Assembly (NCBI RefSeq): GCF_003334765.1
Contig: NZ_QOWT01000004.1
From: Escherichia coli
GTDB lineage: Bacteria; Pseudomonadota; Gammaproteobacteria; Enterobacterales; Enterobacteriaceae
Strand: one strand, 5' to 3'
Length of the DNA: 64,000 nucleotides
Shown here: in pieces, positions 1 through 64,000 of the stretch
Position numbering within the stretch: the stretch's first letter is position 1
Layout of the letters: each line of letters opens with the position of its first letter
Made by a program: the position numbers and the translations under genes
The notes under the pieces: generated by a model
Databases searched by the model: none
What the model was told of the DNA's origin: nothing
The model's input: the letters and a program-made list of their open reading frames with translations, nothing else

Positions 1-11635: not shown

Positions 11636-11981
11636 AGCGGCCTGGCACACGCGTTTGATGGAAGACGGCGTTCAGGCAATGCGCGATTATCTTGCCGGAC
11701 TGGATATCGCTTCGCCAGAGCATCAGGTTCTGATGAACGTAACAGCAAAAAGCGAGGTCGCTCCGTCAATTATCAAAGAAAATCTCTCATTACACTTAAC
11801 TCATACGGTGAAATGGACTGAATCTCTCGATACATTTCTGAATATGCCAACCCCGGTAGCTTTCCTTGAAATAAGTAATAAGCCCTATTTGGGGAATATG
11901 TTAAATGATTTTGCTGGCGTGGATCAGCAACGAGTTATGCATTGTCGTAAAGCATTTAGTGATGCAAAGGTATTCAAATGA
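11622..11981 (+). pseudogene. ymdE: ymdE: FabD-like (malonyl-CoA:ACP transacylase C-terminal-like) gene fragment
   Basis: 119-codon ORF with a GTG start overlapping the dgcT stop; it resembles only the C-terminal portion of acyltransferases (VKWTESLDTF region) and lacks the catalytic N-terminal half. Annotated as a pseudogene/remnant in K-12 as far as I recall. Confidence 0.55.
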
Positions 11982-12964
11982 TTCCTGATTATTTAACTTT
12001 TATTCGCTTTCAGGATAAACGAAATCTGATATACATTTATGCTATTGGACTTATTCTGATAGGCTTTTATTGGAAGAATGCAGGGTTTACTTTTCCATCA
12101 GAGGATATTGGTGTAGTTAGTGGGATTCTGGCTCTGGTGCTGTATAATTTTATTTTTGATCTCAAGGCGTACTGGGCTTATAAATGCGTCACGAAGAATA
12201 TCGATTTTTCGTGGTTTAAGAAAAAGCAGAACCACAAAATAGAATTATTTCTTACACAACCTCTGGTGGCAGGATTTCTGTCGTTAATCATGTTGAGTGC
12301 AATGAGTTGGGGGCTATACCAGCTTCTACCCTCGTTATATGCGCTGTTCCTGATTTCGTTACTTGGGCCGTTGGTCATCTTTCTGCTGTTTCGGATGATC
12401 CGCACCAGTTATGTCAAGCAGGTCGCTATTTCAGTAGCGAAAAAAGTAAAATATAAAAGTCTGACTCGCTATGTGCTGCTTTCGGTGTGCATCTCAACGG
12501 TTGTTAACCTGCTTACTATCAGCCCGTTGCGTAACAGTGATTCTTTTGTGACAGAGGGGCAGTGGTTAACGTTTAAATCGATAATTGCATTGCTCATTCT
12601 TTGTGGCGTAGTGTTGGCGATTAATCTGTTTTTTCTGCGCTTCTCCAAGCGGTACGCTTTTCTGGGCAGGCTTTTTTTGCAGGAAATCGATCTGTTTTTC
12701 TCCAGTGAAAATGCGTTGTCGACCTTTTTTGCCAAGCCGCTTTGGCTTCGGTTATTCATATTGCTGGTTATTGAAGTGATGTGGATTACGCTGGTGTCGG
12801 TATTGGCAACGCTTGTAGAATGGCGGATTTGGTTTGAAGCCTATTTTTTACTCTGCTATGTACCGTGCTTAATTTACTATTTTTTCTATTGTCGATTCCT
12901 CTGGCATAACGATTTTATGATGGCATGTGACATGTATTTCCGTTGGGGGCATTTTAATAAGTGA
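11978..12964 (+). CDS. ycdU: Inner membrane protein YcdU (function unknown)
   Basis: 328-aa very hydrophobic AT-rich ORF overlapping the ymdE stop by 4 nt; length matches K-12 YcdU. Confidence 0.82.
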
Positions 12965-13095
12965 GGAAGTGATAGGAAGTGACCAGATAATACATATATG
13001 TTCTGTACTCTCTTGCGCATTTTGATTGTTGACTGAGTAACCAGACAGTTGATGTGCACGATTTCCCCTCGCCCTAACAGACGTGGGCGGGGGCA

Positions 13096-13719
13096 CCCGG
13101 TGTGTGCAATATACGAAAAAAAAGCCCGTACTTTCGTACGAGCTCTTCTTTAAATATGGCGGTGAGGGGGGGATTGACTCGCTTCGCTCGCCCTGCGGGC
13201 AGCCCGCTCACTGCGTTCACGGTCTGTCCAACTGGCTGTCGCCAGTTGTCGAACCCCGGTCGGGGCTTCTCATCCCCCCGGTGTGTGCAATATACGAAAA
13301 AAAAGCCCGTACTTTCGTACGAGCTCTTCTTTAAATATGGCGGTGAGGGGGGGATTGACTCGCTTCGCTCGCCCTGCGGGCAGCCCGCTCACTGCGTTCA
13401 CGGTCTGTCCAACTGGCTGTCGCCAGTTGTCGAACCCCGGTCGGGGCTTCTCATCCCCCCGGTGTGTGCAATATACGAAAAAAAAGCCCGTACTTTCGTA
13501 CGAGCTCTTCTTTAAATATGGCGGTGAGGGGGGGATTGACTCGCTTCGCTCGCCCTGCGGGCAGCCCGCTCACTGCGTTCACGGTCTGTCCAACTGGCTG
13601 TCGCCAGTTGTCGAACCCCGGTCGGGGCTTCTCATCCCCCCGGTGTGTGCAATATACGAAAAAAAAGCCCGTACTTTCGTACGAGCTCTTCTTTAAATAT
13701 GGCGGTGAGGGGGGGATTC
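13096..13719. repeat. Tandem direct repeat array, ~3.4 copies of a 181-bp unit, each carrying the 3'-terminal ~19 nt of serX plus the serX terminator
   Basis: Identical units begin at 13101, 13282, 13463 and 13644 (period 181). Each contains tatggcggtgagggggggatt (the serX 3' end on the minus strand) and the hairpin gcccgtactttcgtacgagc with an A8 tract; the last copy merges into the authentic tRNA. The track shows the same ORF repeated at 181-bp spacing. Confidence 0.92.
13658..13688 (-). terminator. serX intrinsic terminator (proximal copy)
   Basis: On the minus strand: stem gagcucguac / guacgggcuc (one G-U pair) followed by U8, 12 nt after the tRNA 3' end. Identical copies occur in each upstream repeat unit. 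Confidence 0.7.
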
Positions 13720-13787
13720 GAACCCCCGATACGTTGCCGTATACACACTTTCCAGGCGTGCTCCTTCAGCCACTCGGACACCTCACC
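13700..13787 (-). tRNA. serX: tRNA-Ser (long variable arm, class II)
   Basis: Reverse complement reads GGTGAGGTGTCCGAGTGGCTGAAGGAGCACGCCTGGAAAGTGTGTATACGGCAACGTATCGGGGGTTCGAATCCCCCCCTCACCGCCA: 88 nt with D-loop, TPsiC arm GGTTCGAATCC and a CCA end. Anticodon assignment (GGA) is from memory. Confidence 0.9.
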
Positions 13788-13981
13788 AAATTGTCGTTCC
13801 TGTCTTGCTGGAACGGGCGCTAATTTAGGGAAATCATGACCTGAGGTCAACAAACTTTTTGAAAAAATCGCGCGTTTATTCAAACTTCAATCAATGTGTG
13901 GTTTTAATAAGCGAAATCTGCTTTTTTTGCCACCGACCACGGATTTGTTATGCTGGTGGCCTTTGTAGATCATAATGATAA

Positions 13982-14959
<978 letters not shown>

Positions 14960-15013
14960 TAAAGCATCAGGATTCCTGCTATCCTTGGCGGGAATTGAAT
15001 ACAGGAGAGAGTT

Positions 15014-15751
15014 ATGTATCCCGTCGACCTTCATATGCATACCGTTGCCAGCACACATGCATATAGCACATTAAGTGATTACATTGCCCAGGCCAAACAA
15101 AAGGGCATTAAACTTTTTGCGATCACCGATCATGGCCCGGATATGGAAGATGCGCCGCATCACTGGCACTTCATTAACATGCGTATCTGGCCGCGAGTGG
15201 TTGATGGGGTAGGGATCCTGCGCGGCATCGAAGCTAACATTAAAAATGTTGATGGTGAAATTGACTGCAGCGGTAAAATGTTTGACTCGCTGGATCTAAT
15301 TATTGCCGGTTTTCATGAGCCGGTTTTTGCGCCACATGACAAAGCGACCAATACACAAGCGATGATCGCCACTATCGCCAGCGGCAATGTGCATATAATA
15401 AGCCATCCCGGAAATCCCAAATATGAAATAGATGTGAAAGCCGTTGCTGAAGCAGCCGCGAAACATCAGGTGGCGCTGGAAATCAATAATTCCTCATTTT
15501 TACACTCACGTAAGGGCAGTGAAGACAACTGTCGTGAGGTAGCCGCAGCGGTACGTGATGCTGGAGGTTGGGTGGCATTAGGCTCGGATTCTCACACCGC
15601 GTTTACCATGGGGGAATTTGAAGAGTGTCTTAAAATCCTCGACGCGGTAGATTTTCCGCCAGAGCGCATTTTGAATGTTTCTCCGCGCCGCTTACTGAAC
15701 TTCCTTGAATCTCGCGGTATGGCACCGATTGCGGAATTTGCAGACCTTTAA
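15014..15751 (+). CDS. ycdX: PHP-family metal-dependent phosphatase YcdX
   Basis: 245-aa ORF with N-terminal HxH metal-binding motif ([10 protein letters not shown]) typical of the PHP domain. Confidence 0.9.
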
Positions 15752-15774
15752 TTACTAGTAATGGAAATATATTA

Positions 15775-16329
15775 ATGAACGAGTTTTCTATCCTCTGTCG
15801 TGTGCTGGGTTCGCTCTATTACCGCCAACCACAAGATCCTTTACTGGTGCCGCTGTTTACCCTGATTCGTGAGGGGAAACTGGCTGCGAACTGGCCACTG
15901 GAGCAGGATGAGTTGCTGACACGTTTGCAGAAAAGCTGTGATATGACGCAAGTCTCTGCCGATTACAATGCGTTGTTTATCGGCGATGAATGTGCTGTGC
16001 CGCCATATCGTAGCGCATGGGTTGAGGGCGCGACGGAAGCGGAAGTGCGCGCTTTTCTTTCTGAGCGAGGGATGCCATTAGCGGATACGCCAGCCGATCA
16101 CATCGGCACATTGCTGCTCGCAGCTTCCTGGCTGGAAGATCAGTCAACGGAAGATGAGAGCGAAGCACTGGAAACACTGTTCAGTGAGTATCTGTTACCC
16201 TGGTGTGGTGCGTTCCTTGGCAAAGTGGAGGCCCATGCAACCACGCCTTTCTGGCGCACCATGGCACCGCTAACCCGCGATGCCATTAGTGCAATGTGGG
16301 ACGAGCTGGAAGAAGATTCTGAAGAATAA
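15775..16329 (+). CDS. ycdY: TorD-family chaperone YcdY
   Basis: 184-aa ORF directly downstream of ycdX; acidic C-terminus; length matches YcdY. Confidence 0.88.
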   Translation: MNEFSILCRVLGSLYYRQPQDPLLVPLFTLIREGKLAANWPLEQDELLTRLQKSCDMTQVSADYNALFIGDECAVPPYRSAWVEGATEAEVRAFLSERGMPLADTPADHIGTLLLAASWLEDQSTEDESEALETLFSEYLLPWCGAFLGKVEAHATTPFWRTMAPLTRDAISAMWDELEEDSEE

Positions 16330-16430
16330 GTGTGATCTACGTCACTCATAACTGCAACGGATAATTTGTTGTTGCATAAAATGTGTGCTCGATCTCATTC
16401 ATGGCCGCGTTTTCTGCTATCATGCGCGGC

Positions 16431-16922
16431 ATGAACATACTTCTCTCTATTGCAATCACAACAGGCATTCTCTCCGGTATCTGGGGATGGGTGGCTGTTT
16501 CCCTGGGCTTACTAAGCTGGGCGGGCTTCCTGGGCTGTACGGCCTACTTTGCCTGCCCGCAAGGTGGGCTGAAAGGGCTGGCGATCTCCGCTGCAACCCT
16601 GCTTAGTGGCGTGGTGTGGGCGATGGTCATTATTTACGGTAGTGCACTGGCACCACATCTGGAAATTCTCGGTTATGTCATAACCGGTATTGTCGCGTTT
16701 CTGATGTGTATTCAGGCCAAACAGCTGCTGCTTTCATTTGTTCCGGGGACGTTTATAGGCGCATGCGCGACGTTTGCCGGGCAGGGTGACTGGAAACTGG
16801 TGTTACCTTCGCTGGCGCTTGGGCTGATATTTGGTTACGCAATGAAAAACAGTGGCCTGTGGCTGGCGGCGCGTAGTGCAAAGACGGCGCACCGTGAGCA
16901 GGAAATCAAAAATAAAGCGTGA
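16431..16922 (+). CDS. ycdZ: Inner membrane protein YcdZ (DUF1097)
   Basis: Start placed at the ATG at 16431 (MNILLSIAIT) for a 163-aa hydrophobic protein; the track ORF begins 16 codons upstream. Confidence 0.78.
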   Translation: MNILLSIAITTGILSGIWGWVAVSLGLLSWAGFLGCTAYFACPQGGLKGLAISAATLLSGVVWAMVIIYGSALAPHLEILGYVITGIVAFLMCIQAKQLLLSFVPGTFIGACATFAGQGDWKLVLPSLALGLIFGYAMKNSGLWLAARSAKTAHREQEIKNKA

Positions 16923-16985
16923 GGGGCACTCACGCTTTCGCTTAAACAGTAAAATGCCGGATGATAATTCCGGCTTTTTTATCTG

Positions 16986-17819
16986 TCAGGATTCCGGTGG
17001 AACCGACATATGGCGGTATTTCACCAGAATGTCATTCTGCCGTTCTGCTTTATTTTGCAAATCCCACAGACCACGGTCGATACCATCATTAATCAGGAAA
17101 ATGACCCCTGTTTCGATAGCCGACATCAGGCACAGCATAACAGGTTCGTTCGAGGTGTAACCCACTTCCCCTTCAAGCAAGCGCTGGTAGTCAATAAAGC
17201 GGAAAACCCCGGCCTGAACTTCATAGGAAAGTATCGTCTTACTGGTGTTCACCGAAGAAAGGATCTCGCCGGTACTCACATTGACGACGCGCAGGTTCAC
17301 GGCAATCTGATCGAGCTGGTATTGCGTGTCGGCACCGATGCCAAAATATCTTGCCCCAACCCCGCCAGATTTGACGTTGCTTTCATAACCGATAATCGAA
17401 CCTTCAACCATGATATTTGCCGCCGTTAAAGATTGCAGCGGGATTCGGTTATTAATGGCAACCGTGCCGTTTTCTTGTGCCGCACGAATAATCTTGCGCT
17501 CGTTAAGCAGGTTTTGTAAGCCCTGGCGCTCCAGCGGTATAAACCAGCGAGAATCTTTCAGTGCCGTGACCAGCATTGCCGTGGCGCTTTGCGGAACAGC
17601 AGTGGAGAAGTTACTTGCCGGGTAGGGTTTAAATTGCCCGGTTTCGTCCTGAATGTTGTATACCGAAACAAAGATTTTACCCGTCGGCGCTGGCAGATGG
17701 GTCAAATCTTTGTAGCTCTGAGCACGAGGCATTAATGTCGGTCTGGCGGCTTCTTTAGGCGGGGCGGTTAAGCATCCGCTCAGTAACATGACGGCAACCA
17801 AAAGAAATAAGCGCTGCAT
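16986..17819 (-). CDS. csgG: Curli secretion outer-membrane channel lipoprotein CsgG
   Basis: 277-aa ORF with a lipoprotein signal (LLSGC); last gene of csgDEFG. Confidence 0.93.
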   Translation of the reverse strand: MQRLFLLVAVMLLSGCLTAPPKEAARPTLMPRAQSYKDLTHLPAPTGKIFVSVYNIQDETGQFKPYPASNFSTAVPQSATAMLVTALKDSRWFIPLERQGLQNLLNERKIIRAAQENGTVAINNRIPLQSLTAANIMVEGSIIGYESNVKSGGVGARYFGIGADTQYQLDQIAVNLRVVNVSTGEILSSVNTSKTILSYEVQAGVFRFIDYQRLLEGEVGYTSNEPVMLCLMSAIETGVIFLINDGIDRGLWDLQNKAERQNDILVKYRHMSVPPES

Positions 17820-17845
17820 GATTATTTTCCTTATGAAGCTGGGGC

Positions 17846-18262
17846 TTAAAAATCGGTTGAGTTATTTTGTAAACCCGAAACCTGGATGGTCGAGGTTTGT
17901 CCGGTTTTACGATCTGTCACGTTCAACTGCAATTGACCATCGCGGTTGGCAATATCGACAATATAATCGTTGGTCACCATGCGGCCCGGTTTACCGGTAT
18001 TAATATTCGACAGTAGCCCACCTAAAATTTGTGACTGGATGGCCTGAGTAAAGTTATCTAACGCTGAGGGTGTTTCAATACCAAAGTCATCGTTATAGCT
18101 CGGATCTTTATAAGAGTTTTGGGCCTGAGCGCTATTTAATAAAAAAGCGCCATTATTTGGGTTACCACCAAAGTTTGGATTACGGAACTGGAAAGTCATG
18201 GTTCCAGCCCAACTTAATGGCGAAATAAGCATGAGTAGAACTACTGCATGTTTGACACGCAT
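17846..18262 (-). CDS. csgF: Curli assembly/nucleation factor CsgF
   Basis: 138-aa secreted protein with signal peptide; csgDEFG synteny. Confidence 0.92.
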
Positions 18263-18286
18263 TGCAGCCTCCGAACAATTTTTTAT

Positions 18287-18676
18287 TTAGAATTCATCAT
18301 GCGCCAAATCGCCCGTACTTAATAACGCCTGATTTATCTGGCGACGATTTAGTGCTTCTTCAGTTTGAATCAGTGCAAAGACGACAGTTTTCTCGAAGTC
18401 TCTTTTCAACGGAAATAAAAAAGTCTGGAAAATAACGTCCTGATTGACCGTTATAGTGATCCAGCTTCCCCATCGTGCACTGGGCCTTTCATTAATCGTT
18501 AAGTTACCCGTATAGTCACTTTCCCATTTATCACTAAAGGCTCGGTAAAAATCATGGCCAATAGATGAAACAGTATGGTCAGTTAGCAATCCCGGGACTT
18601 CTACCTCAACGGCGTGAAGATTCCCTGCGGCGAACAGAAATTCTGCCGCCACAATCCAGCGTAAATAACGTTTCAT
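18287..18676 (-). CDS. csgE: Curli secretion specificity factor CsgE
   Basis: 129-aa ORF with signal peptide; csgDEFG synteny. Confidence 0.92.
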
Positions 18677-18680
18677 GGCT

Positions 18681-19331
<651 letters not shown>

Positions 19332-20085
19332 GATGAAACCCCGCTTTTTTTATTGATCGCACACCTGACAGCTGCCTCTAAAATAGAAGCACCAGAAGTA
19401 CTGACAGATGTTGCACTGCTGTGTGTAGTAATAAATCAGCCCTAAATGGGTAAAATATAAAACTAATGGATTACATCTGATTTCAATCTAGCCATTACAA
19501 ATCTTAAATCAAGTGTTAAACATGTAACTAAATGTAACTCGTTATATTAAAATGTTAACCTTAAGGTTTTATTAAGTTTAGAAATGATAGAAAAGTTGTA
19601 CATTTGGTTTTTATTGCACAATTTTAAAAAATCATACAAATGGTGATAACTTACTAATAATGCATATAAAAAATATTTCGGTGTAGTCCTTTCGTCATGT
19701 AAAACGTTCTTGTTTTTTCTCCACACCTCCGTGGACAATTTTTTACTGCAAAAAGACGAGGTTTGTCACGGCTTGTGCGCAAGACATATCGCAGCAATCA
19801 GCGACGGGCAAGAAGAATGACTGTCTGGTGCTTTTTGATAGCGGAAAGCGGAGATTTAAAAGAAAACAAAATATTTTTTTGCGTAGATAACAGCGTATTT
19901 ACGTGGGTTTTAATACTTTGGTATGAACTAAAAAAGAAAAATACAACGCGCGGGTGAGTTATTAAAAATATTTCCGCAGACATACTTTCCATCGTAACGC
20001 AGCGTTAACAAAATACAGGTTGCGTTAACAACCAAGTTGAAATGATTTAATTTCTTAAATGTACGACCAGGTCCAGGGTGACAAC
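19332..20085. promoter_or_regulatory. csgD-csgB divergent intergenic regulatory region (754 bp, AT-rich)
   Basis: Unusually long, AT-rich, curvature-prone non-coding region between the divergent csgDEFG and csgBAC operons. Known from the literature as a binding hub (OmpR, CpxR, IHF, H-NS, RpoS-dependent promoters); individual sites were not mapped here. Confidence 0.8.
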
Positions 20086-20541
20086 ATGAAAAACAAATTG
20101 TTATTTATGATGTTAACAATACTGGGTGCGCCTGGGATTGCAGCCGCAGCAGGTTATGATTTAGCTAATTCAGAATATAACTTCGCGGTAAATGAATTGA
20201 GTAAGTCTTCATTTAATCAGGCAGCCATAATTGGTCAAGCTGGGACTAATAATAGTGCTCAGTTACGGCAGGGAGGCTCAAAACTTTTGGCGGTTGTTGC
20301 GCAAGAAGGTAGTAGCAACCGGGCAAAGATTGACCAGACAGGAGATTATAACCTTGCATATATTGATCAGGCGGGCAGTGCCAACGATGCCAGTATTTCG
20401 CAAGGTGCTTATGGTAATACTGCGATGATTATCCAGAAAGGTTCTGGTAATAAAGCAAATATTACACAGTATGGTACTCAAAAAACGGCAATTGTAGTGC
20501 AGAGACAGTCGCAAATGGCTATTCGCGTGACACAACGTTAA
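20086..20541 (+). CDS. csgB: Minor curlin / nucleator CsgB
   Basis: Start at the ATG at 20086 (MKNKLLFMML) gives 151 aa; signal peptide plus five imperfect ~22-aa Q/N/G-rich amyloid repeats. Confidence 0.93.
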   Translation: MKNKLLFMMLTILGAPGIAAAAGYDLANSEYNFAVNELSKSSFNQAAIIGQAGTNNSAQLRQGGSKLLAVVAQEGSSNRAKIDQTGDYNLAYIDQAGSANDASISQGAYGNTAMIIQKGSGNKANITQYGTQKTAIVVQRQSQMAIRVTQR

Positions 20542-20581
20542 TTTCCATTCGACTTTTAAATCAATCCGATGGGGGTTTTAC

Positions 20582-21037
20582 ATGAAACTTTTAAAAGTAG
20601 CAGCAATTGCAGCAATCGTATTCTCCGGTAGCGCTCTGGCAGGTGTTGTTCCTCAGTACGGCGGCGGCGGTAACCACGGTGGTGGCGGTAATAATAGCGG
20701 CCCAAATTCTGAGCTGAACATTTACCAGTACGGTGGCGGTAACTCTGCACTTGCTCTGCAAACTGATGCCCGTAACTCTGACTTGACTATTACCCAGCAT
20801 GGCGGCGGTAATGGTGCAGATGTTGGTCAGGGCTCAGATGACAGCTCAATCGATCTGACCCAACGTGGCTTCGGTAACAGCGCTACTCTTGATCAGTGGA
20901 ACGGCAAAAATTCTGAAATGACGGTTAAACAGTTCGGTGGTGGCAACGGTGCTGCAGTTGACCAGACTGCATCTAACTCCTCCGTCAACGTGACTCAGGT
21001 TGGCTTTGGTAACAACGCGACCGCTCATCAGTACTAA
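20582..21037 (+). CDS. csgA: Major curlin subunit CsgA
   Basis: 151-aa ORF with signal peptide and five imperfect repeats of the type SxxxxxQxGxGNxAxxxQ (for example SELNIYQYGGGNSALALQ). Confidence 0.95.
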   Translation: MKLLKVAAIAAIVFSGSALAGVVPQYGGGGNHGGGGNNSGPNSELNIYQYGGGNSALALQTDARNSDLTITQHGGGNGADVGQGSDDSSIDLTQRGFGNSATLDQWNGKNSEMTVKQFGGGNGAAVDQTASNSSVNVTQVGFGNNATAHQY

Positions 21038-21059
21038 TACATCATTTGTATTACAGAAA

Positions 21060-21083
21060 CAGGGCGCAAGCCCTGTTTTTTTT
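21060..21083 (+). terminator. Intrinsic terminator after csgA (partial read-through into csgC expected)
   Basis: Stem cagggc / gccctg with loop gcaa, followed by T9. Confidence 0.7.
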
Positions 21084-21095
21084 CGGGAGAAGAAT

Positions 21096-21860
<765 letters not shown>

Positions 21861-21954
21861 GTTTCTGAACAACTCACGTTGCTGAGCAGAAAAATGCGAT
21901 TTAACCAAAAAGCCTGCTGTACACTTAAGAAACAAGAAGGTGTAAGGAGGCGTT

Positions 21955-22488
21955 ATGAAAACGCGTATTCATGTTGTGCAGGGTGATATTACCAAACTGG
22001 CCGTTGATGTGATTGTGAATGCGGCTAATCCGTCATTAATGGGAGGCGGCGGCGTCGATGGGGCCATTCATCGCGCAGCGGGTCCGGCCCTGCTGGATGC
22101 TTGTTTAAAAGTCAGGCAACAGCAGGGCGATTGCCCTACGGGGCATGCCGTTATTACGCTTGCAGGCGATCTTCCCGCTAAAGCCGTAGTGCACACCGTC
22201 GGGCCAGTCTGGCGTGGTGGTGAACAAAACGAAGACCAGCTTTTGCAGGATGCCTATCTCAATAGCCTACGACTGGTGGCGGCAAACAGCTATACGTCAG
22301 TGGCTTTTCCTGCAATCAGTACTGGGGTTTATGGTTACCCTCGTGCGGCAGCGGCTGAAATCGCAGTAAAAACCGTTTCAGAATTTATTACCCGTCACGC
22401 TTTACCCGAACAGGTATACTTTGTCTGTTATGATGAAGAAAACGCCCACCTCTACGAAAGACTCCTTACCCAACAAGGAGATGAATGA
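21955..22488 (+). CDS. ymdB: Macrodomain protein YmdB (O-acetyl-ADP-ribose deacetylase; RNase III regulator)
   Basis: 177-aa ORF with macro-domain motifs ([23 protein letters not shown]). Confidence 0.9.
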
Positions 22489-22489
22489 T

Positions 22490-23911
22490 TTGCCCCGGCT
22501 GGCGAGCGCGGTGCTGCCACTGTGTTCGCAACATCCCGGTCAGTGTGGCCTTTTTCCTCTGGAGAAAAGTCTGGATGCGTTTGCCGCCCGGTATCGTCTG
22601 GCCGAAATGGCAGAGCATACGCTCGATGTTCAGTATTACATCTGGCAGGACGATATGTCGGGTCGGTTACTGTTTTCCGCCCTGTTAGCCGCAGCAAAGC
22701 GTGGCGTTCGCGTCCGTTTGTTGCTGGACGACAACAATACGCCCGGACTTGACGACATTTTACGCTTGCTTGACAGTCATCCACGCATTGAAGTCCGGCT
22801 TTTTAATCCTTTCTCGTTTCGCTTGCTGCGTCCGCTTGGTTATATCACCGACTTTTCCCGTCTTAATCGCCGTATGCACAATAAAAGTTTCACTGTCGAT
22901 GGCGTGGTGACCCTGGTGGGAGGACGAAATATTGGTGATGCCTATTTTGGAGCAGGGGAGGAGCCACTTTTTTCGGATTTAGATGTCATGGCAATAGGAC
23001 CCGTGGTAGAGGACGTTGCCGATGATTTCGCCCGCTACTGGTATTGCAAATCGGTTTCACCCTTACAGCAGGTGCTGGATGTCCCGGAGGGTGAAATGGC
23101 GGATCGCATCGAGTTACCCGCCTCCTGGCATAACGATGCCATGACGCATCGTTATTTACGCAAAATGGAATCCAGTCCATTTATAAATCATCTGGTTGAT
23201 GGAACATTGCCGCTTATCTGGGCGAAGACACGTTTATTAAGTGATGATCCGGCGAAAGGGGAGGGCAAGGCAAAACGGCATTCACTGTTACCGCAGCGCC
23301 TGTTCGATATCATGGGCTCACCCAGTGAACGCATCGATATTATCTCTTCCTATTTTGTACCGACACGCGCAGGTGTGGCGCAACTCTTACGGATGGTGAG
23401 AAAAGGGGTAAAGATTGCGATCCTAACCAATTCTCTTGCCGCTAACGATGTTGCTGTCGTCCATGCCGGATACGCGCGCTGGCGCAAAAAATTGCTCCGC
23501 TATGGCGTGGAATTATATGAACTCAAGCCGACGCGTGAACAAAGTAGTACGTTACACGATCGCGGCATAACCGGTAATTCCGGAGCCAGCCTGCATGCTA
23601 AAACCTTTAGCATCGATGGTAAAACGGTGTTTATCGGCTCTTTCAATTTCGATCCGCGTTCAACATTGCTCAATACTGAAATGGGCTTCGTGATAGAGAG
23701 CGAAACGCTGGCACAGTTAATTGATAAACGCTTTATTCAGAGCCAGTATGATGCGGCCTGGCAGCTCCGTCTGGACAGGTGGGGACGGATCAACTGGGTT
23801 GATCGTCATGCAAAGAAAGAGATTATTCTCAAAAAAGAACCCGCCACCAGTTTCTGGAAGCGGGTTATGGTCAGACTGGCGTCGATATTGCCCGTGGAAT
23901 GGTTATTGTAA
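22490..23911 (+). CDS. clsC: Cardiolipin synthase C (phospholipase D family, two HKD motifs)
   Basis: Two HxK(x)4D motifs (HNKSFTVDG and HAKTFSIDG). Start placed at the TTG at 22490, 2 nt after the ymdB stop, to give the 473-aa length I recall; an in-frame ATG at 22481 would give 476 aa, so the start is uncertain by a few codons. Confidence 0.85.
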   Translation: MPRLASAVLPLCSQHPGQCGLFPLEKSLDAFAARYRLAEMAEHTLDVQYYIWQDDMSGRLLFSALLAAAKRGVRVRLLLDDNNTPGLDDILRLLDSHPRIEVRLFNPFSFRLLRPLGYITDFSRLNRRMHNKSFTVDGVVTLVGGRNIGDAYFGAGEEPLFSDLDVMAIGPVVEDVADDFARYWYCKSVSPLQQVLDVPEGEMADRIELPASWHNDAMTHRYLRKMESSPFINHLVDGTLPLIWAKTRLLSDDPAKGEGKAKRHSLLPQRLFDIMGSPSERIDIISSYFVPTRAGVAQLLRMVRKGVKIAILTNSLAANDVAVVHAGYARWRKKLLRYGVELYELKPTREQSSTLHDRGITGNSGASLHAKTFSIDGKTVFIGSFNFDPRSTLLNTEMGFVIESETLAQLIDKRFIQSQYDAAWQLRLDRWGRINWVDRHAKKEIILKKEPATSFWKRVMVRLASILPVEWLL

Positions 23912-23918
23912 ATGTGGC

Positions 23919-25076
23919 TTAACGGGCTGGTGCTTTATCGTTCTCACGCTTAACAACCGGTTTACCAGAGAACAAAAACTTCAGTAACGGGATGCGCAAA
24001 TGAATTTCATACAGAATTATCGCAATCCCTACTACAAATATCAGGCCACAGAGAAAACCAAGCCAGTTGGAGGTGATGTGCGGTGTAATGTATGCGCCGA
24101 AAAACAGCGTTAACGGGTGGTGAACCAGATAGATAAACAGCGATGCGTTAACAAAATAAGTCACCCGCGCTGACTGGAAGTTAAGCAAACGGTGGCCAAA
24201 GGAGAAGACCACATTCACCATCCACAGACCGAGGACCATGGTGATCACCGACTCGGTTTCGTACATCCAGGCATCGCCACTGCCATAGCGCTGGTTGAGT
24301 AAATAAGCGACAAACGCCAATGCTGCTGCAAGGGTACAGCCACGAGACGGCGTGGTAAACAAGGCTTTAAGATGAGGGAAAATGAAAGCCAGTGCGCCGA
24401 GGATAAAGAACGGCAAATAAAACAGCGTTTGCATGACAATAAAATTGAACATGCCATTACTCAGAATGGGCGGATACACAATAAAAATCGTTCTTCTTAT
24501 TACCGCATAACCGATGCCGAGGCATAAAAAAATCACCGATAGTTTTACCATCGAGAATTTTTTATTCGTTTTATCAGAATTTTCTAAATTATTTCTGATG
24601 CGCTTAAATATCCATACGCACAGCGTCGTCATGACCACTAACACCAGTAAAAACCACAGGTGTGATATTAATTCCCAGGCCAACGTATTATATTTGTCAT
24701 ACAATGACAGCCCAGGCCAACTTTCCGCTTTTCCTTTGACATATTGCAGCATAATAAATTGCGGTAATGTCAGTAGGGGGATGGCTGTTAACATCGGGAT
24801 ACCTACACGTTCGACACGTACTTTCCACCATTTTTTCAAGGGATAGCGTAAAAAAAGCATGTAGGAAAAGTAGCCGGATATAACGAAAAATACCTGCATG
24901 CGGAACGAGTGGATGAAGTCATTAAAAAGGGTCAGCCACAATGATGATTCGGCGCTATTCACATGCCATGTATGGCTCGAATAGATTAAAGAAATATGAA
25001 AAGGTATCCCTAACAACATCAGCCAGGCGCGGATGGAGTCGAGGAAATATTCACGTTGCGCGGGTACTGGGTTCAT
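23919..25076 (-). CDS. opgC: OPG (osmoregulated periplasmic glucan) succinyltransferase OpgC/MdoC
   Basis: 385-aa polytopic membrane acyltransferase-3-family ORF; convergent with clsC with only 7 bp between stop codons. Confidence 0.9.
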
Positions 25077-25358
25077 ATATGGTTAACTAATCTCGGATTT
25101 TTCGTCTTATCCCTGTCGGGTTATGCCTTTAGGCTTGTTGCCATAGTGACACCGACCTGACCGCGCCAGGCGCAGGCTTCAAGGTTTTTATGCATAGCAT
25201 CATCGCTACCACTAACCAGAATGGAAGCGTCTGTAAGACGGTTGATAAATAAATTTGCTGGCAAACCCTACACGAAGTCGATGCTTCTGTCTTTAGGAGA
25301 AGCACGGAAAGTGAAAACGGTTGCAATCAGGTGCTTAATCCATGAGCCAGCGTGCTGA

Positions 25359-29541
<4,183 letters not shown>

Positions 29542-29550
29542 AAACGTAGT

Positions 29551-29650
29551 TGCCTGATGCGCTACGCTTATCAGGCCTACATCGTTCCTGCAATTTATTG
29601 ATTTTGCAAGACTTTGTGGGTCGGATAAGGCGTTCACGCCGCATCCGGCA
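29551..29650. repeat. REP/BIME cluster in the opgH-yceK intergenic region
   Basis: Palindromic units tgcctgatgcgctacgcttatcaggcctac and gtcggataaggcgttcacgccgcatccggca. Confidence 0.7.
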
Positions 29651-29671
29651 AAAACAACGAGCCAATAAAAA

Positions 29672-29697
29672 TACCGGCGTTATGCCGGTATTTTTTT
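29672..29697 (+). terminator. Intrinsic terminator downstream of opgH and the REP elements
   Basis: Stem taccggc / gccggta with loop gttat, followed by T7. Confidence 0.65.
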
Positions 29698-29713
29698 ACG
29701 AAAGAGGTATCAA

Positions 29714-29941
29714 ATGCGTTTAATTGTGGTGAGCATCATGGTGACCTTGCTGAGTGGCTGTGGCAGCATTATTAGTCGCACTATACCGGGGCAGGGGCAT
29801 GGCAACCAATATTATCCCGGTGTGCAATGGGATGTGCGTGACTCCGCCTGGCGTTATGTCACGATCCTTGATCTGCCATTCTCTCTGGTTTTTGATACTT
29901 TACTGCTGCCGATCGACATTCATCATGGCCCGTATGAGTGA
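29714..29941 (+). CDS. yceK: Lipoprotein YceK
   Basis: 75-aa ORF with lipobox (LLSGC) signal peptide. Confidence 0.8.
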   Translation: MRLIVVSIMVTLLSGCGSIISRTIPGQGHGNQYYPGVQWDVRDSAWRYVTILDLPFSLVFDTLLLPIDIHHGPYE

Positions 29942-30316
29942 TTAACGTTCATCCCACTCATCAGCTGCTGCGCGTCCTTCCTCGGTATCCAGCGGTGGCT
30001 CAAGCTGAAATTCCCCCTCGTCCCATTCATGTAATGTATTCTCTTCCTGCCACTCCTGGCGTATCTCTATCTCATCATAGTCGCCATCAAAAACACTTTG
30101 CGCGGCTTCACCGCTAAGCATAGGTAAACATTCACCTTCTTCCCCTTCGTCGGCAAAAAACTCAACTTGCCACATGATGTCGCCGTCCTGCAAAACGTAT
30201 TTTTGGGCATTGAACTGTTGCACATTCGCATCTTCGGCGTCGATGCCGGGGTTGTCTGCAAGAAATTCTTCGCGTGCAGCGTCAATGGCTTCTTCAAGCG
30301 TTGCGTACATGGTCAT
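29942..30316 (-). CDS. msyB: Acidic protein MsyB
   Basis: Highly acidic 124-aa product (start at second Met, MTMYATLEEAID); convergent with yceK with zero spacer between the stop codons. Confidence 0.85.
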   Translation of the reverse strand: MTMYATLEEAIDAAREEFLADNPGIDAEDANVQQFNAQKYVLQDGDIMWQVEFFADEGEEGECLPMLSGEAAQSVFDGDYDEIEIRQEWQEENTLHEWDEGEFQLEPPLDTEEGRAAADEWDER

Positions 30317-30398
30317 CACGATTCTCCCTTTGAGTTGATGAGGTTTCAGGGAAAAGGATAGCTGATTCTCCGCTTTTGCAAGTATGAAAGGCGAAAAA

Positions 30399-31625
30399 TC
30401 AGTTCGATACCTGGGGTATTCGACGACGACGTAGACTGTTCCATGAATAGACTGCGTTGAATAACACTACGCCAGCGGTGACGAGAAATACCGCTCTGAA
30501 ACCGTAGTTCGCTGAAATCGCTGCTCCCATCAATGGTCCGGTAACGTTGCCAATATCACGAAACGATTGGTTATAGCTGAAGATACGCCCGGCGATCTGG
30601 TTGCTCGAGTTGTAAACCAACAGTGTCTGTACGGCGGGGAGTAGTGCACCATCGGCGGCACCGAGCAAAAAACGTAAAATCCCAAGTTGCAATGGCGTCT
30701 GAACGTAAGACATTGGGATCAACAGCAGTACAGAAAAGATCAGCGCTGTAATCAGGATCTTTTCGGGTCCGATTCGATCGCCAAGTTTGCCGAGTCGTGG
30801 TGCACTTAGCAGAGCCGCCACGCCTGGCACCGAGGCGATCATGCCACTGATAAAGGCGACGTTACTGACGTTACCCGCCAGTTCGCGGACATACAGCGTC
30901 AGAATGGGGGCAATTGAGCCCGTCGCCACCTGGATGATTAACGTAGTGACAAACAGGCTGAGTACCAGTTTCGGGTTTTTAAGTGATGTCACCACTTCCC
31001 GCATGTGCAGCATCTCTTTTTTGCTGACCGGCTGGAATTTTTCTCTGATGCAAAACAGGGTGACGAAAAAGCAGAGTATGAGCACACTGGCGGTAATAAA
31101 GAATACCGGACGTAAGCCGTAGCTATCGGCGAGCAGGCCGCCAGCCATTGGGCCGAGCAACGCACCACTAACGCCGCCTGTGGAGAGCGTACCCAGCGCC
31201 CAGCCGCTTTTATTACGCGGTACTTGTGTGGCGATAAGAGCATTAGCGTTGGGGACAAATCCGCCAAGTAACCCAAGAAGCGCCCGCAGGATCAAAAACT
31301 GCCAGATATTTTGTGCCAGCCCCATCAACACCATCACGATGCCCATGCCGAGGGCAGAGCGTAATAGCATGAGTTTTCGGCCTTTACGGTCGGCGAGTCC
31401 ACCCCAAAACGGTGAGGCGATGGCCGAAAATAAAAATGTAATGCTGAAGACAATACCGGACCACATATTCAGGGCGGAGTGACCGGTAACGCCAAGCTGC
31501 TCAACGTAGAGGGGTAAGAAGGGCATTACCAGACTGAAGGCGGCACCGGTAAGAAAACAGCCTAGCCAGGCGACGATCAGGTTTCGTTTCCAGTTTATAG
31601 GGGTGTCATTTTCACAGGGTGACAT
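30399..31625 (-). CDS. mdtG: MFS multidrug efflux transporter MdtG
   Basis: 408-aa ORF with 12 predicted TM segments and MFS signature motifs. Confidence 0.9.
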
Positions 31626-31796
31626 AGCAATCCGCTGTTGGTGCGCCAGGCGCGGTGAACATAAGAAGAAAAGATAAGCACACTAATTATGCGCCCGACT
31701 TCCAGGGGGCGCAATCCAGAGAGCTTTTATCGCTAAATCAGGGGGATTTGCTGTGGTAATGCCGGATGCCATTCTGAAGCATCCGGCATGGGAGAT

Positions 31797-32717
31797 TTAA
31801 TAGCGTGAAGGAACGCCTTCCGGGCGTGTTTTAAAGCGACGGTGTAACCACATATACTGCTCTGGTGCCATCATGATGCATTTTTCGACCACTTTGTTCA
31901 TCCACGCGGCGGTAGTTTCGGCATCATCCAGTGGCGGAGAACACTCTGGCGGCAGCATAATCAATTGATACCCTTTGCCATCTGGCTTACGGCGTGGAAC
32001 GAAGGGCACCAGACATGCGCCGGACATCCGTGCCAGCATCCAGGTTCCGGTCGTGGTCGCAGCCTGCTCAACGGCAAACAACGGGACGAAAACGCTTGAG
32101 CGCGGGCCGTAATCATGATCCGGTGCGTACCAGACCACTTCGCCTTTTTTCAGGGCTTTAATCATGCCTTTTAAATCTTTGCGGTCGAGCATCGATTTAT
32201 TTGAGCGCAAACGGCCCCAGGTTTGTAGCCAGTCAATCAGTGGATTATCGTTCGGGCGATAAACGCCAATACCCGGTTCCTGCATACCAAACTGCCGCGC
32301 ACCCAGCTCCAGTGTCAGAAAATGGATGCCAACTAACAGGATGCCGCGTTTTTGCGCCTGCACGTCACGAATGTGTTCCATGCCGATCACTTCCGTCCAG
32401 CGGGCGATTCGGCGGTCCGGCCAGAACCACGCCATGCCGGTTTCCATCAGGCCCATGCCAACGGATTCGAAATTCTTCACCACCATTTTACGGCGTTCTT
32501 GTTCGCTCATTTCCGGGAAGCACAGTTCCAGGTTGCGATGCACAATTTTTGCGCGTCGTTTCATAAAACGTAACGCCAGTTTTCCTAATCCACAACCGAG
32601 GCGGTAGATAACCGGGTAGGGCAATTGCACGACTAACCAAAGTACGCCAATACCCAACCAGGTTAACCAATAACGCGGATGAAGCAGTGCGGTGGAGAAC
32701 TTGGGTAGATTCGTCAT
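31797..32717 (-). CDS. lpxL: Lipid A biosynthesis lauroyltransferase LpxL (HtrB)
   Basis: Start placed at the ATG (complement 32715-32717; [17 protein letters not shown]) to give 306 aa; the track ORF extends 21 codons upstream. Confidence 0.9.
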
Positions 32718-32941
32718 ATCAATCCTGTTTTTCAACCTATTCGGGCAATTGTATGTATTGTCGCATTTTTTCGCCCGCAACCAAAATTTGTGGCTGAAGA
32801 CTGGGCGAAATTGCCGCGCTTGTAAATAACAAATAATTTTTAATGCGCAAATGTAGCGTAAAATGTGTGGATGTTAATTATCGATAATTGCTATATCATG
32901 CCGCGGATTTTTACTTTCCCATCTCGCAGGAACCGTACACC

Positions 32942-33994
32942 ATGCCAGTGTTACACAACCGCATTTCCAACGACGCGCTAAAAGCCAAAATGTTGGCTGA
33001 GAGCGAACCGCGAACCACCATTTCGTTTTACAAGTATTTCCACATCGCCGATCCTAAGGCGACCCGTGACGCTTTATATCAGCTGTTTACCGCGCTGAAT
33101 GTTTTTGGGCGAGTGTATCTGGCGCATGAGGGCATTAACGCGCAAATCAGCGTACCTGCGAGCAATGTTGAAACATTTCGCGCGCAGCTCTATGCCTTCG
33201 ACCCGGCTTTAGAGGGTTTACGCCTGAATATCGCGTTGGATGATGACGGGAAATCCTTCTGGGTACTGCGCATGAAGGTACGCGATCGCATTGTTGCCGA
33301 CGGTATTGACGATCCTCACTTTGATGCCAGCAATGTTGGTGAGTATCTGCAAGCGGCGGAAGTGAACGCCATGCTTGACGATCCCGATGCACTATTTATC
33401 GACATGCGTAACCACTATGAGTATGAAGTGGGGCACTTTGAAAACGCGCTCGAAATTCCGGCAGATACCTTCCGTGAGCAGCTGCCAAAAGCAGTCGAGA
33501 TGATGCAGGCACATAAAGATAAAAAAATCGTCATGTACTGCACCGGCGGCATTCGTTGTGAAAAGGCCAGTGCCTGGATGAAACATAACGGATTCAACAA
33601 AGTCTGGCATATCGAGGGCGGAATTATTGAATACGCCCGTAAGGCGCGCGAGCAGGGCTTGCCGGTGCGTTTTATTGGCAAAAATTTTGTTTTTGACGAG
33701 CGGATGGGCGAACGTATATCGGATGAGATTATCGCGCATTGCCACCAGTGCGGCGCGCCGTGCGACAGCCATACCAACTGTAAAAATGATGGCTGCCACC
33801 TGCTGTTTATTCAGTGTCCAGTATGCGCGGAAAAATACAAAGGTTGTTGTAGTGAGATTTGCTGCGAAGAAAGCGCGTTACCGCCAGAAGAACAGCGACG
33901 CCGTCGGGCAGGACGTGAAAATGGCAATAAGATCTTTAATAAGTCTCGTGGACGTCTGAATACAACACTGTGCATTCCTGATCCAACAGAATAA
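32942..33994 (+). CDS. trhO: tRNA uridine(34) hydroxylase TrhO (YceA), rhodanese-domain protein
   Basis: Start placed at the ATG at 32942 ([10 protein letters not shown]) for 350 aa; rhodanese active-site Cys loop ([11 protein letters not shown]) and a Cys-rich C-terminus. Confidence 0.88.
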
Positions 33995-34002
33995 ATATCA
34001 TT

Positions 34003-34023
34003 GCCGGATGCGTGCCATCCGGC
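34003..34023. terminator. Hairpin between convergent trhO and yceI (possible bidirectional terminator)
   Basis: gccggatg-cgtgc-catccggc perfect 8-bp stem; the flanking U-tracts are weak. Confidence 0.45.
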
Positions 34024-34035
34024 AACATTTCACGC

Positions 34036-34611
34036 TTACTTCTGCTGTACGCCTTCCACTGAAATAATCAGATCCACTTCCTGAGAAGCTGGACCTAAAT
34101 CTGTCTTGATATTGAAGTCCTTGAGCTTAATTTTGCCTTCGGCCTCGAAGCCTGCACGTTTACCACCCCATGGGTCGTCGCCCTGACCAATTAATTTCGC
34201 TTCCAGCGTGACGGGTTTGGTTACGCCATTCAGCGTCAGATCGCCGGTAATATCCAGTTCGTCACCGTCTTTCTTCACGCTGGTGGAGGTGAATGTTGCC
34301 TGTGGATATTTTGCGGTATTGAGGAAATCTGCACTGCGAAGATGTTTATCGCGTTCGGCGTGATTAGTATCGACGCTGGTGGTGTTAATTGTCACATTCA
34401 CTTTATCGGCAGCCGGATTTTTTTCGTCAAAGGTAAAAGTACCGTCGAAATCTTTAAAGGTGCCGTATAACCAGCTATAGCCAAGGTGCTGGATGCGGAA
34501 ATTAACAAAGGCGTGCTGACCTTCTTTGTCAATTTTGTAATCGGCGGCAACCGCTGAACCGGCAGAGAACATCAGGGACGCGAAGGTTAAACCAAGCAGG
34601 CTTTTTTTCAT
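34036..34611 (-). CDS. yceI: Periplasmic polyisoprenoid-binding protein YceI
   Basis: 191-aa ORF with signal peptide; upstream neighbour is yceJ. Confidence 0.9.
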
Positions 34612-34614
34612 TTT

Positions 34615-35181
34615 TTATACTCCATAGTCAGATGACGACTTTCCCAGCATGCGCTTCAGAGTGTCGTCTTTATCGATGAAATGATGCTTCAGGGCCATAA
34701 ATCCGTGCATAACGGACAGTACTACGACGCTCCACGCGAGCCAAAAATGCAGGGCACCGGCAAAGTCTGCCTGTGCGCCAGCGTCGGCAAGGGTCGCGGG
34801 GACGTCAAACCAGCCAAAAACGCTGATCGGTTTACCATCGGCAGTTGAGATCAGATAGCCGCTGATGCCGATGGCGAAAAGCAATAGGTACAATGCGAGA
34901 TGTCCAGCTCTTGCGGCAAGACGAGTCATGGGCGAATAACTCGGCAGCGGACCCGGCGGTGGAGATATGACACGCCACAGAACGCGAATAACCAGCCCCA
35001 TCATTAACAAAATACCGATGCTTTTATGCAGTTCGGGTGCTTTGTGATACCAGCCATCGTAATAACTGAGCGTGACCATCCACAGACCTAAAGCAAACAT
35101 GCCGTAGACAATAATTGCGCTTAGCCAATGGAAGGCCGCAGATATAACACCATAGCGTTCAGGGGTATTTGTGAATGACAT
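34615..35181 (-). CDS. yceJ: Cytochrome b561 homolog YceJ
   Basis: Start placed at the ATG (complement 35179-35181; MSFTNTPERY) for 188 aa; four TM helices with conserved His residues. Confidence 0.85.
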   Translation of the reverse strand: MSFTNTPERYGVISAAFHWLSAIIVYGMFALGLWMVTLSYYDGWYHKAPELHKSIGILLMMGLVIRVLWRVISPPPGPLPSYSPMTRLAARAGHLALYLLLFAIGISGYLISTADGKPISVFGWFDVPATLADAGAQADFAGALHFWLAWSVVVLSVMHGFMALKHHFIDKDDTLKRMLGKSSSDYGV

Positions 35182-35441
35182 AAGTGCATCCAAAACGAAT
35201 TTGCGAGAGAAAGAAAATGGCGTGTCGGAGAATGAATTGCAACACAAAAATAACAAATTGAATGATATTTATTTTTATTTCAATAATTTTGAATTAATAA
35301 TGAAAGAATCTTCATAAGTTTAGTGGGTTCAGCATCAGAGATGTCTGGTGAGTGCTGTAGAAGCAGGAATAATCTCATTCAATTTTTCACGCTAAATGAA
35401 AGGGAGATTAAATATTTGTCAGTTTATGTCAGTGCGGAAAA

Positions 35442-35582
35442 CTAAAAATAAAACACATAGATCAGATCCATAATTGCCAACAATCCCCAGAGAAAAAGAT
35501 AAAGCATCAGATGCTCGCGAATATTATTGATGAGATAGTGCAACAGCCGACGCATTAAATACTCCTGTAAAAACGGCCTCAT
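35442..35582 (-). CDS. yceO: Small protein YceO (46 aa)
   Basis: Read by hand from the minus strand: [46 protein letters not shown]. Below the track's length cutoff, so not listed there. Matches my recollection of YceO. Confidence 0.65.
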
Positions 35583-35602
35583 TCTGGAGGCCGTAATGAT
35601 GA

Positions 35603-36721
35603 TTATTGGAAGCGGGAAAGCCTGAATGGCGTCAAATCAAAATCGCTTTTTTTGTCTTGCGCAAAATCGGCAGCTATTTCCCCTAAAACTGACGCAAATT
35701 TAAAACCGTGCCCACTCAGGCCGGTAATGAGCAGTGTATTATCGTGGCCGGGTAGGGTATCGATAATAAAATCTTCGTCAGGCGAATTATCATAGGTGCA
35801 GGCAGCGCCGTACAGGCAGCAACCGATACCCGGCAATACATTGCGCAAGAACGGGAAGGCTTCTGACCCATCACTGGCCACTTCCGCAAACGGAACACGT
35901 TCATCCGCTGAATGGATAACCTGGCCTCCGTTATGTTTGCCAATCTTCAACGCGTCGTTTTCTGCCGGAAAACCATAATATTGATCGCCATTGGGCAGTT
36001 CACCGGTAAACGCCGGGAATTTATTCTTCACGCTATAGCGGCCATCGGCCTGATACCAGGCAAATACTTTGCGTACGGGCTGGACAGGCAGCTCCGGGAG
36101 CAGGTCTTTTACCCATGTTCCCGCGCAGACAATCGCTTTTTTCGCCTGATACTCACCGTCAGCCGTTTCAATAGTTACGCCATCATCGTCATGACGAATT
36201 GCGGTGACCGGGCAGTTGAACAGTTGCGCACAGCCCGCTTCCTTCGCCAGTTGGATCCAGGTTTTAATCGCCAGTTCGCTGCGCAAAAAACCGGAATCAG
36301 TTTCAAATAAGCCGATGTAGTTGTCCGGGACGCGTATTTCCGGCCAGCGGGCCATAATCCCTTGCGCATCGAGCTTTTCAACGTTGAGTTGCCATTGTTC
36401 GGCGCTGTGGGCGACGTTGGCGAGAAATGTGGAATCAGCCGGGCCAAGGTTAATGACGCCAGAGCGTACAAAAATGGGATCTTCTTCGTTGTGGCGGGAG
36501 AGTTCATCCCACAGCGTTTGCGCGCGGAGGACCAGCGGGACATACTTTTCGCCTTCACCATAAGCATGGCGAATTAATCGCGTATCGCCGTGGTGGCTGC
36601 CGTGTTGATGCGGTGGCATATGGGCGTCGGTCATTAGCACGTTTAAACCGGCGCGGGTTGCATAATACCCGGCGGCAGCGCCTACGGAACCGCTGCCAAT
36701 AATGATGAGATCGTATTTCAT
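35603..36721 (-). CDS. solA: N-methyl-L-tryptophan oxidase SolA (FAD-dependent)
   Basis: 372-aa ORF with N-terminal FAD-binding GxGxxG ([15 protein letters not shown]). Confidence 0.92.
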
Positions 36722-36835
36722 TTTTTTCTCTCTGCTCTCATGGTTTAAGCAGAGTAATTAACTGAATGCAGATATACAACCCAGAAATGGTAAAGGCACC
36801 GGTGAGGTGCCTTTTGGGTGGATGGTCATGTCATG

Positions 36836-37090
36836 TTAATGACGCCGATACTCGTTTACCTGGAAATCACCGGATTCAATTTTGGCGATTCCTGCTTCTA
36901 ATATCGAAATAAATTGTCTGGCAACATCAGTGGTTAACCAGAGCGTCTGACCAACTTCAGTCCCTTCCTGCTCGGACTTATTTGGGGTCTGGTAGTGCAA
37001 ACGCAACATCAGCGCATCATAGCTATCAACGGTGCTGATGTCCCACCCTACGAGCGGATGAGTCTGAATGACTTCATTATTTTTTTCCAT
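36836..37090 (-). CDS. bssS: Biofilm regulator BssS
   Basis: 84-aa ORF (start at the second Met of the track ORF). Confidence 0.82.
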   Translation of the reverse strand: MEKNNEVIQTHPLVGWDISTVDSYDALMLRLHYQTPNKSEQEGTEVGQTLWLTTDVARQFISILEAGIAKIESGDFQVNEYRRH

Positions 37091-37332
37091 CATGGCCCCC
37101 TAATTCGTGTTACTAGACAACGTTATTCGAGGTTCAATGCGTTTTTATCTGAAGCAACTTCAGTATACCAATAAGTAAGGGTATTCACCGAATTTTTAAA
37201 GGGGGAAACAGATAAATTTCTGCTTTTAAGATTTATATGAACAATAAAACAGCATGTCATTCATATTTTTTTAGCATATTGTGCAATTATTTTGAGGAAG
37301 TGTAGAAATTTTGTACTCAAAATTCGTAAGTA

Positions 37333-37367
37333 AAATAAAAAAGCCGGGGCGACCCGGCAAAAAAAAA
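37333..37367 (-). terminator. Intrinsic terminator downstream of dinI (symmetric A/T flanks)
   Basis: Stem gccggg / cccggc with loop gcga, flanked by A8 upstream and A9 downstream on the plus strand (U-tract on the dinI transcript). Confidence 0.6.
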
Positions 37368-37377
37368 TCACTGCATA

Positions 37378-37623
37378 TTATTCGCTGACAAACCAGTCAT
37401 CGGCGCTTTCCCACGTTTCCTGGAGAATTTCACTAATGCGCTGTTTATCTTCTTTTGTCGCGCCAATAACCGATAAATTATTCGCTGCGGCATAACGTAC
37501 CGATACGTGGCCTTCATTATCAGGAAACGCATACTGAATACGGCGGGAAAGTTCGCCAGCCAGGGCGTCAATAGCCCCAGCTGGCAATGGAGAAGTTTTC
37601 GCTATGGTGACTTCAATTCGCAT
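37378..37623 (-). CDS. dinI: DNA damage-inducible protein DinI
   Basis: 81-aa ORF (MRIEVTIAKTSPLPAGAIDALAGELSRRIQYAF...); the track ORF is extended upstream by 44 codons across the LexA box, which is not credible. Confidence 0.9.
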   Translation of the reverse strand: MRIEVTIAKTSPLPAGAIDALAGELSRRIQYAFPDNEGHVSVRYAAANNLSVIGATKEDKQRISEILQETWESADDWFVSE

Positions 37624-37642
37624 AATAGCCCCCTGTTGAATA

Positions 37643-37662
37643 TACTGGTTATTTATACAGGT
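37643..37662 (-). promoter_or_regulatory. LexA (SOS) box in the dinI promoter
   Basis: Minus strand reads ACCTGTATAAATAACCAGTA (CTGT-N8-ACAG consensus class), about 20 bp upstream of the dinI start. Confidence 0.8.
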
Positions 37663-37696
37663 AAAATAACCTAATGACAACAGGAAGCTACGATTT

Positions 37697-64000: not shown

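Follow-up and report, generated by a model that had tools for sequence, protein, structure and literature searches.

A copy-number-variable tandem array downstream of serX in Escherichia coli and its relation to tRNA-linked repeats and RtT RNA

We analyzed a window of 64,000 nucleotides of Escherichia coli DNA (contig NZ_QOWT01000004.1 of assembly GCF_003334765.1), in which serX is followed by a tandem array of 181-bp repeats. The best overall explanation, and one that is very probably correct, is that the array is the set of serX-linked tRNA-linked repeats (TLRs) named rsX1-4, which belong to the RtT RNA family (RF00391) and are called "RtT sRNA" in RefSeq. The array is a catalogued RNA module that is conserved, structured, and variable in copy number, and the preliminary description of this DNA was a correct observation of an element that already had a name. 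The array itself is thus ordinary: it is catalogued, it has an annotation in RefSeq, and a strain from which it was deleted has been published. What interest is left lies in the class of tRNA-linked repeats, to which no function has been assigned since 1978. In practical terms, the locus is a hot spot where assemblies and copy numbers differ, and this includes the laboratory strains of K-12.

Anatomy and identity of the array

The features of the region are as follows, in the order of transcription of serX and with one further Rfam match at the end:

13822..13850, minus strand: promoter-like site TTGACC-17-TAAATT upstream of serX (consensus match only)
13700..13787, minus strand: serX, tRNA-Ser(GGA) (ARAGORN; Rfam tRNA model, 53.8 bits; annotated as serX in NC_000913.3)
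13700-13718, minus strand: last 19 nt of serX, the first and authentic copy of the repeated 3' end
13096..13718, minus strand: whole array, 3.4 perfect 181-bp copies, probably the serX-linked TLRs (EcoGene rsX1-4; Tandem Repeats Finder)
13659..13687, minus strand: terminator T1, with a 9-bp stem, a GAAA loop, and U8, 12 nt past the CCA of serX (sequence; ViennaRNA, -13.5 kcal/mol)
13519..13655, minus strand: unit 1 (RtT/TLR RNA), with its structured core at 13519-13643 and its pseudo tRNA 3' end at 13519-13537 (Rfam RF00391, 46.3 bits; PGAP "RtT sRNA" in an identical genome)
13478..13506, minus strand: terminator T2, identical to T1 (identical repeat copy)
13338..13474, minus strand: unit 2 (RtT/TLR RNA), with its pseudo 3' end at 13338-13356 (Rfam RF00391, 46.3 bits)
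13297..13325, minus strand: terminator T3, identical to T1 (identical repeat copy)
13157..13293, minus strand: unit 3 (RtT/TLR RNA), with its pseudo 3' end at 13157-13175 and its core at 13157-13281 (Rfam RF00391, 46.3 bits)
13096..13156, minus strand: distal partial unit, made up of the 12-nt trailer, T4 as its terminator (13116-13144), and another 20 nt as far as ...CACACACCGGG, the end of the repeat
3259-3452, minus strand: Ysr251, another Rfam match (189 bits, above the gathering score)

Tandem Repeats Finder reports 13096-13718 as a single array with a period of 181, 3.4 copies, 100% matches, and 0 indels. The preliminary description had proposed about 3.4 head-to-tail units of 181 bp, and when the units are aligned to each other and to serX, the copies are indeed perfect; its unit starts (13101, 13282, and so on) are those of the same repeat in another phase. 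Such a run of 3.5 identical 181-bp copies far exceeds chance.

The sequence AATCCCCCCCTCACCGCCA occurs four times on the minus strand, with ends at 13700 (in the gene), 13519, 13338, and 13157. After each copy come UAUUUAAAGAAG, a hairpin of AGCUCGUAC-GAAA-GUACGGGCU (-13.5 kcal/mol according to ViennaRNA), and eight U. On the serX strand, every unit therefore has what had been claimed for it, which is the 19-nt 3' end of serX, then 12 nt, and then an identical hairpin with U8. The copy that had been singled out as the authentic gene end is just that, the last 19 nt of serX (13700-13718), and the second, T-arm-like fragment that had been described is also real: the 5' half of the T-arm of serX, GGGGUUCGA, recurs in each unit. 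Along the serX strand, the order is serX and then three times UAUUUAAAGAAG, the hairpin, U8, 17 further nt, a ~105-nt body, and AAUCCCCCCCUCACCGCCA. Past the third unit, there is one further trailer and terminator and then CGUAUAUUGCACACACCGGG, which is the end of the repeat.

The 181-bp unit has three parts. The first is the ~105-nt body, which starts with a run of G and folds as a closing stem plus four hairpins. The second is the last 19 nt of serX, whose run of C forms the 3' strand of the closing stem and leaves CUCACCGCCA single-stranded. The third is an AU-rich trailer with an intrinsic terminator, and these are identical to those after serX itself. The 3' ends of all three units are identical to the 3' end of serX (19/19 nt), and a 78-bp stretch is common to the real gene end and to every unit. 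The units begin 45 nt past the CCA end of serX and are on the same strand, and a consensus scan identified no promoter-like site between the gene and the units.

The terminator hairpin (13116-13144 and the three other copies) is close to a palindrome, and CTTCTTT comes after it on the plus strand. The consensus terminator scan listed the hairpin on the plus strand only, so it might also have a weak effect on transcripts from ycdU; the minus-strand hairpin and its U8 come from reading the sequence and from ViennaRNA. The plus strand also has open reading frames of 83-137 amino acids across the repeats (13102-13515, 13283-13696, and 13083-13334). As 181 is not divisible by 3, these read the unit in all three of its frames, and we rejected them as genes: they are artefacts of the repeat.

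Several lines of evidence identify the units as RtT RNAs. Each of the three units matches RF00391 over its full length (model positions 1-130) with a score of 46.3 bits, which is just over the gathering score of 45, so the margin is small. In a genome that is 100% identical over the region, PGAP annotated three "RtT sRNA" features at exactly the positions of the units. (In the curated MG1655 record, the gap that contains the array is unannotated.) The units also have the architecture of RtT, with a closing stem of a 5' G-rich strand and a tRNA-derived 3' strand around hairpins, and RNAalifold recovers it for Ser-type as well as Tyr-type units. The family description and the PGAP note state that RtT derives from the tyrT transcript, but these units follow serX. 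PGAP labels units behind serX in other genomes as "rtT sRNA, processed from tyrT transcript"; at serX, this is a carried-over label and is misleading. Since the model score lies at the threshold, PGAP marks only some units (for instance, 2 of 4 in DH5alpha) and is inconsistent between genomes.

The array can also be tied to the published TLRs. [quoted passage not shown] According to the account in PMC8144298, TLRs were first described by Egan & Landy in 1978, and the catalogue of Rudd (1999) lists 22 of them at ten K-12 loci; an early claim that the tyrT element had a role in starvation was later retracted (PMC8144298). The serX units are immediately downstream of a tRNA gene, co-oriented with it, and in the same operon. 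In the strain table of Stenum et al. 2021, the "Delta22 TLRs" strain includes Delta(rsX1-4) 1096182-1096779 (PMC8144298). These are old MG1655 coordinates, and with the +777 offset to NC_000913.3, which we verified against the tyrT coordinates in the same table, they correspond to 13094-13691 of the window. The published coordinates of rsX1-4 cover the array, so it is already a named element and is among the 22 catalogued TLRs of K-12. In the literature that we searched, we found no paper with serX and RtT together or with serX and "tandem repeat." To our knowledge, no study has been devoted to the Ser-type subfamily alone.

The window is K-12-like but is not MG1655. There are three single-base differences between them, at 13253, 13293, and 13976. 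The first two are in the distal unit, where MG1655 has two SNPs (the units in the window are all identical), and the third is upstream of ghrA. The match between the window and MG1655 breaks at 11635-11639, where IS3D ends in MG1655; this would be explained if IS3D is absent between dgcT and ymdE in the window. Besides Ysr251, other Rfam matches above the gathering score are ES056 (19387-19478, minus strand), ES036/CssrF (29573-29615, minus strand), the PyrC leader (38744-38793, minus strand), the rne 5' UTR element (60528-60864, minus strand), and SraB (62725-62893, plus strand). These appear to be ordinary known E. coli features.

Conserved RNA fold and tRNA-derived ends

The units behind tRNA-Ser fold as a closing stem and four hairpins (RNAalifold). 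In an alignment of 27 Ser-type sequences, 97.7% of the cells are paired, and 13 pairs have changes on both sides, compared to 4.8 ± 1.3 in column shuffles; none of 500 shuffles reached 13. When the register was slid by 1-3 columns as a control, there were 1-5 double-change pairs. The support from covariation is located in hairpins 3-5; neither the closing stem nor hairpin 2 varies among Ser-type units. The core of the copy in the window (unit 3) has a predicted folding energy of -59.4 kcal/mol (z = -2.8), and Tyr-type units have a similar architecture. Overall, the Ser-type units are under clear selection for their RNA fold across genera, yet they are gained and lost freely within E. coli.

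Although the closing stem is invariant within the Ser type, it switches with the tRNA between the Ser and Tyr types: it is GGGGAAGG/CCUUCCCC at tyrT and GGGGGG/CCCCCC at serX. Similarly, the first hairpin has CUU/AAG at tyrT and CCC/GGG at serX, and the serX and tyrT units each close with the last 19 nt of their own tRNA. The similarity between them extends beyond these tRNA-derived 19 nt, as they have a 5' domain in common, namely GGGG(AA)GGAUGAGAAGC(UU/CC)CGACC(AA/GG)GGUUCGAC plus a block of CCCG.AGGGCGA.

A coding function for the unit is so improbable that we give it virtually no weight. Each unit would encode a small basic peptide related to Tpr, the "protamine-like protein" that is annotated in the tyrT repeat. 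The start, ATGAGAAGC, is conserved, and the unit in the window has an 18-codon reading frame (MRSPDRGSTTGDSQLDRP) whose first 9 residues resemble Tpr. However, in 35 of 55 Tyr-type units, a stop ends this frame after 5 codons; in Ser-type units, its length ranges from 17 to 39 codons, with changes of frame from indels in loops; and the ATG lies inside the closing stem without a spaced ribosome-binding site. The long reading frames of the plus strand (137 amino acids) do not help, as they cross all three frames of a unit whose length is not a multiple of 3. Since the tpr-like frame at the conserved AUG is not itself conserved, the constraint is on the RNA and not on a protein.

The preliminary description had offered, as one alternative, that the units are decayed copies (pseudo-tRNAs) of a former tandem array of tRNA-Ser genes. 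This concerns evolutionary origin rather than present function, and we consider it unlikely. Two pieces of each unit, GGGGUUCGA and the last 19 nt, do derive from the tRNA; both pieces switch to the sequence of tRNA-Tyr in the tyrT units; at tyrT, one unit sits between two real tRNA genes; and a closing stem with four hairpins loosely resembles a cloverleaf. But the units are not recognizable as tRNAs: in the 64-kb window, ARAGORN detected serX alone and no unit, and the Rfam tRNA model has no match on the units at E ≤ 1. Furthermore, the T-arm half is at the 5' side of the unit and not beside the 3' end, as decay in place would predict. As only two short pieces per unit are derived from the tRNA, an origin from a decayed array is unsupported, and the body, which is conserved with compensatory changes, is being maintained and is not decaying.

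Island integration, copy number, and distribution

The main proposal of the preliminary description was that the units are scars, or decoy att sites, from repeated integrase-mediated insertion and excision at the attB of serX. We consider this to be extremely improbable. The description had named serX as an island site, and this is so, as OI-48 is found there in O157 (PMC3064760). In O157, an island with an integrase lies between the ycdU-side terminator and serX, and the junction keeps only TGGCGGTGAGGGGG, which is the 14-bp direct repeat that was published for OI-43/OI-48 (PMC3064760). This att core is present in every unit. However, integration leaves only a 14-bp repeat and the island (PMC3064760), so that 14 bp are duplicated and not 181, and an att duplication is a direct repeat that flanks DNA in which an integrase is, or once was, present. 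The units are instead head-to-tail, and there is neither foreign DNA nor an integrase between them. The absence of an integrase by the array had already been pointed out; the neighbors are ycdU and ghrA. Homologous units with the same body are found behind tRNA-Tyr, where they have a tRNA-Tyr end.

We also compared island att sequences to the repeat core: the 14-bp core is in the units, but no island was found at a pseudo-end. A probe for such a junction (a unit body and its 19-nt end joined to the end of the island) matched 0 of 5,426 genomes at 80% coverage or more, whereas many of these genomes contain the junction with the true tRNA gene at 100% identity. In E. coli STK78-E, which is K-12-like, an island with an integrase is inserted at serX (locus L129, 4793-6001), with an ISEcp1 transposase a few kb inside, and two full, intact units remain on the ycdU side, between the integrase end of the island and ycdU. 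Because no island of the tested family lies in any pseudo-end, the scar proposal fails, and for the OI-48/SRL island family we rejected the units both as products of integration and as secondary att sites (on the basis of the O157 and STK78-E junctions and the probe). The preliminary description had named correspondence to a known structured RNA element as evidence against its proposal, and this is largely what we find, as the unit belongs to the RtT/TLR family.

All 5,426 complete E. coli genomes match part of the region, and a query with the flanks only joins both flanks in 2,066 of them. In a spread sample of 23 of these 2,066 genomes, we inferred the number of units from the spacing of the flanks: 6 genomes have no units, 4 have one, 6 have two, 2 have three, and 5 have four. 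In the zero-unit allele, serX is followed by the trailer, the terminator, and then the unique flank, so that the 80-bp stretch of the distal partial unit directly follows serX. Even the sublines of K-12 differ, with 3 units in MG1655 and AG100 and 4 in DH5alpha, ME8067, EV36, HE_100, and TC6. The predicted instability of the array is therefore real (0-4 units in E. coli and 3 or 4 in K-12 sublines), and so is its predicted proneness to changes in homopolymers, as the lengths of the A-run and the C-run vary between genomes. Instability is the expected behavior of perfect 181-bp repeats. Because the units are identical and have 78 bp in common with the gene end, we infer that the array changes size by unequal homologous recombination or by replication slippage. 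Concerted evolution, by which the pseudo-ends stay identical to serX, would be a by-product. Many natural strains do without the array, as does the Delta22 TLR strain in the laboratory, and zero-unit alleles are common, so any function is non-essential.

In E. coli S1-ESP-02-A, which lacks ymdE-ycdU, the stop codon of dgcT abuts a truncated unit (locus L127, 5995-6100). Only the first ~45 nt of the body are present, followed by the terminator and serX. This suggests that a deletion took the rest of an older array plus flanking DNA.

To describe the distribution of the family, we scanned species-representative genomes with TGAGAANCNNCGACNNNGGTTCG and obtained at least 120 loci; since this seed is the units' own 5' domain, only RtT-type units could be found. 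Among the 188 matches listed, the nearest upstream co-oriented tRNA is Tyr(GTA) for 80, Ser(GGA) for 65, and Ser(GCT) for 7 (all of these in Pseudoalteromonas). The other 36 of the 188 have no tRNA within 1.5 kb and are chance matches or cut contigs. In most cases among the matches listed, the last 19 nt of the element have 0-1 mismatch to its own tRNA, and variant ends of tRNA-Tyr are mirrored in their elements. Ser-type units are found behind tRNA-Ser(GGA) in at least 11 genera of enterobacteria: Escherichia, Citrobacter, Enterobacter, Kosakonia, Pluralibacter, Phytobacter, Atlantibacter, Franconibacter, Superficieibacter, Pseudenterobacter, and Pseudescherichia.

Four Pseudoalteromonas loci (L050 at 7404-7940, L007, L072, and L118) have an RtT-like 5' domain, GAAGG.GGGUGAGAACCCUCGACCAGGGUUCGA, in 1-2 copies with a period of ~174, behind tRNA-Ser(GCT) and its terminator. 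The G-rich strand and the T-arm half of these copies match tRNA-Ser(GCT), but their 3' end is degenerate (CCCAUCCCCACG...) and is not a copy of the tRNA end. The RtT family appears to reach past Enterobacterales in a modified form.

Termination, expression, and comparison with known systems

A hairpin with a run of T follows 34 of 38 Ser-type units, and its stems have compensatory changes between genera. In contrast, we found a hairpin terminator after 0 of 62 Tyr-type units, whose trailers are rich in C (0.30) and poor in G (0.12). Termination at tyrT is Rho-dependent, and the C-rich, G-poor trailers of the Tyr type fit this.

Because most Ser-type units (34/38) come with their own terminator, and because ycdU is convergent on the array, we considered whether the array acts as a DNA or termination signal, with four serial terminators providing a fail-safe stop for the strong tRNA promoter before ycdU. 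This seems very unlikely. Zero-unit alleles are common and already have one terminator, many strains have no ycdU there, and the Tyr-type units have the same conserved body without any hairpin terminator (0/62). A stack of terminators also leaves the compensatory changes in the body unexplained.

We instead prefer to view the serX units as RtT-type RNAs that would be expressed by read-through and would receive tRNA-type processing at their 3' ends. A consensus scan found no promoter inside the units (this is weak evidence), which would leave the putative promoter at 13822-13850 as the sole candidate for the entire transcription unit of serX and the repeats, and the units would be made only upon read-through of the terminators. 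Specifically, polymerase from the serX promoter would read through T1 and then T2 and T3, and the units would be transcribed. Since the units end like a tRNA, they would be expected to be substrates for the nucleases of tRNA 3'-end maturation: RNase E might cut in the AU-rich trailer, exonucleolytic trimming to the CCA might follow, and discrete RNAs of ~125-175 nt might be released. This scenario draws mainly on the 5S-linked TLRs, and its RNase E step is by analogy. Read-through may be rare, as T1 looks strong (a 9-bp stem and U8).

It is conceivable, if doubtful, that RtT-type units are functional RNAs that act in trans or by titration and are tied to the operons of class II tRNAs. If so, then the amount of these RNAs would be set by read-through of the terminators, and the copy number (0-4) would be a tunable dose. 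Possible roles would be to report the flux from the tRNA promoter or to occupy factors that process or bind tRNA 3' ends.

Finally, we compare the serX units to four known systems. For OI-43/OI-48 and the SRL island, which have a P4-family integrase and are found at serW/serX, the 14-bp repeats also duplicate the 3' end of the same tRNA gene, and the 14-bp core lies inside the 19 nt of each serX unit. However, these islands duplicate 14 bp only, with one copy on each side of an island of ~89 kb that contains the integrase, and there is no structured 181-bp tandem array.

The sRNA sponge 3'ETS-leuZ (Lalaouna et al. 2015, as cited in PMC8144298) is freed by RNase E from the 3' trailer of a tRNA precursor. 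Unlike the rsX units, 3'ETS-leuZ is not a repeat and does not include a copied tRNA 3' end; its known function is to pair with RyhB and RybB.

The 5S-linked TLRs rrA, rrB, and rrF, which lie between T1 and T2 of rrnA/B/D (PMC8144298), are in the same class of TLR as the serX units. They are closed by 18 bp that copy the 3' end of the gene upstream, as the serX units are by their 19 nt. They are located between two terminators, are made by read-through of T1, and are then processed (PMC8144298). Their 3' end maps beside the repeated sequence, and Stenum et al. 2021 proposed that recognition by RNase E is the purpose of the repeat (PMC8144298). In contrast to the serX units, they are single units and not arrays, and the sequences of their bodies are unlike. 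Also, CsrA and Hfq bind to rrA, rrB, and rrF; for the tRNA-linked TLRs, by contrast, the prediction of CsrA binders in PMC8144298 gave scores below 0.01.

The TLRs of tyrT/tyrV (rtT RNA or rttR, RF00391) resemble the serX array in being tandem units that directly follow a co-oriented class II tRNA gene, and they have the 5' domain, the closing stem, and the 19-nt end from their own tRNA as in the serX units. The rtT RNA of tyrT is co-transcribed with the upstream gene and is processed to a discrete RNA. The tyrT operon, where RtT was defined, has four elements and a 178-bp repeat in 3.1 copies; these elements score 133-137 bits on RF00391, as compared to 46 bits for the serX units. The middle hairpins of the two types differ, the pseudo-end at serX is that of tRNA-Ser, and every serX unit has an intrinsic terminator, whereas the C-rich, G-poor trailers at tyrT have no hairpin.

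Follow-up and report, generated by a model that had tools for sequence, protein, structure and literature searches.

The genes csgD and csgB of Escherichia coli are divergently transcribed, from the minus and the plus strand, respectively, and the DNA between them is long enough to raise the question of what it contains: unrecognized small genes, control elements, or filler. We addressed this question in the window, a 64,000-nucleotide stretch of an E. coli genome, in which both the open reading frames (ORFs) and the RefSeq annotation place the gap. Its left edge is set by the ATG of csgD at position 19331 of the minus strand (coding sequence 18681–19331, 216 aa; WP_000481509.1 in FORC 064 and b1040 in MG1655). 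On the right lies csgB (20086–20541, plus strand, 151 aa), whose start, as annotated by RefSeq both in MG1655 and in FORC 064, where the region is 100% identical, is the ATG matching position 20086. An in-frame ATG at 20059 was considered as the csgB start and rejected, since it is conserved in Escherichia, Citrobacter, and Salmonella only, unlike the stretch CCAGGTCCAGGGTGACAAC immediately 5′ of 20086, which is near-invariant. With these two starts, the gap spans 19332–20085, or 754 bp. The locus is the known control region of the curli operons csgDEFG and csgBAC, and its presence between csgD and csgB is near-universal in the species (5330 of 5426 complete genomes), which confirms the identity of the locus. 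It is already published and well studied, so the observation made in the first-pass annotation, that of an exceptionally long AT-rich intergenic region, is correct but ordinary.

The claim that this is the largest non-coding region of the window is true, but by a narrow margin. When the FORC 064 annotation was transferred to the window and the gaps were ranked, the 754 bp came first and were followed by gaps of 735, 620, 586, and 572 bp. The 735-bp gap (12965–13699) adjoins a tRNA-Ser gene and is filled by three RtT-like repeats. The description of the region as AT-rich with many A/T tracts was borne out as well. Its GC content is 34.6% (AT 65.4%), against 49.6% for the whole window, and an AT content this high or higher is reached by only 1.7% of the window's 754-bp stretches; the most AT-rich stretch of this length lies upstream of pgaA. 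There are 25 A or T runs of 4 bases or longer, 12 of 5 or longer, and 7 of 6 or longer, which is 2–6 times the level in mononucleotide shuffles (11.5, 3.8, and 1.2 runs), and the observed counts were reached in none of 2000 shuffles. In addition, the AA/TT dinucleotides show a periodicity of 10.6 bp (P ~0.016).

These properties match the published picture of the K-12 locus, in which the region is 754 bp long, the 13th largest intergenic region of the genome, 65.5% AT, and curved, with no fewer than 12 proteins and 5 sRNAs binding to it (PMC5745457). Occupancy by OmpR, CpxR, IHF, H-NS, MlrA, RstA, RcdA, CRP, and others, as well as the pairing with sRNAs, is known from the literature (PMC5745457, PMC3535384, PMC13304067, PMC4152358, PMC6061853). 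The corresponding interval of MG1655 (1103197–1103950) is identical in length, flanking genes, and all the blocks mapped below, and differs from the window in a single base, at window position 19848, where the window has G and MG1655 has A. The G is common to the window and FORC 064, while A is found in every other E. coli sampled. Another unusually long stretch of divergent intergenic DNA that integrates many regulators in E. coli is nanC–fimB, which at 1455 bp tops the published table of intergenic lengths (PMC5745457). Like other long AT-rich regions bound by H-NS and IHF, it involves other loci and other factors, and the likeness is one of kind only.

Three short ORFs lie within the gap: ORF A (19547–19738, minus strand, 63 aa, TTG start), ORF B (19763–19957, plus strand, 64 aa, TTG start), and ORF C (19798–19992, minus strand, 64 aa, ATG start). 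They are present exactly where the first-pass annotation had placed them, and it had regarded all of them as chance ORFs in AT-rich DNA. Three ORFs of at least 60 aa are somewhat more than expected from dinucleotide shuffles (mean 0.6; P of three or more = 0.0165), an excess that is confined to the K-12-like allele. Automatic annotation has also entered ORFs A and C as “hypothetical protein” in some GenBank records, of E. coli and Shigella only, and ORF A is intact in 4 of the 9 E. coli alleles sampled. Taken by themselves, these three observations would favor the view that ORF A, B, or C is a real small protein restricted to K-12-like E. coli, that is, a young de novo gene.

The comparative data speak against it. 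Integrity within the species was assessed in the same 9 alleles, 7 of which are non-K-12. ORF A has premature stops in 5 of these 7. In ORF B, a C-to-A change at 19831 creates a TGA stop in all 7, and 5 of them are frameshifted by the loss of 1–2 bp from the T-run at 19874. ORF C is frameshifted in 5 of the 7, with the start codon lost in one strain and an in-frame stop in one. Beyond E. coli, no ORF is intact in more than one of 75 other Enterobacteriaceae species: ORF A is intact in none, the stretch aligned to ORF B in a single one, and ORF C is interrupted by a stop at codon 9 in E. albertii and Citrobacter. Substitutions are spread evenly over the three codon positions (41/52/44 in ORF A, 36/29/39 in ORF B, and 23/31/32 in ORF C), with no codon-position bias in any of the three (P 0.43–0.83), and the DNA underlying ORFs B and C, like much of that underlying ORF A, is spacer whose divergence equals the synonymous rate, as measured at fourfold sites.

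Other evidence is in agreement. The two ORFs with TTG starts, A and B, are preceded by no obvious Shine-Dalgarno (SD) sequence, none of the ORFs matches an NCBIfam family at E ≤ 1, and the exact sequence of ORF B is absent from a collection of 15 billion proteins. None of the 20 matches listed carries a RefSeq annotation under the region. Weaker in its bearing is the Ribo-RET table of Stringer et al., whose plus-strand part, obtained under growth conditions in which the curli genes are silent, contains no initiation peak in the interval. Conservation and codon-substitution analysis, which the first-pass annotation had proposed as the check, thus found frames that are not preserved and no purifying selection on any of the ORFs, the one result that it had said would speak for an unannotated small protein. 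In practice, a small protein here is already refuted by these comparisons, and we consider such a gene extremely improbable; the ORFs are best accounted for by chance, and the same comparisons allow those circulating in GenBank as hypothetical proteins to be set aside.

We compared 75 Enterobacteriaceae species in an alignment of 76 sequences. The intergenic length is 733–802 bp in 73 of the 75 species, and the GC content of the region is 0.32–0.43, against 0.42–0.51 in the flanks, across at least 20 genera. Conserved blocks coincide with published or expected sites, namely, the csgD leader, its −10 hexamer, the OmpR repeat, an MlrA-type palindrome, the CsgD box, and the likely csgB −10 hexamer, while identity in the central part is only 0.23–0.45. 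The csgD (agfD)–csgB region of Salmonella enterica has the same architecture and a near-equal length, with 760 bp in the locus of S. enterica subsp. diarizonae and 754–755 bp in published accounts (PMC13304067, among other sources). It shares with E. coli the −10, the OmpR D1 repeat, the MlrA palindrome, the CsgD box, and the csgB −10, but when the two are compared, substitutions in the central spacer have reached saturation (divergence 0.61–0.71), and the Salmonella region has none of the E. coli short ORFs.

On the csgD side is the hexamer TAGATT, preceded by GC, at 19485–19490 on the minus strand, which we take to be the csgD −10 from its position, which fits a 148-nt leader, and from established knowledge; the block that contains it, TTCAATCTAG, is identical in 69 of the 76 sequences. 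Upstream, at −112 to −146 (19591–19625), is the palindrome AAAAGTTGTACA-N11-TTGCACAATTTT, with AAAGTTGTAC identical in 64 of the 76 sequences and the distance from this block to the −10 fixed at 110 bp in 71 of them. It is a putative MlrA site; Ogasawara et al., in 2010, reportedly placed the MlrA site at −113 to −146. Between the −10 and the palindrome lies a direct repeat, GTTACATTTAGTTACATGTT (19519–19538, minus strand, −41 to −60), which was read from the sequence as the putative OmpR activating site D1, is conserved across genera, and is in keeping with a D1 site published at −51 (PMC13304067). Farther upstream is the block TCATACAAAT (19632–19641), identical in 54 of the 76 sequences, and next to it, at about 19645–19658, an IHF-like motif that is degenerate in E. 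coli. The perfect IHF consensus YAANNNNTTGATW occurs at the aligned position in 22 of the 76 species, which suggests where the IHF site probably lies.

The first-pass annotation had put forward scans for OmpR, CpxR, IHF, and RpoS-dependent promoter elements. Strict patterns for IHF, CpxR, and RcdA were uninformative in E. coli. The strict IHF consensus is nowhere matched within the region in E. coli, and the CpxR pattern GTAAA-N5-GTAAA, with up to two mismatches, is too degenerate, as it matches 4 times in the region and 85 times in the window, where 59 matches are expected. The OmpR repeat is unique in the window, but the pattern was partly derived from this same sequence, so its recovery is not an independent test. 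A generic sigma-70 scan returned two promoter-like sites, against 4.0 expected from shuffles; one of them is the OmpR repeat, and neither is a real promoter, so that the scan missed those that exist. No exact copy of the RcdA box TTGTNNACA occurs in the region, and its matches in the window are fewer than expected by chance. Terminator-like hairpins at 19720–19735 (plus strand) and 20018–20033 (minus strand) are not conserved outside Escherichia and were treated as chance.

The csgD transcript begins with a 5′ leader of ~148 nt (19332–19479, minus strand), whose start is known to within 1 nt and which is the target of the sRNAs OmrA/B, McaS, RprA, GcvB, and RydC (PMC4152358, PMC6061853). The −10 lies just upstream of it, and an Rfam match starts at 19478. 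This match, to the family RF02752 (“ES056 sRNA”), covers 19387–19478 on the minus strand, that is, the first 92 nt of the leader, and is full length (model positions 1–92 of 92), with 119.7 bits against a gathering score of 43. ES056 was described as a 92-nt transcript with a transcription start offset of +1, conserved in Escherichia, Shigella, and Citrobacter (PMC4676190, Table 3). As it begins at the csgD transcription start and ends in the loop region of the stem–loop SL1, we rejected it as an sRNA gene in its own right; the match is better interpreted as a fragment of the csgD leader and differs from the family description in being the 5′ end of the leader and no separate gene.

Two structures of the leader were compared with the alignment. 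SL1 (nucleotides −83 to −28; 19359–19414, minus strand), whose 5′ half is the OmrA/B site (PMC4152358), is supported by RNAalifold on 48 sequences, in which pairs of the apical stem keep pairing by two-sided changes in 10–21 sequences each. SL2 (nucleotides −10 to +16; 19316–19341, minus strand), which contains the SD and the AUG (PMC4152358), is also predicted by RNAalifold but is almost invariant, so covariation is uninformative there. The single-stranded stretches targeted by sRNAs are near-invariant, and the stretch ACACAGCAGTGCAACATCTGTCAGTACTTCTGG flanking SL1 is 88%–97% conserved. The view that the region is a binding hub and the source of a long csgD 5′ UTR targeted by several sRNAs thus agrees with previous work (PMC5745457, PMC4152358, PMC6061853, PMC3535384) and fits the Rfam match to the leader, the covariation of the stem–loop, and the conserved, rigidly spaced blocks.

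On the csgB side, the clearest element is the CsgD box CGGGTGAGTTA (19951–19961, plus strand). It fits the consensus CGGGKGAGNKA of the Salmonella CsgD literature, which matches nowhere else in the 64 kb of the window (0.21 matches expected), and it is near-invariant across genera. The conserved block AATACTTTGG (19912–19921), upstream of the csgB promoter, lies 39–40 bp from the box in all 76 sequences, and the distance from the box to 19992 is 41 bp in 74 of them. Downstream of the box by 19 bp is CATACT (19981–19986, plus strand), within a stretch in which at least 90% of the 76 sequences agree, and this position makes it the likely −10 of csgB. It is followed by the conserved GTAACGCAGCGTTAA (19994–20008, plus strand), which holds the 6-1-6 palindrome TAACGC-A-GCGTTA and resembles a CpxR site, with two mismatches to the CpxR pattern; a CpxR site on the csgB promoter has been mentioned (PMC13304067).

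What separates the two promoters is mostly neutral in sequence. The left spacer (19642–19749, 108 bp) diverges at or above the rate of fourfold sites, with 0.34–0.44 within Escherichia and 0.60–0.72 between genera, while its length is 107–110 bp in 73 of the 76 sequences. The right spacer (19773–19911) also diverges at about the fourfold-site rate, with a looser length: from the island described next to the block at 19912, it measures 140–156 bp in 74 of the 76 sequences. Between the spacers is a small island (19750–19772, about −271 to −293 of the csgD promoter and about 1103615–1103637 in MG1655) with the consensus (TTAA)GAAAA-N8–10-GTSAC, in E. coli AAAAA-N9-TGTCAC with the GTCAC at 19765–19769, whose divergence within Escherichia is 0.04–0.09, against 0.29–0.38 at fourfold sites. 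Of the 76 sequences, 58 carry GT[CG]AC at the position aligned with it, and the GTSAC lies ~288 bp upstream of the csgD start, positioned by the 108-bp spacer. By-eye comparison with consensus sequences gave no convincing match of the island to a CRP, Cra, PhoP, BasR, or RcsAB site. It may already sit under published footprints, either the initial footprint of RcdA or the distal OmpR sites D3–D6 of Salmonella. For Salmonella, a map of OmpR and IHF sites was reportedly published by Gerstel et al. in 2003. The RcdA footprint, at −192 to −308, includes the island (PMC3535384).

The central ~270 bp could be functionless filler, with a constant length that reflects a low indel rate alone, and we regard this as a serious possibility that nonetheless falls short of an even chance. 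In its favor are the neutral rate of sequence divergence, two Kosakonia species that retain the operons although ~125 bp of the central part are gone, and a 2025 preprint that found csgBA expression unchanged after deletion of rcdA and several other proposed binders. Against filler stands the contrast in length among segments: the csgB leader (39–113 bp), the csgD leader (147–172 bp), and the right spacer vary freely, whereas the left spacer does not, despite saturation of its sequence. Against it, too, is an alignment-free count, in which the GTSAC of the island is exactly 133–134 bp from a YCAYACAAA block in 42 of 49 species, with a background of 0.003 per bp. The region may be something other than a uniform binding hub: its upstream half may form an enhancer-like module, in which the separation between the island and the promoter-proximal IHF/MlrA/OmpR block is kept constant; we offer this tentatively, as an idea somewhat unlikely as it stands. 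If true, there would be a distal site, and selection would act on geometry and not on sequence, for example, on a loop, dependent on IHF or H-NS, by which a distal factor reaches the csgD promoter.

A different account would make both length and AT-richness historical accidents, left behind by horizontally acquired csg DNA silenced by H-NS. The csg genes and their flanks are indeed below the window average in GC, and H-NS binding across the region has been reported (PMC3535384, PMC13304067). However, the A/T runs exceed composition-matched shuffles and are helically phased, and the architecture persists though the central sequence is saturated. Because the same length and low GC are kept across at least 20 genera despite this saturation, both properties are maintained rather than inherited by inertia, and we consider an origin by accident very unlikely.

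We conclude that the region is almost certainly the non-coding divergent promoter and leader of csgDEFG and csgBAC, organized as a modular regulatory scaffold; none of the observations contradicts this reading. The anatomy, conservation, rigid spacing, RNA covariation, and non-coding status of the ORFs come from our observations, and the binders from the literature, whereas the csgB −10, the place of the IHF site, and what the spacer does are inferred. In such a scaffold, a stationary-phase promoter would drive csgD from the TAGATT at 19485–19490, with OmpR acting at the GTTACA repeat near −50, MlrA at the palindrome at −112 to −146, and an IHF-type bend site near −170. H-NS and other nucleoid proteins would coat the AT-rich DNA with its phased A-tracts. 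In the 148-nt leader, with three stem–loops, Hfq-dependent sRNAs would block translation or trigger cleavage by RNase E, and on the csgB side, CsgD would bind its box just upstream of the CATACT −10. The central ~270 bp, free of sequence information but for the one small island, would serve as a spacer or nucleoprotein platform.

Both CsgD, the master regulator of biofilms, and the curli fibers are under the control of this region, which is a textbook case of signal integration at one promoter; to that picture, the observation adds nothing. The distinction between blocks constrained in sequence and a spacer constrained in length but neutral in sequence, which places a distal island, offers a target for work on spacing and looping at csgD.

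The csgD-csgB gap occupies 19332-20085, 754 bp running from the start codon of a 216-aa minus-strand ORF (csgD, 18681-19331) to the plus-strand start of csgB at 20086. It is 100% identical to the interval in E. coli FORC 064, the strain closest to the window, and one base apart from that of K-12 MG1655 (19848, G in the window and A in MG1655), whose counterpart gap (1103197-1103950), also of 754 bp, is flanked by the annotated genes csgD (b1040) and csgB (b1041). A search of 5426 complete E. coli genomes found at least 80% of the interval in 5330, in nearly every case with an identity of ≥95%; 54 genomes had no match and ~42 only a partial one (e.g., NZ_CP145714.1, 8% coverage). Six matches were on records labelled plasmid, and at least one genome carries two copies. 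The G at 19848, within the neutral right spacer (19773-19911), occurs in the window and FORC 064 alone, with A in MG1655 and in 7/7 other sampled E. coli; the CsgD protein of the window is WP_000481509.1, as in FORC 064, and WP_000481500.1 in 7/7 other sampled strains. The 20 RefSeq records among the matches listed have no feature annotated beneath the interval. An ORF lister places the csgB start at an in-frame ATG at 20059, nine codons upstream, but this ATG is conserved in no genus other than Escherichia, Citrobacter, and Salmonella, which makes 20086 the preferable start.

The first-pass annotation had described the gap as highly AT-rich, full of A/T tracts, and the largest non-coding region in the window, and each of these statements held. 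Its GC content is 34.6%, against 49.6% for the whole window, and of all stretches of 754 bp in the window just 1.7% equal or exceed the gap in AT content. The extreme case (32.5% GC) lies outside the csg region, at ~10030-10783, covering the 5' end of dgcT and the dgcT-pgaA gap. Runs of A or T of at least 4, 5, and 6 bases number 25, 12, and 7, compared with 11.5, 3.8, and 1.2 in composition-matched shuffles, none of which (0/2000) reached the observed counts. This excess and a peak of AA/TT dinucleotides at a 10.6-bp period (P ~0.016) agree with the "strong inherent curvature" published for the region (PMC5745457). Gap sizes were obtained by transferring the annotation of FORC 064, which is possible because the two sequences are collinear, except that the window lacks two IS elements and has one additional 181-bp repeat. 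By this measure the size rank is true but narrowly, as the next gaps are of 735 (12965-13699), 620, 586, and 572 bp. The 735-bp gap, between ycdU and a tRNA gene, is not empty: beside tRNA-Ser(GGA) (13700-13787), a 181-bp unit is repeated 3.4 times in perfect tandem (13096-13718). Three of these units score as Rfam RtT RNA (46.3 bits, threshold 45), and FORC 064 carries one unit fewer. The absent elements are an IS3 copy at ~11641, between dgcT and an ACP S-malonyltransferase pseudogene adjoining ycdU, and an IS1 copy at ~61010, between rluC and rne; outside the IS differences identity is ≥99.8%. Elsewhere in the window, Rfam matches above threshold were found at 3259-3452, 29573-29615, 38744-38793, 60528-60864, and 62725-62893, the families being Ysr251 antisense RNA, ES036 (CssrF), PyrC leader, the rne 5' UTR element, and SraB.

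For the comparison across Enterobacteriaceae, csgD loci were taken from one genome per species, and the gap was extracted from 75 species of ~20 genera, from Escherichia through Buttiauxella and Kosakonia. Its median length was 760 bp, and 73 species fell within 733-802 bp. The two exceptions, Kosakonia pseudosacchari and K. quasisacchari (586-589 bp), lack ~125 bp of the central spacer together with part of the csgB leader, and their MlrA-type half-site has diverged. Its GC content was 0.32-0.43, against 0.42-0.51 in the flanking 6.6 kb. The conservation profile is strongly modular, with conserved blocks around a poorly conserved centre. On the csgD side, the blocks are the ribosome-binding site and AUG of csgD, a leader stretch at 19392-19421, TTCAATCTAG around the -10 hexamer (identical in 69/76 sequences, the window included), a GTTACA-N4-GTTACA repeat at -41 to -60 from the csgD promoter start, an MlrA-type palindrome AAAAGTTGTACA-N11-TTGCACAATTTT at -112 to -146, and TCATACAAAT at 19632-19641. 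On the far side of the centre come AATACTTTGG (19912-19921), the CsgD box CGGGTGAGTTA (19951-19961), which is the sole match to CGGGKGAGNKA in 64 kb, CATACT (19981-19986), the palindrome TAACGC-A-GCGTTA (19995-20007), and the csgB ribosome-binding site. From its position, CATACT would serve as the -10 of csgB, and the CsgD box would overlap the -35 region. Spacing within each promoter module is rigid: the csgD -10 lies 110 bp from the MlrA-type block in 71/76 sequences, the 19912 block 39-40 bp from the CsgD box in all 76, and the CsgD box 41 bp from 19992 in 74/76.

The leader also matches the Rfam family ES056 (19387-19478, minus strand, 119.7 bits), which might suggest a separate sRNA gene. 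This candidate was rejected, as the match begins where csgD transcription does and runs as far as the loop region of stem-loop SL1. Because the 92-nt transcript of the source paper has its first base at the mapped start site (PMC4676190), ES056 corresponds to the 5' part of the csgD leader, and it looks like a leader fragment (the first 92 nt) rather than a gene. In an alignment of 48 species, RNAalifold recovered SL1, whose apical stem pairs survive double changes in 10-21 sequences each, as well as SL2, which is invariant. Taken alone, the E. coli leader has only a modest folding advantage over shuffles (z = -1.9). A small 5' hairpin, visible in the alignment as ACCCA...GGGC versus CCTCC...GGAGG, has been published under the names "AUUUA hairpin" and stem-loop I (PMC6061853).

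The three short ORFs, A (19547-19738, minus strand), B (19763-19957, plus strand), and C (19798-19992, minus strand), are present exactly as first listed, and their dismissal as chance ORFs is well supported. In favor of coding, ORFs of at least 60 aa exceed the shuffle mean (three versus 0.6, P = 0.0165), and GenBank records of E. coli and Shigella carry ORFs A and C as "hypothetical protein". The slight excess arises because all three are open at once only in the K-12-like allele, and the GenBank entries, with varying starts and lengths and not kept by RefSeq, are typical of gene-caller false positives. These ORFs and three shorter ones are each intact in 0 or 1 of the 75 other species. Among seven E. 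coli alleles spread over the identity range, examined together with MG1655, ORF B acquires a TGA stop at codon 23 (19831 C>A) in 7/7 and loses 1-2 bp of the T-run at 19874 in 5/7; the same deletion shifts the frame of ORF C in 5/7, which also loses its ATG in one strain and gains a stop in another, and ORF A has premature stops in 5/7. No sign of purifying selection on these frames was seen. Substitutions are spread evenly over the three codon positions in 14 Escherichia sequences (P 0.43 to 0.83), and the spacer holding ORFs B, C, and much of A diverges from E. coli at the rate of the fourfold-degenerate sites of six csg genes, used as the neutral yardstick (0.28-0.34 versus 0.29-0.38 within Escherichia; 0.56-0.72 versus 0.48-0.61 between genera). 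Promoter and leader blocks mostly diverge 2 to 10 or more times slower. An NCBIfam search of the ORFs gave no family match, and a Ribo-RET table, from growth conditions non-inducing for curli, has no plus-strand initiation peak here among the rows listed.

The feature is already known, and its reading as a binding hub for regulators and the source of an sRNA-targeted leader is the standard one (PMC5745457, PMC4152358, PMC6061853, PMC3535384, PMC13304067). One paper gives the region 754 bp and 65.5% AT, ranks it 13th in length among the intergenic regions of K-12, and counts at least 12 proteins and 5 sRNAs that bind it; of 32 mapped sites, 26 are no more than 200 bp from the start of csgDEFG (PMC5745457). 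RcdA was placed at -192 to -308 and H-NS at -201 to +28 (PMC3535384), and in Salmonella OmpR D1 at -51 and H-NS at -69 to -339 (PMC13304067). The 148-nt leader contains SL1 (-83 to -28), SL2 (-10 to +16), and sRNA sites (PMC4152358), and has been modelled as three stem-loops with an A/U-rich platform for Hfq and RNase E (PMC6061853). [quoted passage not shown]

The poorly conserved centre is not uniform, as it contains a small conserved island (19750-19772, AAAAAGACGAGGTTTGTCACGG in E. coli; consensus (TTAA)GAAAA-N8-10-GTSAC) ~288 bp upstream of the csgD start. GT[CG]AC occupies the aligned position in 58/76 sequences, and divergence of the island within Escherichia is 0.04-0.09, versus 0.29-0.38 at fourfold sites. 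The 108 bp from TCATACAAAT to the island (19642-19749) diverge at or above the neutral rate, and yet their length is 107-110 bp in 73/76 sequences; in the same species the other segments are free in length (right spacer 140-156, csgD leader 147-172, csgB leader 39-113 bp). In an alignment-free count, GTSAC fell exactly 133-134 bp past YCAYACAAA (the TCATACAAAT block) in 42 of the 49 species having both motifs, versus a background density of 0.003 per bp. This spacer also holds a hairpin resembling a terminator (TCCACACCTCCGTGGA with a T-run after it; 19720-19745, plus strand), which is not conserved beyond Escherichia. Directly past TCATACAAAT is a putative IHF site (YAANNNNTTGATW), its motif perfect in 22/76 species and degenerate in Escherichia. 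The island falls within the reported initial footprint of RcdA (PMC3535384) and the Salmonella H-NS region (PMC13304067), and may match the distal OmpR sites described for Salmonella. We infer from these sequence comparisons that it is a candidate distal csgD promoter element, kept at a fixed register relative to the proximal complex; a loop shaped by IHF or H-NS is a plausible means. Selection would then act on the geometry of the spacer. This neutral spacer of constrained length, together with its distal island, is a modest lead and the sole element of the region that might be new.

What the first reader, a model, noticed from the sequence alone, without database searches (positions are those of the whole stretch)
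21955..23911. ymdB-clsC coupling and ambiguous clsC start codon
clsC (PLD family, two HKD motifs seen) begins either at an ATG overlapping the last 8 nt of ymdB (22481) or at a TTG 2 nt after the ymdB stop (22490). Either way the two genes are translationally coupled, which fits the established finding that ClsC activity needs the macrodomain protein YmdB. The exact N-terminus cannot be decided from sequence alone.
Basis: partly seen in the sequence, partly recalled or inferred. Interest (0 to 1): 0.2.

Follow-up and report, generated by a model that had tools for sequence, protein, structure and literature searches.

The report
clsC start lies inside ymdB

Summary
The window is the E. coli csgBAC-ymdA-ymdB-clsC locus. 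They are ymdB 21955-22488, an in-frame ATG at 22481, a TTG at 22490, two HKD motifs and a clsC stop at 23911.

The list of candidate starts is incomplete. The clsC frame is open from 22370 and also holds ATG 22430 and ATG 22433.
- Curated K-12 uses TTG 22490 (473 aa).
- RefSeq/PGAP used ATG 22430 (493 aa) in all five other E. coli records I opened.

Comparative evidence favours the distal ATGs as the conserved start.
- They are the only canonical start in Salmonella, Enterobacter, Lelliottia, Leclercia and Kosakonia.
- T-G at 22431-22432 is invariant in 19 species.
- The surrounding 22408-22447 is the best-conserved nucleotide block of ymdB.
- A relic of this block still sits upstream of clsC in Phytobacter, where ymdB is separate.

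Published data point the same way. Tetracycline profiling put more reads at ATG 22433 than at the TTG, though the authors called it inconclusive. In vitro retapamulin profiling found no initiation on a fragment holding only ATG 22481 and TTG 22490.

The proximal start looks like a lineage-specific, coupling-dependent second entry point. Either way clsC expression depends on ymdB DNA in cis. This is ordinary biology, but a testable answer to an open question.

The parts
21943..21950 (+). Shine-Dalgarno sequence of ymdB (TAAGGAGG), 4 nt before the ATG
   Evidence: duplex with the 16S 3' end is -12.1 kcal/mol. The ymdB start is strongly detected in INRI-seq (150-320) and in vivo Ribo-RET (51) (PMC9825163 Table S2).
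21955..22488 (+). ymdB coding sequence (177 aa, macrodomain O-acetyl-ADP-ribose deacetylase), stop TGA 22486-22488
   Evidence: NCBIfam NF001660 matches full length at 376 bits.
22408..22447 (+). Conserved nucleotide block inside ymdB (GAACAGGTATACTTTGTCTGTTATGATGAAGAAAACGCCC). It surrounds the distal clsC start codons and is the proposed SD-less initiation region of clsC.
   Evidence: It holds the longest identical run between E. coli ymdB and 11 of 20 other species with overlapping genes, for example Salmonella 34 nt against a next-longest 12. Synonymous-site identity peaks at ymdB codons 153-164. Columns are invariant in a 19-species alignment. A relic of the block is retained upstream of clsC in Phytobacter.
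22430..22435 (+). Distal clsC start codons ATG-ATG (codons -20 and -19 relative to the K-12 TTG). ATG 22430 gives 493 aa and ATG 22433 gives 492 aa.
   Evidence: PGAP start in all five non-K-12 E. coli records opened. TetRP alternative start at -57 = 22433, with read depth 0/30.1/16.1 against 0/0/5.7 at the TTG (PMC4909307 Table S2). It is the only canonical start in Salmonella and in the Enterobacter-type genera. T22431 and G22432 are invariant in 19 species.
22430..23911 (+). clsC coding sequence, long model (493 aa, 55.9 kDa). The short models start at 22481 (476 aa) or 22490 (473 aa, 53.7 kDa). Stop is TAA 23909-23911.
   Evidence: Two Pfam PLDc_2 domains.
22462..22467 (+). CTCCTT, the 5' arm of a 6-bp hairpin that pairs with the proximal Shine-Dalgarno sequence
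   Evidence: -6.2 kcal/mol. Present only in Escherichia and weakened in E. albertii, so at most a minor contributor.
22475..22480 (+). Proximal Shine-Dalgarno AAGGAG, inside ymdB. It lies 0 nt before ATG 22481 and 9 nt before TTG 22490.
   Evidence: -8.5 kcal/mol duplex. It is changed to AAGGCG in E. albertii, which has also lost the TTG.
22481..22483 (+). It overlaps the last 8 nt of ymdB.
   Evidence: It has no usable Shine-Dalgarno spacing, arises from the YmdB Asp-Glu codons GAT GAA, and is used by neither public annotation.
22490..22492 (+).
   Evidence: The aligned codon is ATG in five Citrobacter and is the only possible start in C. werkmanii. It is TTG in E. fergusonii and C. sedlakii, TTA in E. 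albertii and AAA in Salmonella. INRI-seq signal was 0 in 5 of 5 replicates.
22502..22529 (+). 12-bp hairpin in early clsC coding sequence, +13 to +40 from the TTG
   Evidence: -19.5 kcal/mol. Not conserved outside E. coli K-12-type sequences. It could hinder de novo 30S binding at the proximal site.
22877..22900 (+). First HKD motif (HNKSFTVD)
23594..23617 (+). Second HKD motif (HAKTFSID)

Best explanation
clsC is expressed from signals embedded in the 3' end of ymdB, and there are two initiation zones.

**1. Distal AUG pair (22430/22433).** This is the evolutionarily conserved start and probably the principal one. It lies 56-59 nt inside ymdB in the +1 frame and has an AU-rich upstream region with no Shine-Dalgarno sequence. 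It gives a 493/492-aa ClsC whose first ~20 residues ([20 protein letters not shown]) are a hydrophilic tail read from the alternative frame of the YmdB C-terminus.

**2. Proximal site at the ymdB stop codon.** It consists of SD AAGGAG, then UUG 22490, with AUG 22481 alongside. It is a lineage-specific addition in Escherichia and Citrobacter. It does not recruit ribosomes on its own, so it can only be used by ribosomes that have just translated ymdB (termination-reinitiation coupling).

Both routes make ClsC production depend in cis on ymdB DNA or ymdB translation rather than on YmdB protein. This would explain why clsC clones that include ymdB make more ClsC.

**Shown:** the positions, the conservation pattern and the published profiling values.
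**Inferred:** which site is used in E. coli and in what proportion, the reinitiation step, and the link to the cloning result.
For: **Distal start.**
- It is the only ATG/GTG/TTG available upstream of the conserved core in Salmonella and in Lelliottia, Leclercia, Enterobacter, Pseudescherichia, Superficieibacter, Kosakonia and Intestinirhabdus. All of these keep an intact clsC at 70-80% amino-acid identity.
- The clsC frame is open with an upstream ATG in 17 of 18 overlapping species. Synonymous reshuffling of ymdB predicts about 0.2-0.3. Control windows in the same relative frame give 0.43.
- The third base of YmdB codon 159 is T in 23 of 24 species (TAT 13/13, TTT 10/11), which preserves ATG or TTG at 22430. 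Other Tyr codons split roughly evenly.
- T22431 and G22432 are invariant in 19 species.
- 22408-22447 holds the longest identical run in ymdB for 11 of 20 species. This is not so where the genes do not overlap.
- Phytobacter keeps a relic of this block attached to clsC although its real ymdB ends 179 nt upstream.
- TetRP read depth was 0/30.1/16.1 at ATG 22433 against 0/0/5.7 at the TTG (PMC4909307).
- PGAP uses ATG 22430.

**Proximal site.**
- A strong Shine-Dalgarno sequence lies 9 nt from the UUG.
- A start codon sits exactly one base after the ymdB stop in Escherichia, Citrobacter, and Cedecea/Buttiauxella.
- It is the only possible start in C. werkmanii, which has in-frame stops upstream.
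- It is the curated K-12 start.

**No independent initiation at the proximal site.** A synthetic -30..+153 mRNA gave 0 footprints in 5 of 5 INRI-seq replicates at 316 CPM input (median 125). No alternative start was called at -9 (PMC9825163).

**Cis effect.** PMC8027125 and the title of Sawasato & Bogdanov 2024.
Against: - The TetRP signal was judged inconclusive by its authors, because the site lies inside a strongly translated upstream ORF.
- The distal AUGs have no Shine-Dalgarno sequence. The best match is -3.8 kcal/mol, 13-16 nt away. They must also compete with ribosomes elongating on ymdB.
- Within the clade that has a proximal start, the open distal frame (about 4 of 5 independent lineages) is not significantly more than chance, and C. 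werkmanii has lost it. Continued use of the distal start in E. coli itself is therefore not proven.
- About 26% of annotated starts are undetected in INRI-seq, so a zero is weak evidence.
- In vivo Ribo-RET showed nothing at the TTG, but clsC is poorly expressed in exponential phase.
- Species in the comparisons are phylogenetically related, so the binomial arguments overstate independence.
- I could not read Tan 2012 or Sawasato 2024, so I do not know which start their constructs carried.
Confidence: 0.5

Rival explanations
1. The curated K-12 model is right. ClsC starts only at UUG 22490 (473 aa), using SD AAGGAG, and is translated by termination-reinitiation coupling to ymdB. The upstream ATGs are silent by-products of the YmdB Tyr-Asp-Glu codons.
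For: - NC_000913.3 annotation.
- Shine-Dalgarno strength and 9-nt spacing.
- The aligned codon is ATG in Citrobacter and is the only option in C. werkmanii.
- The homology to distant relatives begins at residue 1-4 of this model.
- The stop-N-start arrangement recurs in several lineages.
Against: - E. albertii (TTA) and Salmonella (AAA) have no start at this codon yet keep intact clsC.
- This model does not explain the synonymous-site conservation and nucleotide block around 22430, nor the excess of open frames.
- INRI-seq gave 0 in 5 of 5 replicates and Ribo-RET gave 0.
- TetRP was higher at -57 than at the TTG.
Confidence: 0.2
2. ClsC starts at AUG 22481 (476 aa, MNDLPR...). Ribosomes terminating at UGA 22486 step back 5 nt and reinitiate there.
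For: - AUG is a stronger start codon than UUG and lies within local scanning range of the stop codon (Adhin & van Duin model, from my own knowledge).
- It is conserved in E. coli, E. fergusonii and E. albertii, and is the only proximal option in E. albertii.
Against: - The Shine-Dalgarno spacing is 0 nt.
- The ATG arises from GAT GAA, and the Asp codon is GAT in 6 species and GAC in 6, showing no preference.
- It is absent in Salmonella, C. sedlakii and C. werkmanii.
- No INRI-seq start was called at -9.
- Neither public annotation uses it.
Confidence: 0.05
3. The ymdB effect acts through the protein. YmdB binds or modifies ClsC, or acts through RNase III, and is required for ClsC activity or stability. 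The gene overlap merely ensures co-expression.
For: - Secondary reports of Tan et al. 2012 say near-wild-type cardiolipin was reached only with co-expression, and refer to a 'ClsC1-YmdB complex' (PMC4966929, PMC7156725, PMC4222554).
- ymdB and clsC are adjacent in most Enterobacteriaceae examined.
Against: - The title of Sawasato & Bogdanov 2024 says the ymdB product is not required for ClsC's substrate specificity.
- The 2021 review describes an effect on ClsC levels, with mechanism unknown.
- ClsC relatives work without any YmdB in Agrobacterium (PMC4966929). ClsO-type relatives complement E. coli on their own (PMC12846801).
- Pantoea and Erwinia carry clsC with no ymdB upstream.
Confidence: 0.12
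4. The conserved block 22408-22447 is not a translation start but another element. One option is an internal, sigma-S-type promoter: GGTATACTT at 22413-22421 resembles the KCTAYRCTT extended -10 consensus. It would drive clsC independently of ymdB, with translation starting at the proximal site or on a near-leaderless mRNA.
For: - TATACT (22415-22420) matches TATAAT at 5 of 6 positions and is conserved.
- Tyr155 is TAC in 18 of 18 species although it lies upstream of the ATG.
- clsC is reported to be induced in stationary phase (PMC8027125).
Against: - The simple promoter scan did not call it.
- No conserved -35 is present, because conservation begins at 22408.
- This model does not explain why the +1 frame stays open or why NTG is invariant at 22430.
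- I found no transcription-start data.
Confidence: 0.08

Closest known systems
E. coli K-12 ymdB (b1045) and clsC/ymdC (b1046), part of the reported ymdAB-clsC operon
   Same: Protein sequences in the window are 100% identical to K-12. The gene order csgBAC-ymdA-ymdB-clsC with convergent opgC is the same. ClsC is a PLD-type cardiolipin synthase reported to use PE plus PG.
   Different: Nothing differs in sequence. The difference lies in the gene model: K-12 uses 473 aa from TTG, RefSeq/PGAP uses 493 aa from ATG 22430, and TetRP suggested 492 aa from ATG 22433.
ClsO, the surface-exposed outer-membrane lipoprotein cardiolipin synthase of Acinetobacter baumannii and its proteobacterial homologues (PMC12846801)
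   Same: The paper names it as the closest relative of E. coli ClsC. It shares the two-HKD PLD core. Relatives at 47-53% identity in my set align from the TRLGRA..P..HPG motif onward.
   Different: In many (not all) of those 47-53% relatives the regex found a lipobox (L-A/L-G-C) about 19-22 residues upstream of the core, followed by an ALPSLEGR-type linker. E. coli ClsC has no lipobox and no hydrophobic signal in any of its possible N-termini. In Enterobacteriaceae that position is occupied by the 3' end of ymdB.
Translational coupling by termination-reinitiation at overlapping or abutting stop/start codons, e.g. trp operon UGAUG junctions and the Adhin & van Duin scanning model (from my own knowledge)
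   Same: The upstream stop and the downstream start lie within a few bases of each other (AUGAAUGAUUUG). The downstream Shine-Dalgarno sequence lies inside the upstream ORF. The downstream site is inactive when isolated (INRI-seq).
   Different: Dependence on ymdB translation has not been measured. The better-conserved start is 56-59 nt upstream of the stop, which is not a reinitiation geometry.
In-frame alternative starts giving N-terminal proteoforms, and misannotated starts found by initiation-site profiling (Nakahigashi 2016, PMC4909307; Meydan 2019 preprint 10.1101/520783)
   Same: Two or more in-frame start candidates lie within 60 nt, public annotations disagree, and the TetRP signal falls at a non-annotated upstream ATG.
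   Different: The upstream start lies in another gene's coding sequence. This makes profiling ambiguous and puts the N-terminal tail under dual-coding constraint.

Membership tests
PLD-superfamily cardiolipin synthase (ClsC) | Two HxKxxxxD (HKD) motifs in two PLD-like domains | tested here: met
   Two Pfam PLDc_2 hits (E = 2e-27 and 4e-10). Motifs HNKSFTVD and HAKTFSID.
PLD-superfamily cardiolipin synthase (ClsC) | Identity with the experimentally studied E. coli ClsC (b1046) | tested here: met
   100% identity to NC_000913.3 clsC over residues 1-473. No ClsC-specific NCBIfam HMM reached its cut-off; only general Cls models matched, below cut-off.
PLD-superfamily cardiolipin synthase (ClsC) | Synthesis of cardiolipin from PE plus PG | not testable with these tools
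   Literature only (PMC8027125).
Macrodomain O-acetyl-ADP-ribose deacetylase (YmdB) | Full-length match to the equivalog model above its curated cut-off | tested here: met
   NF001660, 376 bits against a cut-off of 271, residues 1-177 of 177.
Translationally coupled gene pair (termination-reinitiation) | Upstream stop and downstream start overlap or lie within a few nucleotides | tested here: met
   ATG 22481 overlaps ymdB by 8 nt and TTG 22490 lies 1 nt after TGA. This is not met for the distal ATGs, which overlap by 56-59 nt.
Translationally coupled gene pair (termination-reinitiation) | The downstream ribosome-binding site lies in the upstream ORF and is weak or occluded on its own | tested here: met
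   - AAGGAG lies inside ymdB and pairs with CTCCTT (-6.2 kcal/mol).
- The start codon is UUG.
- A -19.5 kcal/mol hairpin begins at +13.
- Published INRI-seq gave 0 in 5 of 5 replicates.
- The hairpins are not conserved.
Translationally coupled gene pair (termination-reinitiation) | Downstream translation falls when upstream translation is stopped prematurely | not testable with these tools
   Needs a nonsense mutation in ymdB together with a ClsC reporter.
Translationally coupled gene pair (termination-reinitiation) | Both genes lie on one transcript | tested here: inconclusive
   The genes overlap or abut, so there is no intergenic space. The scan's terminator-like hits in 21300-24400 all lie inside coding sequence and were not checked further. 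An operon is reported only in a paper title (Kim & Kim 2017).
ClsO-type lipoprotein cardiolipin synthase | N-terminal lipoprotein signal peptide with a lipobox cysteine | tested here: not met
   No lipobox match in any E. coli N-terminus. The Cys in LPLC is not conserved in other enterobacteria. The lipobox Cys of distant homologues aligns about 20 residues upstream of the core.
Gene with an N-terminal extension relative to its curated model (upstream in-frame start) | The upstream in-frame start is conserved and the frame is kept open more often than chance | tested here: met
   across Enterobacteriaceae. Within the Escherichia/Citrobacter clade alone the excess is not significant.
Gene with an N-terminal extension relative to its curated model (upstream in-frame start) | Direct evidence of initiation or of the longer protein | tested here: inconclusive
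   A TetRP signal at -57 was reported but judged inconclusive by its authors. I found no proteomic evidence.

The most novel reading that the evidence does not exclude
The curated E. coli K-12 clsC model (473 aa, TTG) is about 20 codons too short. The real, conserved start and its initiation region lie inside ymdB. The long-puzzling 'YmdB requirement/amplification' of ClsC would then be largely a cis effect of including that region, because clsC-only clones built on the annotated ORF lack the native start. It would not be a function of YmdB protein. More broadly, enterobacterial ClsC would be a ClsO-type lipoprotein enzyme that lost its signal peptide and whose 5' end became overprinted on the 3' end of ymdB.
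Probability: 0.4. Interest if true: 0.5.

Novelty: already known. Interest (0 to 1): 0.33.

Why it matters
ClsC is one of three E. coli cardiolipin synthases. [quoted passage not shown]

If the functional start and ribosome-binding region lie inside ymdB, or if the proximal start works only through coupling, the answer is a cis expression effect. In that case expression constructs, deletion alleles (ymdB knockouts would disturb clsC) and the quoted 53.7-kDa mass all need revisiting.

The case also documents a standing disagreement between the curated K-12 annotation and the RefSeq/PGAP model, which used the longer start in all five other E. coli records I opened. Beyond that it is an ordinary overlapping gene pair.

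Tried and rejected
1. **Hairpins as the coupling switch.** The SD hairpin (-6.2 kcal/mol) and the downstream hairpin (-19.5 kcal/mol) exist in E. coli but are not conserved even in E. albertii or Citrobacter. I kept them only as possible minor contributors.
2. **ClsC as a cryptic lipoprotein via 'LPLC'.** Rejected. The Cys is not conserved, there is no lipobox match or hydrophobic h-region, and the true lipobox of ClsO-like relatives aligns about 20 residues upstream.
3. **Programmed +1 frameshift giving a YmdB-ClsC fusion.** This was prompted by 651-653-aa macro+PLD proteins in the database. They are ordinary frameshift variants at different early positions in ymdB. GAA-UGA offers no tRNA re-pairing. 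Rejected.
4. **Polymorphism within E. coli to discriminate the starts.** All candidates were invariant in the strains sampled, so this was uninformative.
5. **A ClsC-specific NCBIfam model to define the family N-terminus.** None passes its cut-off.
6. **Literature I could not obtain.** Tan et al. 2012 (PMC3478633), Sawasato & Bogdanov 2024 (PMC11678504), and the Meydan 2019 and Weaver 2019 supplements were not held. The TRAINSPOTTER N-terminomics supplements do not mention clsC. The cap on papers was reached.
7. **Terminator-like hits inside the genes.** These are coding-sequence inverted repeats and were not pursued.
Full report
**What is in the window.**
The region is the E. coli csgBAC-ymdA-ymdB-clsC locus, with opgC convergent downstream. 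The 2051-nt query covering it matches 5424 of 5426 complete E. coli genomes. Key positions are as follows.
- ymdB runs from ATG 21955 to TGA 22486-22488 (177 aa). It has a strong Shine-Dalgarno sequence, TAAGGAGG, at 21943-21950.
- ymdB matches the O-acetyl-ADP-ribose deacetylase equivalog NF001660 over its full length.
- clsC ends at TAA 23909-23911 and has two PLDc_2 domains.
- The two HKD motifs lie at 22877-22900 and 23594-23617.

**Check of the observation.**
ATG 22481 overlaps the last 8 nt of ymdB. TTG 22490 follows the stop after one base.

The clsC frame is already open from 22370, however. It holds TTG 22421, ATG 22430 and ATG 22433 as well.

Public annotations disagree.
- Curated K-12 (NC_000913.3, b1046) starts at the TTG, giving 473 aa and 53.7 kDa. 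This is the mass quoted in the lipid literature.
- RefSeq/PGAP started at ATG 22430 (493 aa) in all five other E. coli records I opened.
- Nobody uses ATG 22481.

**What sequence alone says about the proximal pair.**
AAGGAG (22475-22480) directly abuts ATG 22481, so it cannot serve as that codon's Shine-Dalgarno sequence. It lies 9 nt from TTG 22490, which is workable.

The Shine-Dalgarno sequence can pair with CTCCTT (22462-22467; -6.2 kcal/mol). A -19.5 kcal/mol hairpin starts 13 nt into the ORF. Neither structure is conserved beyond E. coli.

**Comparative evidence.**
I fetched 80 loci encoding ClsC relatives, and added Salmonella and E. fergusonii.

The codon aligned with the K-12 TTG varies between species:
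- ATG in five Citrobacter. In C. werkmanii it is the only possible start, because stops lie upstream.
- TTG in E. coli, E. fergusonii and C. sedlakii.
- TTA in E. albertii, which has also lost the Shine-Dalgarno sequence (AAGGCG).
- AAA in Salmonella.
- Not a start in Lelliottia, Leclercia, Enterobacter, Pseudescherichia, Superficieibacter, Kosakonia or Intestinirhabdus.

In the Salmonella and Enterobacter-type group, the only ATG/GTG/TTG upstream of the conserved core is the ATG or ATG pair homologous to 22430/22433.

Five measures show this site is under selection.
1. The clsC frame is open with an upstream ATG in 17 of 18 overlapping species. Synonymous reshuffling of ymdB predicts about 0.2-0.3. 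The same relative frame elsewhere in these genes gives 0.43.
2. Synonymous-site identity along ymdB peaks at codons 153-164. Codon 159 ends in T in 23 of 24 species, which preserves ATG or TTG at 22430. Other Tyr codons split evenly.
3. T22431 and G22432 are invariant in a 19-species alignment.
4. The longest identical run between E. coli ymdB and another species' ymdB falls in 22408-22447 for 11 of 20 overlapping species. In Salmonella it is 34 nt against a next-longest of 12. It does not fall there in Phytobacter or Mixta, where the genes do not overlap.
5. In Phytobacter the real ymdB ends 179 nt upstream. A relic of the ymdB 3' end, carrying this block and the ATG, is still attached to clsC.

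The caveat is that species are related. Within the clade that also has a proximal start, the excess of open frames is not significant.

**Experimental data in the literature.**
- *Tetracycline profiling.* This study listed ymdC with an alternative ATG at -57 from the annotated start, which is 22433. The predicted protein is MKKTPTSTK.... Read depth was 0/30.1/16.1 there against 0/0/5.7 at the TTG. The authors could not tell it apart from elongating ribosomes on the strongly expressed upstream gene (PMC4909307).
- *In vitro retapamulin profiling (INRI-seq).* The synthetic clsC mRNA spanned -30 to +153 around the TTG. It included ATG 22481 but not the distal ATGs. It gave zero footprints in five of five replicates at above-median abundance. 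ymdB gave 150-320. In vivo Ribo-RET was also zero at the TTG (PMC9825163). About a quarter of annotated starts are missed by this method, so the zero is supportive only.

**The ymdB connection.**
- Secondary reports of Tan et al. 2012 say near-normal cardiolipin needed co-expression with ymdB.
- A 2021 review describes increased ClsC levels from clones containing ymdB, 'by an unknown mechanism', and lists this as an open question.
- The title of a 2024 paper says the ymdB product is not required for ClsC's substrate specificity (text unavailable).
- An operon ymdAB-clsC is reported by title only.

**Interpretation.**
The conserved start of clsC in Enterobacteriaceae, and probably its principal start, is the distal AUG pair inside ymdB.

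A start codon placed one base after the ymdB stop has arisen in some lineages, E. coli among them. It appears to work only for ribosomes arriving from ymdB.

E. coli may therefore make a 493/492-aa form and a 473/476-aa form. I cannot say in what ratio.

In either case ClsC synthesis depends on ymdB sequence or ymdB translation in cis. This offers a simple explanation for the ymdB effect without invoking YmdB protein.

The rivals are a proximal-only start, a protein-level requirement for YmdB, and an internal promoter. They are scored separately in this report.

**Evolutionary context.**
- In many of the relatives at about 50% identity, a lipobox cysteine lies about 20 residues upstream of the conserved TRLGRA..P..HPG core. 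This matches the recently described outer-membrane lipoprotein synthase ClsO, whose closest E. coli relative is ClsC (PMC12846801).
- Erwiniaceae ClsC lacks the signal peptide but keeps part of the linker (M-A/T-E-A-F...).
- In Enterobacteriaceae that position is occupied by the 3' end of ymdB.

**Verdict.**

The locus, the operon and the start ambiguity are already in the literature, so this is known, ordinary biology. Its modest value is that a defined set of ymdB-synonymous point mutations would settle both the annotation conflict and the open question about ymdB.

Noticed in passing
window 23909-23919: clsC (+) and opgC (-) are convergent, with only 7 nt between their stop codons. There is no room for an intergenic terminator, so each transcript must end inside the other gene or the two share a bidirectional signal.
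   Followed up: no
window 22413-22421: GGTATACTT inside ymdB resembles the sigma-S extended -10 consensus and lies 9 nt upstream of ATG 22430. Tyr155 is TAC in 18 of 18 species although it lies upstream of the start. It could be an internal promoter or part of an SD-less ribosome-binding region.
   Followed up: partly
L019 (Phytobacter massiliensis) about 2880-2994: A relic of a ymdB 3' end forms a 24-codon mini-ORF (MANRQIYLSCYDNKNARRIDLAFR*). It ends TGA-G-ATG, one base before an in-frame clsC ATG, while the real ymdB ends 179 nt upstream. The stop-N-start geometry is thus kept even without a functional upstream gene.
   Followed up: partly
loci L042-L082 (distant ClsC relatives): Many of the relatives at 47-53% identity carry a lipoprotein signal (L-A/L-G-C) and a conserved ALPSLEGR..S linker ahead of the core, so they are ClsO-type. 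Erwiniaceae and Enterobacteriaceae have lost the signal.
   Followed up: partly
record NZ_CP081711.1 (hit H1): In E. coli strain AH21, clsC is interrupted by an IS5-like ISKpn26 family element. The query matched in two pieces, with a transposase annotated between them.
   Followed up: no
proteins P0001, P0002, P0013, P0014: Database entries of 651-653 aa fuse the macrodomain to ClsC in E. coli-like and Salmonella-like sequences. They arise from single-base frameshifts early in ymdB. They show that the clsC reading frame can stay open across much of ymdB in some strains.
   Followed up: yes
Five of the 5424-5427 matching places are on records labelled as plasmids, and 2 of 5426 complete E. coli genomes lack the locus.
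   Followed up: no
window 22502-22529: A 12-bp hairpin (-19.5 kcal/mol, three G-U pairs) lies in the first 40 nt of the short clsC ORF. It is specific to K-12-type E. coli sequences.
   Followed up: partly

Follow-up and report, generated by a model that had tools for sequence, protein, structure and literature searches.

Transcription terminators probably displaced inside or beyond the partner gene at two tight tail-to-tail junctions of Escherichia coli, clsC/opgC and yceK/msyB

Introduction

Convergent gene pairs whose transcripts overlap at their 3' ends have been collected for E. coli MG1655 with ExcludonFinder (NAR 2025, PMC12288877), in which a pair is accepted when the overlap occurs in 50% or more of the 58 RNA-seq sets. 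Among the resulting 165 convergent excludons the predicted terminator overlaps the partner in 146 pairs, and Table 1 of that work lists both of the pairs considered here, clsC-opgC and yceK-msyB, neither of which is described there individually. The two loci are already catalogued and represent a feature of a known kind: like the other excludons of the list, they consist of convergent neighbours with 3' overlap, the terminator lying mostly within the partner's transcription unit, and no difference in kind was found.

Bidirectional terminators between transcription units provide another point of comparison. The hairpin located between opgH and yceK resembles them in its flanking A-run and T-run, in the RNA ends found on both strands and in the compensatory changes of its stem. 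It differs from the usual examples in that it lies upstream of yceK, not between convergent genes, and a minus-strand transcript ending there would cross a whole gene. Rho-dependent termination of antisense or untranslated RNA (Peters et al. 2012; Adams et al. 2021) is matched on the yceK side by C-rich RNA past the stop codon, a bicyclomycin-sensitive end and the lack of a sharp 3' end, with no difference from the described class. The SEnd-seq work of Ju et al. (2019) and Wang et al. (2022) describes collision-driven termination at hundreds of convergent E. coli gene pairs; this model shares with the present loci the convergent geometry and a hairpin palindrome in the clsC RNA; however, classical signals explain three of the four transcript ends, one of them Rho-dependent, and the model is possible only for clsC.

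The explanation that we prefer, with a probability of about 0.8, is that both loci are ordinary tail-to-tail junctions with terminators displaced inside or beyond the partner gene. To the catalogued loci the present analysis adds a synonymously constrained terminator embedded in codons, a yceK gene that seems to lie wholly within the 3'UTR of its convergent neighbour, Rho-dependent termination antisense to msyB, and the conservation of these elements across species.

Results

Two tight convergent junctions

The analysed stretch of DNA (64,000 nucleotides, hereafter the window) covers the csg/ymdB-clsC/opgC/opgGH/yceK/msyB/mdtG/lpxL region of E. coli K-12, which was found in 5424 of 5426 complete E. 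coli genomes. From position 11640 onward the window is identical to MG1655 (offset 1083865), and upstream of this position it is without the IS3D copy that MG1655 has. The gene located just upstream of clsC encodes YmdB, a regulator of RNase III. The gene identities and ends of both pairs are the same in the RefSeq annotations of MG1655 and ER1709 and are as follows:

22490..23911, plus strand: clsC coding sequence with the MG1655 start (the PGAP start lies about 60 nt earlier); stop codon TAA at 23909-23911
23912..23918, no strand: clsC/opgC spacer of 7 bp, ATGTGGC, between the stop codons
23919..25076, minus strand: opgC (mdoC) coding sequence; its stop codon reads TTA on the plus strand at 23919-23921
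29714..29941, plus strand: yceK coding sequence, a 75-aa lipoprotein; stop codon TGA at 29939-29941
29942..30316, minus strand: msyB coding sequence; stop codon TTA at 29942-29944, abutting the yceK stop codon with a spacer of 0

In both pairs the genes are adjacent, on opposite strands and tail to tail, which is the geometry of an excludon. A sequence-only reading of the window had given the gaps as 7 bp for clsC/opgC and 0 for yceK/msyB, and the exact coordinates, in agreement with RefSeq K-12, bear this out.

The gaps of the ten convergent junctions of the window are 0, 7, 39, 40, 41, 49, 63, 111, 118 and 735 bp. Two arbitrary 50-kb stretches of MG1655, used as controls, contributed 13 further convergent junctions, one of which (cueR/ybbJ) has a gap of 0 as well. 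In this small sample a gap of 7 bp or less was found at three of 23 junctions overall (approximately 1 in 8) and at one of the 13 outside the window; both junctions are at the short end of the gap distribution, yet they are not rare.

The conservation of the two gaps was followed in relatives. Of the 76 species-level yceK/msyB loci from Enterobacteriaceae and Erwiniaceae, 36 have a gap of exactly 0, formed by six different stop-stop hexamers, and 68 have one between −10 and +8, Pantoea having a 10-bp overlap. The abutment of yceK and msyB is ancient. The clsC/opgC gap varies, from 7 bp in Escherichia to 12-34 bp in Citrobacter, Salmonella and several others, and it is 0 or slightly negative in a few relatives; values of −123, −255 and −415 were probably artefacts of extending incomplete OpgC matches and were left uninterpreted. 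The conserved zero gap of yceK/msyB was considered as a sign of selection, which is unproven, as neutrality combined with deletion bias also predicts its persistence: only an insertion at that very site alters the gap without changing a protein. Since both terminators are located elsewhere (see below), nothing opposes the bacterial deletion bias at the yceK/msyB spacer. The spacers have probably shrunk to their present 7 and 0 bp for lack of any need at either junction, the stop signals being elsewhere, and we take the tight spacing to be a side effect of deletion bias, not something under selection.

The opgC terminator lies within clsC

A folding scan of the RNA 3' of each stop codon placed an intrinsic terminator of opgC 64-100 nt past the opgC stop codon, inside clsC. 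The prediction was made blind, before the published 3' ends were compared. The elements concerned are:

23831..23866, minus strand: opgC intrinsic terminator, written into the clsC codons KKEPATSFWKRV; hairpin 23866->23837 (AACCCGCUUCCAGAAACUGGUGGCGGGUUC), U6 tract 23836->23831
23832..23918, minus strand: opgC 3'UTR of 87 nt, of which 80 nt lie antisense to the final 80 coding nucleotides of clsC

The folding energy of the hairpin is −18.6 to −19.9 kcal/mol, followed by the U6 tract, with z = −3.75 in comparison to shuffled sequences. A consensus promoter/terminator scan gave no hits at the two junctions, having overlooked the opgC terminator owing to a 1-nt internal mismatch in the stem. The published data agree with the prediction. 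A strong Term-seq end at 1107697 (−), corresponding to window position 23832, was reported by Adams et al. 2021 (PMC7815308, Supplementary file 1), where it is classed as 'antisense clsC' with exactly the predicted sequence and is listed under only one of three growth conditions. The TRS study (PMC10687069) gives 1107696/7 (−), window positions 23831/2, as 'Primary opgC' with an 89-nt 3'UTR. Thus, opgC has a G+C-rich hairpin with a U-tract, and two independent tables put the RNA 3' end in that tract: opgC ends at a canonical intrinsic terminator within the clsC coding sequence. Polymerase transcribing opgC passes the stop codon by 87 nt and halts at the hairpin and U6 tract antisense to these clsC codons.

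The codons forming this terminator were compared with what the protein alone would require. The five stem wobble codons are GAA, CCC, AAG, CGG and GTT, and their joint probability under local codon usage (56 genes of the window) is 4.9e-4; the stem depends on the rare synonymous codons CCC, CGG and AAG, which are fixed in Escherichia, Salmonella and Citrobacter. When the last 45 clsC codons were resampled synonymously, four of 3000 sequences reached −18 kcal/mol, matching the real hairpin and U-tract. An antisense hairpin with a U-tract at −12 kcal/mol was reached by 6.5% of the resamplings; the amino acid motif of ClsC by itself makes some hairpin with a U-tract more likely on the antisense strand. 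In a clsC codon alignment of 14 genomes of Escherichia, Salmonella and Citrobacter, synonymous diversity in the 12-codon terminator window was 0.13 in comparison to a gene mean of 0.47, the lowest value of 442 windows. A hairpin is found at the same place, paired differently, in the more distant Cedecea and Buttiauxella. In Klebsiella and others, where clsC is absent beside opgC, opgC is followed by a conventional intergenic terminator 30-47 nt past its stop codon. The terminator embedded in clsC is under selection and conserved beyond coding need. The opgC terminator would be lost if the end of clsC were recoded or deleted, a point to consider in codon optimisation, recoding and gene deletion.

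The folding scan detected no hairpin with a U-tract downstream in the clsC RNA, and its first 300 nt contained no strong rut-like tract of C over G. The palindrome at 23837-23866 also folds as a hairpin in the clsC RNA, where it is without a U-tract. Neither the Adams table nor the TRS rows listed give a sharp plus-strand 3' end for clsC or for yceK. Termination of clsC is probably diffuse, by Rho or by polymerase collision. Collision-driven termination, in which converging polymerases stop each other and neither Rho nor an intrinsic terminator is at work, would mostly concern clsC, where it is helped by the missing downstream signals and by the hairpin at 23837-23866, an element of the type that positions collisions in the model. 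As an account of these junctions we regard it as unlikely, since three of the four ends have a classical signal behind them and the yceK-side end is bicyclomycin-sensitive; an end independent of both Rho and a U-tract and dependent on a converging polymerase was found neither for opgC and yceK nor for the minus-strand end attributed below to msyB.

A bidirectional terminator upstream of yceK

No terminator-like element was detected in 23 species between the msyB stop codon and the opgH hairpin, all of yceK included, and the first such element 3' of msyB is the reverse face of this hairpin, 45-60 nt beyond the yceK start codon. The two elements are:

29664..29697, no strand: opgH/yceK bidirectional intrinsic terminator; stem 29672-29678 / 29684-29690, A-run upstream and T7 downstream
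29665..29941, minus strand: putative msyB 3'UTR of 277 nt, antisense to the complete coding sequence of yceK, to its Shine-Dalgarno sequence and to 49 nt upstream

The plus face of the hairpin ends opgGH, and the sequence folds on both strands (z = −4.9 and −5.5). It is present in approximately 60 loci, and across genera three of the eight stem pairs show compensatory changes in 26 representative sequences. In the TRS tables (PMC10687069), the plus-strand ends 1113560/65 (window 29695-29700) are assigned as 'Primary opgH', and the minus-strand end 1113530 (window 29665), assigned to the 'yceK.opgH IGR', falls in the U-tract of the minus face. The element thus combines A-run and T-run flanks, RNA 3' ends on both strands and compensatory changes, as expected of a bidirectional terminator. 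The minus-strand end at 29665 is in the TRS tables only and is absent from the curated Adams list.

We infer that this end belongs to msyB, whose transcripts would cross all of yceK. According to the proposed mechanism, transcription of msyB, which is the final gene on the lpxL-mdtG-msyB strand, would continue through yceK until the reverse face of the opgH terminator halts it, and the resulting 277-nt 3'UTR would be complementary to yceK over its full length, ribosome-binding site included. An antisense promoter inside yceK or RNA processing could also be the source of the 29665 end; in the consensus scan this minus-strand region had no predicted promoter-like site. The Rfam families detected in the 21-32 kb part of the window were only REP-derived ones, in the opgH-yceK spacer, with no small RNA at either junction. 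A literature search on an msyB antisense RNA or 3'UTR returned nothing specific, and the SMRT-Cappable-seq supplements make no mention of these genes. If the proposed 3'UTR is real, yceK expression data that are not stranded are unreliable, and a yceK knockout also changes the msyB mRNA.

Transcript overlap and its possible regulatory role

The published data place the opgC end 80 nt inside clsC, a minus-strand end beyond yceK and a plus-strand Rho region inside msyB (described below). The sequence-only reading had proposed that the transcripts of both pairs overlap at their 3' ends, which is upheld by these mapped ends, inside or beyond the partner gene, and by the presence of both pairs in PMC12288877. 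It had also held that the junctions leave no room for intrinsic terminators. This was wrong: opgC has a terminator inside clsC with a mapped 3' end, and a minus-strand end is found at the opgH hairpin. Of the shared Rho-dependent termination that it proposed, the part that stood is the action of Rho on the yceK-side transcript (1114048 +); the sharing did not, the opgC end being intrinsic. In its full form, with no intrinsic terminator possible and both pairs relying on Rho together, this account is highly improbable. It could draw on spacers too short for a terminator, on the empty consensus scan at the junctions and on the activity of Rho on the yceK side, but intrinsic terminators with mapped 3' ends are available for opgC and at the expected msyB end site; the terminators are displaced from the junction, not absent, and for opgC the account is refuted. 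A zero-length spacer does not imply the lack of an intrinsic terminator, which can occupy the codons of the partner and constrain their synonymous sites.

The overlaps may, more tentatively, be selected regulatory devices. In such functional excludons, transcription of msyB under stress or in stationary phase would silence yceK through a full-length antisense 3'UTR, RNase III cleavage and polymerase interference, and the opgC 3'UTR would down-tune clsC, or the reverse; we consider this possible but doubtful. Both pairs belong to the excludon list of PMC12288877, in which excludon pairs in general show lower single-cell co-expression and higher synteny, the yceK/msyB layout is conserved across Enterobacteriaceae together with the hairpin beyond yceK, and the proposed msyB 3'UTR covers the yceK ribosome-binding site. 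On the other hand, double-stranded RNA validation with p19 failed for convergent pairs generally, the conservation of the zero spacer is also expected without selection, and in one directional RNA-seq study msyB and yceK were induced together (4.45-fold and 4.09-fold). With strand-specific read counting in that study, the co-induction would speak against strict mutual exclusion; without it, the yceK induction signal may be no more than the msyB 3'UTR. A bolder scheme, in which the msyB 3'UTR is a dedicated and conserved cis-antisense repressor acting on yceK as a whole that allows YceK to be made only when msyB is silent, and a clsC/opgC duplex tuned by YmdB forms the second of two envelope-stress switches built from displaced terminators, seems to us quite unlikely. 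The two loci are clean, conserved test cases for the regulatory effect of excludon-type overlaps.

Rho-dependent termination antisense to msyB

On the preferred reading, with stop signals inside or beyond the partner gene, the remaining end is that of yceK. The RNA past its stop codon has the following property:

29942..30200, plus strand: rut-like untranslated RNA 3' of the yceK stop codon, C-rich and G-poor, antisense to msyB; Rho peak at 30183

Over approximately 260 nt, C exceeds G by 0.12 to 0.21 per 80 nt, which is above the 95th-99th percentile of the window. The tract is C-rich and G-poor because it is antisense to the gene of the very acidic MsyB. A bicyclomycin-sensitive region at 1114048 (+), corresponding to window position 30183 and annotated as 'antisense msyB', is given in Supplementary file 2 of PMC7815308 with a Rho score of 5.3 (p = 4e-7), a call made at 800-nt resolution from low read counts (74, 11, 87 and 69). 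The peak falls at the end of the C-rich tract. Readthrough under Rho inhibition is thus found together with C-rich, G-poor untranslated RNA, and Rho would load on this RNA and halt transcription approximately 240 nt into msyB. The same Adams table (PMC7815308) also lists plus-strand Rho regions antisense to csgG, yceI and flgN, and the pattern of Rho acting inside the partner gene is seen at four of the ten convergent junctions of the window.

Transcription around yceK and msyB

In E. coli, only 16 nt separate the T-run of the opgH terminator, a bidirectional hairpin between opgH and yceK, from the yceK ATG (window 29691-29713), leaving no space for a promoter located 3' of the terminator. In the regions upstream of yceK at the species loci L006-L015 and L044-L058, a conserved -10-like element (TATACT) occupied the interval from the terminator to yceK. 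Citrobacter, Salmonella, Cedecea and others carried this element, and it was absent from Escherichia. Transcription of E. coli yceK may rely either on opgGH readthrough of the terminator or on a promoter 5' of the hairpin. The opgH-yceK spacer also contains REP-type palindromes (window 29545-29698), with the following Rfam matches located 5' of, or overlapping, the bidirectional terminator:

29573-29615, minus strand: ES036, over the gathering score
29619-29698: naRNA4, under the gathering score

In an RNA-seq study of LolCDE inhibition, msyB and yceK (window 29714-30316) were reported to have nearly equal induction (4.45-fold and 4.09-fold, respectively) and similar expression levels. As the inferred 3'UTR of msyB would span yceK, the paired values may represent one transcript if the reads were not counted in a strand-specific manner.

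Other convergent junctions

Published Rho-termination regions were found at three further positions in the window:

17185 (MG1655 1101050), plus strand: antisense to csgG, downstream of ycdZ
34120 (MG1655 1117985), plus strand: antisense to yceI, downstream of trhO
45882 (MG1655 1129747), plus strand: antisense to flgN, downstream of murJ

With these regions included, four of the window's ten convergent junctions share the pattern observed for yceK/msyB. The published list of convergent overlapping pairs (excludons) of MG1655 (ExcludonFinder, PMC12288877) also includes phoH-pgaD and murJ-flgN. Outside the window, it contains yidQ-yidR, one half of which is the yceK paralogue yidQ (YceK/YidQ lipoprotein family), and cueR/ybbJ (MG1655 514400/514401), another convergent pair with zero gap.

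The clsC/opgC junction

The 3' end of clsC and the 3'UTR of opgC form an 80-bp duplex. The gene lying directly 5' of clsC is:

21955-22488, same strand as clsC: ymdB, whose annotated role is to regulate RNase III activity

A connection between YmdB and the fate of this duplex is conceivable as pure speculation. The annotations disagree on the clsC start (window 22421-22490): PGAP (ER1709) places it approximately 60 nt further 5', giving a 59-nt overlap with ymdB, and in MG1655 it corresponds to window 22490, 2 nt past the ymdB stop.

Differences from MG1655 and insertion elements

IS3D, located between dgcT and ymdE in MG1655 (1094245-1095502), is missing from the window, which results in a 1266-bp coordinate shift relative to MG1655 upstream of 11640. 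The window (1-11641) thus differs from MG1655, and apart from this element the identity is 99.95-100%. The query spanning window 23000-25000, which covers the clsC 3' region and most of opgC, was matched in two pieces in NZ_CP133854.1 and NZ_CP081711.1, both E. coli genomes, and the features annotated under the split match included an IS5-family element (IS903B or ISKpn26).
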